From the NCBI GenBank assembly GCA_039804105.1, contig JBDRZU010000002.1, positions 32,001-96,000 on the forward strand: a stretch of 64,000 nt of DNA, given 5' to 3'. The position numbers and the translations under genes were made by a program. Positions 1 through 64,000 of this stretch are shown piece by piece; the stretch's first letter is position 1; the number at the start of each line of letters is the position of its first letter. Under the pieces are notes generated by a model, which saw only the letters and a program-made list of their open reading frames with translations, had not been told where the DNA came from and did no database searches. This DNA comes from a candidate division WOR-3 bacterium (lineage in GTDB: Bacteria > Hydrothermota > 32-111).

Positions 1-725
1 AAATGTGAACATTTTACAACATAATCGTAAGCAGGATATATCAGATTTTCTTCAAGCAACCTATCAACTTCTTTTTCAGATCTCAAAAATTGATCCATTA
101 TGAAATCTGGATCCGATTTTTTGAAATTGAAAATACAGAACTCTTTCTCCTGTTCAAGCATAACATCTTTCCATGTCAACTCATCATTCCATTTCATATC
201 AAGAATCGAGTTTTTTTTCTGCACAAACATCGAGATTCTTTCTAGTCCATAAGTTATTTCAACAGGAATAACTTTCAACTGCAAAGATCCAACCTGTTGA
301 AAATATGTAAACTGAGTTATCTCCATTCCATCTAACCAAACCTCCCATCCAAGTCCTTTAGCTCCAAGAGTTGGAGATTCCCAATCATCTTCTACAAACC
401 TTATATCATGTTTTTTCAATTCGATTCCAATATATTCAAGACTTTTAACATAGATATCCATAACATTTTCTGGTGCAGGTTGCAGAATAACCTGATACTG
501 ATAGAACTGTTGAAATCTGTTCGGGTTTTCACCATACCTTCCATCTTTTGGTCTTTTGGAAATTTCAAGGTAGGCTACATTCCATCTATCATTATCAAGA
601 ACTTTTAAAAATGTCGCAGGGTTAAATGTTCCAGCTCCAACCTCACTGTTGTAAGGTTGGTATATCAATGCTCCATTTGAAGCCCAATATTGAGACAATT
701 TCAAAAAGATGTCCTGAAAATTCAT
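1..725 (-). CDS. glyQ: Glycine--tRNA ligase alpha subunit (3' part runs off window start)
   Basis: Not in ORF track because it is truncated. Manual translation from ATG at 725 (SD AAGGAG upstream): [40 protein letters not shown]...[23 protein letters not shown]...[33 protein letters not shown], the canonical GlyQ motifs. Confidence 0.97.
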
Positions 726-744
726 TTTTTCTCCTTCTTCAATA

Positions 745-820
745 TCGGAGCGACTGGATTTGAACCAGCGACCCCCAGCCCCCCATGCTGGTGCGCTAAA
801 CCGGGCTGCGCTACGCTCCG
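745..820 (-). tRNA. tRNA-Pro(GGG), CCA not encoded
   Basis: Reverse complement CGGAGCGTAGCGCAGCCCGGTTTAGCGCACCAGCATGGGGGGCTGGGGGTCGCTGGTTCAAATCCAGTCGCTCCGA folds into a cloverleaf with anticodon arm CCAGC-AT GGG GG-GCTGG. Confidence 0.96.
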
Positions 821-838
821 ATATTTTTTAAAAGTATT

Positions 839-866
839 ATTATATAATATAATTTCTAAAATTCAA
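839..866 (-). promoter_or_regulatory. sigma70-type promoter for tRNA-Pro/glyQ
   Basis: Minus strand TTGAAT (866-861), 16 nt, TATAAT (844-839), just upstream of the tRNA. Confidence 0.65.
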
Positions 867-889
867 TATATTTACAAGATAAAATTTAC

Positions 890-917
890 TTGAAAAGTAC
901 GATAAAGAAAATATAAT
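890..917 (+). promoter_or_regulatory. sigma70-type promoter for alkaline phosphatase/aldolase
   Basis: TTGAAA (890-895), 16 nt, TATAAT (912-917); SD AGGAG at 932-936. Confidence 0.65.
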
Positions 918-943
918 CTATCATAACTAACAGGAGATAAAAG

Positions 944-2143
944 ATGAAATCAAAAATATTTTATGGCCTTTTGTTTTTTATTATCACTTTTCATTTTATT
1001 TTTTCAGAAAATCTTATAGTTATAATAACCGATGGAATGACTTTTGACTGTTTGTCCATTATAAGGAAAATCTCTGAAAACCCTCAAAAAGAGATCTCTT
1101 TTGATAGATTCTCTCAGATCTTTTACTGTGAAACCACCGCTGATAAAACATATATCACTGACTCGGCAGCAGCTGGAACAGCAATATTTACAGGGACAAA
1201 AACTGAAAATGGGATCATAGGATTGAACAGTTACAAAATGGAGGTTGAAAATATCGTTGAATTCTGTGAAAAAAATTCTCTTCTTACAGGAATAATAACA
1301 AATACAAGAGTGACACATGCAACACCAGCTTCAACCTACGCTCACATAGATAACAGAAATAAGGAATATGAAATAGCATACCAGTTGAGTAGAAAAAATA
1401 TAGATATAGTGATCGGTGGAGGAATAAAATACTTTAAAAAGGAAAACAGACTCGATAAAATCGATCTTTTAAAAGAATTCCAAAAGAAGGGATATCTTGT
1501 GATAAAAGATAAAACTGGATTAAAAAATGTTCCAGATAAAAAGGTTATCGCCCTTTTTTCAGATTCACATCTTGATTATGAAATTCAAAAGGATACTACA
1601 GAGCAACCAACACTAACAGAGATGGTTGAGTATGGGTTGAAATATCTTGAAGAGAAATCAAAAAGAGCTAAAACAGATTTCTTTCTTATGATAGAATCAG
1701 GAAGAATCGATCATGCCTCCCATTATACACTTTTTAGTGAACTCTATTTTGAACTTCTTGAAACTGAAAAGATGATAAAAACCGTTTTAGATTTCGCTTC
1801 AAAAACAAACACTACTGTATTACTTGTTTCTGACCATTCAACAGCAAACCCTGTTTTTGTTGGAACATTTACAGATTCTATACTCAATACAATGGATTCA
1901 TATTTTGTTAACAATTTTGACACTTCAACAAAAGAAAATTTAGTAAAATCACTCGATAGTTTTAAAGTAAAATTCACAGACATCTCTGAACTCCCTGGAG
2001 AAAAAGAGGAAAGTTCATACAGAGGTGATCATACAGGTAGTGATGTTCTCGGTTTTTTCTATTCCAAAAATTTCAAACTTGAAAAAATATTTTACCGAAA
2101 CGATCAGCTCTTTGATCTGATGAAAAAAATCTTAAAGGATTAA
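944..2143 (+). CDS. Alkaline phosphatase (PhoA family), exported
   Basis: Hydrophobic N-terminal signal; metal and active-site motifs ITDGM, TDSAAAGTA (catalytic Ser), THATPAS, ESGRIDHASH, SDH, DHTG. Confidence 0.9.
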   Translation: MKSKIFYGLLFFIITFHFIFSENLIVIITDGMTFDCLSIIRKISENPQKEISFDRFSQIFYCETTADKTYITDSAAAGTAIFTGTKTENGIIGLNSYKMEVENIVEFCEKNSLLTGIITNTRVTHATPASTYAHIDNRNKEYEIAYQLSRKNIDIVIGGGIKYFKKENRLDKIDLLKEFQKKGYLVIKDKTGLKNVPDKKVIALFSDSHLDYEIQKDTTEQPTLTEMVEYGLKYLEEKSKRAKTDFFLMIESGRIDHASHYTLFSELYFELLETEKMIKTVLDFASKTNTTVLLVSDHSTANPVFVGTFTDSILNTMDSYFVNNFDTSTKENLVKSLDSFKVKFTDISELPGEKEESSYRGDHTGSDVLGFFYSKNFKLEKIFYRNDQLFDLMKKILKD

Positions 2144-2145
2144 AT

Positions 2146-2835
2146 ATGGAAAATATATTATCCTGCTTAAAAATTGTAAGTGAAAATATTTTTGTAAGGG
2201 ATCTCTCAGAAGGTGGATCAGGTAACATTTCAGTTTTCCTACATGGTACAAAGAAGAAAAAAATTTTAGGTGAATTCGAACTACCAGAAAAATTAAACAA
2301 TCTGAAAGATAAAAGTTTTATGATAACATCTACCGGAAGTAGATTTTACATGATAAAAGATGATCCCGAACAATTCATTTCTTTTTTTTCAATAGATAAA
2401 AATGGTAAAAAAATCTTACTTTTGAACGATAAAAAACCTTCTTCAGAAATTTTGACTCATCTTTTCATTTACGATTCTCTGTTTAAAAACGGACAGAAGA
2501 TAAACTGTATCTTACATGTTCATTCAAAATACGCATTGGTATTAGCATCGTTTTTCTCCAAAAATTCTTTCAACAATTCAATGGGAAAAACTCATACAGA
2601 GTTTGAAATAATCTTCAAAAGAAAAGTTGAAATAGTCGAAAGGATCAAACCAGGATCTTTAAAACTGGCAAAAGAGTTAGCAAAAAAATCTTTAGATTCT
2701 GATACTTTAATTTTAAAAGATCATGGGATTTTTTCTTATGGTAACAACTTGTTTGAAACCTATGATCGGATTGAAGTTCTTGAATCCATATCAAAAATAT
2801 ATGTTTTAAAAGAACTTTTCAGGAAAACCTTTTAA
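2146..2835 (+). CDS. Class II aldolase/adducin family protein (RhaD/FucA-like)
   Basis: EGGSGNIS, KPSSEILTH, HVHS and DHG zinc-binding motifs. Confidence 0.82.
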   Translation: MENILSCLKIVSENIFVRDLSEGGSGNISVFLHGTKKKKILGEFELPEKLNNLKDKSFMITSTGSRFYMIKDDPEQFISFFSIDKNGKKILLLNDKKPSSEILTHLFIYDSLFKNGQKINCILHVHSKYALVLASFFSKNSFNNSMGKTHTEFEIIFKRKVEIVERIKPGSLKLAKELAKKSLDSDTLILKDHGIFSYGNNLFETYDRIEVLESISKIYVLKELFRKTF

Positions 2836-4108
2836 ATATTTCATCAACATATTTAAGATAAAATTTTTTATCAAAAAGTTTATCAAGTTCCGAAGAAGAA
2901 CTGTATTTTAATATATTCTTATCATTTTTTATAAGTTCTTTAAAATCTTTTCCCTTCTCCCAAGATTCCATAGCGTTCTTTTGAACCAAAGCATATGCCT
3001 CTTCACGTTTGAGTCCTTTTTCGATAAGGAAAAGCAAAACTCTCTGTGAAAAAATGAGGTTGTTCGAGACAAGAAAATTCCTTTCAATATTTTTCTCATA
3101 GATTTTCATGTTCGTGACTATATATGACATTTTGTCAAGCATATAATCAATAAGTATCGAAGCATCGGGTAATATTATCCTCTCAACAGAGGAGTGGCTT
3201 ATATCCCTTTCATCCCATAATGCTATGTTTTCAAGTGAAGACACAAGGTAACCCCTTAATACTCTTGATAAACCACACATCTGTTCGCATAGAACAGGGT
3301 TTCTCTTATGGGGCATCGCTGAGGAACCCTTTTGCCCTTCAGAAAAAGGTTCTTCAACTTCCCTAGTTTCTGTTCTTTGGAGCAATCGTATCTGTAAAGC
3401 CAATTTTTCTATTATAGCACCTATCCTTGTGAGTATAAAAAGATAATCAGAATAAACATCTCTTGAAACTATCTGTGATGAGATTCTTGAAAGATTCAAA
3501 GATAGTTTTTTTAAAGCTATCCGTTCTATCTCGGGAGGAATGTTCGCATAGTTACCAACCGCTCCTGAAATTTTCCCTCTCTGAATATTTTTTTTAAAAA
3601 ATTTTATCATATCAATTATTCTATCGAGATCATCAACGATGATCAGAAATTTTAAGCCAAGAGATGTTGTTTCAGCATGAACACCATGTGTCCTTCCGAC
3701 GATCGGAACATTCTTTGTTTCAACAGCTTTTTTAAAAACGGTTTCTCTCAAATGTAAAACCTCTTTTTCGATCTGATTTAATGATTCGCGTAAAATCAAA
3801 GCGTTTGCAGTATCAAGCATATCTGAACTCGTCATCCCCATATGTATGTATTTTGCATTCTCACCAACATTTTCTCCAACCGCTGTTAAAAAAGCTATCA
3901 CATCATGTTTTACGGTTTTCTCTATCTCTTCGATTCTTTTGATATCAAATTTTGCTTTCTTTTTTATATCGTCGTATATCTCTTCACTTAGGATGTTACA
4001 TTTCATATAAGCGTAAAGAACAGCAAGTTCGACCTCAAGATATTTGTTATACCGGTTTTCATCAGACCAGATAAAAGACATTTTTTCTCTTGAATATCTT
4101 TTTATCAT
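2819..4108 (-). CDS. purB: Adenylosuccinate lyase
   Basis: MIKRYSREKM start (ATG 4108 after AAGGGAG), HDVIAF, GRTHGVHA, GSSAMPHKRNP fumarate-lyase signature, ERDISHSSVER. Confidence 0.97.
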   Translation of the reverse strand: MIKRYSREKMSFIWSDENRYNKYLEVELAVLYAYMKCNILSEEIYDDIKKKAKFDIKRIEEIEKTVKHDVIAFLTAVGENVGENAKYIHMGMTSSDMLDTANALILRESLNQIEKEVLHLRETVFKKAVETKNVPIVGRTHGVHAETTSLGLKFLIIVDDLDRIIDMIKFFKKNIQRGKISGAVGNYANIPPEIERIALKKLSLNLSRISSQIVSRDVYSDYLFILTRIGAIIEKLALQIRLLQRTETREVEEPFSEGQKGSSAMPHKRNPVLCEQMCGLSRVLRGYLVSSLENIALWDERDISHSSVERIILPDASILIDYMLDKMSYIVTNMKIYEKNIERNFLVSNNLIFSQRVLLFLIEKGLKREEAYALVQKNAMESWEKGKDFKELIKNDKNILKYSSSSELDKLFDKKFYLKYVDEIFKRFS

Positions 4109-4109
4109 T

Positions 4110-4712
4110 CTATCTCCCTTCAAAAGAGTTTTTCCAAAGATTTTCAAAATAACCTATAAAATCAAGTGCGATCTCTTCACCTTCAAGTAAAGCATTTGCT
4201 TCATTATTTGAATTTACAGCACTGATCGTCCAATTCGTTGAACCAACCATAACATACAGAGAATCTATTATAAATAGTTTACAATGGGTTGTTACAGTTA
4301 AAGGATCGTATCTGACATCAATACCATACGATTTGAGGTAGTCACCAACTTGATGGTTAGAGTTTGTAACATCAGTGTTCCAATCCGACTGTTCCAGCAA
4401 AACCTTTACAGTAATCCCCCTTTCATGCGCAACGATAAGTTTATCAAGAAGTTTTGTGACCTCATTTTCATAATCATAACTGTTTATATTGTATATCACA
4501 CAGAATATACTTTTTTTCGAGTTTTCAAAAAGTGAATACATCAAAGGGAAATAATCTCTGTTACATACAACCTTCGCTCTGGTTGGTATCATACTCAAAC
4601 TATCGGGGTTCTGGTCCTGTTCATGATCAACTGCAGCAGGTTGACAACCTGTAAATACCCAAATAGAAACAAGAACGAAAACAAAAATGAATTCAGTTTT
4701 TACTTTTTTCAT
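4110..4712 (-). CDS. Phospholipase D/Nuc-like lipoprotein (single HKD motif)
   Basis: Hydrophobic N-terminus with lipobox-like [12 protein letters not shown]...GSTNWT...NNE matches HxK(x4)D(x6)GSxN. Confidence 0.8.
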
Positions 4713-5349
4713 AATCTTCTAAAAACCTCTTAACTCCAAGATCTGTTAAAGGATGTTTTACAAGTTGTGTGAACACATTGTAAGGTATCGTTGCGATATC
4801 AGCACCTATCTCAAGGGATTTCAAAATGTGTACGGGATTTCTGACCGAAGCAACGATCACTTTTGTTTGAAAATTATAATTTCTAAATATTTTCATGATA
4901 CTCTCTATTATTTTAATTCCTTCATCCGATATATCATCTATTCTACCAATGAATGGTGAAACATAGGTCGCTCCGGATTTAGCAGCAAGAACCGCTTGAA
5001 CAGGCGTAAAAACAAGTGTAACATTTGTTTCTATACCAAGTTCTTTTAAAGTTTTTACAGCCTTCAATCCATTTTCAGTCATCGGTATTTTTACGACAAT
5101 ATTTTTCGAAATCGAAGAGAGTTTTTTCGCTTCTTTAACCATCCCTTCGTATTCAAGAGAGTTGACTTCAGCGGAAATTGGACCAGATACAACCGATGCT
5201 ATCTCTTTTATTATATCTTCAAAATTTTTACCTGTTCTCTCCTTTTCCTTCAATATAAGTGTTGGATTGGTTGTAACTCCATCAACTATACCTTTTTTTA
5301 CAAGATCTTTGATCTCATCTATATTGGCACTATCTATAAAAAATTTCAT
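4693..5349 (-). CDS. fsa: Transaldolase / fructose-6-phosphate aldolase (short TalC/Fsa type)
   Basis: [22 protein letters not shown] (Schiff-base Lys), [23 protein letters not shown]. Confidence 0.93.
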
Positions 5350-5358
5350 AAAACCTCC

Positions 5359-6084
5359 TTAATAAACTGCTTTATAAAATATCAAACCTTCTGGTGGAGC
5401 GAGTTTCCCTGCATATTTTACATCTTTAATTTTTAAAAGTTCAGATGGTTTCATTTTTATTTTACCTCTTCCATATCCTATCGCAGTTCCAACTATAAAT
5501 CTTACCATATTGTGCAAAAATCTGTCTGCACCAAAAGTGAACACGATCTCTTTACCTCTTATTTTGAGATCACTAATTTTTAGATCAACACAATTGTTTT
5601 CCAGCAGTGATTTTTTTCTACAGAATGAAGAAAAATCATGTTTTCCCTTTATCGATAAAATAAATTCCCTCATCTTTTCATTATTGAGAATATAATCAAC
5701 TTGCCAATGGAAAGGTCTTTTCAATGGGCTATTTCCATTGTATACAAAATACTTGTAAACTCTCATTTTACAAGAAAATCTCGCAGAAAAATCATCGTTA
5801 ACTTTTTTAATCGAGTGGAAAAAAATTCTCTTATCAACTATAGAGTTCAGCCCATGTAAAAATTTTTTTCGATCATCAATCTGTTTTTGAGTTTTAAAAG
5901 AGAAAGGATACCTGAAAGCTGAAACTCCTGCATCGGTTCTTCCAGCACCAACGATTCTGATCCTCTCACCCAAAATTTTACAAAGAGCTTCCTCTATTTT
6001 ATCCTGAACAGTATTTTTTGAAGGTTGACTCTGCCATCCTTCAAAACCTCTTCCATCAAATTCACAAATTATTAGGTAATTCAC
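5359..6084 (-). CDS. truA: tRNA pseudouridine(38-40) synthase
   Basis: FDGRGFEGWQSQP, GAGRTDAGVSA, HDFSSF, FLHNMVR, LAPPEGL. Confidence 0.96.
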   Translation of the reverse strand: MNYLIICEFDGRGFEGWQSQPSKNTVQDKIEEALCKILGERIRIVGAGRTDAGVSAFRYPFSFKTQKQIDDRKKFLHGLNSIVDKRIFFHSIKKVNDDFSARFSCKMRVYKYFVYNGNSPLKRPFHWQVDYILNNEKMREFILSIKGKHDFSSFCRKKSLLENNCVDLKISDLKIRGKEIVFTFGADRFLHNMVRFIVGTAIGYGRGKIKMKPSELLKIKDVKYAGKLAPPEGLIFYKAVY

Positions 6085-8534
6085 TTTTTGACTATGAGAT
6101 TTATCAACCTGTTAGGGACATAAATATGTTTTTCAAGATGTCCATCCTGAAGGTATTTTTGAACAGTTGGATTTGATAGTGCTTCTTTTAAAACTTCCTC
6201 AGAACTGGAATCTTTTTCTATTTCAATTCTATCTCGAACTTTACCATTTACTTGAATCACAACGGTTACCTTTTCATCTTCAAGATTACTTTTATCAAAC
6301 TCAGGCCATTGTGTAAGGAATATGGAATCTTTTTCGTTGAAACCCTGATATATCTCCTCAGATAGATGTGGTATAAACGGAGAGATTATCTGAGTATATT
6401 TGTAGATTACAAAGTTAAGAAATTCAAAAGAAAGATTCTGTTCCTCTTTGTACAGAAGATTCAAAAGTTCCATCAGAGAAGCGATAGCAGTATTATGGTT
6501 GAAACTTTCAATATCCTCTCCAACCTGTTTAATCGTTCTATTCAATTTTACATAAACTTTTTTTTCTATTTCATTTTTAGGGACATATTCCTTTATTAGA
6601 ATTTTGTTATACTTTGAGGCGAACTTATCAAATCTATCTAAAAATCTCGAGATCCCAGTTATTCCATCTTCAGACCATAAAGCATCTTTACTTGCAGGAC
6701 CTATGAAAAGTTCTGTTCCCCTTGCAAGGTCTGAACCATATTTGTCAACAAATGGTCCAACAGGAACAGCATTCCCTGCGGACTTTGACATAACTTTTCC
6801 ATTTTTATCCATTATCATGCCCTGATTGAATAAGGCCATAGCAGGTTCTTCGAAAGAAAGATAACCGAGATCTTTCAAAACTTTAGTAATGAATCTAAAA
6901 TAAATAAGATGTCCATTTGCATGTTCAGCACCACCGATATACATATCAACTGGCAAAAATTTATCAACCAATTCTTTTTCAAATATTTTTTTATCGTTCT
7001 TTGGGTCCGCATACCTTAACTGGTACCAGGAAGAATCAACAAATGTATCCATCGTATCAGGATCCCTTAAAGCATCCTTTCCACATTTTGGACATTTCAC
7101 ATTCATAAACCCTTTATGACTCCCAAGAGGAGATTCCCCTTTTGGAGTAAAATCAACCTCTGAAGAGTCGGGCAGTAAAACTGGAAGATCTTTTTCAGGT
7201 ACAGGTACTATTCCACATTCTTTGCAATGTATCATTGGAATAGGCGCTCCCCAATATCGCTGTCTTGAAATGAGCCAATCTCTCAATCTATAGTTAACAC
7301 TTCTTTTCCCAAAACCTTTCTGTTCTATAAAATCTGTTACTTTCTCTTTCATAACAGAAGAATCCATATTTGAGAACTCTCCTGAATTTATAGTTATACC
7401 TTCATCAACAAAAGCCCCATTTGAAAAATCCCAGGAAGAATCTTTAGGCCTGATCACTTGAACTATTTCTATTCCATATTTTTTGGCGAACTCAAAATCC
7501 CTCTGATCATGAGCGGGAACTCCCATCACCGCACCTGTCCCATAACCTGAAAGCACATAATCACAAACAAAAAGTTTTACCTCTCTATTGTTTAAAGGAT
7601 TGATACAGTTATAACCTGTATAAACTCCATCCTTTTCCTTTTCTGTAGAACTCCTTTCGATTTCACTCTTTTTTATCGATTGTTCAATATACCTTTCAAT
7701 TTCTTCTTTTTTTTCAGAATCAAATTCAAGTTCTTTCAAAATCTCGTTTTCAGGAGCAACCGCAAGAAATGTTACTCCAAAGATCGTATCCGGTCTTGTT
7801 GTGAAAACTTTAACACTTTTATCAGTGTTTTTTATCTTAAATTCTATAGTTACTCCCTCAGATCTACCAATCCAATTTCTTTGCATTGTTTTTATATTCT
7901 CTGGCCAACCCTTTAAAAGTTCCAACCCATCGAGTAATCTTTGAGCATACGATGTTATTTTAAAATACCACTGCTCAAGTTCCTTTTTCGTTATCTCGCT
8001 TCCACATCTCCAACATTTATTCTGTTCAACCTGTTCGTTTGCAAGAACAGTCTGACATGATGGACACCAGTTGACATAAGATCTTTTCCTATACGCCAAA
8101 CCATTCTCATAAAGTTTTATGAATATCCATTGTGTCCATTTGTAATAATCCTCTCTGCATGTTATAACTTCTCTGTCCCAATCATATAAAAGCCCCATTT
8201 TTTTTAAAGTCGAAGAGGAAACAGCTATATTGTTATAAGTCCATTTATCAGGAGCCACACCTCTTTTGATTGCTGCACCTTCAGCTGGTAATCCAAAAGC
8301 ATCCCATCCAACAGGATGTAAAACATCAAATCCGTTCATTATTTTGTATCTGTAAAGAACATCACCTATAACATAGTTTCTTAAATGACCCATATGAAGG
8401 TCACCCGAAGGATAAGCAAACATTTCAAGTAGATAATATTTCTTTTTCCCTGGATCATTTTTGAACTTTTCGAGTGTAAGTTCTTTCCACCTTCTATTCC
8501 ACTTTTCTTGTATAGATTTTAAATCTCTCTCCAT
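6081..8534 (-). CDS. leuS: Leucine--tRNA ligase
   Basis: MFAYPSGDLHMGH (HIGH), GWDAFGLPAE, FTTRPDT editing domain, DWLISRQRYWG, VMSKS (KMSKS), QVNGKVR. Confidence 0.98.
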   Translation of the reverse strand: MERDLKSIQEKWNRRWKELTLEKFKNDPGKKKYYLLEMFAYPSGDLHMGHLRNYVIGDVLYRYKIMNGFDVLHPVGWDAFGLPAEGAAIKRGVAPDKWTYNNIAVSSSTLKKMGLLYDWDREVITCREDYYKWTQWIFIKLYENGLAYRKRSYVNWCPSCQTVLANEQVEQNKCWRCGSEITKKELEQWYFKITSYAQRLLDGLELLKGWPENIKTMQRNWIGRSEGVTIEFKIKNTDKSVKVFTTRPDTIFGVTFLAVAPENEILKELEFDSEKKEEIERYIEQSIKKSEIERSSTEKEKDGVYTGYNCINPLNNREVKLFVCDYVLSGYGTGAVMGVPAHDQRDFEFAKKYGIEIVQVIRPKDSSWDFSNGAFVDEGITINSGEFSNMDSSVMKEKVTDFIEQKGFGKRSVNYRLRDWLISRQRYWGAPIPMIHCKECGIVPVPEKDLPVLLPDSSEVDFTPKGESPLGSHKGFMNVKCPKCGKDALRDPDTMDTFVDSSWYQLRYADPKNDKKIFEKELVDKFLPVDMYIGGAEHANGHLIYFRFITKVLKDLGYLSFEEPAMALFNQGMIMDKNGKVMSKSAGNAVPVGPFVDKYGSDLARGTELFIGPASKDALWSEDGITGISRFLDRFDKFASKYNKILIKEYVPKNEIEKKVYVKLNRTIKQVGEDIESFNHNTAIASLMELLNLLYKEEQNLSFEFLNFVIYKYTQIISPFIPHLSEEIYQGFNEKDSIFLTQWPEFDKSNLEDEKVTVVIQVNGKVRDRIEIEKDSSSEEVLKEALSNPTVQKYLQDGHLEKHIYVPNRLINLIVKK

Positions 8535-8535
8535 A

Positions 8536-9819
8536 TTAACCGTTCCCCATCTCTTTTAGTTTCTTTTCGAGCATTTCTATCCTTCCTGTAAGTTCAAGTT
8601 CTTTCTTTCTCTTAAGTTCAAGACGCTGGGATAGTGCTATCTCTTCCTTTCTTTTTGCAACTATTCTCTGTGTTATTTCAAATTCCTCTTTTCTCTTCTT
8701 TTCAAGATCTATGTTGCTTAAACCTTCACCTGCTGGAACGCCCTGTGGCATCTGTGATGCCTGAAGTTTCAACTGGTTAATCCTTTCTATTAGTTTTTGT
8801 TCCTCATTTCTTTTAACTTCAATATCATTCATTATCTGTTGTAACTGGATCTTGAAGGTGTCTATCTGGTTTTTCAACATTTTCAATTCTTGATCGGACG
8901 ACTGACTTTCCTTTACCTTATCCAGCTCTTCTTTAAGATTCTTCTGCTTTTCAATGAGTTCATTCAACTTGTTTTCATAGAATTCTATTTGTCTTCTCTT
9001 TTCGTTTATCTCCTGTTCACTCTCTTTTATGATCCTATCAACCTCATCATATTTTGACCCAGTTTCTTTAATCTTTTTTTCTAGTTCAGCGATTTTCTGT
9101 TCTTTACTCTTTATCTCATTCTGTTTTGATGCTAAAGTTTTTTGAAGTTCCTCTTCCTGTTTTCTCAGTTCATCGATTTTCGCTGATCTTAAATTAACGA
9201 AATCTCCACCGGAGGATAATTTTGAAGATATAACGATTGCAAAGATAACAGAGAGAATAAGTCCTATCAAAACATTCAAAACAACAGCAATGACTGGAGA
9301 TTGTTTTTTATCTCCACTCTTATCTTCAAAAACTACCTTTTTGATTCCTATATGAACCTCACCTCTTTTTTTATCTCCAGTTTTAATCGCTAAAGCAATA
9401 TCTGAAATATTTTGATCAACATCCTGCACCAACCTGTTTTCACTTTTTAAAAGTTTGATATTCTGGTAGTTAAAAGGTTTCAAAACATTCGTTGGTTGTT
9501 TTGAATCACCGAAAACGATTCCATCAGTGTTAACAACTATTACATAATCTATAAGACCATTCGAATTTTTTACAGTGTTCATCGCAACATCCATTATGGG
9601 TGCTTCATCCTCATCAAGAAGTGGTTCAAGAACCGCCCCTGTTATAACTGATGCTATATTGAATGCCATTTCTGTTCTCTCGTTTTGAAGGAGTTCTTTA
9701 GTGCTCACTTTTTCTCCACCTGATTTTGCTGGAGCAAAGATAAAAACGATCACAGCATTTATACAAAGTATTATAAAAATAGAAATTATCAACAAAGTGA
9801 TAAAAGTTGATTTCTTCAT
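8536..9819 (-). CDS. Hypothetical membrane protein: two TM helices flanking an extracytoplasmic domain, followed by a long coiled coil
   Basis: 427-aa ORF with SD AAGGAG; hydrophobic stretches at about aa 5-29 and 176-197; E/K/Q/L heptad-rich C-terminal half. Confidence 0.75.
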   Translation of the reverse strand: MKKSTFITLLIISIFIILCINAVIVFIFAPAKSGGEKVSTKELLQNERTEMAFNIASVITGAVLEPLLDEDEAPIMDVAMNTVKNSNGLIDYVIVVNTDGIVFGDSKQPTNVLKPFNYQNIKLLKSENRLVQDVDQNISDIALAIKTGDKKRGEVHIGIKKVVFEDKSGDKKQSPVIAVVLNVLIGLILSVIFAIVISSKLSSGGDFVNLRSAKIDELRKQEEELQKTLASKQNEIKSKEQKIAELEKKIKETGSKYDEVDRIIKESEQEINEKRRQIEFYENKLNELIEKQKNLKEELDKVKESQSSDQELKMLKNQIDTFKIQLQQIMNDIEVKRNEEQKLIERINQLKLQASQMPQGVPAGEGLSNIDLEKKRKEEFEITQRIVAKRKEEIALSQRLELKRKKELELTGRIEMLEKKLKEMGNG

Positions 9820-9847
9820 AAAAACTCCTTATTTATCGTATTTTTTT

Positions 9848-9876
9848 AATATATTAAAATATTGTTTAAATGTCAA
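9848..9876 (-). promoter_or_regulatory. sigma70-type promoter upstream of the membrane protein-leuS operon
   Basis: Minus strand TTGACA (9876-9871), 17 nt, TATATT (9853-9848). Confidence 0.5.
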
Positions 9877-9881
9877 TAGTG

Positions 9882-12623
9882 TTAAATTATATTAAAAATT
9901 TTTAATGTGAACAAAAGATACAGGTTATCCTTTATTATCAGACCTTTTTCTTTATTAAAAATAGGAATCTCCACTTTTCCAAAATCTCCCAAATTGAAGA
10001 CAAGTCCTGTTTGAAAGAAAATATCGGGATCCTTTCCAGCCAATATAAAATCCTGATATAAAAAGTTAATCTTAAATCTTAATCTATTAAAAACATAGTA
10101 TGTTTCTGTTGAATCTATCAGATAGCCATATCCTGAAGAGATGTCTGTAAGAAAGATACCATAGTTTGATATATTTTTACTTATTTTATCAAATAAAGCA
10201 CCTCTTTTCGAAAATAGGTTAATCGATGTTTCTTTGTTACTCTGATCTTTTAAAAATTCACCATCATACATGATACTTCCATTAAGGAACTTGAAACTAT
10301 AATTCGATTCAAGCTGAACCTTTAATTTAGCTGATTTAAAATCTGAATATATAACCGGATTATAGATTTTTGAATCAATGCTTAACTTAAATCCCAGATT
10401 AGATAGATTTTTATAAACTTTATAGTTCATGTTAAAAGAAGCAACATTACCTTCCTCCAAGAGGTATTTGAAATATTCTGAGGGTGATAAACTTTTTCTA
10501 AAAGAATAAAAGATTTCAAAAATCTGTCCAAAATCTTTTTCGTTTGTAAAATAGAACAATTTTGGTTCAACCTTGAAATACTCTTCTGTGAATTTATATC
10601 CGATCCTATCACCTACTTTACTATCCTGATAAAAATTTGTTTCTCCATCAAGATATAAAGATCTATTTTTAATGTTATACCCCAGAAAGAGTTTACTTTC
10701 AAAATCACCTATGAGCGAAAAATATGGAGATGAAATCTTTGGAATATCAAACAACATAAAATTTATCCCAAGAGAAGTTTTTTCAAGGATAGTGTACTTA
10801 TAAAATGGGAAAACATAAAGGTTGTATGCATCTATATCAAAGATTTCAGGGAAAAGATGAATCTTTAACTTCTTTTTCATCAGGTTGTTTGTATATTTTA
10901 CATCAAGAGAAGAATAGTGGGGATCTATAGTTATGTTGGACATCGAACTTTTTTCAAACTTTATGGTATCACTTTCAACTTCAAATTTGACAAGTTTTGA
11001 ACTTTTATCTTTTAAATCAATTCTTACATCAACTGGAAGATCAAGCAAAGAATTATTTTTTACAACAAATTTTATTTTTTCTTTGTCCTCATAAACTTTT
11101 GATAGATAATAATCTGTATAAACATTTTCATACAAAAGATATTTAAGATAAGTTTTGTATTTACCTTCACTTTTTTCGTTAAGAAAATCATAGAATTGTT
11201 CTATTGTAGGATGGGAAAAATTATATTTTTCGAAAAACTCTTTAATGTATATTTCAAAAGTATCCTTCCCGAAAAGATTTTCCAATTTCTTTATTACAAG
11301 GTATCCTTTTGAATAAAAAATGATGTAATTTGATTCTTTTGTATCAAAAGATGAATAATTTATTGGAACACTCTTTTTGCTTTTTTGAAGATTTAAAAAG
11401 TTTAAGTAATGTTGAGTGAAAAGATCAAATACTCTTCTGTTAAAAAGAGTAATCTGATTTTTATCTCCATATTTACATTCCATATATTTAATTTCCGAAT
11501 AGGTGGCAAATCCCTCATCTATAAAGGGTTCCATCGCTTCATTTGAACCTATGATAAGATAGAACCACTGATGCGCTATCTCATGAGATAAAACATCCTG
11601 AACATATTTGTAATCAACAATTTTTTTTAACCTTTTGTCAAATTTTATAATTGGACCCATAACTATAAACTGTGGATACTCCATTCCACCACCAGCTCTT
11701 AACAGACCATCCACTATTGTTATCTTATCATACGGATAAGGGTAGTATAGAGTGGAATAGAAATCTATCATTTCAAAAACTTCATCTATAACATCACGGT
11801 AAACATCGTAATTTTTTCTTTCACAAACTATTTCAATTTCAATACCATCTTTTATCTTCTTTAGATAGGAAAAATCAGTTTGTAACGAAAATGCAAGGTC
11901 ATTCACATTTTTAGCTGTTACTTCTACTATTTTTGTTGTTGTATCATTTTTTTCAAATTTGAATCTGAAATTTTTATCCTTTAAAAGTGAATCCAAAAAC
12001 AAAGAATCACTTTTTTCATAACTTACTCTTCCAGTTGAAAAAAGAAAATATTTCTTGGGAATTCTTATCCTCATCGAATAATCACCATACTCGTTGAAGA
12101 ATTCACTGTTTTTATCGATTTTAAAATCTGCCCATTTCTTATTTTTATAAACAGCGACTTTTGGATACCATTGTGAAATATCATACTTCCCTTTTAAATA
12201 TCCTTCGCGCAAAAATGGATATGGGACTTTGTTTTTAAAATATACTTTTAAACTGATAGAATCGTTTGGCAGAAGTTTTCTTTTTAAATTCAAGTAACCT
12301 ATTGTTTCGTCAACAATAAACGAATCATTTCTTTCTCCGTTCTCGAATATTGAATCAACAGTGGTAAACCCTTCTTTTTCAGGTTTTACCTTTTCTTTGA
12401 AAAATGGACTTCCATTCTTAAAATAGTTTGCATAAAGATGGAGAACGATTTTATCCAAAGTATCCTGAGAAAAATTTTTATAATTGATCAAAGCATAGCC
12501 GTGTATTTCCTTTTTTTTATCATCAAGTTCAACATCAAAAAAATAATCGCTTCTGTTAGTTTTAAAGGCAAAAATTGAAATTGAATAAAAAATTGATAAA
12601 AACAAAAAAATTTTTTTAAACAT
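9882..12623 (-). CDS. M1 family zinc aminopeptidase with signal peptide and long C-terminal extension
   Basis: ATG 12623 after AGGAG; QWYPKVAVY, GGMEYP, and HEIAHQWF..x18..EGFATY zinc motif. Confidence 0.88.
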   Translation of the reverse strand: MFKKIFLFLSIFYSISIFAFKTNRSDYFFDVELDDKKKEIHGYALINYKNFSQDTLDKIVLHLYANYFKNGSPFFKEKVKPEKEGFTTVDSIFENGERNDSFIVDETIGYLNLKRKLLPNDSISLKVYFKNKVPYPFLREGYLKGKYDISQWYPKVAVYKNKKWADFKIDKNSEFFNEYGDYSMRIRIPKKYFLFSTGRVSYEKSDSLFLDSLLKDKNFRFKFEKNDTTTKIVEVTAKNVNDLAFSLQTDFSYLKKIKDGIEIEIVCERKNYDVYRDVIDEVFEMIDFYSTLYYPYPYDKITIVDGLLRAGGGMEYPQFIVMGPIIKFDKRLKKIVDYKYVQDVLSHEIAHQWFYLIIGSNEAMEPFIDEGFATYSEIKYMECKYGDKNQITLFNRRVFDLFTQHYLNFLNLQKSKKSVPINYSSFDTKESNYIIFYSKGYLVIKKLENLFGKDTFEIYIKEFFEKYNFSHPTIEQFYDFLNEKSEGKYKTYLKYLLYENVYTDYYLSKVYEDKEKIKFVVKNNSLLDLPVDVRIDLKDKSSKLVKFEVESDTIKFEKSSMSNITIDPHYSSLDVKYTNNLMKKKLKIHLFPEIFDIDAYNLYVFPFYKYTILEKTSLGINFMLFDIPKISSPYFSLIGDFESKLFLGYNIKNRSLYLDGETNFYQDSKVGDRIGYKFTEEYFKVEPKLFYFTNEKDFGQIFEIFYSFRKSLSPSEYFKYLLEEGNVASFNMNYKVYKNLSNLGFKLSIDSKIYNPVIYSDFKSAKLKVQLESNYSFKFLNGSIMYDGEFLKDQSNKETSINLFSKRGALFDKISKNISNYGIFLTDISSGYGYLIDSTETYYVFNRLRFKINFLYQDFILAGKDPDIFFQTGLVFNLGDFGKVEIPIFNKEKGLIIKDNLYLLFTLKIFNII

Positions 12624-14733
12624 TTTCAAACTCCTTTTTTGAATAAAATAAAAAAACGATGAAGGAAACTAAAGAAATAAATAATCCAAGAAAAAGATCA
12701 AAAGGTAAAAACATTTTTTTAAATTTTTCTAAACTTCCATCGACAGGATTTACAAAACTTTTATCACCTTTCAAATCGCTATCTCTTTTAAAAAGATAAA
12801 AAGGTTTCTTGGATACGGTTTGAAAATTTGAGTTTTCGAAAAGGTATGTGAAATGAAGTATTTTACCTGTTGAAAATTTTTTTACCATATATATTTTTGC
12901 ATTTCCAAAAATCCTCATTGTTCCTTTCACAACAACTAACCCACATTTGAGATTTTGAATATCTTTCAAATATTCTTCCATACAATCAAATTCGGTAACA
13001 TTTTTTAATTCACCTGTATAAAATATGACGAAGGTATCAGAGAAATTTTCTTTAAATTTTATCGTCAAAAAATTTTTTACATTCAAAATTATTGGTATAT
13101 CGGGAACAAAAACATAATCGTAATTTAAAAATAAAGGATTAAAAAGAAAATTGATGTTTGAAAATCCCCCCTGCATTATCATAGGATCATCAAAAAAATC
13201 CACATACTTTTTGAATGTAAAATTCTGATAAAGATTGAAGGAATATGCACTGTAGTATATACCTCTGTTTCCATAAGAAGAATACCTTTTTAAAATTTCA
13301 AGATTATCAATTTTAAAATGATTTTTAATATAGTCTTTGTAAAAAAGAACATCCTCTGGGATATATGTTACTATATATTTGTCTTTTAAAAAATCATAAC
13401 TTTCATTCTTAAGATTTTTCAACCTTTCATATTTCAAAATTCCACCCGTTGAAAGAAAAATATCAAAAAATATTATAACAACAAGAACAGAAAATTTTAT
13501 TTCCTTTTGAAAATGTTTCATTGAATCAACATAAAAAAACAGAATGTATACGATAAAAAAAAGAATCTGCAGAATGAATCTTTCGAAACGAAATCCTTTT
13601 ACAATAATCAAAACAAGAAATAGAACGAAAACGAAAATGTTAAATAGGAGAAACCTTTTATCTATGTTTTTCAACATATCAAACATAAAAAGGAACAAAA
13701 AAGAAATGACAAAAAGATAGATAGATCTCGTTGGAGAAAGAAATATCTTAAATCCAAAAAAATTAAAAAATGCCAAAGATAAAAAAAACAGTGGAACTAT
13801 GATCTTGAAAAAGTTTTTAAACTCTTTTTTCAATATCGCGACATAAATAAAATAGTTTATCGTAAAAAAGAACATCAAAGAAAAATAGAAAGATGTTTCA
13901 TTTATATTGAATGTCCCCTGGTATTCACTCCTAAAAATTCGAGATACTCCCCCAAAAAGATCAGGGAAAATGGTTAAAATAAGATATTTTAAAGGTAAAA
14001 CATTATAATCGAGTTCATTTCTGAAAGAGTATTTAAAAACATTAAAAGTTGGCATTAAAATAAAAAGTGAAATAAATGTTGAGAAAAAAATTGCCATAAA
14101 AAAATAAACAAAATTTTTCAAACTCCTATACTTTGTAAACATAATGATAAAAGATAAAATCAAAGTGTAAAAAAATATTTGTGGATGACCTGCAAGTAAA
14201 AGAAGAAAAAAGAAAATCACCATTATTATAAAATTTTTTCTATTACTCTTTTCATAAAAATCGATAAGAAAAAATATTGCATAAGGGGAAATCGATAAAG
14301 AAGATAACATCGTATAATGCGGTATATGTGAAACAAAAAACGAGGAAAAAGTCGTAAGAAATGAGATGATAAATGAAAGATCATCTTCAACTTTCAATTT
14401 TTTTAAAAGAATGTATACACCGATAAAAAAGATCAACACATTTAAAAGTGCAATTATTTGAACAATGAAAAAAATATCAAAAGGTAAAAGTACAAGCCAG
14501 TTCAAAGGATAGTAAAAACAATTCTGAATGTCTTTGTATATTGGAAATCCAAGTCCAAAAGATTTTTCACAAAGGGGGAAATCAAATTTTGAAAAAGAAT
14601 TTTTTAAAAGAACCAGTTTTGGTACATACTCATCAAGGAGATCTCCATCGAGAATCCCATATCCTAAAAAAATCTTATAGAAAAATATAAAAAAAAGGAT
14701 AGCAAAAATTGATAATTTTAATTTCCTATCCAT
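12616..14733 (-). CDS. Polytopic membrane protein, YfhO/GT-C-like glycosyltransferase
   Basis: Many TM segments; N-terminal loop GDLLDEYVP..FPL..GLGFPIYKDIQNCFYYPLN and LLAGHPQ resemble YfhO-like GT-C enzymes; next to sugar-nucleotide genes. Confidence 0.62.
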   Translation of the reverse strand: MDRKLKLSIFAILFFIFFYKIFLGYGILDGDLLDEYVPKLVLLKNSFSKFDFPLCEKSFGLGFPIYKDIQNCFYYPLNWLVLLPFDIFFIVQIIALLNVLIFFIGVYILLKKLKVEDDLSFIISFLTTFSSFFVSHIPHYTMLSSLSISPYAIFFLIDFYEKSNRKNFIIMVIFFFLLLLAGHPQIFFYTLILSFIIMFTKYRSLKNFVYFFMAIFFSTFISLFILMPTFNVFKYSFRNELDYNVLPLKYLILTIFPDLFGGVSRIFRSEYQGTFNINETSFYFSLMFFFTINYFIYVAILKKEFKNFFKIIVPLFFLSLAFFNFFGFKIFLSPTRSIYLFVISFLFLFMFDMLKNIDKRFLLFNIFVFVLFLVLIIVKGFRFERFILQILFFIVYILFFYVDSMKHFQKEIKFSVLVVIIFFDIFLSTGGILKYERLKNLKNESYDFLKDKYIVTYIPEDVLFYKDYIKNHFKIDNLEILKRYSSYGNRGIYYSAYSFNLYQNFTFKKYVDFFDDPMIMQGGFSNINFLFNPLFLNYDYVFVPDIPIILNVKNFLTIKFKENFSDTFVIFYTGELKNVTEFDCMEEYLKDIQNLKCGLVVVKGTMRIFGNAKIYMVKKFSTGKILHFTYLFENSNFQTVSKKPFYLFKRDSDLKGDKSFVNPVDGSLEKFKKMFLPFDLFLGLFISLVSFIVFLFYSKKEFENV

Positions 14734-14739
14734 TTTTTT

Positions 14740-14767
14740 ATTATAGGTTATTTATCCGAAAGGTCAA
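14740..14767 (-). promoter_or_regulatory. Internal sigma70 promoter, probably giving a leaderless YfhO-like mRNA
   Basis: TTGACC (14767-14762), 16 nt, TATAAT (14745-14740), 6 nt, ATG (14733); no SD. Confidence 0.6.
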
Positions 14768-15479
14768 CTTCTTTTCTTAAAACTATAAAAGATGAAATCC
14801 CAAGAGGAATAATATGTTTTGTTGAGAGATAAAACTCGATTAAAAAAATCTTATCCAGTATAAAGTTGGTCATCCTGTTTATCTGTTTAACATCTGAACT
14901 TTCCTCGTATGAAAAAAATTCAAAAACAAATTTTCTTAAAAAAATTATTAAAGGTAAAAAGACAAAATTCCAGAATACTTTTTCTTTTATCACAAATCCA
15001 TATTTTTTGAATTTTTTAAAATCTTTTATTTCAAACCTTATATCATTGTTTACAGCAATATCATGCTTTGAATACAAAAACTTAAACATAGGTAGATTCA
15101 AAAAAACATAACCACCATCTTTCAAAACTCTGTTGTACTCGAACATAACTTTTTCGAAATCAACATCTTTATGCTGTAAAAGGTCAAAGGAAAAGATTAT
15201 TTCAAAACTCTTACTTTTAAATGGAAGGTTGTTCGCATCTCCATTCACAAGAATCTTGCAATACCTTTTTGCTATAGAGTTTAAAGCGTAAAAACTATAG
15301 TCAAGCCCAATACAGTTCTCAATTTCTTTCAGATCTCTACCTGTTCCACACGCAGAATCTAAGATGGTTCCCTTGTTATAATACTTATTTATAAAATGAT
15401 GAGTTAATCTTCTCTTATTTTTGAACCAGAAATGTGTCTCTTCAACCTGACTCACATTATCAAATTCTATATCTCTCAT
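14748..15479 (-). CDS. Class I SAM-dependent methyltransferase
   Basis: EETHFWF, ILDSACGTG motif I, GDANNLPF, RVLKDGG. Confidence 0.88.
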   Translation of the reverse strand: MRDIEFDNVSQVEETHFWFKNKRRLTHHFINKYYNKGTILDSACGTGRDLKEIENCIGLDYSFYALNSIAKRYCKILVNGDANNLPFKSKSFEIIFSFDLLQHKDVDFEKVMFEYNRVLKDGGYVFLNLPMFKFLYSKHDIAVNNDIRFEIKDFKKFKKYGFVIKEKVFWNFVFLPLIIFLRKFVFEFFSYEESSDVKQINRMTNFILDKIFLIEFYLSTKHIIPLGISSFIVLRKEVDLSDK

Positions 15480-16543
15480 CTAAAAGAGTTCACTCCATCA
15501 ATAACTTTTTCTATCTCCTCATCTGTCATCTCAGGGAAAATAGGTAAAGAAAGTTCAGTTGAAGATAATCTTTCAGAATGAGGGAAAAAACAATTTCTGT
15601 AGAAATATTTTTGCTTATGAATAGGATATGGATAATGGATCGCTGTTAAGATACCTTCTTTTTCAAGATGTTTTTTTAATAGGTCTCGTTTTTCTGAAAA
15701 TATTGGGAAAAGATGACCGTTGGATGTTTCAAAATATCTTGAAGAAGGAAGTTGGATGTTTTTATTATTTATTCCATCCCTATATTTTTTCATTATCTTT
15801 CTTCTTTGCGAATTTTTTTCTTTCAAATTTTTGATCTTTTCAAGAAGTACCAATGCTTGCAATTCATCCAACCTACTGTTTATACCTTCAATCTCTGCAG
15901 AGTATATCTCTTTCTGTCCATAGTTTCTCATTTTTTGCAAAATTTCATAAAGATTTTTATCATCCGTTGCTATAGCCCCACCATCACCATAACATCCAAG
16001 GTTTTTGGTTGGATAGAAAGAAAACGCTGAAAGTATTGAAAAGTTACCTGTGTGTTTGCCGTTAACATAGGTATCTATCGATTGAGAACAATCCTCAACA
16101 AGTGTTATTCCTTTTTTTTCACATAGATCCTTTAAAATATCAACATATTCCGCCTGTCCATAAAGATGGACAGCAAGTAAAACATCTATTCTTTTTCTAC
16201 TTTTTTTAAACTGATCGATATTTAAAAGACCTGTATTATCGTAAGTATCAAAAAGCACAATTTCGCAATCAGCCATTTTTATCGCTTGAGCACAAGGAAG
16301 AGGGTTTGAAGCAGCAAGCCCAACAGTTTTCGCTTTTAACGCTCTGAAAATTAAATACAACGAATCTGTCGCATTACCGGTTCCAACAACATACTTTTTT
16401 CCTATAAAATTTCCTAATACCTTTTCAAACTCTTCGTTATACTGTCCAAGAATAAATTTTCCTTTTTCATAAAAATCATTAAGACGTTTTTTTATTCTTT
16501 TAAACTCTTCTTTATCCCTGTTCAACTGACAAAAAGGTATCAT
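15476..16543 (-). CDS. DegT/DnrJ/EryC1/StrS sugar aminotransferase (FdtB/QdtB-like)
   Basis: VHLYGQ, VEDCSQS, SFYPTKNLGCYGDGG (PLP Lys), NSRLDELQA, IHYP, LSLPIFP. Confidence 0.92.
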   Translation of the reverse strand: MIPFCQLNRDKEEFKRIKKRLNDFYEKGKFILGQYNEEFEKVLGNFIGKKYVVGTGNATDSLYLIFRALKAKTVGLAASNPLPCAQAIKMADCEIVLFDTYDNTGLLNIDQFKKSRKRIDVLLAVHLYGQAEYVDILKDLCEKKGITLVEDCSQSIDTYVNGKHTGNFSILSAFSFYPTKNLGCYGDGGAIATDDKNLYEILQKMRNYGQKEIYSAEIEGINSRLDELQALVLLEKIKNLKEKNSQRRKIMKKYRDGINNKNIQLPSSRYFETSNGHLFPIFSEKRDLLKKHLEKEGILTAIHYPYPIHKQKYFYRNCFFPHSERLSSTELSLPIFPEMTDEEIEKVIDGVNSFR

Positions 16544-17517
16544 AGATAGTATCCCTTATATTTTTGGAAATATTCATAAGTATTTTTCAAACCTTCATCA
16601 ATTGATGTTTCCTCTTTATGGTTCAACAATTCTTTAACTTTACTATTGTCTGTCTTGAATGATCCTATATCAATATTTTTTAACTCTTCAGGGAAAGGTA
16701 TAAAAATCAGCGATGATTTTGGATTGAGTTTAACAAGTTTTTCTGCAATCGCTTTCAAAGAATAAGAATTATCAGATCCAACATTGAAAATTCCACTGTT
16801 ATCAGAAATCATAGCGTTGTATAAAGTTTTTACAAGATCTTTTACATACAGAAGATCTCTTAAAATTGATCCATCCCCATAAAGTTCTATAGGATTGTTT
16901 GTTATAACCCTGTTAACAAACCATCCGATAAAAGACAACCTTTTATCCCTGATATGCATACCTTCGCCATATATATTCGATAATCTTAAAATTGTAAGAT
17001 TGAACCCATAATATTTTGAATATAGTGAATAATACATCTCTGTTGTATATTTGTTTATACCGTTTACATCAACCGGATTTATTGAAGAATTCTCATCAAC
17101 AGGGAATTTGTCCTGTTTCCCATATATCTGTCGTGTTGATAGATATACAACCTTTTTGTTTTTATATTTTTTTAAAACTTCAAGAAACTTGATATGTTCA
17201 ACAGTGTTGTTTTCAAGATCAAAAAGAGGATTTTTCATCGAATCAGAATGACTTATCAACGCAGCAAGATCAACAATACAATCAGCATTTTTTATGATCT
17301 CTTTAAATTTCTCTGCATTGCCCATCGATTCCTCTATTATACTCACTTTCTCCTTTTTTAAACTCAAAAGATGGAACTCGTTGTATCCTGATGAAGTATT
17401 TTTGGAATCGACAATTGTGATATCAAGATCTTTTTCAAGAAGATGTTTTGTTAAGTTAAATCCTATAAAACCTAATCCACCTAAAAGAACAACAGATTTT
17501 ATTTTTGCTTTTTTCAT
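16540..17517 (-). CDS. NAD-dependent epimerase/dehydratase (extended SDR) with atypical catalytic motif
   Basis: GGLGFIG Rossmann motif, STRQIYG, PVDVNGINK (N where YxxxK has Y), LRLSNIYG, RDLLYVKD. Start could instead be GTG 17523. Confidence 0.88.
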   Translation of the reverse strand: MKKAKIKSVVLLGGLGFIGFNLTKHLLEKDLDITIVDSKNTSSGYNEFHLLSLKKEKVSIIEESMGNAEKFKEIIKNADCIVDLAALISHSDSMKNPLFDLENNTVEHIKFLEVLKKYKNKKVVYLSTRQIYGKQDKFPVDENSSINPVDVNGINKYTTEMYYSLYSKYYGFNLTILRLSNIYGEGMHIRDKRLSFIGWFVNRVITNNPIELYGDGSILRDLLYVKDLVKTLYNAMISDNSGIFNVGSDNSYSLKAIAEKLVKLNPKSSLIFIPFPEELKNIDIGSFKTDNSKVKELLNHKEETSIDEGLKNTYEYFQKYKGYYL

Positions 17518-17523
17518 ATACAC

Positions 17524-18234
17524 CTATACCCTTTTACCTATAAGATTATACCATAAAACTATTATATGTAAAAATACAAAAAATAATCTTTTGAAATTAA
17601 AAAATTGTGAACTCCCAAATTCTCTTTCGTAATGGTTTACACCAACCTGTTTTACTTTTCCCTTTTTCAGTTCAATTTTTTTTATCATTTCAACACATAT
17701 GGTCCCTGATTTTGAAAAAAATTTTTCATCCTTAAAAATATCTTTCCTTATTATTCTGAAATCACAATCGATATCTTTTAATTTTATTCCAAAGAAAAAT
17801 TTCATAAAAGTATTGTACATTTTACCGATAACTATTCTATAGAAAGGGTCGTTTCTTGTGATCTTATATCCGTTAACAAGATCAGTATCCTCATCTAAAA
17901 GTTTTATAAGTTTTTCAATCTCTCCAGGATCATACTGACCATCTCCATCTGTATAGAAAAAGTAATCATATTTTGCATTTTTTAAACCATCAACAATCGT
18001 TGCACCATATCCCATATTTTTTTCATGTAATATTACCCTGAGTTTAGGATTCACTTTTGCTCTTTCAAGGAGAATTTCCCTTGCTCCATCCATTGAAAAA
18101 TCGTCTACAACTATTATCTCATAATCCTGTGTATACTTTTTTAATTTCTCTTCAACTTTATCTATGAGTTTTGTTATCGTTTCCCTGTCGTTATAACAGG
18201 GAAACATCGCTGAGATCTTTATAGCTTTTTTCAT
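17524..18234 (-). CDS. Glycosyltransferase family 2 (polyprenol-phosphate glycosyltransferase, DPM1/ArnC-like)
   Basis: PCYND, VVDDFSMDG, HEKNMGYG, YTDGDGQYDP, DIDCDFR. Confidence 0.9.
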   Translation of the reverse strand: MKKAIKISAMFPCYNDRETITKLIDKVEEKLKKYTQDYEIIVVDDFSMDGAREILLERAKVNPKLRVILHEKNMGYGATIVDGLKNAKYDYFFYTDGDGQYDPGEIEKLIKLLDEDTDLVNGYKITRNDPFYRIVIGKMYNTFMKFFFGIKLKDIDCDFRIIRKDIFKDEKFFSKSGTICVEMIKKIELKKGKVKQVGVNHYEREFGSSQFFNFKRLFFVFLHIIVLWYNLIGKRV

Positions 18235-19229
18235 CTATCTTTCAATTTTTTTATAAGGATTGGAACAACCTCAAAAAGATCTCCAACTATTCCATAATCA
18301 GCGACCTGGAAAATTGGAGCATTAGGATCTTTGTTGATCGCTATTATAACATCAGAAGATTTCATGCCTGCAAGATGCTGTATAGCACCAGATATTCCTA
18401 AAGCTACATAAAGTTTCGGTGATACAGTTTTTCCTGTCTGCCCAACCTGATGGGAGAATGGAAGCCATCCATCATCTATGCATGGTCTTGAAGCACCAAC
18501 AGCACCATTTAAAATTTCTGCAAGTTCAAACACAAGGTTGAAATTTTCTTTACTCTTCAAACCTCTTCCACCTGAAACTATCACATCAGCATCCGAAAGA
18601 TTCACCGTTTGTGTTTCATCTTTCGTAAACGAAATATATTCAACTCGATCATCAATCATCTCATCTTTAAAATCAAACTTTTCAACAGTTCCACTTCTTG
18701 ATCCATCTATTGGCGCCTCTTTAAACACCTTGTGCCTTACGGTTGCCATCTGTGGCCTTCTGTTTGGAGTGATTATTGTAGCCATTATCGATCCACCTGC
18801 TGCTGGTCTTGTTTGCAACAGTTTCCCATCCTCCTGATCGATATCAAGTTCTGTACAATCTGCTGTAAGTCCTGTTTCCAGTTTTGCTGAAACTCTTGGG
18901 AAAAGCGATCTGCCAAGATTCGTCGATCCAGCAAGAAAAATTTCCGGTTTATATTTTTTCACAACCTCAACAATAACATTCGAATAGGTAGAATCAACAA
19001 AATCTTTTAACCTTTTATCATCAACAAAGATAACTCTGTCTGAACCCCTTTTTATGAGTTGATCTGAAAATTTTTCAACATCATACCCAACTATCAAACT
19101 TATAAGTTCAACATTTCTTTTATCAGCGAGTTCTCTTCCCTTATTCAAAAGTTCAAAAGATACTCCTTCTATCTTCCCTTCTCTGTTTTCAATAAAGACC
19201 ATGACTCCTTTATAATCTTTCAAATCCAT
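18231..19229 (-). CDS. etfA: Electron transfer flavoprotein alpha subunit
   Basis: [58 protein letters not shown]. Confidence 0.95.
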
Positions 19230-19238
19230 ATTAACTCC

Positions 19239-20033
19239 TTAGATGATAGATTTTTTCTTTAACTCGTTTATAAGATTCTCAACATTCTTTTGTTGATCCT
19301 CATCAGCAAAGATTATATTTTCTTTTTCTATAGTTGGTGTAAACGCTTTTATCACCCATGTTGGAGAACCTTTAAGTCCACATTTTGATAGATCTATGCC
19401 CAAAAAATTAGCATCCCAAACAGGTATCTCTTCTTTTTTTGCTCTCATTTTTCCTCTCAAAGAAGGAAGTCGCGGCTCGTTCAATTCTTTAATACATGTT
19501 AAAGCCGCAGGTAATTTTACTTTTAGGGTCTCATAACCAGTTTCCATACTTCTTTCAGCAACAATATGATCACTATTTATTTCAACAATCTTTCTGACAA
19601 ATGTTATCTGAGGTATATCGAGCAATGATGCAACTTCTGGTCCAACCTGAGCAGTATCTCCATCGATAGCCATTTTTCCAAAAAGGATAAGATCAATTTT
19701 ACCAAGTTTTTTTATTGCTTCAGAAAGAACATAACTCGTAGCGAGCGTATCACTTGCAGCGAAAGATTTGTCGGATATTAAAATCGCTTTATCAACACCC
19801 ATAGATATAACTTCCCTTAAAGCATTCTCTGCCTGTTTTGGCCCCATAGATATTGCTGTTATCGTTGAATCGGGGAAATATTTTTCTTTTATTCTTAAGG
19901 CCTCTTCAACAGCGTAAAGATCAAAAGGGTTCACAATATTTTCTACACCTTCCCTTTTTATAGTTTTCGTTTCAGGATCAAATTTCATCTGACTCGTGTC
20001 CGGAACCTGTTTTACACACACAACGATATTCAT
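19239..20033 (-). CDS. etfB: Electron transfer flavoprotein beta subunit
   Basis: MNIVVCVKQVPDT, NPFD, DTLATS, GKMAIDGDTAQVGP, NEPRLPS, GLKGSPT. Confidence 0.95.
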   Translation of the reverse strand: MNIVVCVKQVPDTSQMKFDPETKTIKREGVENIVNPFDLYAVEEALRIKEKYFPDSTITAISMGPKQAENALREVISMGVDKAILISDKSFAASDTLATSYVLSEAIKKLGKIDLILFGKMAIDGDTAQVGPEVASLLDIPQITFVRKIVEINSDHIVAERSMETGYETLKVKLPAALTCIKELNEPRLPSLRGKMRAKKEEIPVWDANFLGIDLSKCGLKGSPTWVIKAFTPTIEKENIIFADEDQQKNVENLINELKKKSII

Positions 20034-20686
20034 AAGTTCTCCTTCTCTATTTTTTTTATAGCAAGTTTTGCTGCTTTCTTTTCACTCTCTTTTTTACTTC
20101 TACCAATCGATTGTGAATAATATTTACCATCGAGATAAACTTTACATCTGAACTTATCATCTTTGTAAAGTTCTGTTCTAAATTCGGGAAGTTTTTTATA
20201 TTTTAAAAGTGATAACTCCTGCAACCTGTTTTTTGCAAAAAAATCTTTAGGCATCTCTTTTGAATTTTTTAAAACCAATCGAAAGAATTTTTTGACTCCC
20301 CTTATACCTTTTTCAATGTATATTGCACCAAAAAGAGATTCGATTATATCCTCTTTGATCGAATCTGGAATAACTTTCAAAGCTTTCCTGTCGACAAATA
20401 TCAGTTCTTCGAATTCTAATTTTGAAAATATAAAAGATAGATTATGTCGGTTTACTATCTCACTCCTTTTCTTTGATAATTCTCCCTCATCAACATTTTT
20501 AAATTTTTTAAAAAGATGCTCTGATGTTAAAAATGATAGAATCGAATCACCTAAAAATTCAAGCCTTTCGTATGAAATATCTGAACCTTTTGAACTATGG
20601 GTTAAAGATTCTTTTAAAAGTTCAACATTTTCAAATTCGATTCCAGTTATATCTTTGAATTTTTTCAACAACTCTTTATCATTCAT
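20030..20686 (-). CDS. rnc: Ribonuclease III
   Basis: LTHSS, YERLEFLGDSIL signature, C-terminal dsRBD (KNRLQE...GRSKKESEKKAA); ATG 20686 overlaps the fabF stop. Confidence 0.94.
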   Translation of the reverse strand: MNDKELLKKFKDITGIEFENVELLKESLTHSSKGSDISYERLEFLGDSILSFLTSEHLFKKFKNVDEGELSKKRSEIVNRHNLSFIFSKLEFEELIFVDRKALKVIPDSIKEDIIESLFGAIYIEKGIRGVKKFFRLVLKNSKEMPKDFFAKNRLQELSLLKYKKLPEFRTELYKDDKFRCKVYLDGKYYSQSIGRSKKESEKKAAKLAIKKIEKENL

Positions 20687-21914
20687 ATTTAGCAAAACCA
20701 AGAGTCACATTGTGTCCACCAAAACCGAATGAATTCGATAATGCGAATTTTATATCTTTTTTTACAGCAACATTTGGAGTATAATTCAGATCACAGTTTG
20801 GATCCTTATTCTCATAGTTTATCGTTGGTGGAATTATTCCGTTTTTTATTGCAAGTATTGTTGCAACTGCCTCAACTGCACTTGCAGCACCCAGAAGATG
20901 CCCATGCATCGATTTGGTACTTGATATGTTGATATCGTATGCTCTATCTTTAAACACTTTTTTTATCGCCAACGTCTCCATCTGATCGTTTAATTTTGTT
21001 GAAGTTCCATGTGCATTTATATAATCAACATCTTCAACAGTTTTCCCACTCTTTTTTATAGCAAGCATCATACATTTTGCAGGGCCTTCTCCGGTCTCAT
21101 CTGGAGCAGTTATATGGTAAGCATCATCGTTGTAACCGTATCCTGTAATCTCCGCATATATCGGAGCATTTCTTTTCAAAGCGTGCTCAAGAGATTCAAG
21201 GATGAGAATCGCACCACCTTCGGCGATAACGAATCCATCCCTTAAAGCATCAAAAGGTCTTGATGCTTTCTCCGGCTGATCGTTCCTTGTTGAAAGCGCC
21301 TGAAGAGCGATAAATCCACCAACCGAAAGAGGTGTAATCGACGCTTCAACACCACCACAAACCATAATATCAGCATTATCAAGGATTATCTGATTGTATG
21401 CATCCGCTATCGCATGACCACTTGAAGCACATGCTGAAACAACCGAAAAATTTGGACCTTTTAATTTATACCTGATCGCTACATTACCAGAAGATGAGTT
21501 AACGATCATCATAGGAACAAAGAAAGGGCTCAACCTTTCAACACCTTCTTTCAAAAAGATGGAATGTTGATTTTCCCATGTTTCTACTCCGCCTATACCT
21601 GTTGCGATTATCACTCCTGCTCTATCAGTATCTATTTTATCAAGTTCCAGTTTCGAATTTTTAAGCGCTTCATCCGTTGTGTATATAGCATACTGTGTGA
21701 CTCTGTCCATTCTCCTTAACTCTTTTTTATTGATGACAAATTCCGGGTTAAAATTTTTTACCTCTCCTGCGATCTTTGAAGCGAAGTTCGTTGTGTCAAA
21801 CCTTGTTATCGATGAGATTCCACTTTTACCAGCAAAAAGATTTTTTGCAAACTCATCGAGATTGTTTCCTATAGATGATATAATACCGATTCCAGTAATG
21901 ACAACCCTCTTCAT
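20679..21914 (-). CDS. fabF: 3-oxoacyl-ACP synthase II
   Basis: MKRVVITGIG, SACASS (Cys), DAYHITAP, INAHGTST, GHLLGAA, SNSFGFGGHN. Confidence 0.97.
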   Translation of the reverse strand: MKRVVITGIGIISSIGNNLDEFAKNLFAGKSGISSITRFDTTNFASKIAGEVKNFNPEFVINKKELRRMDRVTQYAIYTTDEALKNSKLELDKIDTDRAGVIIATGIGGVETWENQHSIFLKEGVERLSPFFVPMMIVNSSSGNVAIRYKLKGPNFSVVSACASSGHAIADAYNQIILDNADIMVCGGVEASITPLSVGGFIALQALSTRNDQPEKASRPFDALRDGFVIAEGGAILILESLEHALKRNAPIYAEITGYGYNDDAYHITAPDETGEGPAKCMMLAIKKSGKTVEDVDYINAHGTSTKLNDQMETLAIKKVFKDRAYDINISSTKSMHGHLLGAASAVEAVATILAIKNGIIPPTINYENKDPNCDLNYTPNVAVKKDIKFALSNSFGFGGHNVTLGFAKYE

Positions 21915-21935
21915 TAGAATATCTCCTTTTTAATA

Positions 21936-21964
21936 AAAAGAAGCGGGAAATCCCGCTTTCTTTT
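21936..21964 (-). terminator. Intrinsic terminator-like hairpin between acpP and fabF
   Basis: Inverted repeat AAGCGGGA-aa-TCCCGCTT (21941-21958), followed by a T-rich tail on the minus strand. Confidence 0.75.
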
Positions 21965-21965
21965 G

Positions 21966-22205
21966 TTACTTTGCTATTTTGCCTTCTATATATTTTGCGA
22001 CATCTCCAACTGTTTTCAAATTCACATAATCTTCCTGAGGGATTTTGATCGAATAGATCTTTTCGAGTTCATTTACAAGATCCATAAGATCAAGAGAATC
22101 AGCACCGAGATCCTGCATGATGTTTGCATTTTCGTTGATCTTTGCTTCATCGATTGAAAGGTTCTCAACCAAAAGTTTTTTTACTGTTTCGTAAACCTGT
22201 GACAT
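21966..22205 (-). CDS. acpP: Acyl carrier protein
   Basis: 79 aa, acidic, DLGADSLD phosphopantetheine site, TVGD. Confidence 0.96.
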   Translation of the reverse strand: MSQVYETVKKLLVENLSIDEAKINENANIMQDLGADSLDLMDLVNELEKIYSIKIPQEDYVNLKTVGDVAKYIEGKIAK

Positions 22206-22226
22206 CGAATACCTCCTTACTTGTTT

Positions 22227-22967
22227 TTACATCAACATTCCACCATCACAATGTATAACCTGCCCAGTAATATAACTTGCTTTTTCTGAAGAAAGAAACA
22301 AACACAGGTTGGCAACATCCTCAGGTATGCCCATTCTACCGAGAGGGATAAGTTTTGCATACTCCTTTATAACCTCTTCTGGAAGCTTTTTAGTCATATC
22401 GGTTTCAATGAATCCTGGAGCGATTGCGTTTACCCTAACATTCCTTGAGCCAACCTCTTTTGCGAGTGATTTTGTAAAACCGATGATCCCTGCTTTACTC
22501 GCTGCATAGTTTGATTGCCCTTTGTTTCCCATAATACCTATAACTGATGAGATATTTGTTATGACACCTTTCCTTTTTTTTATCATATATTTAACAACAC
22601 TCTTCGAACAGTTGAAAGTTCCTTTCAGGTTCACCGCAATAACTTTATCCCATTCTTCCTCAGTCATACTTATCAAAAGATTATCTTTTGTGATACCTGC
22701 ATTGTTGATCAAAAAATCTATATTTTCATATTTTTTCATTACCTCTTCAACAACCTGTTCAACCATTGAAAAACTTGAAACATCAACTTTGAAATATTCA
22801 AAAGAAACTCCAAATTTTTCTATCTCTTTTTTTATTTCTTGGAGATTATCATCTATAAGATCGAAGACGATAACATTTGCACCTTCAGAAGCAAAAGATA
22901 AAGATATACTTTTACCAATTCCTCTCAAACCACCTGTCACGATAACATTTTTTCCTTTGAACTCCAT
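22227..22967 (-). CDS. fabG: 3-oxoacyl-ACP reductase
   Basis: TGGLRGIG, NNAGITKD, NYAASKAG, IAPGFIETDMT, ITGQ; ATG 22967 after AAGGAG. Confidence 0.96.
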   Translation of the reverse strand: MEFKGKNVIVTGGLRGIGKSISLSFASEGANVIVFDLIDDNLQEIKKEIEKFGVSFEYFKVDVSSFSMVEQVVEEVMKKYENIDFLINNAGITKDNLLISMTEEEWDKVIAVNLKGTFNCSKSVVKYMIKKRKGVITNISSVIGIMGNKGQSNYAASKAGIIGFTKSLAKEVGSRNVRVNAIAPGFIETDMTKKLPEEVIKEYAKLIPLGRMGIPEDVANLCLFLSSEKASYITGQVIHCDGGMLM

Positions 22968-22969
22968 AC

Positions 22970-23878
22970 TCACTCCTTAAAAAAATTTTTTATCTCCTCT
23001 TCTTTTTCAAAAGAGTAGATCTTTTTTTCTGGAAACATCTTCCTTGCGATCCCACTCAAAACTTTTGAAGGGCCCACTTCATAAAAGTTTTCATAACCAT
23101 TCTTGTAAAGATTTTTTAAAATCTGTGTCCATTTAACTGGACTGACTATCTGCTGTTTCAAAAGATCTTTTATTTTAGAAGGATCATTTTCAAATTCTGC
23201 GGAAACATTCATCAAAACATAACAATCAGGTTTTTTGAATTCAAAATTTTCTATATAATCTGAGAACTCTCTGTAAGCATAATCCATCAGAGGTGAATGG
23301 AACGCTCCTGAAACATTCAGTTTTATGACTCTTTTTGCTCCCTCGTCGGTCAATTTTTTCGATGCTATTTCAACTCCATCAACAGTTCCAGAGATAACTG
23401 TCTGCATATCACCATTGTAGTTTGCAACAACAACTCCATCCACTTTTGATACAATTTCCTCTATCTTTTGAGGTGAAAGACCTATCACAGCTGCCATACT
23501 ACCTTTTGCTTTTTCTCCTGCTAAACTCATCAACTCTCCCCTTTTTCTCACAAGTTTTACAGCTGTCTCAAAATCGAATACACCTGCAACAAGTAGAGCG
23601 GAGTACTCCCCAAGTGAATGTCCACAAACAGCATCAAAACTGATTTTGTGTTTTAAAAGCGAATAAACTGAATAAGAATGTAAAAGAATAGCAACCTGAG
23701 CATTCTTAGATTCAGTCAAAACATTTTCAGGACCCTCAAACATTATACTTGAAATATCATCATTTATTATTTCAGATGTTTTATCAAAAAGTTTTTTTAT
23801 TTCAAAATTCTGATAAAGGTCAAACCCCATTTTAACATACTGGGAACCCTGACCTGGAAACATCAATACACTTTTCAT
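22970..23878 (-). CDS. fabD: Malonyl-CoA:ACP transacylase
   Basis: FPGQGSQ, GHSLGEY, VSGAFHS, EVGP. Confidence 0.97.
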   Translation of the reverse strand: MKSVLMFPGQGSQYVKMGFDLYQNFEIKKLFDKTSEIINDDISSIMFEGPENVLTESKNAQVAILLHSYSVYSLLKHKISFDAVCGHSLGEYSALLVAGVFDFETAVKLVRKRGELMSLAGEKAKGSMAAVIGLSPQKIEEIVSKVDGVVVANYNGDMQTVISGTVDGVEIASKKLTDEGAKRVIKLNVSGAFHSPLMDYAYREFSDYIENFEFKKPDCYVLMNVSAEFENDPSKIKDLLKQQIVSPVKWTQILKNLYKNGYENFYEVGPSKVLSGIARKMFPEKKIYSFEKEEEIKNFFKE

Positions 23879-23879
23879 A

Positions 23880-24860
23880 TCACCACCTTATTACAGAGGC
23901 ACCCCATGTAAACCCTGCACCAAAAGCATCTATCAAAATTATATCACCTTTTTTTAAAAGACCAGTTCTGTTCATCTGATCGAGTGCAATCGGAATCGAA
24001 CCTGCTGATGTGTTCGCAGTTTTATCAATATTCACAAAGACCTTCTCTTTTGGAACTTTAAGATATTTTGCGGTTGTATCTATTATCCTTATATTCGCCT
24101 GATGCGGAATAAACCATTTTACATCTTCAGAATTTACATTAGCCATCATCAGTGCCTTTTCAGCAGCCATCTGCATTGTGTTAACAGCATATTTATAAAC
24201 TTCGTTTCCCTCCATATGGATCGTATGAAGTTTTTTCTGCACAGTTTCCATAGTCGCAGGATTCCTTGAACCACCTGCTGGTTGATGCAGAAGATTTTCC
24301 ATATTCCCATCTGCACCTATATAGATCGATAGAAGGCCAGATTCATCGTTTGATTCCTCAACAACAGCACATCCAACACCATCACCAAAAAGTACACATG
24401 TTGACCTGTCACTCCAGTTTGTAACCTTTGAGAGTGTCTCTCCTCCAAGAACAAGAATTCTTTTCATCGAAGTCGAATTGATAAGTCCATTTGCAACAGC
24501 GAGCCCATAAATAAAACCAGAACATGCAGCGGAAATATCAAATGCAGGTATATTCGGCATATTCAAAGCTTTTTGAACATATATCGCTGTCGATGGAAAA
24601 AGTTTATCTGGTGTTACTGTTCCAAATATTATACAATCTATTGTTTTTGGGTCGATGTTGAAAGTTTCAAAACATCTTTTTGCTGCTATCACTCCAAGAT
24701 CACTCGTTGCCTGATCATCGGATGCTATATGTCTTTCCTTGATTCCTGTTCTCTGTGTTATCCATTCATCACTGGTATCAACAATTTTTGCAAGATCATC
24801 ATTTGTTAGAATTTTTTCAGGAAGATATGATCCTGTTGCTATAATTTTAATTCTCTTCAC
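23880..24860 (-). CDS. fabH: 3-oxoacyl-ACP synthase III
   Basis: DTSDEWITQRTGI, AACSGF, DRSTCVLFGDG, PHQANIRI, NTSAGSIP, FGAGFTWG; GTG 24860 after AGGAG. Confidence 0.96.
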   Translation of the reverse strand: MKRIKIIATGSYLPEKILTNDDLAKIVDTSDEWITQRTGIKERHIASDDQATSDLGVIAAKRCFETFNIDPKTIDCIIFGTVTPDKLFPSTAIYVQKALNMPNIPAFDISAACSGFIYGLAVANGLINSTSMKRILVLGGETLSKVTNWSDRSTCVLFGDGVGCAVVEESNDESGLLSIYIGADGNMENLLHQPAGGSRNPATMETVQKKLHTIHMEGNEVYKYAVNTMQMAAEKALMMANVNSEDVKWFIPHQANIRIIDTTAKYLKVPKEKVFVNIDKTANTSAGSIPIALDQMNRTGLLKKGDIILIDAFGAGFTWGASVIRW

Positions 24861-25890
24861 TTTCACTCCTTTCAAAAATACCCTTTAAATCTTCAACAAG
24901 ATTTTTAGAAGCAAGATATTTCGCGTTCATTATTCCACTTGCTACAGCTTTTGGATTGGATTTCCCATGACCGATCAATACGACTCCGTTTATACCAAGA
25001 AGCGGAGCTCCACCATATTCATCATAACTTGCTTTTTTCAAAAATTTTTTTATCGAAAAGTAAAAGAAAGGTAATCCTAAAAAACCTGGGGCTGAAAGTG
25101 TTAGTCCTAGAATAGCAACGGGTAATGGTTTCAGGGATGTTTTAAGGTTATCTTTAACCCAGTGTATCATACCTTCAGCGAATTTCAAAACTATATTACC
25201 TGTAAAACCATCAGTAACTATTACATCAACTTTATCAGTGAAAAAGTCACCACCCTCAATGTTTCCAAAAAAATTTATATTTTTATCTTTACTGATTAGT
25301 TCAAAAGCTTTCTGGTATATCACAGATCCTTTCGAATCCTCCTCTCCAATTGACAACAAACCCACAAGAGGTTTTTCAATTCCTCTCATAATCTTCATAT
25401 ACTCACTTCCAAGCAGAGCGAACTGATAAAGATTTTCTGGCTTTGGATCAGGGGTTGCCCCTAAATCAAGTATCAAAGGATGTTTTCCTATAGGAAAAGT
25501 GAAACCTAATGCTGGTCTTATCACCCCTTTTATCCTTCCGACCTTTGTTAACGAAAAAGCGAGTATGACTCCAGTGTTACCTGGGGAGAAGAACGCATCC
25601 GCCTTTTTTTCCTTTACAAGTTCAAGACCTTTTGCTATTGAAGAATTTTTTTTGTTCTCCAAAGCCCATGTTGGAGTATCATCCATCGAAACATCATTTT
25701 CCGACTCAACTATCTCATATTTTACAGAAAAATCTTTGTATTTCTCTTTCAAATATTTTTCAATGAGTTTTTTGTCCCCAACAAAAATGATCGTGTCATC
25801 ATCATTCAGTTTCTTTGATGCTATGTAAGCACCAGCCATGTTCACTTCAATTCCTACATCCCCTCCCATAGCATCAAGAACTATTTTCAC
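24847..25890 (-). CDS. plsX: Phosphate acyltransferase PlsX
   Basis: LDAMGGD, SPGNTG, RPAL, IGEEDSKG, VTDGFTGNIVLK, YGGAPLLG, HGKS. Confidence 0.96.
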   Translation of the reverse strand: MKIVLDAMGGDVGIEVNMAGAYIASKKLNDDDTIIFVGDKKLIEKYLKEKYKDFSVKYEIVESENDVSMDDTPTWALENKKNSSIAKGLELVKEKKADAFFSPGNTGVILAFSLTKVGRIKGVIRPALGFTFPIGKHPLILDLGATPDPKPENLYQFALLGSEYMKIMRGIEKPLVGLLSIGEEDSKGSVIYQKAFELISKDKNINFFGNIEGGDFFTDKVDVIVTDGFTGNIVLKFAEGMIHWVKDNLKTSLKPLPVAILGLTLSAPGFLGLPFFYFSIKKFLKKASYDEYGGAPLLGINGVVLIGHGKSNPKAVASGIMNAKYLASKNLVEDLKGIFERSESEEN

Positions 25891-26076
25891 TTATACCTCT
25901 TTTTTAATCGTTATATACTCTTTACCTTTATAGTATCCACAGGATGGACAGATTGAATGTGATTTCGTCAATGCACCACAATGGGAACAAACAGTTAGAG
26001 ATGGTTTAAAAAGTTTCCAGTGAGTTCTTCTTTTTCTTCCTCTTGTTCTCGAATTTCTTCTTTTTGGTACAGCCAT
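25891..26076 (-). CDS. rpmF: 50S ribosomal protein L32
   Basis: MAVPKRR..., zinc ribbon CSHC...CPSCGYY. Confidence 0.97.
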   Translation of the reverse strand: MAVPKRRNSRTRGRKRRTHWKLFKPSLTVCSHCGALTKSHSICPSCGYYKGKEYITIKKEV

Positions 26077-26085
26077 TTTTTCCTC

Positions 26086-26526
26086 CTAAATATTACATTT
26101 ACATTTTTCTTCGTTTAGATTCACTCCACATCTTGGACATATACCTTTACAATCTTCTTTGCAAAGGTTTTTTACTGGGAGTGATGTTACAACTATATCC
26201 TTGATATAATCGGTAATATCACAAAGGTAATCTGTAAATTTTATTATATCAAGTTCATCTCCGAGATAATCCTTCTTTAAAATAAAAAGAACCTCTTCAG
26301 AAAAATTTTTTTTAAATCTTTTAAGACATCTATCACAAATAAGTTCGAGTTGAAAGTCGATTTTCCCTTCAAACTCTATCTGGGTTTTATGGATATTGTT
26401 GACTTGGAATTCACCTTTTATGTAAAGATCATCATTAAAAAATTCATACTCTTCTTTTCTTATGACCCACTGGAAACTCTGATTTGATATACCAGCAGGT
26501 ATTGATGAGATATTGATATTTATCAT
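26086..26526 (-). CDS. yceD: DUF177/YceD family protein
   Basis: CDRCL and LCKEDCKGICPRCGVNLNEEKCKC motifs; conserved position before rpmF. Confidence 0.9.
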   Translation of the reverse strand: MININISSIPAGISNQSFQWVIRKEEYEFFNDDLYIKGEFQVNNIHKTQIEFEGKIDFQLELICDRCLKRFKKNFSEEVLFILKKDYLGDELDIIKFTDYLCDITDYIKDIVVTSLPVKNLCKEDCKGICPRCGVNLNEEKCKCNI

Positions 26527-26535
26527 AAGTTTTTT

Positions 26536-26563
26536 ATTATAACAAGAAAAGTTTAATTGTCAA
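26536..26563 (-). promoter_or_regulatory. Consensus sigma70 promoter (extended -10) of the yceD-rpmF-plsX-fab operon
   Basis: TTGACA (26563-26558), 16-nt spacer ending in TGT, TATAAT (26541-26536), 9 nt, ATG; no SD. Confidence 0.75.
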
Positions 26564-26601
26564 GTATTCAAAAAGAAAGATTGAGTTATTGACAATTATA
26601 T

Positions 26602-26634
26602 AAAAAAAACCCGGTTGGAAGCGAGGCCAACCGG
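26602..26634 (-). terminator. Intrinsic terminator of the candidate sRNA
   Basis: 8-bp GC-rich stem CCGGTTGG (26611-26618)/CCAACCGG (26627-26634) and an 8-nt A tract (26602-26609) that reads as U8 on the minus strand. Confidence 0.75.
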
Positions 26635-26662
26635 TTAGGGAGGGAATATGAGATTGGTATTT
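26602..26662 (-). ncRNA. Candidate small RNA (about 60 nt) with anti-SD/anti-AUG segment and intrinsic terminator
   Basis: Own promoter at 26669-26696; sequence ...AUACCAAUCUCAUAUUCCCUCCCUAACCGGUUGG-CCUCGCUU-CCAACCGG-G-U8; no ORF on this strand. Confidence 0.55.
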
Positions 26663-26668
26663 ACTGCA

Positions 26669-26696
26669 AATATAACCATTTTTTTGTTTTTGTCAA
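26669..26696 (-). promoter_or_regulatory. sigma70 promoter of the candidate sRNA
   Basis: TTGACA (26696-26691), 16 nt, TATATT (26674-26669). Confidence 0.6.
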
Positions 26697-26954
26697 GTGT
26701 TCACTTATAATTTTTTTTTAAAATTTGTTTAAATATCCTTAAAATCGTTACTTTTTTGTCAAAAAATCATAGTTTAATTTTTGATTTTTCTGTTGACAAT
26801 TTTAACAAACAATATAAGTTATAAAAATATATACATTTACATTTTTCCCACCTGAATTTTAATCTTTGAATCCATTCGATAAAGTTTCTTTATATATTTA
26901 AAGGTATATTTATTATTACGATCTATTCAATTTTATAAATTTAAAAAATTTCTA

Positions 26955-26982
26955 TTGACAATTTTGAAATGATTCATATAAT
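26955..26982 (+). promoter_or_regulatory. Consensus sigma70 promoter for the tRNA-Lys...thrS run
   Basis: TTGACA (26955-26960), 16 nt, TATAAT (26977-26982), 15 nt before tRNA-Lys. Confidence 0.8.
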
Positions 26983-26997
26983 ATTCTTTCTAAAATT

Positions 26998-27070
26998 GGG
27001 CCGTTAGCTCAGCAGGTAGAGCATCTGCCTTTTAAGCAGGGGGTCACTGGTTCGAATCCAGTACGGCTCA
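26998..27070 (+). tRNA. tRNA-Lys(TTT), CCA not encoded
   Basis: GGGCCGTTAGCTCAGCAGGTAGAGCATCTGC-CTTTTAA-GCAGGGGGTCACTGGTTCGAATCCAGTACGGCTCA cloverleaf. Confidence 0.97.
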
Positions 27071-27090
27071 AATTTTAATAAGGAGATTTT

Positions 27091-27579
27091 ATGGAATCTC
27101 GGCTCTTTACAAATTTTGAAAAGGATGAAGTTGATAGAGTACTCTCCTTTATGAGAAAAAAAAATTTTGAGGAAAATACTTTTGTTTTCAAAGAGGGAGA
27201 TACTGGTGATGAACTTTATCTTATCGAAAAAGGAGAGGTAGAAATCTTCATCGAAAGAAAAGAAAAAAAGATTTTACTTGCTACCTTATCCAGAGGCGAT
27301 TTTTTTGGAGAGATGGGGATTTTAAGGGGTGATAAAAGGTCAGCTTCAGTTCTTTCAAAAACATATCTTGAAACATACACGATATCAAGAAATGACATAG
27401 AAAAATTTCTTGATATGTCAGGTAGAATAGCAGCAAAATTTTTTATCAACCTCTCTGAAGTTCTTGCAGAAAGGATCGCAACAACAAACAGAGAAGTTGA
27501 GAACTGGTTTTTGATAAACGATGCACTTGTAGAAAACGAAACTTTTAGAAACATATATTTTAAAACACACAAAAGATGA
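27091..27579 (+). CDS. Stand-alone cyclic nucleotide-binding domain protein
   Basis: SD AAGGAG; VFKEGDTGDELYLIEKGEV and GDFFGEMGIL...RSASV phosphate-binding cassette; no obvious HTH. Confidence 0.9.
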   Translation: MESRLFTNFEKDEVDRVLSFMRKKNFEENTFVFKEGDTGDELYLIEKGEVEIFIERKEKKILLATLSRGDFFGEMGILRGDKRSASVLSKTYLETYTISRNDIEKFLDMSGRIAAKFFINLSEVLAERIATTNREVENWFLINDALVENETFRNIYFKTHKR

Positions 27580-27580
27580 T

Positions 27581-27652
27581 GTCTCCATCGTCCAGTGGTT
27601 AGGACACAGCTCTTTCAAGGCTGCGACACGGGTTCGACTCCCGTTGGAGACG
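27581..27652 (+). tRNA. tRNA-Glu(TTC), CCA not encoded
   Basis: GTCTCCATCGTCCAGTGGTTAGGACACAGCT-CTTTCAA-GGCTGCGACACGGGTTCGACTCCCGTTGGAGACG. Confidence 0.96.
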
Positions 27653-27654
27653 AT

Positions 27655-27731
27655 GGGCGGTTAGCTCAGATGGTCAGAGTGCTTGCTTGACATGCAAGAG
27701 GTCACTGGTTCGACTCCAGTACCGCCCACCA
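27655..27731 (+). tRNA. tRNA-Val(GAC), CCA encoded
   Basis: GGGCGGTTAGCTCAGATGGTCAGAGTGCTTGC-TTGACAT-GCAAGAGGTCACTGGTTCGACTCCAGTACCGCCCACCA. Confidence 0.97.
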
Positions 27732-27740
27732 TTTAAGAAT

Positions 27741-29681
27741 ATGATAAAGATTAATGATATAGAGTTTGAATTTAAAGAAGGGAATAGAATTTCCGATTAC
27801 TTAAAAAATTCTGAAAATCTCAAAGATAAAAATTATTTTGTATTTGAAAAAGATGGCAAAATGTATGACATCAACTCAAACATTGAGGATAATTCAAAGA
27901 TTTTCCTTCATAATTTTGAATCTGAAAAAGGAAAAGAAGTTTACTGGCATTCAACTTCACACATCCTTGCTATGGCTGTTAAAATATTCATAAAAAATTT
28001 AAAAGGTGATGAAAGGATGGTGAAGCTTGCAATTGGGCCATCAATAGAAAATGGTTTCTATTATGATTTTGAATTTATCGACTACAAATTTTCAGAAGAG
28101 AACATTCTGGAGATTGAAAAAATAATGAAGGATCTAATCGATGAGGATATACCTTTCAAAAGAGTTGAACTAAAAAAAGAAGAACTTTTAAAAATCTATA
28201 AAGAAAAAGATGAAAAATTTAAAGTTGAATTGGTTGAAAATCTCGACCAAGAAACTTTAACTTACTACGAAAACTATTCAAAAAAATATGATTACAAATT
28301 CTTCGATCTCTGTCGAGGGCCACATCTTCCCTCTTCAGGTCATATAAAATTTTTCAAACTGATATCAACTGCAGGTGCTTACTGGAGAGGAGATGAGAAC
28401 AAAGAGATGTTAACAAGAATCTATGGTATCTCTTTTCCCGAAAAAAAATTGCTTGACGAATTCATCACCAAAATCGAAGAAGCAAAGAAAAGGGATCACA
28501 GAGTTTTAGGGAAAAAATTAGGTATATTTTCAATCTTTGAAGAAACAGGACCTGGACTTGTTTTCTGGAATACAAAAGGTGGAATGATAAGGGATATAAT
28601 TGAAAGGTTCTGGAAGGATGAACATCTGAAAAGAGGATATCAACTTGTAATAACTCCACATATTTCAAAATCTGACTTATGGAAAAGGTCTGGGCATTAC
28701 GATTTCTATAAAGAAAATATGTACATTTTTAAAATCGATAACGATGAGTATGTTTTAAAACCGATGAATTGCCCGGGACACATTTTGATCTATAAAACAA
28801 AAATACATTCTTACAAAGATTTACCTATAAAATTTGCAGAACTTGGAACAGTTTACAGATATGAAAGAAGTGGAACTCTACATGGACTTTTGAGAGTCAG
28901 AGGTTTCACACAGGATGATGGTCATATTTTCTGTACACCTGATCAGCTGAAAGATGAAGTTGAAAAAGTTTACGATTTCGCAATCTTTATGATAAAAAAA
29001 TTCGGATATGAAAAATTTTATGTTGAACTTTCAACGATGGATCGAGAGCATCCTGAAAGTTATGCTGGAACTATCGAAGAATGGGATTTTGCTCAGCAGA
29101 GTTTAAAAGAAGTTCTTATGAAAAAACAGGTTGACTTTAAAGAGATGCCAGGAGAAGCAGTTTTTTATGGTCCGAAAATAGATATAAAACTTGAAGACGC
29201 TATTGGAAGAAAATGGCAGGGACCAACAATCCAATTTGATTTCAATCTTCCAAGAAGATTTGATGTGACTTATATCGGCGATGATAACAAAGAACATTAT
29301 GTCTATATGATCCATAGAGCACTTCTTGGTTCACTTGAAAGATTCATAGGTGGTCTTATAGAAAATTATGCTGGTAAATTTCCTTTATGGCTTTCCCCTG
29401 TTCAGGTATCCGTGTTAACTGTTGGAGAAAATTCTGTTGACTATGCAAAAAATTTATGTAAAATATTAGAAGAAAGAAGTATAAGATTTAGTTTTGATTT
29501 TTCTGATGAAAAGATCAACAGTAAAATCAAAAGAGCAGAGGAAGAGAATGTTCCTTTCATGTTGGTAATCGGTAAAAAGGAAATGGAAGAGAACAAACTG
29601 AGTGTTAGAATGAAAGGACATGGTGATCTTGGAAAGAAGAGTTTCGAAGAATTTTTAAAACTCTTCTATGAAAATCTTTAA
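27741..29681 (+). CDS. thrS: Threonine--tRNA ligase
   Basis: WHSTSH, DLCRGPH, GAYWRG, RDHR, KPMNCPGH, RYERSG, FYGPKID, QFDFNLP, MIHRA. The ORF-track start 27687 lies inside tRNA-Val, so ATG 27741 is used. Confidence 0.97.
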   Translation: MIKINDIEFEFKEGNRISDYLKNSENLKDKNYFVFEKDGKMYDINSNIEDNSKIFLHNFESEKGKEVYWHSTSHILAMAVKIFIKNLKGDERMVKLAIGPSIENGFYYDFEFIDYKFSEENILEIEKIMKDLIDEDIPFKRVELKKEELLKIYKEKDEKFKVELVENLDQETLTYYENYSKKYDYKFFDLCRGPHLPSSGHIKFFKLISTAGAYWRGDENKEMLTRIYGISFPEKKLLDEFITKIEEAKKRDHRVLGKKLGIFSIFEETGPGLVFWNTKGGMIRDIIERFWKDEHLKRGYQLVITPHISKSDLWKRSGHYDFYKENMYIFKIDNDEYVLKPMNCPGHILIYKTKIHSYKDLPIKFAELGTVYRYERSGTLHGLLRVRGFTQDDGHIFCTPDQLKDEVEKVYDFAIFMIKKFGYEKFYVELSTMDREHPESYAGTIEEWDFAQQSLKEVLMKKQVDFKEMPGEAVFYGPKIDIKLEDAIGRKWQGPTIQFDFNLPRRFDVTYIGDDNKEHYVYMIHRALLGSLERFIGGLIENYAGKFPLWLSPVQVSVLTVGENSVDYAKNLCKILEERSIRFSFDFSDEKINSKIKRAEEENVPFMLVIGKKEMEENKLSVRMKGHGDLGKKSFEEFLKLFYENL

Positions 29682-29682
29682 A

Positions 29683-29780
29683 AAGAAGAAGCAAAACACC
29701 GCTTCTCGCCTTAAGCATAAGTGAAAAGGCTAAATAAAAAAATTTAAGAAGGGTGGTTTTGCCATCCTTTTATTTTTTTT
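29683..29780 (+). promoter_or_regulatory. Ribosomal protein L20 leader (transcription attenuator before infC-rpmI-rplT)
   Basis: AGAAGC..CACC-GCTTCT-C-GCCTT..AAGGC double hairpin like the Firmicute-type L20 leader; terminator AAGGGTGGT-TTT-GCCATCCTT plus T tract; alternative pairing of GCAAAACACCGCTTCT with AGAAGGGTGGTTTTGC forms an antiterminator. Confidence 0.8.
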
Positions 29781-29792
29781 AAGGAGGTTTTT

Positions 29793-30383
29793 ATCAACAC
29801 AAAAAATGTAAGGATCAACAATCAAATAAGAGCAAGAGAGGTTAGACTCATAGGTGAAAATGGTGAATCTTTTGGAATAGTGTCTATTGAAGAGGCACTT
29901 AGAAAGGCTGAAGAGGCAGAACTCGATCTTGTTGAAATAGCACCAAATGCGAATCCACCTGTTGTAAGAATAATGGATTTTGGAAAGTATATGTATGAGA
30001 TGACCAAAAAAGAGAAGACAGCAAAAAAGAAACAACATCAAACTGAGATAAAAGAGATACATTTCAGACCATCGATTTTTGAACACGATCTCGATATAAA
30101 GATCAACCAGGCAAGAAAATTCTTTGAAAAGAAAAACAAAGTCAGGTTCGTTGTAATGTTCAGAGGAAGAGAGATGCAACATTTTAACGATGGACTGAAA
30201 ATATTGGAAAAAGTAAAAGAGAAAATTTCTGATATAGCGGTTGAAGATTCAGAACCAAAGATTGAAGGTAGAAGGATTTTCCAGATCTTCTCTTTCAGCA
30301 AGGATGGTTCTAAGAAAAAGAAAAAAGAGGAGGAACAAAATGCCAAAGTTGAAAACGAAAAAAACCGTAGCGAAGAGATTTAA
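29793..30383 (+). CDS. infC: Translation initiation factor IF-3 (non-canonical ATC start)
   Basis: SD AAGGAGG (29781-29787), then in-frame [26 protein letters not shown]...[29 protein letters not shown]. Confidence 0.95.
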
Positions 30384-30534
30384 ACTCACAAAAAGTGGAA
30401 AAGTAAAAAGACAGAGAGCTTATAAATCACATATTTTAACAAAAAAATCCTCGAAAAGAAAAAGAAAATTGAGAAGAGGAGCAATAACAGATAAAACCAA
30501 TGTCAAAGCAATAAAAATGGTGTTGCATAATTAA
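30340..30534 (+). CDS. rpmI: 50S ribosomal protein L35
   Basis: [21 protein letters not shown]...[24 protein letters not shown]. Confidence 0.96.
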
Positions 30535-30548
30535 TACAGGAGGACCAA

Positions 30549-30899
30549 ATGACAAGAGTAAAGAATTCACCGGTGACAAGAGCAAGAAGAAAAAAATGGA
30601 TTAAAAGAGCTTCAGGTTCTTTTGGAAAAAAATCGAATGCATATAAATCTGCAAGATCCGCTGCAACAAAAGCACTCGTTTATGCATACAGAGACAGAAA
30701 AAAGAAAAAATCAGAGATGAGATCTTTATGGATAACAAGGATCAACATAGCATGTAGAGAAAATGACATTTCCTACTCTAAATTTATTAACGGGTTAAAA
30801 AAATCAAATGTTCTTCTTGACAGAAAACAATTATCAGAGATAGCAATACATCAACCAGATGTGTTTAAAGAACTTGTTAAAATCGCTAAATCTGTTTAA
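30549..30899 (+). CDS. rplT: 50S ribosomal protein L20
   Basis: MTRVK, YAYRDRKKKK, RSLWITRIN, YSKFINGL, LDRKQL. Confidence 0.97.
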   Translation: MTRVKNSPVTRARRKKWIKRASGSFGKKSNAYKSARSAATKALVYAYRDRKKKKSEMRSLWITRINIACRENDISYSKFINGLKKSNVLLDRKQLSEIAIHQPDVFKELVKIAKSV

Positions 30900-31533
30900 T
30901 TTTGTTTTGATCCTTCTTATCCTAACTGGTTGTATAGAACAGAAAAGGAAGGTGAAAACATTCAATCCCATGCCTTTAACTTCAGGGCAGTTTGTTGAGT
31001 ATGTAAAGGATTCGATTCCATACGATACTTTGCATATAAGGTTTCTTATACTTGGACTTGATCCAAAAGGTTTTTTTCTTGAAACCGATTATGTAACTCC
31101 AAAAGAAACTTTAAAGATAAAAACATTTCATAACATAGATGACAACTATCTTATAGACACTTTCACCGTTCAATATAACAGTGAAACACCTTTAAAATTC
31201 ATAAATCCGGGGGGCAATTTTATATTTGACTCCCCGATCTCAAACATAATGTTATGGAAAAATTATGTTGACTCAACAAATTGGAGAAGTTATAGTTTGA
31301 AGAATAAAAACTATATAGTTTTTCCCGTAAAAGTTAACTCCGATTCTGTATACTATTGTGCCGATATACCTGTTTTCAATTTTTTGAGAATGAGAATAAA
31401 GAATCAGATCTTAACAGTTGAACGATATGGAAACAAAGGAGAAGGTTCATATTTTACAGGCGTAAAGGAAAAAGTTTTCTATGGGGGAGATGTTGAATTA
31501 CCAGAAAATTTAAAAAAAGAATTTAAACCTTGA
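30859..31533 (+). CDS. Hypothetical lipoprotein
   Basis: Hydrophobic N-terminus ending in lipobox LTGC; start uncertain (GTG 30859 or TTG 30874). Confidence 0.65.
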   Translation: MCLKNLLKSLNLFNFVLILLILTGCIEQKRKVKTFNPMPLTSGQFVEYVKDSIPYDTLHIRFLILGLDPKGFFLETDYVTPKETLKIKTFHNIDDNYLIDTFTVQYNSETPLKFINPGGNFIFDSPISNIMLWKNYVDSTNWRSYSLKNKNYIVFPVKVNSDSVYYCADIPVFNFLRMRIKNQILTVERYGNKGEGSYFTGVKEKVFYGGDVELPENLKKEFKP

Positions 31534-31557
31534 CAATGGTTTAAAATGCTCTAATAT
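31530..31557 (+). promoter_or_regulatory. sigma70 promoter for zapB-like/zapA/6S/rny
   Basis: TTGACA (31530-31535), 16 nt, TAATAT (31552-31557); SD GGGAGG follows. Confidence 0.55.
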
Positions 31558-31573
31558 TATTATTGGAGGAAGA

Positions 31574-31756
31574 ATGGATAATTTTCTGGAAAAACTGGAT
31601 AAACTGAGTAAATATATAGAAGATTTAACTTCTAAGTTGAAAGTGCTTGAAGAAGAGAATAATAGGTTGAAGAGTAAACTTGAAAAGATCGAAAAAAGGG
31701 ATGAAGAAGCACTTGCAAAATTAGAAGAGGTTTTAAAAAAGATTGATGATCTTTGA
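31574..31756 (+). CDS. Short coiled-coil protein, ZapB-like
   Basis: 60-aa heptad coiled coil (LEEENNRLK) directly before zapA, with strong SD. Confidence 0.7.
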   Translation: MDNFLEKLDKLSKYIEDLTSKLKVLEEENNRLKSKLEKIEKRDEEALAKLEEVLKKIDDL

Positions 31757-31776
31757 TTTTTCAGGGATAATAAACT

Positions 31777-32046
31777 ATGTCTAAAAATGAAACAAGAGAA
31801 TTAACTTTACATATTTTCGGTAAGGACTTTTTTATAATGACCGATGCTGATGAAGAGTATACAAAAAAGGTTGCTGAATATCTTACCGATGAGATGAATA
31901 GTATTGCAAAAAATTTTTCTGGTGAAAAATATGAAAAGATCGTTGTTATAGCTTCTTTGAACATTATTGATAAATACTTCACACTGCAAAAACAGTACAA
32001 AGAGATGGAAGAAAAGTTGAACGATCTTCTTGAAAAAATAAAATAG
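31777..32046 (+). CDS. zapA: Cell division protein ZapA
   Basis: LHIFGKDF..DEEYTKKVAEYL..IASLNI pattern and C-terminal coil; conserved zapA-6S-rny context. Confidence 0.88.
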   Translation: MSKNETRELTLHIFGKDFFIMTDADEEYTKKVAEYLTDEMNSIAKNFSGEKYEKIVVIASLNIIDKYFTLQKQYKEMEEKLNDLLEKIK

Positions 32047-32053
32047 TTTATAT

Positions 32054-32226
32054 ATCCCTGCTTTACTTGTGATCGTATATTTTGCTGAACCAACACAATG
32101 AGTTAGGGAACCGGAAACGACACTATTAGCAAAATTCCTTTTTATGGAATTGTCGTGAAAGTGTCTTAAGGTACCCACCTTTTATTAAGGGCTCAGGCAA
32201 ATAATACACACGGTACAAGCGGGGAT
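32054..32226 (+). ncRNA. ssrS: 6S RNA
   Basis: About 173 nt between zapA and rny; ends pair (ATCCCTGCTT/AAGCGGGGAT); CTGAACC/GGGCTCAG and GGGAACC/GGTACCC stems flank a central bubble. Confidence 0.88.
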
Positions 32227-32246
32227 TTTTATTAAGGAGTTTAATT

Positions 32247-33827
32247 ATGAATATGAATTTACTTTTTACAATAATTGGGACATTACTTATCATAATCCTT
32301 GGATTTGCAGGGTATGTTCTCGGTTATTACCTTGGGAAAAAGGCAATTGAAAACAGATTGAAAAGTGCTGAGGAAAAAGCGGTAAAAATAGTTGAAGAAG
32401 CAAAAAGGGAGGCAGAAGCACAAAAAAGGTTATCACTTATAGAAGCAAAAGAAGAGATAGCGAAGAAAAATGAACAGTTCGAAAAAATCGTAAGGGACAA
32501 AAAAAATGAGATCAGAAGAGCCGAGCAATCGTTGGAGGATAGAGAAAAAAATCTTGAAAAAAAGAATGAAATGTTGACTAAAAAGGAAACAAATCTTCTG
32601 CAAAGGGAAAGAGAGTTACTTCTTAAAGAAAAAACGATAAAGGCAAAAAATGATCGATTAACAAAACTCATCGAAGAGGAAAATCTCAAACTCGAACAGA
32701 TCGCACAGATGTCAAAAGATGAAGCTATAAAGATCCTGATGCAAAACCTTGAAACAGAAGCAAAACTTCAGGCAGCCAACATGATAAAACAGATTAAAGA
32801 GGATGCATTACAGAAAGCACACAAGGAAGCAAAAGAGATCATAACACTTGCTATTCAAAGATCAGCAACAGACCATGTTGTTGAATCAACGGTCAGTGTT
32901 GTTTCTCTTCCAAATGAAGAGATGAAAGGAAGGATAATCGGAAGAGAAGGAAGAAACATTAGAACTTTTGAAAATGCAACAGGAGTTGAAGTGATAATAG
33001 ACGATACTCCAGATGCTGTTACGATTTCAGGGTTTGACCCTGTCAGAAGAGAAATAGCAAGGTTGTCTTTGATCAAATTGATTTCAGATGGAAGGATACA
33101 TCCAACAAGAATAGAAGAGATAGTCAAAAAAACAACTGAAGAGATGGAAGAGAATATAAGAAACATTGGAGAGGAAACGTTGGCTGAACTTAACATTTCA
33201 AACATACATCCTGAAATGATTAAACTTATCGGAAGGTTGAAATACAGAACAAGTTATGGGCAGAACATATTACAACATTCTAAAGAGGTTGCATACCTTG
33301 CACAGATGATGGCTGATGAACTTGAAATTGAAAACAGTTTTCTTGCTAAAAGAGCTGGCCTTTTACACGATATAGGAAAATCGGTTGATCAAAATTTTGA
33401 AGGAACACACACAAAAATCGGTGTTGAACTCGCAAAAAAATATGGTGAGGATCCAATAGTTATAAACGCTATAGAGAGTCACCATGGGGATGTTGAACCA
33501 ACAAGTTTGATATCAATACTTGTTGCTGCTGCTGATGCGATCTCAGGTGCAAGACCGGGAGCAAGAAGGGAAACTCTTGAAGCGTACATCGAAAGACTTG
33601 AAAAACTTGAAGAGATAGCAAACGGATTCAACGGTGTTGAAAAAGCGTACGCTATACAGGCAGGAAGAGAGGTCAGAGTTATTGTTATACCTGAACAGAT
33701 CTCTGATGCAGAATCTGAAGAACTTTCATTTCGGATAGCAAGAAAGATTGAACAGGAATTGAAATATCCGGGACAAATAAAAGTTACAGTTATAAGAGAA
33801 ACACGATCAATAGATTATGCAAAATAG
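32247..33827 (+). CDS. rny: Ribonuclease Y
   Basis: N-terminal TM and coiled coil, KH domain ([13 protein letters not shown]), HD domain (LLHDIGK), [17 protein letters not shown]. Confidence 0.98.
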
Positions 33828-34602
33828 TTTAAAAATAATTTTTATCGGTGACATTATAGGCAGATCAGGTAGAAACGCTTTACAAAAAGGGATTCAGGAT
33901 TTAAGAGATTTTTATTCACCAGATTTCATAATTGCAAACGGAGAAAACCTCGCCGGTGGTTTTGGAATCACTAAAAAAACAACAGATTTTATTTTCTCAC
34001 TCGGTATAAACTGTATCACGAGTGGAAACCATATATGGGACAACAAAGAGTATGTTGAACTTTTAAACGATGAAAGGATTTTAAGACCATTGAACTACCA
34101 TAAGGATCTTCCAGGAAAAGGAGCTAAAGTTTTTATCGTTAACGATATAGAGTTAGAGGTCATAAATCTTTGTGGTCGTGTGTTTATGCAACCACTCGAC
34201 TGTCCTTTCAAAACTATAGATGAATATTTGAAAGACAAAAAACGGATGGTAAGAATAGTTGATTTCCATGCAGAAGCAACAGCAGAAAAACAATCGTTCG
34301 GCTTCTATCTTGATGGAAAAGTATCGGCCGTGATCGGCACACACACACACTGTCAAACAGCTGATGAAAGGATCCTTGAAAATGGAACAGGTTTTATCAC
34401 AGATGTTGGGATGACTGGTAGTTTCGATTCTGTTATAGGATTTGAAAAGGAAGGTGCTTTAAAAAGAACAATATACCAGATACCTCAGAGATTCGAGGTT
34501 GCCAAAAAAAATCTTGTGATTAACGCCTTATTCCTTGAGATTGGAGTTTCAGATTTTAAAACTTTAAAAATTGAGAGGATTTTTAAATATGTATCAGATT
34601 GA
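33817..34602 (+). CDS. ymdB: YmdB/TIGR00282 metallophosphoesterase
   Basis: [47 protein letters not shown]. Confidence 0.95.
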
Positions 34603-35422
34603 TGGGAAAAAAATATCATATAAAATGATGGAGGACTCAAGAGAAAAATTTGAGAAATTCAAACCAAAACTCGCTGTTGTTTTTATCGGAAACTCCCCTT
34701 CAACAATTTCTTACATAAAATCAAAATCTAAGATTGCACAGAACTATTCAATAGACATAGAACTCTTGAACTACGATGAGAATATAACAGAGGAAAATTT
34801 TTTGAACGAACTCGACCGTATTTCAAACAGAAAAGATATAGACGGTGTAATAGTTGAAAAACCTTTACCTGAACATATAGATTTAAAAAAAGTTTCTCAG
34901 GTAGTAGATTTTAAAAAGGATGTTGATTGTATCAACCTTATAAACTATGGTAAACTGATCACAGATGACTTTATCATAGCCCCTTCAACTCCAATGGCTG
35001 TTTTAAATATCTTAAAGTATGAAAACATAGATTTCGTTGGGAAAAATGTTTCCATAATAGGTAGATCAGAAATAGTTGGAAAACCTCTTTCACTTCTTTT
35101 CTTATCAAAAAAGTTTGGAGGAGCAACTGTAACAGTTTTGCATTCAAAATCAAAAGATGTAAAAGAACATACAAAAAGATCTGACATCATAGTTACCGCT
35201 TTAGGAAAACCATATTTTTTAACAAAAGATTACATTCAAAATGATCAGGTGATACTCATAGATGTTGGAATAAACTATTTTCAAGGTAAAATCGTTGGTG
35301 ACATATCACCTGAAACCTATTCTTTAGCAAAAGCTTACACCCCTGTCCCGGGTGGAGTTGGACCTGTAACCGTTTCTACACTTTTTAACAATCTTTTGAT
35401 TTTGAAAGAGTATTATGGATGA
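34589..35422 (+). CDS. folD: Methylenetetrahydrofolate dehydrogenase/cyclohydrolase
   Basis: IDGKKI, KDVD, PSTP, GRSEIVGKP, IDVGIN, TPVPGGVGPVT; ATG 34589 after GAGAGGA. Confidence 0.94.
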   Translation: MYQIDGKKISYKMMEDSREKFEKFKPKLAVVFIGNSPSTISYIKSKSKIAQNYSIDIELLNYDENITEENFLNELDRISNRKDIDGVIVEKPLPEHIDLKKVSQVVDFKKDVDCINLINYGKLITDDFIIAPSTPMAVLNILKYENIDFVGKNVSIIGRSEIVGKPLSLLFLSKKFGGATVTVLHSKSKDVKEHTKRSDIIVTALGKPYFLTKDYIQNDQVILIDVGINYFQGKIVGDISPETYSLAKAYTPVPGGVGPVTVSTLFNNLLILKEYYG

Positions 35423-36749
35423 AAAAGTTTTTACCGTAACCGAGATAACAAACATACTTAAAGAAACGATTTCAAAAAAATTCCCTTCCTTTTTTAATAT
35501 TACAGGTGAAATTACAAACTGGAATCCAAGTAGTTCCGGACACATCTACTTTTCATTAAAAGATGAATTCTCTTTGATAAGAAGTGTTATATGGAGATCA
35601 ACGAATATAAAAAAAGATTTCAAAGATGGTGATAAAGTTATAGCAACAGGATATTTAACAATATATGAAAAACAGGGAACATATCAGGTTATAGTTGTTG
35701 ACATGAAGATTTCCGGTATTGGAGAACTTTACGAAAGATTTTTGAAACTCAAAGAAAAACTGGAAAAAGAAGGTCTTTTTGATAAAGAAAAAAAGAAAAA
35801 ATTACCTGAATATCCTTTATCTATAGGTATAATAACATCTGAAACAGGTTCAGTTATACACGATATTTTAAACATTTTAAATAGAAGAGCCCCATATTTA
35901 AAAAAATATCTCTACCCTGCACTCGTCCAAGGTGAAGGAAGTGAAAAAACTATTATAAAAGGTCTACAATATTTCAACAGAGAAAAAAATGTTGATCTGA
36001 TAATTATCGCCAGAGGCGGTGGATCGTTTGAAGACCTTTTTGTATTCAACGATGAAACTCTTGCACGAGAAATAGCAAAGTCAACAATCCCTGTTGTTTC
36101 AGCGGTTGGTCATGAAACTGACTTTACAATCTGTGATTTTGTTTCAGATTTGAGAGCACCAACACCATCCGCTGCTGCGGAGATAATAGTTAAACATATC
36201 GATGATATAACGGCGTTTCTATCAAGATCAAAAAATGATCTAAAAAAGGGATTAACCGATCGGTTGAATAAAGCAAAAAAAGATTTTTTGAACCTTAAAC
36301 AAAACTTTTTCATATCAGCACAGGTACCCCTGAACAAGAAAAAGGAAAGAATCGGTTTTTTACTTGAGGAGTTAGAAAATAGTTTGGAAGAAAAAATTAA
36401 AAGGATCAAAAACAGAAAAGATTTTTTTAAAAATGAAATTTTCAAAAACTCCCCTGTTGTAAAAATTCTTGAAAAAGAAAAATTTGTTGATATGATTAAA
36501 AATGAACTCGTTAACAGTTTGAGAATAAAATTTGAAAAAGTAAAACAAAAAACAGAGATTTTGAAAACAAACCTGATAAATTTGAATCCAAAGGAGATTT
36601 TAAAAAGAGGATATACTATTACTCTGAACGAAAATGGAGAACTTGTAAAATCAATAAAAAATCTAAATATCAATTCAAAAATCAATATAATCTTTATAGA
36701 TGGAAATGTTAATGCAGATGTTAAAAAAATTGAAGAGGAGAAATTATGA
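35415..36749 (+). CDS. xseA: Exodeoxyribonuclease VII large subunit
   Basis: SGHIYFSLKD, VQGEG, IIARGGGSFEDL, SAVGHETD, RAPTPSAAAE, LKRGY. Confidence 0.97.
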   Translation: MDEKVFTVTEITNILKETISKKFPSFFNITGEITNWNPSSSGHIYFSLKDEFSLIRSVIWRSTNIKKDFKDGDKVIATGYLTIYEKQGTYQVIVVDMKISGIGELYERFLKLKEKLEKEGLFDKEKKKKLPEYPLSIGIITSETGSVIHDILNILNRRAPYLKKYLYPALVQGEGSEKTIIKGLQYFNREKNVDLIIIARGGGSFEDLFVFNDETLAREIAKSTIPVVSAVGHETDFTICDFVSDLRAPTPSAAAEIIVKHIDDITAFLSRSKNDLKKGLTDRLNKAKKDFLNLKQNFFISAQVPLNKKKERIGFLLEELENSLEEKIKRIKNRKDFFKNEIFKNSPVVKILEKEKFVDMIKNELVNSLRIKFEKVKQKTEILKTNLINLNPKEILKRGYTITLNENGELVKSIKNLNINSKINIIFIDGNVNADVKKIEEEKL

Positions 36750-36943
36750 AAGATGAAAAACTTGAGGATAAGATAAAAGAGATCGAAGAGATAGTGAAAA
36801 ATCTCAAAGATGAAAACATAGACATCAAAAAATCTATAGAGATGTATGAGAAAGGGATAAAACTAATCAAAGAGGTTGAAGAACAGATAAAAGTTTTTGA
36901 AGAAAAAATAAAAAAAATTGTTGAAGAGAGTAAAGATGAATAG
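36746..36943 (+). CDS. xseB: Exodeoxyribonuclease VII small subunit
   Basis: 65 aa, IEEIVKNL...SIEMYEKGIKL; located between xseA and ispA. Confidence 0.9.
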   Translation: MKDEKLEDKIKEIEEIVKNLKDENIDIKKSIEMYEKGIKLIKEVEEQIKVFEEKIKKIVEESKDE

Positions 36944-37823
36944 TTTTGAAAAATATGTTCAAGAGAAAAAGAAACTCATCGATGAAAATTTGAAAAAATA
37001 TTTTCTTATAAAAGGGAAATATTCAGAAAAACTTTATGAGGCAATGTATTACTCCATAGAAGCAGGTGGAAAAAGGTTAAGGCCACTTATTTTTTTGAGT
37101 GTTGCTGAAGAACTTGCAGAAAAGCGAAAAATAAAAAACCTTTTACCAGCCGCGTTATCTATCGAGATGATACACACCTACTCTTTGATACACGATGACC
37201 TTCCAGCAATGGATAACGATGATTTGAGACGTGGTAAACCGACTCTGCACAAAAAATATGATGAAACCGTTGCAATACTTGCTGGTGATGCACTTTTTGC
37301 TTACGCTATTGAGGTTTTTCTAAAAACAAAAGTTGAAGAAAAAAATCTTGTTGAAGGTTTAAAACATCTGATAAAGGCAGCTGGAATGGATGGAATGGTT
37401 GTTGGACAGTTTGTCGATACAAAGAATGAATTTTACAAACAGGATGAAAAAACTTTAAAATTTATCCATACAAAAAAAACAGCAGAACTTATAAAAGTAT
37501 CCTTCTCTTTACCCCCAATACTTCTTGGATGCAATAAAAAAATTGTCTCCGACTTTGAAAAATTAGGGATTCACGCAGGACTCCTCTTTCAAATAGTTGA
37601 TGATATACTTGATAGTACAACTCCATCGGAAATTCTTGGTAAAACAGCAGGAAAGGATGAAAAACAAAACAAATTAACTTATGTCAGTTTATACGGTATT
37701 GAAAAAGCAAAAGAATACGCTGCAAAAGAAGCAAATAGAGCTTTAAAAATCGCAAAAAAACTTGATTTTGAAAAAGGGAAAATAGAAAAAATTATAGAAT
37801 TCTTTTTAACAAGGATCAACTGA
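36936..37823 (+). CDS. ispA: Farnesyl/geranylgeranyl diphosphate synthase
   Basis: GGKRLRP, YSLIHDDLPAMDNDDLRRGKPT, AILAGDAL, FQIVDDILD, GKTAGKD. Confidence 0.95.
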   Translation: MNSFEKYVQEKKKLIDENLKKYFLIKGKYSEKLYEAMYYSIEAGGKRLRPLIFLSVAEELAEKRKIKNLLPAALSIEMIHTYSLIHDDLPAMDNDDLRRGKPTLHKKYDETVAILAGDALFAYAIEVFLKTKVEEKNLVEGLKHLIKAAGMDGMVVGQFVDTKNEFYKQDEKTLKFIHTKKTAELIKVSFSLPPILLGCNKKIVSDFEKLGIHAGLLFQIVDDILDSTTPSEILGKTAGKDEKQNKLTYVSLYGIEKAKEYAAKEANRALKIAKKLDFEKGKIEKIIEFFLTRIN

Positions 37824-38248
37824 TGTTAACTTTAAAAATTCTTTTGATCACTCTTTTAAGTGGAATCACAGCACAGGGAATTAAGGTTATAAGTTATTTT
37901 ATTGAGAACAAAAAAATAAATTTCAAAAGATTTTTTGAAACAGGTGGAATGCCAAGTTCACACTCCTCAACATCTTCGACTTTAACTACACTTATTGGAT
38001 TTTACGGTGGATTCAATTCACTCTATTTTTCGATAGCAGCATTTTTCTCTTTTGTAATAATGTACGATGCTGCAGGGCTCAGAAGAGCAGCAGGTAAACA
38101 GGCAATGGTTTTGAACAAGATAGTTGAAGATTTCAAAATAGAACATAAATTCAAAGAAAAAAGGTTGATGGAACTTTTAGGACATACTCCACTTGAAGTA
38201 TTTTATGGTGCTCTTCTAGGTATACTTATTGCTGTAATATTCAAATAA
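37823..38248 (+). CDS. Divergent PAP2 family (DUF212) membrane protein
   Basis: AQGIK, GGMPSSHS, VIMYDAAGLRRAAGKQA, ELLGHTP. Confidence 0.93.
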   Translation: MLTLKILLITLLSGITAQGIKVISYFIENKKINFKRFFETGGMPSSHSSTSSTLTTLIGFYGGFNSLYFSIAAFFSFVIMYDAAGLRRAAGKQAMVLNKIVEDFKIEHKFKEKRLMELLGHTPLEVFYGALLGILIAVIFK

Positions 38249-38257
38249 GAAGGAAAA

Positions 38258-40147
38258 ATGGACGAGATTTTAAACAAAGTAAACAATCCTGAAGATCTAA
38301 AAAAATTATCCATCGAAGAGTTGTATCAACTCGCAAGTGATATCAGATATTTTATAATAGAAAATACATCGAAAACAGGCGGACATTTGGCACCATCTCT
38401 TGGAGCAGTTGAACTTATAATAGCACTACATTATGTTTTTGATTCACCTAAAGATAAGATAATTTTTGATGTTGGACATCAATCTTACGCTCATAAAATA
38501 TTGACCGGAAGAAAGGATAGATTTTCAACCTTAAGAACATATAAAGGAATAAGTGGATTCAACAATATTTTTGAAAGTGAACATGATCATTTAACTGTTG
38601 GACATGCAGGGACATCGCTTTCAGCAGCACTTGGAATGGCTGTCGCAAGAGATCTCAAAAAGGAAAATTTTGAGATAATAAATTTTATCGGTGATGGTTC
38701 GATGACGAATGGACTTGTTTATGAAGCGTTGAACAACCTTGGAACTTTAAGAAACAAAATCATAATCGTATTAAACGACAACAATATGTCGATATCCCAA
38801 AATGTTGGTGGGATATCACAATATCTGAATAAACTCCAGAGAACTCCCGTATACACTAATCTTAAAAAGGATCTATGGCAACTCATGGGAAAACTTCCTG
38901 ATGGGTTGAGTCAAAAAACAAGAGATATTGCGAGAAGGATGAAGGAATCTTTAAAAAACTTTTTTATCCCAACAATATTTTTTGAAGAGTTTGGAGTAAG
39001 ATACATCGGTCCTCTTGATGGACATAAACTTGAGGATCTCATCCCTACCTTTCAATATGCTAAAAATTATCCTCTACCAATTTTAATCCATGCAATAACA
39101 CAGAAAGGTAGAGGTTACATTTTTGCTGAAAAGGATCCAACAAAATTCCATGGTCTTGGGAAATTTGATAAAGAAACAGGTATTTCTGAAAAAACATCAA
39201 GCAAATTAAAATACACTGATGTTTTTGGAAAAACGATAACAGAGTTTGCAAAAAACAATGATAAAATTATAGGAATTACAGCAGCGATGCCTGATGGAAC
39301 AGGGCTATCATATTTTCGTGATCAGATCCCAGAAAGATTTTTCGATGTTGGTATAGCAGAAGAACACGCTGTTTTATTCTCGGTTGGATTATCTTTACAG
39401 GGGTTTAAACCTGTTTGTGCAATCTATTCAACATTTTTACAGAGAGGTTATGATCAGTTGATACATGATGTATCTTTGATGAAAAGGAATATATTCTTTG
39501 TTCTTGATAGAGCTGGGATAGTTGGAGATGATGGCCCCACACATCATGGTTTGTTTGATCTATCCTATCTGAGAACCGTTCCAGATATGGTCATAATGTC
39601 ACCCAAAGATGAGGATGAGTTAAGAAGTATGGTGAAATTTGGAATAGAGTATAACGAAGGACCCATCGCTTTGAGATATCCAAGAGGTGAAGGTTATGGT
39701 GTAGATATCACTGGTCAAATAAAAGAGATTGAACTTGGGAAAGGAGAACTTTTAATTGACGGAGAAAAGGTCATAATCGTTGCAATCGGTAGTATGGTTT
39801 ATCCTTCAAAGAATGCGGCTTTAAAATGTAAAGAAAAATATGGATTTTCTCCAACAGTTATAAATGCACGATTTGTAAGGCCATTTGACACTGATCTTTT
39901 ATTCTCAAAGATTAAAAACGATGAGGTTATCATAACAGTTGAGGAAAATGTTTTATCTGGTGGATTCGGGGAATATGTTAGAAGAATTTTAAGTGAGAGC
40001 AATTATAAAAACAAGATTATAAACCTTGGGATAAACGATAAATTCGTTGAGATGGGGGCAGTACAAATTTTAAAACAGATCGAAGGACTTGATGAAAATG
40101 GCATATTTAAAAAGATTGAGGAGATATTAGATGAAAAACATTCTTAA
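38258..40147 (+). CDS. dxs: 1-deoxy-D-xylulose-5-phosphate synthase
   Basis: GGHLAPSLG, DVGHQSYAHK, GDGS..EALNN, TAAMPDGTG, DVGIAEEHA, YSTFLQR, DGPTHHG. Confidence 0.98.
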   Translation: MDEILNKVNNPEDLKKLSIEELYQLASDIRYFIIENTSKTGGHLAPSLGAVELIIALHYVFDSPKDKIIFDVGHQSYAHKILTGRKDRFSTLRTYKGISGFNNIFESEHDHLTVGHAGTSLSAALGMAVARDLKKENFEIINFIGDGSMTNGLVYEALNNLGTLRNKIIIVLNDNNMSISQNVGGISQYLNKLQRTPVYTNLKKDLWQLMGKLPDGLSQKTRDIARRMKESLKNFFIPTIFFEEFGVRYIGPLDGHKLEDLIPTFQYAKNYPLPILIHAITQKGRGYIFAEKDPTKFHGLGKFDKETGISEKTSSKLKYTDVFGKTITEFAKNNDKIIGITAAMPDGTGLSYFRDQIPERFFDVGIAEEHAVLFSVGLSLQGFKPVCAIYSTFLQRGYDQLIHDVSLMKRNIFFVLDRAGIVGDDGPTHHGLFDLSYLRTVPDMVIMSPKDEDELRSMVKFGIEYNEGPIALRYPRGEGYGVDITGQIKEIELGKGELLIDGEKVIIVAIGSMVYPSKNAALKCKEKYGFSPTVINARFVRPFDTDLLFSKIKNDEVIITVEENVLSGGFGEYVRRILSESNYKNKIINLGINDKFVEMGAVQILKQIEGLDENGIFKKIEEILDEKHS

Positions 40148-43100
40148 CATTTTTTTCCCAACATATACGCAGAAAAAATTAAAAGAGTATAAAACAATTG
40201 TTGACAAGATAAATTCAGTTTATGAAAATTATTTGAATGATAAATCAATCTCCCCTATAAAAAAAACTGAAGAGTTTAAAAAAAGGATAGAATCTGGAGA
40301 GGATCTCTCATCTCTTCTTGTCGAAAGTTTTGCTCTCGTTAAATATGTTATGAAAAAACTTTATGATGAGAAATACGAATATCAGTATGAGGATATGAAA
40401 TTCGTATGGGATATGGTTCCATACGATGTTCAACTTATGGGTTCTCTTGGACTCTTTGAGGGAAACATTGTAGAGATGGCAACAGGTGAAGGGAAAACAC
40501 TTGTTGCAGTTATGCCTCTTTACCTTCATTCTTTGAAAAAAGAGGGAGCATACCTTGTTACAGTTAACGATTATCTTGCTAAAAGAGACCGTGCGTGGAT
40601 GTATCCCGTTTATGAAAGATTGGGTGTAAGTGTTGGGTTGATCCAAATGGGAATGGATTCTCATGAAAGAAGAAAAAATTATAACTGTGATATAACCTAT
40701 GTTACAAACAATGAGTTCGGGTTCGATTATCTAAGAGACAATATGGCTTTTCAAAGATCGGATAAAGTTTTAAGGGAAAAATTTTACTATGCGATAATAG
40801 ATGAGGTTGATTCCGTTCTCATCGATGAAGCAAGAACACCTCTCATAATTTCTGGTTTTCCATTCGGTGACCCTTCAGAAAAAAGAACAGAACAACTTTA
40901 CAGATCTTTGAATCCATTCGTGAATCAGTTTGTAAGAAGTCAGAAAGAGATCGTCAGAAAGATATTTGAAAAGGCAAAAAAGGATTATCAGGAGAAAGAT
41001 GAAGAGGAAGGTATAAAAGGTTTTTTAACCTGTAAACGAGGACTCCCAAAGATGAAGGAGTTGATCGAACTGATGCAGAATCCTGAAATCCTTACAAAGA
41101 TGGAGAGGATCGAAAACAATCTTTTAAGAGATAAACTCCTTTATACTCTTGATACAGAACTTCTTTACTCGATAGATGAGAAAAGTGGTGCTGTTACCAT
41201 AACGGATAAAGGTGAGGATTATTTTGAAAAAATAAGTCAGGACAAAGAATTCTTCAAAACACCAGAACTTTCAATCGAACTAAAAAAAATTGAAGATGAT
41301 TTTGAAGATCCTGAAGAAAGGAGCAAAAAGAAAAATGAGGTGATGCAAAAGTATGTTGTAAAAAGCGAGCAGATACATGCTTTACATCAACTTTTAAAAG
41401 CTTACACTCTATTTGAAAAAGATGTTGAATATATCGTGCAGAACGGAAAGATAGTTATAGTAGATGAACATACAGGAAGATTGATGCCTGGCAGAAGATT
41501 TTCAGAAGGCCTCCATTCTGCTATCGAAGCGAAAGAGGGAGTAAGGATCGAAGAGGAAACAAAAACTCTTGCAACAATAACCTTGCAAAACCTTTTCAGA
41601 ATGTTTGAAAAACTATCAGGAATGACAGGTACGGCTGAAACGGAAGCAGAAGAGTTTATGCACATTTATAAATTGCCAGTAATAGTTATCCCAACAAACA
41701 AAAAGGTTATCAGAAAAGATTACGATGATCTTGTATTTATAAGGAAAGATGAAAAAATAAAGTATGTTCTTGACCTCATCGTAAAACTTCATGATGCAGG
41801 TATTCCCGTTCTTGTTGGTACAGCATCAGTTCAATCGAGTGAATATTTGGATTCCTTTTTAAAAACGAGAAAGGATCTAACTGGAAAACCATTAAGATAC
41901 AATATTCTAAACGCAAGATACCATGAAAAGGAAGCAAAGATAGTTGCAGAAGCTGGACTCCAGGGAGCAATAACGATAGCAACTAATATGGCTGGAAGAG
42001 GGACAGATATAAAACTAGGAAAAACGATAAAAATGTTGCATGAGAGAAGTTGCCTTCTGTGGGCACTAAAAATAAAAAACGAACTGAACAAAAATCCCTT
42101 GATAATATACACTTCTCCAAAATCAAAAGAATTTTATGAAACACTTTTGAAGGATGATTGGTATTTAAAAGATAAATCCTTATATTTTTCCTTTAATAAA
42201 GATAACTCTGACAAAATAATCATAACAGATGATCTGAGTTTAAAAAATGATAAAAACAGATTCATCATCGAAACTATAGATCCAGAAAAGATTGAAGATA
42301 GAAAAGTTTATGTTGATTTCGATAACTCTGGGAATCCTACAATTTCTTTCCCTGAAGGACTGTTCGTTCTTGGCACAGAAAAACATGAATCAAGAAGAAT
42401 CGATAGACAGTTAAGAGGAAGATCAGGAAGACAGGGAGATCCAGGAGCTTCACTCTTCACAGTTTCACTTGAAGATGATCTCATGAGGATTTTTGGAAAC
42501 GAGAGAATGAGTGAAATGATAAAACGACTTGAAAGTATCTCATCAAGGGATGTAAACATATCACATAAACTTTTGACATCATCTATAGAGAGTGCTCAAA
42601 AGAAAATAGAGTCACTCAACTTCGAAAGAAGAAAATATCTTTTACAGTATGATGATGTTATAAACAAACAGAGAGAGGTTGTTTACCAAATAAGAAACTA
42701 TTTTCTTGAAAAAAAACCAACTATCGAATTTTTGGACAAAGAACTTTTCCTCAAAACTTTACTTGATTTCAAAGAACAGTTTTCAAAAGACAATTCAACC
42801 GACTATAAAAAAAACCTTTTAAGAGAACTTTCCATAGTTTTCAACTGTGATATTTTAAAAGATTTCAGTTTCGAGAATTTTGATGAAACGGTTTTTGAAA
42901 AGATTTATACGACAATCTATGAACACTATAAGAAAAATTTCAACGAGGTTACAGAGTATATAAAAGAGAATGTTTTACAGACAGTCGAAGAGTTTTTAAA
43001 CTCAAACATCGAAGAAGATAAAAGTTTTGAAGAATCTGACAATCAGAAGATAAACGATTTTCTACTTAACAATTTTAAAATTTCATTAAAAATAAAAGAT

Positions 43101-43610
43101 GAAAACATAAAAAAATCTGTATTCGTTGAAAAAGTTAAAAGTGAAATCGAGAAAATTTTTAATGAAAAATTTTCCTTATTTTCGAAAAGGGTTGATATTC
43201 TTCTGTTCAACATATGCAACATCTTCATACACACCATCGACAACCTCTGGATAGAACAGTTGTATGAACTCGATGCGATAAAGGAAGGTATATCGTTAAG
43301 AGGTTACGCACAAAGGGATCCACTCATAGAATACAAAAGGGAAGCATACATTCTGTTCAACGATTTTATGGACAATCTCTTCAAACAGTTCTCTGAAAAA
43401 TTCCTTTCATCCTTTGAACAGATGGAAATAAAAAGGAATGAGATCAAAAGAATGGAAACGATCAAAGAAACGATCTCCAACATCTCAGATGAAGAGAAAG
43501 AGGTCAAGAGTAAACCTGTTGTAAATCAGACAAAAAAGATCGGCAGAAACGATCCATGTTTCTGCGGTTCTGGTAAAAAATATAAAAATTGTCATGGTAA
43601 AGGACTATGA
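40131..43610 (+). CDS. secA: Preprotein translocase ATPase SecA (long form)
   Basis: EMATGEGKT, DEVDSVLIDEARTPLIISG, GMTGTA, ATNMAGRGTDI, HESRRIDRQLRGRSGRQGDPG, C-terminal GRNDPCFCGSGKKYKNCHG. Confidence 0.98.
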   Translation: MKNILNIFFPTYTQKKLKEYKTIVDKINSVYENYLNDKSISPIKKTEEFKKRIESGEDLSSLLVESFALVKYVMKKLYDEKYEYQYEDMKFVWDMVPYDVQLMGSLGLFEGNIVEMATGEGKTLVAVMPLYLHSLKKEGAYLVTVNDYLAKRDRAWMYPVYERLGVSVGLIQMGMDSHERRKNYNCDITYVTNNEFGFDYLRDNMAFQRSDKVLREKFYYAIIDEVDSVLIDEARTPLIISGFPFGDPSEKRTEQLYRSLNPFVNQFVRSQKEIVRKIFEKAKKDYQEKDEEEGIKGFLTCKRGLPKMKELIELMQNPEILTKMERIENNLLRDKLLYTLDTELLYSIDEKSGAVTITDKGEDYFEKISQDKEFFKTPELSIELKKIEDDFEDPEERSKKKNEVMQKYVVKSEQIHALHQLLKAYTLFEKDVEYIVQNGKIVIVDEHTGRLMPGRRFSEGLHSAIEAKEGVRIEEETKTLATITLQNLFRMFEKLSGMTGTAETEAEEFMHIYKLPVIVIPTNKKVIRKDYDDLVFIRKDEKIKYVLDLIVKLHDAGIPVLVGTASVQSSEYLDSFLKTRKDLTGKPLRYNILNARYHEKEAKIVAEAGLQGAITIATNMAGRGTDIKLGKTIKMLHERSCLLWALKIKNELNKNPLIIYTSPKSKEFYETLLKDDWYLKDKSLYFSFNKDNSDKIIITDDLSLKNDKNRFIIETIDPEKIEDRKVYVDFDNSGNPTISFPEGLFVLGTEKHESRRIDRQLRGRSGRQGDPGASLFTVSLEDDLMRIFGNERMSEMIKRLESISSRDVNISHKLLTSSIESAQKKIESLNFERRKYLLQYDDVINKQREVVYQIRNYFLEKKPTIEFLDKELFLKTLLDFKEQFSKDNSTDYKKNLLRELSIVFNCDILKDFSFENFDETVFEKIYTTIYEHYKKNFNEVTEYIKENVLQTVEEFLNSNIEEDKSFEESDNQKINDFLLNNFKISLKIKDENIKKSVFVEKVKSEIEKIFNEKFSLFSKRVDILLFNICNIFIHTIDNLWIEQLYELDAIKEGISLRGYAQRDPLIEYKREAYILFNDFMDNLFKQFSEKFLSSFEQMEIKRNEIKRMETIKETISNISDEEKEVKSKPVVNQTKKIGRNDPCFCGSGKKYKNCHGKGL

Positions 43611-45571
43611 AGGAAAATGAAATCAAGGAAAAGATTGAAAAGTTAAGAAAAGAGATTGAAAAATACGATTATCATTATTACGTTTTGAATGAACCTTTGA
43701 TCGATGATTACGAGTATGATAAACTTTATCACCAACTTTTAGAACTTGAAAAGAAATATCCTGAGTTCTATTCTCCGACCTCCCCTACCCAACGTGTATC
43801 TGATAGAAATATAGAAAATTTTGAAAAATTTGAACATAAACCAAAAATGTTATCCCTTGATAACACATACTCTGATGGTGAAATCTTTGATTTTGATAAA
43901 AGGATCAAAAATATTGTTCAAGAAGATTTTTCATATGTTGTAGAGCCAAAAATAGATGGTGTCGCTGTATCGATAATCTATAAAGATGGGATCTTTTTTA
44001 AGGGACTCACAAGGGGTGATGGTAACATTGGTGATGATGTTTCAGAGAATATTAAAACGATTAGAGAATTACCTTTAACTTTGAAAAGGGAATTCAAAGG
44101 TGAATTAATCGTAAGAGGTGAGGTCTTTTTTACAAAGGAAAGGTTTTCAAAAATTCAGGATATTTATTCGTTTTCGAATGCAAGGAATGCGGCATCGGGA
44201 ACCTTAAAACTTTTATCTCCAAGAGAGGTCAGTAAAAGAAATTTATCGATAAGGATACATACCGTTGTAACCGAACTTGAAAAAACACATATAGAGAGTT
44301 TAAAAAAACTTCAAGAACTTGGAATCCCAGTTGTTGAAAAATACTTTTTCGCAAAAGATATCAAACAGGTTATAGATATTAAAGAAAAATTTAAAGATGA
44401 AAGATACTCTCTCCCCTACGAAACTGATGGAATCGTGATAAAGGTAAATGAACTCTCTTTAAGAGAAAAAATCGGTTACACTTCAAAATCTCCAAGATGG
44501 GCATTTGCGTTCAAATATGAACCTGAAAGAGCGATCACAAAGTTAGTTTCAGTTTCATTTCAGGTTGGAAGGACTGGAGTTATAACTCCAGTTGCAAACC
44601 TTGAACCAGTTTTCATCTCAGGTTCAACCGTTAAAAGATCAACTTTACACAATTTTGATGAAATCGAACGACTCGATCTTATGGTCAATGATTATGTTCT
44701 TATTGAAAAAAGTGGTGAGATAATTCCAAAGGTCATAAAGGTTATAAAGGAGAAAAGGGGAAAAGATTGTCAGAGGATCGAAAGACCAAAAGAATGCCCT
44801 TCATGTGGGCAACCTCTGGTTCAGTATGAAAACGAGGTTGCTTTAAGATGTATCAATAAAAATTGTCCAGCACAGATTGAACTCTCCCTTTTACATTTCT
44901 GTTCAAAAAATGGAATGAACATTGAAAACCTTGGAGAGATGATGGTGAAAAAACTTCTTGAATATAAAATAGTGGAAACGATACCCGACATCTTCAGATT
45001 GAACTATGATAAACTTTTTAAAATTCCAAGAATCAAAGAAAAGAGTGCCAAAAATATTCTCGATTCGATAGAAAGATCGAAAAAAACAACATTAAAGAGG
45101 TTCATATACTCCCTTGGAATAAAAAATGTTGGAGAATATCTTTCTGAAAAATTGTCTGAAAATTATACAAATATAGATGAACTCATAAAATCTGACTATG
45201 AAAAGATCCGAAAAATTGAAGGTGTTGGAGATGAAACAGCAAACAATATAATTCTTTTTTTCAAAAATCAAGAGAATCTAAAGATGATAAAAGAACTTCT
45301 TGAACTTGGAGTAACATTTGAAGGTAAAGCCAAATCTGATATTTTAAAAGGCAAAAATTTTGTTGTTACAGGGACTTTAAAGAATTACAAAAGGGATGAG
45401 ATAAAAAATATAATAATCGAAAACGGTGGAAACTTTTCCGAAAACCTTTCATCAAAAACGGACTATCTGATAGTTGGTACGGATCCGGGTTCGAAACTCG
45501 AGAAAGCAAAAAAATTGAATGTAAAAACGATAGATGAAGATGAATTTTTAAAAATGCTGGAGAACAGATGA
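43607..45571 (+). CDS. ligA: NAD-dependent DNA ligase
   Basis: MLSLDN, EPKIDG, TRGDG, RNAASG, QVGRTG, zinc finger CPSC..C..C, BRCT domain (VVTGTL..GSKLEKA). Confidence 0.98.
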   Translation: MKENEIKEKIEKLRKEIEKYDYHYYVLNEPLIDDYEYDKLYHQLLELEKKYPEFYSPTSPTQRVSDRNIENFEKFEHKPKMLSLDNTYSDGEIFDFDKRIKNIVQEDFSYVVEPKIDGVAVSIIYKDGIFFKGLTRGDGNIGDDVSENIKTIRELPLTLKREFKGELIVRGEVFFTKERFSKIQDIYSFSNARNAASGTLKLLSPREVSKRNLSIRIHTVVTELEKTHIESLKKLQELGIPVVEKYFFAKDIKQVIDIKEKFKDERYSLPYETDGIVIKVNELSLREKIGYTSKSPRWAFAFKYEPERAITKLVSVSFQVGRTGVITPVANLEPVFISGSTVKRSTLHNFDEIERLDLMVNDYVLIEKSGEIIPKVIKVIKEKRGKDCQRIERPKECPSCGQPLVQYENEVALRCINKNCPAQIELSLLHFCSKNGMNIENLGEMMVKKLLEYKIVETIPDIFRLNYDKLFKIPRIKEKSAKNILDSIERSKKTTLKRFIYSLGIKNVGEYLSEKLSENYTNIDELIKSDYEKIRKIEGVGDETANNIILFFKNQENLKMIKELLELGVTFEGKAKSDILKGKNFVVTGTLKNYKRDEIKNIIIENGGNFSENLSSKTDYLIVGTDPGSKLEKAKKLNVKTIDEDEFLKMLENR

Positions 45572-46881
45572 AGGTAAAACTTTCTGGTTTTAATTTCGAT
45601 AGAGATAACAGTGAAAATTTCAAAACTCCTGAAACGATCTGTGCTGCTTATGCAAGAATTTCAAGATCAGAAAAGAGTATTGAAGAGTTAAGAAGAGAAG
45701 CATCAGAGGACATTGAAAACGCAAGAAGATCAAACGAGAAAATAGTTTTTCAACTTGGTCATTCGTCGATCGCTGAACATGCTGTTTTCAACTTTGATCT
45801 TACTGATATTTCAAGATTTTCAATAGAATACATTCAACATCATAGATTGGCTTCATTCACGGAAAAATCACAAAGATATGTTAATATGAAAAATGGCTAC
45901 TTGATACCAGAAGAAATCGAACATGACAGAAATTTAAAAACAGAATATTTAAAATTCTGTGAAAAAGCATTTTCGTTATATAAAGAATCCTTAGAATTTT
46001 TAAACACTCAGAAGGATAAACAGACATCAAATGAGGATTCAAGATATTTTTTACCTCTTTCTACTCTGACACAGTGCGGAATGACGCTGAACGGAAGAAC
46101 TCTTGAATATATGATCGCAAGATTGAAGAGTCAAAATATAGTTGAGTTGAGTAAAATCGCTTCAGAACTTGAGAGGGAGTCGGTCAAACTTGCTCCTTCG
46201 ATAATCAAATATACTGAAGGAAACGAAAAATTCAAAAACTATGAAGATTTTCCAGCATACAAACTCAGTGGAGAAAATGTAAAAATTTTGAACTATACAA
46301 AAAATTTTTCAGATCTTTTTGTAAACTCTTTTCTTTTCCATAAAGAAGGTAAAAGATTTTCAAAAAAAAAGTTTGATAAAACTTTTAAAGAACAACTTAT
46401 CGATGAAATCTTTAAAAATTTAAAATCATACGATAAACCACCAAGAGAGTTTGAACTTGCAGATTACACATTCAGGATAATATGTTCATCATCATGTTTT
46501 GCTCAACTCAAAAGGCACCGTATAGCAACGATAATCACTCAGGGATACTCAACCATATCAAATCCTGTTGTTCCCCACACACTAAAAGAAACAAAATTTG
46601 AAAATGAACTTTTAAAACTCCAACAAGAATCAAATATCCTTGCGAAAAAACTTTACAAAAAAAATCCTTTGCTTTGTAATTACGCTGTTTTAAACGCAAC
46701 AAAAAGATCTGTAATTTTAAAAATGAATGCTAGAGAGATTTATCATTTTGTAAGATTAAGATCTGATAAACATGCCCAGTGGGAGATAAGAGAAATATCA
46801 GATCAAATAACCCAACTTTTGAGAGAGAAAGAACCTATAATGTTTAAATATCTTTCTGGAAAAGATGAATATTTAAAATGA
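45568..46881 (+). CDS. thyX: FAD-dependent thymidylate synthase, two tandem ThyX domains
   Basis: N-domain GHSSIAEHA, HHRLASFTEKSQRY, RYFLP; second domain QLKRHR...MNAREIYHFVRLRSDKHAQWEIR. Confidence 0.88.
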   Translation: MKVKLSGFNFDRDNSENFKTPETICAAYARISRSEKSIEELRREASEDIENARRSNEKIVFQLGHSSIAEHAVFNFDLTDISRFSIEYIQHHRLASFTEKSQRYVNMKNGYLIPEEIEHDRNLKTEYLKFCEKAFSLYKESLEFLNTQKDKQTSNEDSRYFLPLSTLTQCGMTLNGRTLEYMIARLKSQNIVELSKIASELERESVKLAPSIIKYTEGNEKFKNYEDFPAYKLSGENVKILNYTKNFSDLFVNSFLFHKEGKRFSKKKFDKTFKEQLIDEIFKNLKSYDKPPREFELADYTFRIICSSSCFAQLKRHRIATIITQGYSTISNPVVPHTLKETKFENELLKLQQESNILAKKLYKKNPLLCNYAVLNATKRSVILKMNAREIYHFVRLRSDKHAQWEIREISDQITQLLREKEPIMFKYLSGKDEYLK

Positions 46882-48005
46882 ACAATAGACCATTAAAAAT
46901 ACTTTTGGTTTCAGACCCATACTATCCCTACCCATCAGGAATTTCAGAATATACCTTCTATCTTTCAAAATATTTAAAAAAACATCGCAATGAAGTCCAG
47001 ATCCTAACGACACACTACAAAGGAGAAAAGGAAGAGAAAGGTGTGATAAGGTTTGGAAAAGTTTTGATGATACCAATGAACAAATCATACGCAACGATGG
47101 CTTTTGGACTCGATATACCATCGAAGGTTAAAAATCTTCTATCCAACAACGACTTTGATATTGTTCATTTAAACGGCCCCTTTTTCCCATCATTATCCTT
47201 TTTTGCATTACACTATTCAAAAACTAAAAATATCGCTGCTTTTTTGAACGCTGGTTTTAAATTTTACAATTTCGGTTCAAAAATTTTTAGAATCGTATAT
47301 AAAAAATATCTGAACAAAATCGATGGTTATTTTGCTATTTCCGAAACAGCAAAACTCGCTATGGAACCTTATTTCCCAGGTGATTACGAAATAATCCCAG
47401 CAGGTGTTGATGTTGAATTTTTTGAAAGTGAAGGTGAAAAATTTGAAATCGAAGGTTATCCCAAAATACTATTTCTCGGTCGATTGGATGAGAGAAAGGG
47501 TGTTTTAAAAATCATAAATGTTTTCTCTAAACTTTTAAAAATCAAAAAGGATGCAAAATTGATAATCGCAGGCAAAGGTCCTCTCGATGGACAGGCAAAA
47601 CAAATGGTAAAAGACCTCCGTATCGAACGATCAACAATTTTTACTGGATATGTTAAAAAAGATGATATCCCCAAATATTACAGAACAGCAGATATATACT
47701 GCTCTCCCGCTTTAGGTGGTGAGTCCTTTGGCATAGTTCTTCTTGAAGCGATGGCGTGTGGAACTCCAGTAGTTGCTTCAAATATTCATGGTTACTCACA
47801 AGTTATAGAAAACTTAAAGGATGGAGTACTCTTCGATCCACTTTCAGAAGAAGATTTACTTTCGAAACTTATTCTTCTATCTGACGATAAAAATTTAAGA
47901 GAAACCTTAAAGAAAAATGGAAAGAAAAAATCTTTAGATTATTCATGGGAAAATGTGAGTATCAGAATTGAAAACTTTTATAGAAAGATAATATCAAGAA
48001 GTTAA
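46878..48005 (+). CDS. Glycosyltransferase family 4 (PimA-like)
   Basis: HLNGPFFPSLS, LFLGRLDERKG, ADIYCSPALGGESFGIVLLEAMACG. Confidence 0.9.
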   Translation: MNNRPLKILLVSDPYYPYPSGISEYTFYLSKYLKKHRNEVQILTTHYKGEKEEKGVIRFGKVLMIPMNKSYATMAFGLDIPSKVKNLLSNNDFDIVHLNGPFFPSLSFFALHYSKTKNIAAFLNAGFKFYNFGSKIFRIVYKKYLNKIDGYFAISETAKLAMEPYFPGDYEIIPAGVDVEFFESEGEKFEIEGYPKILFLGRLDERKGVLKIINVFSKLLKIKKDAKLIIAGKGPLDGQAKQMVKDLRIERSTIFTGYVKKDDIPKYYRTADIYCSPALGGESFGIVLLEAMACGTPVVASNIHGYSQVIENLKDGVLFDPLSEEDLLSKLILLSDDKNLRETLKKNGKKKSLDYSWENVSIRIENFYRKIISRS

Positions 48006-49216
48006 GTTTTTTTCTTTTTTTCCTGTGATGCTGGAAAGAGGACATTGTTGAGTATCAATCTGTACCCAGGAGAATTTTTAAAAAGTATAAGTTCTGTTGG
48101 TGGATCGTTTACAAAATGAAGATAATCTTCAGGATCATGGCCTGCAAGAAAAGTAAAAAAACCTTCACCTAAAAATCCATGAATATATTTTGCATAATCT
48201 TTTTCATAACTATCAGCAAGTATCACAACATCCTTTTTTATCTTCCTCTTATCGAAACTTGAAGTTCTTCCAAGAAACTCTTTTATATTATCAGTATGGT
48301 TTTGAGTCAGCATCGCTTCAACGAGGTCAAACTTTGGTGAGAATTTTTTCAATTTGAAGAATCTGTTTTCCCATTCCTGTCTGTTAAAAGGTTCATAATT
48401 TATATCATCTATTTCTATTGTTGGTTTATCGTTCAGTTTAAAATTTTCAAAAGCAATACATTTAGTATAATCAAGAACCGGTGCAACAGTTCCATCACCA
48501 TCAAGAAGTGATGGTATCATATCCTGATATCCCAATGCTAAAGCATCATCAAGAGTGTTTGTCGCAGAACACATGGCAAACAAAAATCCACCTCTTGAAA
48601 TATAATTTTTTATCTCTTTTGCTACATCACGTTTCATCAACCAATACTTTTCATAACCAAGAGATTTTGAAAGATTTTTTTGCATATTGAAAAGATCCTG
48701 AAACCATGGTTCATATAAAGATGAAATGTAAAATCGATCGAGTTGACCAGTAAAATCCTCATGGTGAAGATGGATCCATTCGTATTCATAAATTTTTCCA
48801 GTCAGTATCTCTTTATCATATATAACATCGTACGGTATGTTTGCATAGTCAAGAACAAGCGTAACAGCATCATCCCAAGGCTCTTTGCCAGGGGGTGAAT
48901 AAACAGCAAGTTTTGGAGCTTTCTCAAGAAGAACACTTCTTTCAGTTTGGGACAAAACGAAATCTTTTTTTTCCTCAGAGATTTTTGTAAAGAGAACTCC
49001 CTCTTTTAAACATTCATTTTCGAAAATATCTGACATAATCAAAAAACTACCACCTCTATAGTTCAAAAGCCAGTAAACATTTACACCATTTTTCAGCGCC
49101 CTGTAAACTATACCATACGATTTCAAATGATCGGTTTGTGTTTCATCCATCGGGATAAAAGTGTAAGAAAAAATTTTAATATAAACTATAAAAATTAAAA
49201 AATAAAACTTTTTCAT
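48002..49216 (-). CDS. Conserved exported protein with glutamine-amidotransferase-like motif (family often labelled 'asparagine synthetase B')
   Basis: Signal peptide; blocks PMDETQTDHLKSYG, PWDDAVTL, HLHHEDFTGQ, GGFLFAMCSAT, GHDPEDY, NSPGYRLILNNVLFPA recalled from an uncharacterised FCB-group family. Confidence 0.65.
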   Translation of the reverse strand: MKKFYFLIFIVYIKIFSYTFIPMDETQTDHLKSYGIVYRALKNGVNVYWLLNYRGGSFLIMSDIFENECLKEGVLFTKISEEKKDFVLSQTERSVLLEKAPKLAVYSPPGKEPWDDAVTLVLDYANIPYDVIYDKEILTGKIYEYEWIHLHHEDFTGQLDRFYISSLYEPWFQDLFNMQKNLSKSLGYEKYWLMKRDVAKEIKNYISRGGFLFAMCSATNTLDDALALGYQDMIPSLLDGDGTVAPVLDYTKCIAFENFKLNDKPTIEIDDINYEPFNRQEWENRFFKLKKFSPKFDLVEAMLTQNHTDNIKEFLGRTSSFDKRKIKKDVVILADSYEKDYAKYIHGFLGEGFFTFLAGHDPEDYLHFVNDPPTELILFKNSPGYRLILNNVLFPASQEKKKKT

Positions 49217-50529
49217 AAATATTCCAAAAGTAATCCTTTCAAAGGTGTTTTACCATACTTTTTTAAATATTTTTCAACATCCTCTTTTTCAATTATACCT
49301 TTTTTTATTTCAAATAAAAGTATATCACTTATAAGTTCAAAATCTTCAAACGATTCCTGTTTAAATTTTTTTGCCTCCTCAAATTTTCCTTCTTCAAGAA
49401 GCATCTTATAATAAAGAAAAGTTTTCCTTCCAACAGTTAAGATAAACGGTCTTAAATTTTCAGAGTTATTTTGAAAATAATAAAAAAAGAATTGTCCATC
49501 AGGTATTTTTTTGGAAAGGATATAAAGATTTACACAGTTAATTTTTACAAACATATCGACTTTTGAAGATAACATTTTTGATAGAGAAGTTTTCAAATTC
49601 TTCTCGTCGGAATTTAAAAGATAACGAAGAAAATAAAGGTAGTTCATGTAAACACTATTTGTGTTTTTCTTACCCTTCATGAAGAGGTTAAAATTTTCAT
49701 CATCCCTTAGAAAAATAAGTGATAACGGATAAAAAAGAGAGTCACCCTCAAAAAGAACAGTTTTTTCACCTTTTAATAAACTTCGAAAACTTTTGTAAGT
49801 TTTTTCGTAAACTGTTCCTTCAAGTAACGAAGAATAATCGTTTTCAAGATCATAAAAGGATAAAAGATGTATCTCTTCAGAAAATACTTTTATGTTTACT
49901 CTTTTCGCATCAAAAAATTTCACTATTTTTATCTTCTCTTGAAGGCTCAAAATATCGGAATCAAAAATTTTTAAAATATCTTCTTGAGAAAAATCAACCA
50001 ATTCTTTTGCATAAATTTCTTTACCGGTTTGAACTAACAATCTTGCAGTAACAAAAAGTTTCAATTTACTTCTGTTTGATAATCTCTCGTATAACAATTT
50101 ATTGATATTCTCAAATGAAAATTGTGCTGTAATCTTTTTATAATCAATATTTTTTTCATCATCAAACTTTAAAATATATTCAAGGTATTTTTCAAGATCA
50201 TTTTTTTCTTTGAAATATTTTAGAAATATCATATATTCGTTTTCAAATATCATATCCTTTTTAAAAAATGAAACATATATCTCAGGCAAACCATCTCTCA
50301 AAATCAAACTCCTTAAAAAATATTCATAATCCGGTTTCTTGTATTTATCTCTATTTTTAAATATCTCTTTTAAAATCTTTTCTTTATCATAATAATTATC
50401 AAGAGTTTCAACGATTACTTTAAAATTACCTGTTTTTACGATTTCATTCAAATCTTGTGAATTCAAAAAGATGAAACTAGAAAACAATAAAAACAAACAT
50501 ATCGAAACAGATTTTTTCAATCTATTCAT
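49213..50529 (-). CDS. Hypothetical exported helical protein
   Basis: 438-aa ORF overlapping both neighbours; signal-like N-terminus; no motif recognised. Confidence 0.55.
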   Translation of the reverse strand: MNRLKKSVSICLFLLFSSFIFLNSQDLNEIVKTGNFKVIVETLDNYYDKEKILKEIFKNRDKYKKPDYEYFLRSLILRDGLPEIYVSFFKKDMIFENEYMIFLKYFKEKNDLEKYLEYILKFDDEKNIDYKKITAQFSFENINKLLYERLSNRSKLKLFVTARLLVQTGKEIYAKELVDFSQEDILKIFDSDILSLQEKIKIVKFFDAKRVNIKVFSEEIHLLSFYDLENDYSSLLEGTVYEKTYKSFRSLLKGEKTVLFEGDSLFYPLSLIFLRDDENFNLFMKGKKNTNSVYMNYLYFLRYLLNSDEKNLKTSLSKMLSSKVDMFVKINCVNLYILSKKIPDGQFFFYYFQNNSENLRPFILTVGRKTFLYYKMLLEEGKFEEAKKFKQESFEDFELISDILLFEIKKGIIEKEDVEKYLKKYGKTPLKGLLLEYL

Positions 50530-53266
50530 TTAAAATTTCCTGTAGATATAGTTTTATCAAAGGTATCCATTCTTTTCTTTCAAAATTTTCAACATCCTGA
50601 TACTTCTTTTTTAATTGGAAATACTTTTTGTAACCGTAATCTTCCGGCATGATCAGTTTTACAGGGATTTCATAATCTTTTCCTGTAAAACTTTCACGTT
50701 TTTCATCTATCCCTTTTTTGTATATAGATTTTGATATGTTCAACATTCTTTTTAACACTCTATCCTGTTTTTTCAATATCTCTTCATCAAGTTTACCTTG
50801 CTTCAAATCATTTGCAACATCTTTCAAAGAATCCGCAAGAGTTGAAATCGCTTCTCCAACATCTTTAAAAGATTGTTCCCCTAACCTTTTCATCTTCTCA
50901 GAAAGTGATTCTTCCATTTTACCCAACTGGTTCAATATATCCTGCTTCATCTCGCCTTTTCCAAACATTTCCCATAACATCTCGGATATATACTGTTGTT
51001 CTTTTGACATCGAAGACATCTCTTCAGCTAACCTTTCAAGTGATGATGCCCCTTCGCCCTGAGGATTATCTTTCAAAAGAAAGTTTATTATGTTAACATT
51101 TTGTTCTTTCAGAGGCAGAAAATTTCCATTACTGTTTTCAGTAATAGTTTTTGCTGTTCTTAAGAGTATGTTGAGTGGGGATGCGATATCCTCTCCGGTG
51201 TAATCGATTATCGATTGGTAAAGATTTGAAATCAGTTGTACATTCTGAGTGCTATCTATAAGTTCATCTATGAAGAGTAATGTTGTTATAACCAACTCTT
51301 TGTTGTATCTTTGGGTCTTCCCTGATAATTTTTCTATATTTTCTTCGACCTTCTTTTTTAGATCTGCAAGTTTCTCTTTTACTTTTTCTGTTTTTGAGAA
51401 CTCTTTTTCAGATTCTCTTGACAATTTTGAAAGTTCTATAAGATCGTTTTCATACTCTTCGAGGTTATCATCCCTTAAACTCTCTTTTTTTAACTCTTCA
51501 ATCCCTTCGGTTATCTTTTTCTGTTCCTCAAAATTTTTTCCCTGAACTATTTTATTTTCAAAATCTAAAAGTTTTTTCAATTCCTCGTTTAGTTTATTCA
51601 AAGAGAAGATTTTATTCAACTGTTTCAAAATTTCTTTTAATCTTGAAAGATCCTTCTCTATATTTTTGCTTTCACTTTGAATCTTATCGATCAATTTTCT
51701 TTTCTCATCCTCTGAAATATTTTTCATATCTTTTTCAAGAAGTGAAAAAAGATTGTTTAAAATGTTTTTATCTATCTTTTCAAGTTCACTCTTCAACTCA
51801 GCCATCTTTTTATAAAGATTATCTGGCAATCTGTATTCAGATATATCTTTCATCTCCTCTTTAACTTTTTCAAAATTTTCACTTAAATTTTTCAACTCCT
51901 CTTTTAATTGCCTTAAATTCTCTTCTTTCTTCTGTGTTTTTAGTTCATCGAGAATATTTTCAACTCTTTCAGAATATTTTTCAACATCGTTAAAAAATTC
52001 ACTCTTTAAATATGTTGAATCTATAAAAGATGCAACATCTCCCCCCTGTCCAAGTTCAATCTCACTGGATATACCTATCTGTCTTCTAAAAGGATTGTTG
52101 TCTTTTAAAACGAAATGTATTCTTTGATACTTTTCTTTAATCGATTCAAGATTCAATCTGAAAATTAAAATGGTGTCTTTCCCAGAAATTTTGTATGATT
52201 GAAAAGATGAATCATTTACACTTTTTAAAACTAAATAAACAGAATCGTTTCCAAAATCATCCCTGCAAAGGATCGGAAGATCGACCTCATCTTTAATCTG
52301 GAGATTTTTCTCCTGAATTATGATATCAACAAAAGGTTTTTTGTCTTTCATCACATTTACTATAACTGAATCAAAAATATTACCTTTTTTGAATTTTATC
52401 ACACTATCGTTAACAACAGATTTTAATTCAAAAATATATTCTGTTTTATCGTTGAAAAAAACTTTCAGATTCAAAGAGGAAAATTCAACAAGATCTAAAA
52501 AATTACCTCTAAGAGAATAACTTCTTAGTGATGTATAAAGTGGTGGTTTCACATTTGAAACTATAGAATCTATAATAAAACCTTTTAAGAGTTTAAAACT
52601 TAATCTATTCGATTCAACCTTTGGTCCTTTAAAAAACAGATAAGAATCAAGTCCATAATCTTGATCTTTTCTATACCTTGAAAAATTTTTTTCACTCTCA
52701 ACAAAAATGTTTCCAGAGATCGTTCCAAGGTTGAAAGAAAGGACTTTGATATCATAACCTTTACTTTTCAAAACAACTTGTTTTTGAGTTAAATTAAAAG
52801 AGTTTGAAACAAGGTAAGGATTTAATATAACAAATGAAAGAAAAATGATAATTGATAAAAAGAAAAATCTTAAATTTTTATCCCTTTTATTCTCTTTAAA
52901 AAATTTTTTTCCTTTGAAATCTATTTTCTCGAATTCTTGTTTTAAAATTTCAATAAAAGTACTATTCGTTTGATTTTGATTTTCAAAAACGACAAGTGGA
53001 ACATTTTTCAGTTCCCTGTTCAAACTGTTAAAAATTTCAATACTTTTTCTGACAGTAAAAATATTTATAAAAAAATTTTTAAATGAGAAAAGCAAAACGG
53101 TTAAAAATCCAACGATGAAAAATAAATTCTCATGTGGAAAAATGTTGTTTAAAAAAACATGGACTATAAAAAGGAGTGTAAAAAAAGAACAAAATACCAA
53201 TAAACTATCAACAAAACTTTCAAACAATATTTTATGATGAATTTTTTGAAAAATCTTTTTCAACAT
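50522..53266 (-). CDS. Large membrane-anchored coiled-coil protein (DUF4175-like)
   Basis: N-terminal TM helices, beta-rich middle (VKPPLYT, DKKPFV, DDFG, DNNPF), long coiled coil, C-terminal QDRVLKRML...EKRES; ATG 53266 preferred over TTG 53281. Confidence 0.6.
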   Translation of the reverse strand: MLKKIFQKIHHKILFESFVDSLLVFCSFFTLLFIVHVFLNNIFPHENLFFIVGFLTVLLFSFKNFFINIFTVRKSIEIFNSLNRELKNVPLVVFENQNQTNSTFIEILKQEFEKIDFKGKKFFKENKRDKNLRFFFLSIIIFLSFVILNPYLVSNSFNLTQKQVVLKSKGYDIKVLSFNLGTISGNIFVESEKNFSRYRKDQDYGLDSYLFFKGPKVESNRLSFKLLKGFIIDSIVSNVKPPLYTSLRSYSLRGNFLDLVEFSSLNLKVFFNDKTEYIFELKSVVNDSVIKFKKGNIFDSVIVNVMKDKKPFVDIIIQEKNLQIKDEVDLPILCRDDFGNDSVYLVLKSVNDSSFQSYKISGKDTILIFRLNLESIKEKYQRIHFVLKDNNPFRRQIGISSEIELGQGGDVASFIDSTYLKSEFFNDVEKYSERVENILDELKTQKKEENLRQLKEELKNLSENFEKVKEEMKDISEYRLPDNLYKKMAELKSELEKIDKNILNNLFSLLEKDMKNISEDEKRKLIDKIQSESKNIEKDLSRLKEILKQLNKIFSLNKLNEELKKLLDFENKIVQGKNFEEQKKITEGIEELKKESLRDDNLEEYENDLIELSKLSRESEKEFSKTEKVKEKLADLKKKVEENIEKLSGKTQRYNKELVITTLLFIDELIDSTQNVQLISNLYQSIIDYTGEDIASPLNILLRTAKTITENSNGNFLPLKEQNVNIINFLLKDNPQGEGASSLERLAEEMSSMSKEQQYISEMLWEMFGKGEMKQDILNQLGKMEESLSEKMKRLGEQSFKDVGEAISTLADSLKDVANDLKQGKLDEEILKKQDRVLKRMLNISKSIYKKGIDEKRESFTGKDYEIPVKLIMPEDYGYKKYFQLKKKYQDVENFERKEWIPLIKLYLQEILNE

Positions 53267-53268
53267 AT

Positions 53269-53297
53269 TTAAGGGGGACAAAAGTGTCCCCCCTTAA
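53269..53297 (-). terminator. Hairpin after serA (terminator or processing site)
   Basis: TTAAGGGGGACA-aaag-TGTCCCCCCTTAA inverted repeat immediately after the serA stop; U tail is weak. Confidence 0.55.
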
Positions 53298-53300
53298 TAA

Positions 53301-54203
53301 TCATTTGTATTCTGAGATTATGCTCACGATTTCATCTGCGATCCTTTCCTGTGCCTCAAATGTCTGAGCACCTATGTGTGGTGTTGCCACAAAATTTTCA
53401 AATGTGAACAGTTCGTTCACAACAGGTGGTTCTGTCTCAAAAACATCCAGTGCTGCTCCCTTGATCAAACCTTCTTTTAATGCTGTTATCAACGCTTTTT
53501 CATCAACGATTCCACCTCTTGCACACGATATAAGGTATGCACTCTTTTTCATCTTTTTGAACTGTTCAAGTGAAATCATATTCTTTGTCTCATCTGTTAG
53601 AGGAAGATGCAAAGATATATAATCCGACTCTTTTAAAAGTGTATCAAGGTCAACAATTTTTATCGGCGGTTTAGACACCTCTTTGACATAGGGATCATAA
53701 CCTAAAACATTCATCTCAAAACCATAAAAACCTATCCTTGCTGTTTCCCTTCCAATCCTTCCAAGACCTATGATCCCTAAAGTTTTTTTGTAAAGTTCAT
53801 AACCTTCAAATTTCTTTTTCTCCCACTTTCCTTCCTTCATCGATTTATCAGCAACAGTTAAAGATCTCGCAAGAGAAAGCATATGTCCTATTGCAAGTTC
53901 AGCAACAGATTCACTCGATGCAGCAGGGGTATTTCTGACTTCAATGTTTTTTGTTTTGGCATATTCAACATCGATGTTATCAACACCAACTCCACCTCTT
54001 ATGATAAGTTTTAAATTTTTTCCAGCATCGATAATATTCTTCTTAACCTTTGTTGCACTTCTAACAATAATACAATCAAAATCAACTATGACCTTTTCAA
54101 GTTCCTCAGGTGGTAGTCCGGTTTTTACAACAACATCGTGTCCCATTCCTTTCAACTGGTTAACTGCTGAATCAGAGATCTTGTCACTCACAAGTATTCT
54201 CAT
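53301..54203 (-). CDS. serA: D-3-phosphoglycerate dehydrogenase-like enzyme (short, no ACT domain)
   Basis: VRSATKV, RGGVGVDNID, NTP..SVAEL, GIIGLGRIG, HLPLT, CARGG, LDVFETEP, TPHIGAQT.EAQ; 300 aa. Confidence 0.8.
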   Translation of the reverse strand: MRILVSDKISDSAVNQLKGMGHDVVVKTGLPPEELEKVIVDFDCIIVRSATKVKKNIIDAGKNLKLIIRGGVGVDNIDVEYAKTKNIEVRNTPAASSESVAELAIGHMLSLARSLTVADKSMKEGKWEKKKFEGYELYKKTLGIIGLGRIGRETARIGFYGFEMNVLGYDPYVKEVSKPPIKIVDLDTLLKESDYISLHLPLTDETKNMISLEQFKKMKKSAYLISCARGGIVDEKALITALKEGLIKGAALDVFETEPPVVNELFTFENFVATPHIGAQTFEAQERIADEIVSIISEYK

Positions 54204-54212
54204 AATTCCTCC

Positions 54213-55280
54213 TTAAATTTTTAAAATATCGTTAATGTCATCGAGAAGTTCTTTAATATCTGATGGCATAAGATCACCCATCGCTGCTATTCTGAATGTA
54301 ATATCTTTTAGTTTTCCATAACCGTTTGATATCGTTTTTCCTCTTTTACCAAGTTCTTTGTTAAGATCCGAAAGGTTAAAGTTTTTATTATTTTTCAAAG
54401 TAACAACAGTCCATGACTCATAACCTTTTTCCGGGAATGTCTCTATACCTTTCTCTTTCGCCCAATCGAAAATCATATCTGCCATCTTTTTATGTCTTGC
54501 AAACCTGTTTTCCATACCTTCTGCAAGCATTCTGTCAAGTTGGACCTTCAGGGCGTTGATATGTGGTATCGATGGTGTTGATGGTGTTTGTCCTTTTTCA
54601 TCATATTTCAACATATCAACTATATCAAAATAGTATCCCCTGTTTTCAACAGTTTTTGCTTTTTCCGCTGCTTTCTGTGAAACTGTCATCACAGCAAGTC
54701 CTGGTGGAAGAGCAAAACATTTCTGGACACCTGCAAGAATAATATCGATTCCAAGAGCATCCACATCGATTTTATAACCTGTGAGTGACGAAACAGCATC
54801 AACAGCAAAGATCACATCAGGATATTTTTTCATAACCTCTGCAATTTCCTCGATTGGATTTTTCACTCCAGTTGATGTTTCGTTATGAACGAGAGTCACA
54901 AGATCATATTCACCAGTTTTCAATTTTTCATCTATCATTTCAGGTTTTATAGCATAGCCCCATTCAACCTTCAATGGATCTGCCTTTTTTCCATTTGCAA
55001 CCGCTATATCGTACCATCTGTCAGAGAAAGCACCACACATACAAGAAAGGATCTTTTTGTTTGATAGGTTTCTTACAACACTCTCCATACAGCCAGTTGC
55101 TGAAGATGTAAAGAGCAAAACTCTGTTTTTGGTATAAAGAACCTGCTGTAATTTGGGAATCACCTGATTGTAAAGTTCGGTAAACTCCTTCATTCTATGA
55201 CCTATCATCTCACAGGCCATAGCTTCCCTTACTTCCTTTACAACTTCGGTTGGACCTGGTATAAATAATTTTTTATGCAT
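54213..55280 (-). CDS. Class V PLP aminotransferase (serine-pyruvate/phosphoserine aminotransferase-like)
   Basis: LFIPGPT, HNETSTGV, VDAVSS, GVQKCFALPPGL, TPSTP, FRIAAMG; immediately upstream of serA. Confidence 0.9.
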   Translation of the reverse strand: MHKKLFIPGPTEVVKEVREAMACEMIGHRMKEFTELYNQVIPKLQQVLYTKNRVLLFTSSATGCMESVVRNLSNKKILSCMCGAFSDRWYDIAVANGKKADPLKVEWGYAIKPEMIDEKLKTGEYDLVTLVHNETSTGVKNPIEEIAEVMKKYPDVIFAVDAVSSLTGYKIDVDALGIDIILAGVQKCFALPPGLAVMTVSQKAAEKAKTVENRGYYFDIVDMLKYDEKGQTPSTPSIPHINALKVQLDRMLAEGMENRFARHKKMADMIFDWAKEKGIETFPEKGYESWTVVTLKNNKNFNLSDLNKELGKRGKTISNGYGKLKDITFRIAAMGDLMPSDIKELLDDINDILKI

Positions 55281-55308
55281 AGTTCCTCCTTCAAATTTTA
55301 ATATTAAA

Positions 55309-55369
55309 ATTGTATTTTATAAAACTCTCTTTGTCAATATATTGACTTAAAAGTTCAACCTGTTAAAAT
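55309..55369. promoter_or_regulatory. Back-to-back divergent sigma70 promoters
   Basis: Minus: TTGACA (55337-55332), 17 nt, TACAAT (55314-55309). Plus: TTGACT (55342-55347), 16-nt spacer ending in TGT, TAAAAT (55364-55369). The two -35 boxes form the palindrome GTCAA-TATA-TTGAC. Confidence 0.65.
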
Positions 55370-55377
55370 AAGCAGAT

Positions 55378-56148
55378 ATGATGGATCTACATAACCATTC
55401 ACTTTATTCATACGATTCCAAAAGACCGATGGAAGATATCGTTGTTGAAGCACTATCAAAAAATCTAAAAATTTTAGGTTTTTCCGATCACCTTGATTTC
55501 AACGAGAACGATCCCGGTAATATGTTTTACAATGGTGAAAACCAATTTGAAGAATTTTTATTCTTAAAGAAAAAATATCAAAACAAAATAAAACTCTTTC
55601 TTGGAATAGAATCATCCTATGAAAAAAATTATAAAAAAAAGATAGTAACAACTTTTAAAAAATTCCCTTTCGATTATAGGATAGTTTCACTACATTTTGT
55701 TGAAGGAATAGTAATTTCCGATTGGATAGTTCAGATTGAAAAAGATAAAGAAAATATTTTAGATGTTGACTATGAAAAATATTTTTTACAACTTGAAAGT
55801 ATAATTGATTTTAAAAATTTTAACATTTTGGGACATATTGATTACTATAAAAAATATTCAAAATTTTCAGATCATAAAATCACATTTAAAAGGTATGAAA
55901 ATTACTATGAAAAAATTTTAACAAAAATTATCAAAAACAATATTATACTTGAAATAAACACAAGTGGACTCAGACATAAATGCAAAGAGCAGTTCCCATC
56001 AATTGAAATACTAACATTATATAAAGAACTTGGTGGGAAATACGTTTCAACAGGTTCTGATTCACACAAGGATGGAGATGTTGCTTTTGGATTTGAAAAC
56101 ATTGAGAAGATCATTAAAAATTTAAACTTTGAAATTTTTAAACCATAA
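55378..56148 (+). CDS. PHP-domain phosphatase (HisJ/HisK histidinol-phosphatase family)
   Basis: DLHNHS, FSDH, GIE, SLH, GHID, EINTSG, GSDSH metal ligands. Confidence 0.88.
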   Translation: MMDLHNHSLYSYDSKRPMEDIVVEALSKNLKILGFSDHLDFNENDPGNMFYNGENQFEEFLFLKKKYQNKIKLFLGIESSYEKNYKKKIVTTFKKFPFDYRIVSLHFVEGIVISDWIVQIEKDKENILDVDYEKYFLQLESIIDFKNFNILGHIDYYKKYSKFSDHKITFKRYENYYEKILTKIIKNNIILEINTSGLRHKCKEQFPSIEILTLYKELGGKYVSTGSDSHKDGDVAFGFENIEKIIKNLNFEIFKP

Positions 56149-56157
56149 GGAGAATCT

Positions 56158-57408
56158 ATGATTCCAAAAGAAATTTTCAAAAAAAGAAGAGAAAAAGTTC
56201 TAAAATCGATGGAAAAAAATTCGGTTCTTCTTCTTGATTCAGCATCATTTAAAGAAAAAAATTCTGAGAACAATTATATTTATAGGCAAAGTTCAAACTT
56301 TTTTTATCTAACAGGTTACAAGGAACCTTCATCAACTCTTCTACTTTACAAAGGAGAAAAAGAAGAAAAAGAGATACTCTTTGTTGAGGAGAACAATCCT
56401 TACTATGAGGTATGGACTGGTAAGAAAAAATCTGATAAAGAGGTAAAAGAGGAAACAGGAATTGAGAATGTTTTTTACAACAAAGATTTTTACTTCTATT
56501 TTGGGAACTATGTTAACAGAGGCGTGATATGTTATTTTGATTTTGCAAACGAAAAAGTTACAGAATTCTTAGGATACAACCATTACAAAATATCAAAACT
56601 AAGGGAACATTTTCCACAGATAAAATCTTTCTTACCTGCAAACAATCTGATATACCCCCTAAGAGCGATAAAAGATAAATATGAGATAGAATGTATAAAA
56701 AAGGCAATCGATATTACAAAAGAGGGAATAATCAACTGTATGAAAAATGCACATGAGGGAATGTTCGAATATGAGATTCAGGCAGAACTTGAATATATAT
56801 TTTTAAAAAATGGTGTTTTTGTGCCAGCATTTCCTTCAATAGTAGCTTCAGGTAAAAACGGTGCAACTTTACATTACACATCAAACAATCAGAAGGTAAA
56901 AAAAGGTGACCTGATACTTATAGATGTTGGTGCGGAATATGAACTATATTCTGCTGATATAACAAGGGTCTTTCCTCCAAAAAGGAGATTTTCAGAAAAG
57001 GAAAAAAGGTTATATCACCCCTTACTTGAGATACAGGAAAAGATCATCGATTCGATAAAACCTGGTTTGAGTATGAAGAAGTTAAACGAAACAACAAACG
57101 AACTGATTGGAAAATTGCTTGTAAAGCTCAACTATATTAAAGATGTGAAGGATGTAAAAAAATATTATCCACATTCTATTGGACATATGCTCGGTCTTGA
57201 TACACATGACATTTCATCAGTTCCAAGGTATATGCCTGAACTTCAAGAAAACATGGTTTTAACAATTGAACCAGGAATATATATACCAGAAGAAGAGATT
57301 GGACTCAGGATTGAAGATGATATACTCGTTACAAAAAATGGATACAAAAATCTTTCAATCGAGATTCCCAAAACTATAAAAGATATAGAAAAAGTTGTTG
57401 GAGTTTAA
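56158..57408 (+). CDS. pepP: Xaa-Pro aminopeptidase (M24B)
   Basis: YRQSSNFFYLTG, LHY, DVGAE..YSADITR, PHSIGHMLGLDTHD, TIEPGIY, RIEDD. Confidence 0.94.
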   Translation: MIPKEIFKKRREKVLKSMEKNSVLLLDSASFKEKNSENNYIYRQSSNFFYLTGYKEPSSTLLLYKGEKEEKEILFVEENNPYYEVWTGKKKSDKEVKEETGIENVFYNKDFYFYFGNYVNRGVICYFDFANEKVTEFLGYNHYKISKLREHFPQIKSFLPANNLIYPLRAIKDKYEIECIKKAIDITKEGIINCMKNAHEGMFEYEIQAELEYIFLKNGVFVPAFPSIVASGKNGATLHYTSNNQKVKKGDLILIDVGAEYELYSADITRVFPPKRRFSEKEKRLYHPLLEIQEKIIDSIKPGLSMKKLNETTNELIGKLLVKLNYIKDVKDVKKYYPHSIGHMLGLDTHDISSVPRYMPELQENMVLTIEPGIYIPEEEIGLRIEDDILVTKNGYKNLSIEIPKTIKDIEKVVGV

Positions 57409-57409
57409 T

Positions 57410-58222
57410 ATGCACAGAATAATTTTTCATTTTGGTAACATCACACTCTATTCTTATGGTTTAATGCAGGCAATCGGATTTCTTGCTTCACTATTTGTAA
57501 TATTTCAACTTTCAAAGAAATCAAAAATCTCAAAAGATGTGCTTTTTGATCTTTCGGTCTGGGTTATAATAGGTGGAATAATTGGTGCAAGGATCTGGTT
57601 TGTTGTTGAAAATTTTAACATATACAAAGATGAAATCTTGTCAATTATAAAAATCTGGGAAGGTGGAATGGTCTTTTACGGTGGTTTCTTTGGTGGTGTT
57701 ATCGCAGGACTTATTTATATCAAACGAAACCATCTTGATCTGCTAAAAGTTGGAGATATTTTTATGACTTCATTTCCACTCGGAATATTTTTTGGTAGAA
57801 TCGGTTGTTTTCTGAACGGGTGCTGTTATGGTAAAATTTCTGAAACTTTTGGTTTAAGATTTCCAAGGGAAAATTTTCCACCACCCTATCAGGAACAACT
57901 TGAAAAAGGTTTAATCAAACCTGATGTATGTTGTTCTCTTCCTGTGATTCCAACTCAACTGGTAGAATCATTCACAATGCTTATCATTTTTTTCATTTTA
58001 TACTATCTATACAACAGAAAAAAATTTTTTGATGGATTCATTTTTTACTCTTTTTTTATAATTTATGGGATTGAAAGATTTCTTGTTGATTTTTTAAGAG
58101 AATACTCAAAAAATGCTTTGGTTTTCAAATTCTTTTCTCTTTCACAGATAACTTCACTTCTTATAATTCTTTTCTCTTCAATTCTTTTATTTACAAGTTA
58201 TAAAAAATCAAAAAAGGTATAA
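57410..58222 (+). CDS. lgt: Prolipoprotein diacylglyceryl transferase
   Basis: YSYGLM, GARIWFV, IWEGGMVFYGG, GRIGCFLNGCCYG, PTQL, RFLVDFLR, SQ; ATG 57410 after GGAG. Confidence 0.94.
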   Translation: MHRIIFHFGNITLYSYGLMQAIGFLASLFVIFQLSKKSKISKDVLFDLSVWVIIGGIIGARIWFVVENFNIYKDEILSIIKIWEGGMVFYGGFFGGVIAGLIYIKRNHLDLLKVGDIFMTSFPLGIFFGRIGCFLNGCCYGKISETFGLRFPRENFPPPYQEQLEKGLIKPDVCCSLPVIPTQLVESFTMLIIFFILYYLYNRKKFFDGFIFYSFFIIYGIERFLVDFLREYSKNALVFKFFSLSQITSLLIILFSSILLFTSYKKSKKV

Positions 58223-58225
58223 ATA

Positions 58226-58254
58226 AAAAAGCCCCCTTAAAAAGGGGGCTTTTT
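58226..58254. terminator. Bidirectional intrinsic terminator between lgt and the S8 protease
   Basis: AAAAAGCCCCCTT-AAA-AAGGGGGCTTTTT between convergent genes. Confidence 0.9.
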
Positions 58255-58270
58255 CTTATTTTAATCTACC

Positions 58271-61200
58271 TTATTTCAGATAGGTCATCTTCATAGTTGA
58301 TTCATATCCTGATGCAGAGAGTTTATAGAAATAAACACCCGCTGCAACACTCTTTCCTGAATTATCTTTACCATCCCATTTTGCTGTATACCAGGAAACA
58401 TCTTTGACTTCATTAACAAGTGTCTTAACAAGTTTTCCTGTTATATCGTAAACAGCAAGAGTAACTTTTCCTTTTACTGGAACAGCATACTCAATAACTG
58501 TTACATCTTTGAATGGATTTGGCTGATTCTGTGAAAGAGTGTAAGTTGTAGGTCTTGGTTTACCTGAAGCAACAACTTTAATAACTGGATGCTCAGTCTT
58601 CACACCATTCTTTGATACATCGGAAACTTTGTAGTAGTAAACGGTTCCACCATAAACCTTTGTATCTGTGAATGTGTATGTTGAAGGAGCATTCTTTGCT
58701 TCAAGTGTTCCTATCTTTTCAAAGTTGAGTCCATCAACAGATCTTTCGATTATCCATGAAGAGTTGTCAAATTCAGATGTTGTTGACCATTTGAGTGTTA
58801 TCATATTGTTGTCTGCTATCGCTGAAATTTCAGTCATCTGAACTCTTGTAAGTGTTGTGGCAGCATCGACAACAACAACTGAACCTTCAAATGCATCACC
58901 CCAGTTAGCAGGTGTCTTTGCTGGAGAAGCATCTCTACCTCTGACCCAGATTTTTACAGTTCCAACTGGCCATCCAACTGTTGAAGGAACTGTTGCTGTA
59001 ACCTGTTCGTAGAGTTCATCGAATGCGCCATCTACTGCTGTCATTGGATTACCTGTTCCTGCTGGTGCAGGTGTTGGGCCATATGACCATTCAGCAGCAC
59101 TGATGTTTGACATACCTGTTGTTGAATCAGAAATTATTGCTGTAATTGTAAATGAAGTTGGAAGTCCAAGTCCTGCTGCATTTCCAACTGGTGATGGAGA
59201 TGTCTGGATTGAACCAGCATAAACTATTGGTCCAAGATAATCACCACCAACTCTTGAAATCGTGAAATTACCAGTTGTTGCTTCTCCTGTCATTGCAGGA
59301 TAAACATTTTTATCTTTTACTTTTACTTTTACTCTATATTTATTACCATTAAGTAAGGTTGAAACATCCCAGTTGTATGGTGAAGTCAAAGTAGTTCCTT
59401 TAGTTATAAGGATCCATGAATCACCACCATTTGGTGAATAATATAGATATGTTGTATCTATTGCAGCACCACCATAAGCTGTTGCTGTCCATGAAATTGA
59501 AATTGTATTTGTTGTATAAGTGTTTCCAGCAACTGGTGAACTTATTGTAACATCTGGGTGATCATGACCGATAAGCCAGATAAGGTTGTTGTTCAAAATG
59601 TTTGTTCTTGTTGTTGAAGTTTTATTTGTTGTATCAATCTGTGTTATTTCAAACGCGTTGAATATAACTCTTGTCTTATATCCACCCCAGACACCAACTC
59701 CAAGTGTTCCAAGATTGTTTGTTGATTCCCATTTTGTTCCAACAACTGGACCTGTTGCAGAATTCCATCTCCATACATTTGTTGAAGTTCCTGCAACAAA
59801 AGCATTTGAAACACCATACATTGAATCACCATCAGCACCACTTCTGTATGGGTTGTATGGAACACCTGTTGTATAAGAACCAGAGATTGGATCTCCACTT
59901 ACTCCGTAAAGTGTGAAGTTTCCTGTTGCAACTATATCACCAACATATCTACCCATCATATAGTTTATAACAAAGAGTGAATCATTTCTGTCTGTTCCAA
60001 CATAACGAAAACCATCAGTTGAAGCCATTGCCCAACCGAAATCGTGTCCTGTGTATGCGATCCTACCACCACCTGCTTCATAAAGTTTCAATGATTCTTC
60101 CTGTGGTTTTGTGAGTGGTGGATAATTTTCTTGACCTGACTGTAAGAATATCGCTTTGAAGTTTCTCATCAAATTTGTAACTGGAATCTGTCCAAAATTG
60201 TTCAAAGATGTCTGATACCATGCATAATTCCAACCACCCTGTTGTATAGCATAGACCAAAAAGTCAGGATGAGCAAATAGTTCACCTTCAAGGTTATCAT
60301 CTGTAACAAGAACCAGAATATCAGCACCTGCTATATCAACAGTTGCAAACTGGTAATGTTTACCATTGTTATCATCTCTTACAGTATTTCCTTTATGATC
60401 TTTTGATTCAACATCAAAATAATAAACTGTGTTAGGTGTGAGTCCTGAAACAATTATCGCCTGGTCACCTGAATGATCATAAACAAGGTTTGGATTCTCT
60501 GCTGTTTCGTATCCGAGTGCTGTTGTTGGTCCATAATAGACCTTTCCTGTTGTTGGCTCAGTTGTTGTCCATGCGATAAATGCTCTTGTTCCTTCTGCTT
60601 TTTCACATCTGACATTGTAGATTGTAAATGTTTCGTTATCGATCAATGCTCTTGCTGTAACTGTTGCTACTGGATTTGTATCATTGTAGACAGCCCAGAT
60701 CGTATCGATTTTGTTAACACCAAGGAAACCATCGTTGAAGTTCGATAATATTGGTGCCTGATAAGCAATCTGGATTGAACCTTTGAAAAGTCCAGTTGTT
60801 CCTGTAATCATAACATATTCTGTATCACCAAGTTTTGAATACACTTTTACAAAAGCAGTATCTGGCATACTATCTTTAAGAACTCCTAAATTCAAATCTG
60901 TCACACTGATTGTTGCAATTGAATCAATACATGAATAAACCGCTTTATCAAATTTAACATAACCATTGTTCAAATTGTTAACTGAATAGGATACAACTAT
61001 TGCGTATGGTTGTGGTGAAACAGGGCAATCTGTTGCAACAACTCTGACTCTCCATGTCCCTGTTGCAGGTGTCAAGTTTCTATACTGTTCTATTGTATTT
61101 AAATGATCTGATCCTGAAACAAGTGTTCCAGAAGGATTGTAAACCTGTAAATCAAGATCATTTACAAGAGTTGTATCTGTAACAGTATTATCACCAAAGA

Positions 61201-63130
61201 ATGGTGCTGGATAATCTGTCCAGACCAAAGTAACTCTTAACTCGTTTGCACCATCTGTAACATTGAACTGGTATTCAACATATTCACCAGTTAAAAGTCC
61301 ATCCTGATTATCATCAAAAACAACTGCTTTTGGTGATGTTGATGGAGCAACACTGAACATCAAGCAGTTGTTCAACTGTAATCTTCCAAAACCGTAGTTG
61401 TTGTTTGGTATTGTCTGACCACAATCGTTTGCTGAATTCACTGCGAGTGCTCTTATGAGTGCTGATGATGGATTTGTTATCGCATTTTCTGGTCTTTTTG
61501 TTCCCGTTGGATAAAATCCCTGAGCAAGATAATCTCTTATAAGTGCGATTGCACCTGCTGAGAATGGTGTTGCCATTGAGGTTCCCTGCATGCTAACATA
61601 GTTTGATGTTGCACCTGATGTTCTACCATCAGCAGACATAACAGTTTCACCTGGTGTTAAAAGTGTAACACCATATCTTCCATCAGCAGTTGGGCCTCTC
61701 GATGAGAACGATGAAATAGATACTGGAGAAGCTTCTGAGCATGAACCTGCTGCGTAAACATCTTTTGCACATGCTGTTCCAGATATTGTTCCCGCTGCTG
61801 AACCATCGTTACCTACTGCAAAATGAACATTGAAATCTTTATGATCCCACATATAAGCATCTGTCAACTGACATCCCTCATCATAAGCACCTGCAAGTTC
61901 AGGATATGATGAAACAGAAGGACCATAGGAGTTTGAGGTTATTCTTGCACCATGAACATACATTGTATCAAACATCGAATAACAATCTATTGGAACCCAT
62001 AAAAAAGGATCAACACTATTTCCGCAATCCATAAATAATATTTTTGCCTCTTTTGCGATTCCATCATAGTTTGATGATCCAAGATTATCATCAGAACCTG
62101 CTGCTGTACAAGAAGTGTGTGTTCCATGATATGAGTTGTTGTTATCATCACCAAAATCAAGTGTATCAAGGAAGGATGGATGTGATGGTAAATAAGCGAT
62201 AACCTTTCTATGAGTTGGATAATATCCCCATGTTGTCAATGGAACTGCTGGATCGTAGAACTGATAATGTCCCATCGTTATTCCGGAGTCGGTAACATTT
62301 ATTATCTGTCCATTTCCTTTCACTCTTCTTGCCCAAATCACAGTATCAGTGACAACTATTGTTCCATTCATGATTATCGCTCGACCATCATCGTTTCTTG
62401 GATATTTTTTCGCATACTGCATCATAAGATAAACATCTTTTAACTTTGCAACTTCAGAGATCATATTTTCAGGAATTTCAATCAAAAATGTTGCAAGAGC
62501 GGTTGTTGGCTGTGATTTATCAAGTATCTTTGCACCAAGTTTCTTAAGATTTTCAAGTGTTTCGTAGTAAGAACCGTTTCTGAACAACCTGACAACTATC
62601 TCTCTTTTAACATCTGATTTTGAATTCAAAAACTTTGGAGATGCTTTGTAAGCAGGATGCCAGAGTGAAACAAATTTTATGTAAGGGAGTTGTGAAATCT
62701 TTTCAACATCACTATCCCTCATCTTAACTATGTAACCATAGTTGTGAATCGGCCATTCAAATTTCACATCATAATTTGAAAGTTCACTTTTATACTTTTC
62801 AAGCACTGGACCTGAGAACTTCAAAATGTAATAGTTTGTCCCATCCTTTGTCAATCTTGCTTTCAATTCTGATGGGATATTTGGTTCTCCATTCCTGACA
62901 TCAAAATCATGATAAGGAAGATGGAGAATGTTAGGATCCTTCATAGTTTTTACCATCTCTTTACCCTTTGTGATGGATTTGAAACCATCAGCAAGAGGAT
63001 TAAAATATGTTCCATTATCCATTGATGGTGCACTGTTTTCAACAACTGTCGCTTTGTTGTTCACCGATTTTGCACCAACGAAAAGAAGGATAAGGGAAAC
63101 AAGAAGCAGTACTGTTAAAAATCGCTTCAT
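58271..63130 (-). CDS. Large secreted S8 (subtilisin, KP-43-like) serine protease with Ig/FN3-like modules and a C-terminal FlgD-Ig/T9SS-like sorting domain
   Basis: ATG 63130 after AGGAGG; signal peptide; triad TDSG / HGTH / GTSMATP; PSSALIRA, YGFGR, LVWTD..LVNDLDL; C-terminus LSQNQPNPF...VYDITGKLVKTL...WDGKD..GVYFY. Confidence 0.92.
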   Translation of the reverse strand: MKRFLTVLLLVSLILLFVGAKSVNNKATVVENSAPSMDNGTYFNPLADGFKSITKGKEMVKTMKDPNILHLPYHDFDVRNGEPNIPSELKARLTKDGTNYYILKFSGPVLEKYKSELSNYDVKFEWPIHNYGYIVKMRDSDVEKISQLPYIKFVSLWHPAYKASPKFLNSKSDVKREIVVRLFRNGSYYETLENLKKLGAKILDKSQPTTALATFLIEIPENMISEVAKLKDVYLMMQYAKKYPRNDDGRAIIMNGTIVVTDTVIWARRVKGNGQIINVTDSGITMGHYQFYDPAVPLTTWGYYPTHRKVIAYLPSHPSFLDTLDFGDDNNNSYHGTHTSCTAAGSDDNLGSSNYDGIAKEAKILFMDCGNSVDPFLWVPIDCYSMFDTMYVHGARITSNSYGPSVSSYPELAGAYDEGCQLTDAYMWDHKDFNVHFAVGNDGSAAGTISGTACAKDVYAAGSCSEASPVSISSFSSRGPTADGRYGVTLLTPGETVMSADGRTSGATSNYVSMQGTSMATPFSAGAIALIRDYLAQGFYPTGTKRPENAITNPSSALIRALAVNSANDCGQTIPNNNYGFGRLQLNNCLMFSVAPSTSPKAVVFDDNQDGLLTGEYVEYQFNVTDGANELRVTLVWTDYPAPFFGDNTVTDTTLVNDLDLQVYNPSGTLVSGSDHLNTIEQYRNLTPATGTWRVRVVATDCPVSPQPYAIVVSYSVNNLNNGYVKFDKAVYSCIDSIATISVTDLNLGVLKDSMPDTAFVKVYSKLGDTEYVMITGTTGLFKGSIQIAYQAPILSNFNDGFLGVNKIDTIWAVYNDTNPVATVTARALIDNETFTIYNVRCEKAEGTRAFIAWTTTEPTTGKVYYGPTTALGYETAENPNLVYDHSGDQAIIVSGLTPNTVYYFDVESKDHKGNTVRDDNNGKHYQFATVDIAGADILVLVTDDNLEGELFAHPDFLVYAIQQGGWNYAWYQTSLNNFGQIPVTNLMRNFKAIFLQSGQENYPPLTKPQEESLKLYEAGGGRIAYTGHDFGWAMASTDGFRYVGTDRNDSLFVINYMMGRYVGDIVATGNFTLYGVSGDPISGSYTTGVPYNPYRSGADGDSMYGVSNAFVAGTSTNVWRWNSATGPVVGTKWESTNNLGTLGVGVWGGYKTRVIFNAFEITQIDTTNKTSTTRTNILNNNLIWLIGHDHPDVTISSPVAGNTYTTNTISISWTATAYGGAAIDTTYLYYSPNGGDSWILITKGTTLTSPYNWDVSTLLNGNKYRVKVKVKDKNVYPAMTGEATTGNFTISRVGGDYLGPIVYAGSIQTSPSPVGNAAGLGLPTSFTITAIISDSTTGMSNISAAEWSYGPTPAPAGTGNPMTAVDGAFDELYEQVTATVPSTVGWPVGTVKIWVRGRDASPAKTPANWGDAFEGSVVVVDAATTLTRVQMTEISAIADNNMITLKWSTTSEFDNSSWIIERSVDGLNFEKIGTLEAKNAPSTYTFTDTKVYGGTVYYYKVSDVSKNGVKTEHPVIKVVASGKPRPTTYTLSQNQPNPFKDVTVIEYAVPVKGKVTLAVYDITGKLVKTLVNEVKDVSWYTAKWDGKDNSGKSVAAGVYFYKLSASGYESTMKMTYLK

Positions 63131-63187
63131 CTTACCTCCTTTTATCTTTTCACTCATTTTTTCACAAACTTTCATAATTTAATTTTA

Positions 63188-63203
63188 AGCAAAATTTATA
63201 CCA
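63188..63203 (-). promoter_or_regulatory. Candidate sigma54 (-24/-12) promoter of the S8 protease
   Basis: Minus strand TGGTATAAATTTTGCT has exact GG-N10-GC spacing with TTGC, about 60 nt before the ATG. Confidence 0.55.
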
Positions 63204-63292
63204 CTAAAAGCAATAAGTTTAACATTTTATAAATATTTTATAAATGTTTTTAGTAAAAATTTAATAAATATGTGAAAATTTTGCATTTTTTA

Positions 63293-63324
63293 AATTTAGG
63301 GTGCAAATAAATGCACCCTAAATT
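63293..63324 (-). terminator. Hairpin after the last gene (probable terminator)
   Basis: 13-bp perfect inverted repeat AATTTAGGGTGCA-N6-TGCACCCTAAATT, 9 nt after the stop at 63334. Confidence 0.65.
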
Positions 63325-63333
63325 CCCCTTGAA

Positions 63334-64000
63334 TTACTTTATTATTGTAAAATCTTTTGTTAAAACTTCTTTTGTATTGTTATAAACTTTCAAAATGTAT
63401 TTTCCTGATGAAAGTTTTGAAAGATCAACGATTTTTTCTGTTGAAACATTTTCAGTTAATACATTTCTTCCTGAAATGTCAAATATTTTTAAGTTTACAC
63501 TGTTTGTTGAAGAAATTGAAAGTTTCAAAGGTGAAACAAACTTTACAACAATATCTTTTGAAATTTTTGAAAATTCATCAACACCTGAAACCTTTTCAAT
63601 CCATATCGAATCAACTGTTGGAGTCGTTTCCATTTTTGTTGTTGTGAAGTCGATTCTATACTGTATATAGTGGTGCCCTGCTTGATTTGTTATTGAAGAG
63701 ATTGAAGCAAGATTTGAAGAATAACTGTTGTATGTTGTTATTGATGGACATGATGCCCAATCGGTTGCTGTTGCCATTGTTGAGTCAGATGATGATCTCA
63801 TCTTTAATGTGAATGTAGTGAAAGATGGTTTGTTGAATGTTATGAACACATTGTAAAGATCAAAATAATCTGATACTAATACAGCATCATATTTGTCAAT
63901 GTTTATTGCAGAAGAGATAAGGTATCCATTTTTGTAATAACTGTCATAATATATTTTTCCGCCTCCTGTTGAACTTGTTGTTCCAACACCATAGGTGTGT
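63334..64000 (-). CDS. Secreted protein with T9SS type A-like C-terminal domain (5' part outside window)
   Basis: Frame stays open from the window end (HTYGVGTTSSTGGGKIYY...) to the stop at 63334; YIQYRIDF..TPTV beta module, then LKIFDISGRNV...LSSGKYILK..KDFTIIK sorting-domain pattern. Confidence 0.8.
   Translation of the reverse strand, partial: HTYGVGTTSSTGGGKIYYDSYYKNGYLISSAINIDKYDAVLVSDYFDLYNVFITFNKPSFTTFTLKMRSSSDSTMATATDWASCPSITTYNSYSSNLASISSITNQAGHHYIQYRIDFTTTKMETTPTVDSIWIEKVSGVDEFSKISKDIVVKFVSPLKLSISSTNSVNLKIFDISGRNVLTENVSTEKIVDLSKLSSGKYILKVYNNTKEVLTKDFTIIK

Follow-up and report, generated by a model that had tools for sequence, protein, structure and literature searches.

The genome under study (designated G000) contains, between the tRNA-Lys gene and the yceD-rpmF-plsX genes, a short GC-rich element in an otherwise AT-rich gap (55% versus 22% GC), which raises the question of whether this element is a gene in its own right and, if so, what its product does. 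The element lies within a 64,000-nt stretch of DNA (hereafter, the window), and all coordinates are window positions unless contig C1 is named. A sequence-only reading had called attention to the difference in GC content and had placed on the minus strand a promoter, an 8-bp stem, and a U8 tract (26696-26602), all of which were found again by sequence inspection (Table 1).

Structure of the locus

The promoter, TTGACA-16-TATATT, agrees with the consensus at 11 of 12 positions. Its 16-nt spacer is the norm for G000 promoters: the genome contains 41 TTGACA-N16-TATAnT sites, versus 9 with a spacer of 17 nt, 4 with 15 nt, and 1 with 18 nt. This AT-rich region abounds in promoter-like sites (15, versus 8.3 expected), so the promoter by itself is weak proof of a gene. 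Past the TATATT hexamer, the minus strand reads AAAUACCAAUCUCAUAUUCCCUCCCUAA and continues into the stem, loop, and U8 tract, which together (26634-26602) form the sole terminator-like site between positions 25500 and 27500. The predicted 61-nt RNA folds into one hairpin (-14.1 kcal/mol, z-score of -3.05, with 1 of 200 shuffled sequences as good), and its C/U-rich 5' arm (nt 1 to 28) has a predicted probability of being unpaired of at least 0.91. The sequence-only reading had described the element as free of open reading frames, which is correct for the RNA strand but not for the opposite one, where a perfect ribosome site precedes an unconserved ORF of 20 codons. Full copies of the element occur once per genome; two matches in the related genome G005 lie at overlapping contig ends and probably represent a single locus.

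Table 1. Features of the predicted RNA gene and its surroundings (window coordinates)
Feature	Position	Strand	Remarks
Second TTGACA	26757..26762	-	Conserved exactly in 11 of the 12 loci (TTTACA in the other); 66 nt ahead of the -35 box
-35 hexamer TTGACA	26691..26696	-	Unchanged in all 12 aligned loci
-10 hexamer TATATT	26669..26674	-	TATAnT in 12 of 12 loci; 91% pairwise identity
Predicted 61-nt small RNA	26602..26662	-	5' end inferred from the -10 box, +/-1-2 nt
Unpaired arm ACCAAUCUCAUAUUCCCUCCCUAA	26635..26658	-	Identical in 12 of 12 loci except for one extra 3' A in 3
Anti-AUG CAU; anti-SD CCUCC	26650-26648; 26643-26639	-	Inside two tandem UCCC motifs of the arm
8-bp terminator hairpin with invariant loop CCUCGCUU	26611..26634	-	Stem CCGGUUGG/CCAACCGG
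U8 tract of intrinsic terminator	26602..26609	-	At least 7 U in 12 of 12 loci
Antisense 20-codon ORF	26648..26710	+	Perfect ribosome site; by-product of the arm rather than a conserved gene

The second TTGACA hexamer, which is also present in the metagenomic copy L135, has no -10 box at normal spacing and is followed in most g1 and g5 loci by GATAyTTA (26730-26737, minus strand). It is possibly a regulatory site. The neighboring yceD gene has a perfect TTGACA-16-TATAAT promoter of its own (26526-26563, minus strand) that ends 9 nt before the ATG, so that yceD is probably leaderless, as it is in many relatives; genome-wide, 71 G000 genes look leaderless, versus 4 in a shifted control. Elsewhere in the window, a 6S RNA gene, found in 12 of the 13 family genomes, lies between a zapA-like gene and rny (32052-32229, plus strand). 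A 29- to 31-nt repeat has dozens of intergenic copies on G000:C1 and is also found in the related genome G011.

Conservation and distribution

A DNA search of 271 genomes of the phylum identified the element in G000 and in 11 of the 12 other members of its family, and returned four matches outside the family (E values of 0.004 to 0.008), all of them partial. Similarly, a covariance model (R1) searched against 150 phylum genomes scored 73 to 96 bits within the family and at most 30.2 bits outside it; none of the best 10 out-of-family matches proved on inspection to be the element, and several were reversed gene starts. No match to the element was found in G010 (93% complete, 330 contigs). The element accounted for 10 of the 57 matches in a scan of genome_contigs and for 5 of the 109 in a scan of metagenomes (L088, L095, L135, L149, and L156), the remaining metagenomic matches being devoid of the hairpin, and viral_contigs contained no exact match to a 23-mer of the element. 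The L135 copy (L135:960-1075) has the same core, but its -10 box and arm are separated by ~11 additional bases, and it is probably a 5'-extended variant.

In the alignment of 12 loci, pairwise identity is 97% in the RNA core, as compared with 55% in the promoter spacer, 46% upstream, and 38% downstream. Between G000 and G005, the element is 94.8% identical over 58 nt, which places it with the best-matching tRNAs. Protein orthologues are 49% identical to those of G000 in G005 and 56% identical in G011. The 6S RNAs of G000 and G011 share 113 of 174 aligned bases, and stretches that presumably encode RNase P RNA and the TPP and cobalamin riboswitches are 77 to 82% identical. The RNA gene is thus conserved at the level of tRNA across genera whose proteins share just half of their residues. 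In the stem, 100% of the cells are paired, and 2 of the 8 pairs change on both sides, the covariation score being reached by 3 of 500 shuffles (6 distinct related rows). The element is preceded by tRNA-Lys and a cNMP-binding gene in 8 loci and by a gene for a large membrane protein in the other 4, and yceD lies downstream in just 3 of the 12; the element has been retained in at least three gene contexts. Such conservation places it far beyond chance. The sequence-only reading had made its proposal depend on conservation and had named covariation as a check, and both are seen, the arm and the hairpin being kept in 12 loci and two stem pairs being compensatory. Judged from these comparisons, the element is a real, strongly selected gene for a predicted small RNA, which belongs to a new family but is of a known functional kind.

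Two other C-rich units were noticed on contig C1. One of them (G000:C1:749530-749600, minus strand; L383 and L300), in the 3' UTR of a gene for a 638-aa secreted protein, contains CUUCCUCAACCCCCUCCC directly before a hairpin and has the CUCA..CCCUCCC-hairpin arrangement in common with the 61-nt RNA. The exact 18-mer is found in 8 of the 13 family genomes, and 4 genomes of genus g40 contain it with at most one mismatch, which makes this element a candidate 3'-UTR-derived sRNA. The other unit (G000:C1:468460-468530, minus strand), with a terminator-like hairpin, is preceded by a presumed ECF sigma/anti-sigma-like gene pair and is unconserved (found in 2 of 13 genomes with one mismatch).

Complementarity to start signals and candidate targets

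The complement of the arm reads AGGGAGGG-AAU-AUG-AGA-UUG-GU, with GGAGG four bases before the AUG. This agrees with the earlier description of the arm as the complement of an idealised initiation region, and the register turned out to be the commonest SD-to-start spacing of the lineage. In G000, for which a crude caller gave 1622-1623 genes of at least 80 aa, GGAGG lies 4 nt from the start in 182 of the 303 GGAGG-led genes (the next class comprises 38) and in 111 of 184 genes when starts are chosen without SD scoring. The same unusually short spacing is the mode in G005 (103) and G011 (126). Of the 176 GGAGG-N4-ATG sites in G000, 158 are gene starts. Only 600 of 100000 shuffled arms were as start-like as the real one, and 2848 of 100000 shuffles that retained the C-rich block fell into the GGAGG-N4-AUG register. 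From -11 to +4, 13 of 15 positions of the arm complement carry the most frequent base of SD-led starts (the exceptions are -10 and -4), and the upstream half of the complement scores higher than 97.6% of real starts. The mean duplex energy with 600 of the 1623 start regions was -9.49, versus -8.19 +/- 0.56 and -7.89 +/- 0.58 for two sets of shuffled arms, in which 1 of 40 and 0 of 40 arms, respectively, matched the real one.

When GGAGG and ATG were kept constant, the remaining 16 nt of the arm gave no significant general complementarity (216 of 1000). A comparison of the arm with the 16S tail by energy was uninformative, because on non-SD genes, too, the longer arm comes out ahead (614 of 751). 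The likeness of the CUCAUA in the arm to the tRNA-Met anticodon loop extends one base past the start consensus and is not significant, and pairing of the arm with rRNA and 6S RNA revealed nothing outstanding.

The search for individual targets covered G000 and, with a crude gene caller, 1.24 of ~1.9 Mb of G005 and 1.36 of ~2.1 Mb of G011, from which 393 three-genome orthologue sets were assembled. No conserved target rose above the null in these sets, with 30 of 60 shuffled arms doing equally well by energy, and in-register stacking in the same sets was equaled by 920 of 1000 nulls. The genes that contain perfect sites for the 12-nt core differ from genus to genus, and in 3 of 13 genomes the only such site is the RNA gene itself. 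The sequence-only reading had pointed to serA, and its count of 15 matches in 19 positions at the serA start was reproduced. However, 6 of the 1622 called genes reach at least 15, the serA duplex ranks 61 of 1622 by energy, and the match falls to 13/19 and 12/19 in the orthologues (energies in the top 34% and 10%). Because of this modest energy rank and the falling match, serA was rejected as a target.

The best single candidate is a lead from sequence pairing, the gene for a PilT/PilU-family pilus ATPase at the head of a motility and chemotaxis gene run; the genes that follow it are presumably MglA-like, CheR, CheD, and CheB. The start of this PilT-family gene (TIGR01420) pairs with the arm at 17 of 20 positions, the top value among 1623 G000 genes, and the count is 16 to 17 in all 8 g1 and g5 genomes and 14 to 15 in all 4 others; no PilT-family copy was found in G009 with the query used. 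When this start was added by hand to the three-genome sets, it ranked first, with a sum of 48 (next, 43). The lead was matched by 318 of 1500 nulls by minimum, by 51 of 1500 by sum, and by 147 of 1000 in a pair scan, which, for a target chosen post hoc, corresponds to p of about 0.03-0.2. The duplex energies in g2-g4 (-10 to -12, top 22-42%) are unremarkable, and the Met-Glu-Leu coding supplies part of the match.

A second lead suggested by predicted pairing is a gene for a 72-aa Cys-rich protein (G000:C1:86339-86554, plus strand), which contains one of the two best non-self sites (17 bp, -27.2). It is patchy, with a clear orthologue in 6 of the 13 family genomes, and the sites in the four parsed orthologues are weaker (-23.1, -17.3, -15.3, and -17.1). 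The protein has no Pfam family, and its gene lies upstream of one for a Clp-like ATPase. Several of the strongest predicted arm sites of the genome are located in an accessory block next to a CRISPR array (G000:C1:1007000-1016300, minus strand), most of which was not found in the searched parts of G005 and G011. Any preference of arm sites for accessory genes was weak and depended on the threshold (p of 1.0, 1.0, 0.10, and 0.04).

Proposed function and alternative explanations

Taken together, the locus can be described as a conserved single-copy promoter-arm-terminator unit, and the predicted 61-nt RNA likely represses the translation of several mRNAs by pairing with them, a reading with a probability of roughly two-thirds. 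Transcription would start at ~26662 and depend on the primary sigma factor. The unpaired arm would then pair, without Hfq, across the SD, the spacer, and the start codon of several mRNAs, occluding the 30S subunit, with decay by RNase III or RNase Y perhaps following. Selectivity would come from the spacer and the first codons, as in the streptococcal csRNAs discussed below, and the start of the PilT/PilU-family ATPase gene is the best single candidate target. With several imperfect targets rather than one, the arm would be unable to drift. The RNase Y gene lies within the window, where an RNase III gene scores just under the cut-off. Hfq was not found in any of 13 genomes, nor were CsrA and ProQ in 5 genomes, all 5 of which encode KhpA/KhpB-type proteins scoring above the cut-off. 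An Hfq-independent, csRNA-like translation repressor is the most likely prediction from the sequence data, although the invariant loop and 5' arm represent more constraint than a short seed requires. A bolder form of this proposal, which is doubtful, is that the RNA imitates both the 16S anti-SD (CCUCC) and the initiator anticodon loop (CUCAUA) at the 4-nt spacing and acts as a global switch that would damp SD-led translation and spare leaderless mRNAs, such as that of yceD, the pilus retraction motor being the target that responds most sensitively.

The same complementarity could also reflect a brake of broad reach and low specificity on SD-led translation, with the RNA competing against the 16S tail and initiator tRNA for many mRNAs simultaneously and sparing leaderless ones. 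Such a brake would constitute a new level of control over translation, and it fits the modal bases at 13 of 15 start positions, the high score of the upstream half of the arm complement, the lack of a conserved target that stands out, and the duplexes of -12 kcal/mol or better formed with 329 of 800 SD-led starts versus 4 of 71 leaderless-like ones. It is nonetheless unlikely: the median SD-led duplex reaches just -11.5 kcal/mol, the invariant deviations at -4, +5, and +7 to +10 are not needed by a generic brake, the 16 noncore bases are not tuned to general pairing, and titration of hundreds of mRNAs would presumably require a very abundant short RNA. Quite unlikely, too, is that the RNA serves as a decoy or scaffold for a protein, such as a KH-domain protein, a ribosomal protein, or an initiation factor, its anti-start look being secondary. 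The tRNA-level invariance, which includes the terminator loop, the failure to find a significant conserved mRNA target, the KhpA/KhpB-type proteins in all 5 genomes, and the second conserved element with the same CCCUCCC beside a hairpin (the 3'-UTR 18-mer exact in 8 of the 13 family genomes) would all suit such a role, which, however, leaves the CCUCC and CAU in the 4-nt register of the lineage unexplained (~3% by chance) and finds no partner in CsrA or ProQ (absent from 5 of 5 genomes in the searches) or Hfq (13 of 13).

Pairing with another noncoding RNA, as a sponge or with rRNA, is highly improbable. An invariant partner would account for the invariance, and the arm has a 16S site at -20.6 kcal/mol, but many chance sites in the genome beat that value, and the intergenic stretches common to three genomes included no G-rich conserved noncoding partner on a plausible strand. 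Equally little probability attaches to a plus-strand product, in the form of a type I toxin-like hydrophobic peptide with the RNA as its antitoxin, or to a mere insulating terminator for the yceD-fab genes. The hydrophobic ORF with its perfect ribosome site and the position of the terminator, 39 nt before the yceD -35 box, can be cited for them. In relatives, however, the ORF varies from 8 to >60 codons and has only MRLV in common, a sequence dictated by the invariant arm, and the antisense peptide and the type I antitoxin were accordingly rejected. The downstream flank (38% identity) has no conserved plus-strand promoter, and the conserved promoter and U tract both point down the minus strand. 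As for insulation of the yceD-fab promoter, which the sequence-only reading had attributed to the terminator, it was rejected as the purpose of the element, since yceD is downstream in just 3 of 12 loci, and a terminator requires neither an invariant arm nor an invariant loop.

Relation to known systems

The sequence-only reading did not recognize the family of this RNA, and a comparison with Rfam 15 likewise gave no family at the gathering threshold, the best scores being 28.6 bits for LhrC (threshold of 110) and 24.1 bits for ncr982 (threshold of 50). By sequence homology, the predicted RNA is not a member of the csRNA, RsaE, LhrC, or ncr982 families, and none of the papers listed in literature searches described it, or any regulatory RNA for this uncultured lineage. 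The ncr982 RNA of Bacillus subtilis (RF02454) is also a short stand-alone RNA with a C/U-rich stretch directly before the terminator (PMC2965217), a likeness confined to composition and layout. Listerial LhrC (RF00616) similarly combines a CU-rich single strand before the terminator with a CU-rich terminator loop, but it exists in five copies, versus one here, and begins with a hairpin that the 61-nt RNA lacks (PMC4132741). The weak LhrC match partly relies on promoter DNA, and L047, L050, and L135 gave no LhrC match at E values up to 1.

The sequence-only reading named RsaE and RNAIII as analogues. The UCCC signature is indeed shared with RsaE, but the streptococcal csRNA class comes closest. 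In RsaE/RoxS and other UCCC-motif sRNAs of Staphylococcus and Bacillus, an unpaired UCCC pairs with the SD, and expression is independent of Hfq (PMC2790875), a protein not found here. The present RNA has two tandem, unpaired, and invariant UCCC motifs and differs from RsaE in having no 5' hairpin (nt 1-28 are unpaired) and an in-register anti-AUG. The 10 matches obtained from Rfam at E values up to 10 did not include RsaE.

The Cia-dependent csRNAs of Streptococcus have an unpaired anti-SD and anti-AUG, with CAU in 53 of 61 and the terminator hairpin alone in 16 (PMC3091779); they have strong promoters of their own and repress several mRNAs (PMC3091779, PMC4507080), and changes between the SD and AUG abolish their control of comC (PMC4507080). 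The 61-nt RNA resembles them in its own promoter, unpaired anti-SD and anti-AUG, and terminator hairpin as the sole hairpin. It differs in belonging to another phylum, in matching no csRNA family in Rfam at E values up to 10, in being a near-invariant single-copy RNA of 61 nt, as opposed to the variable sibling sets of 87-151 nt in S. pneumoniae, and in its 4-nt register. What is new here is the match of the arm register to the unusually short initiation spacing of the host lineage itself, the tRNA-level invariance, and the PilT lead. Reduced to an arm and a terminator, the predicted RNA is among the smallest possible designs, and its length of 61 nt means that it can be synthesized and tested without culture. 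The comparison points to convergent evolution, in a lineage with no detected Hfq, ProQ, or CsrA, of anti-initiation RNAs of the csRNA type.
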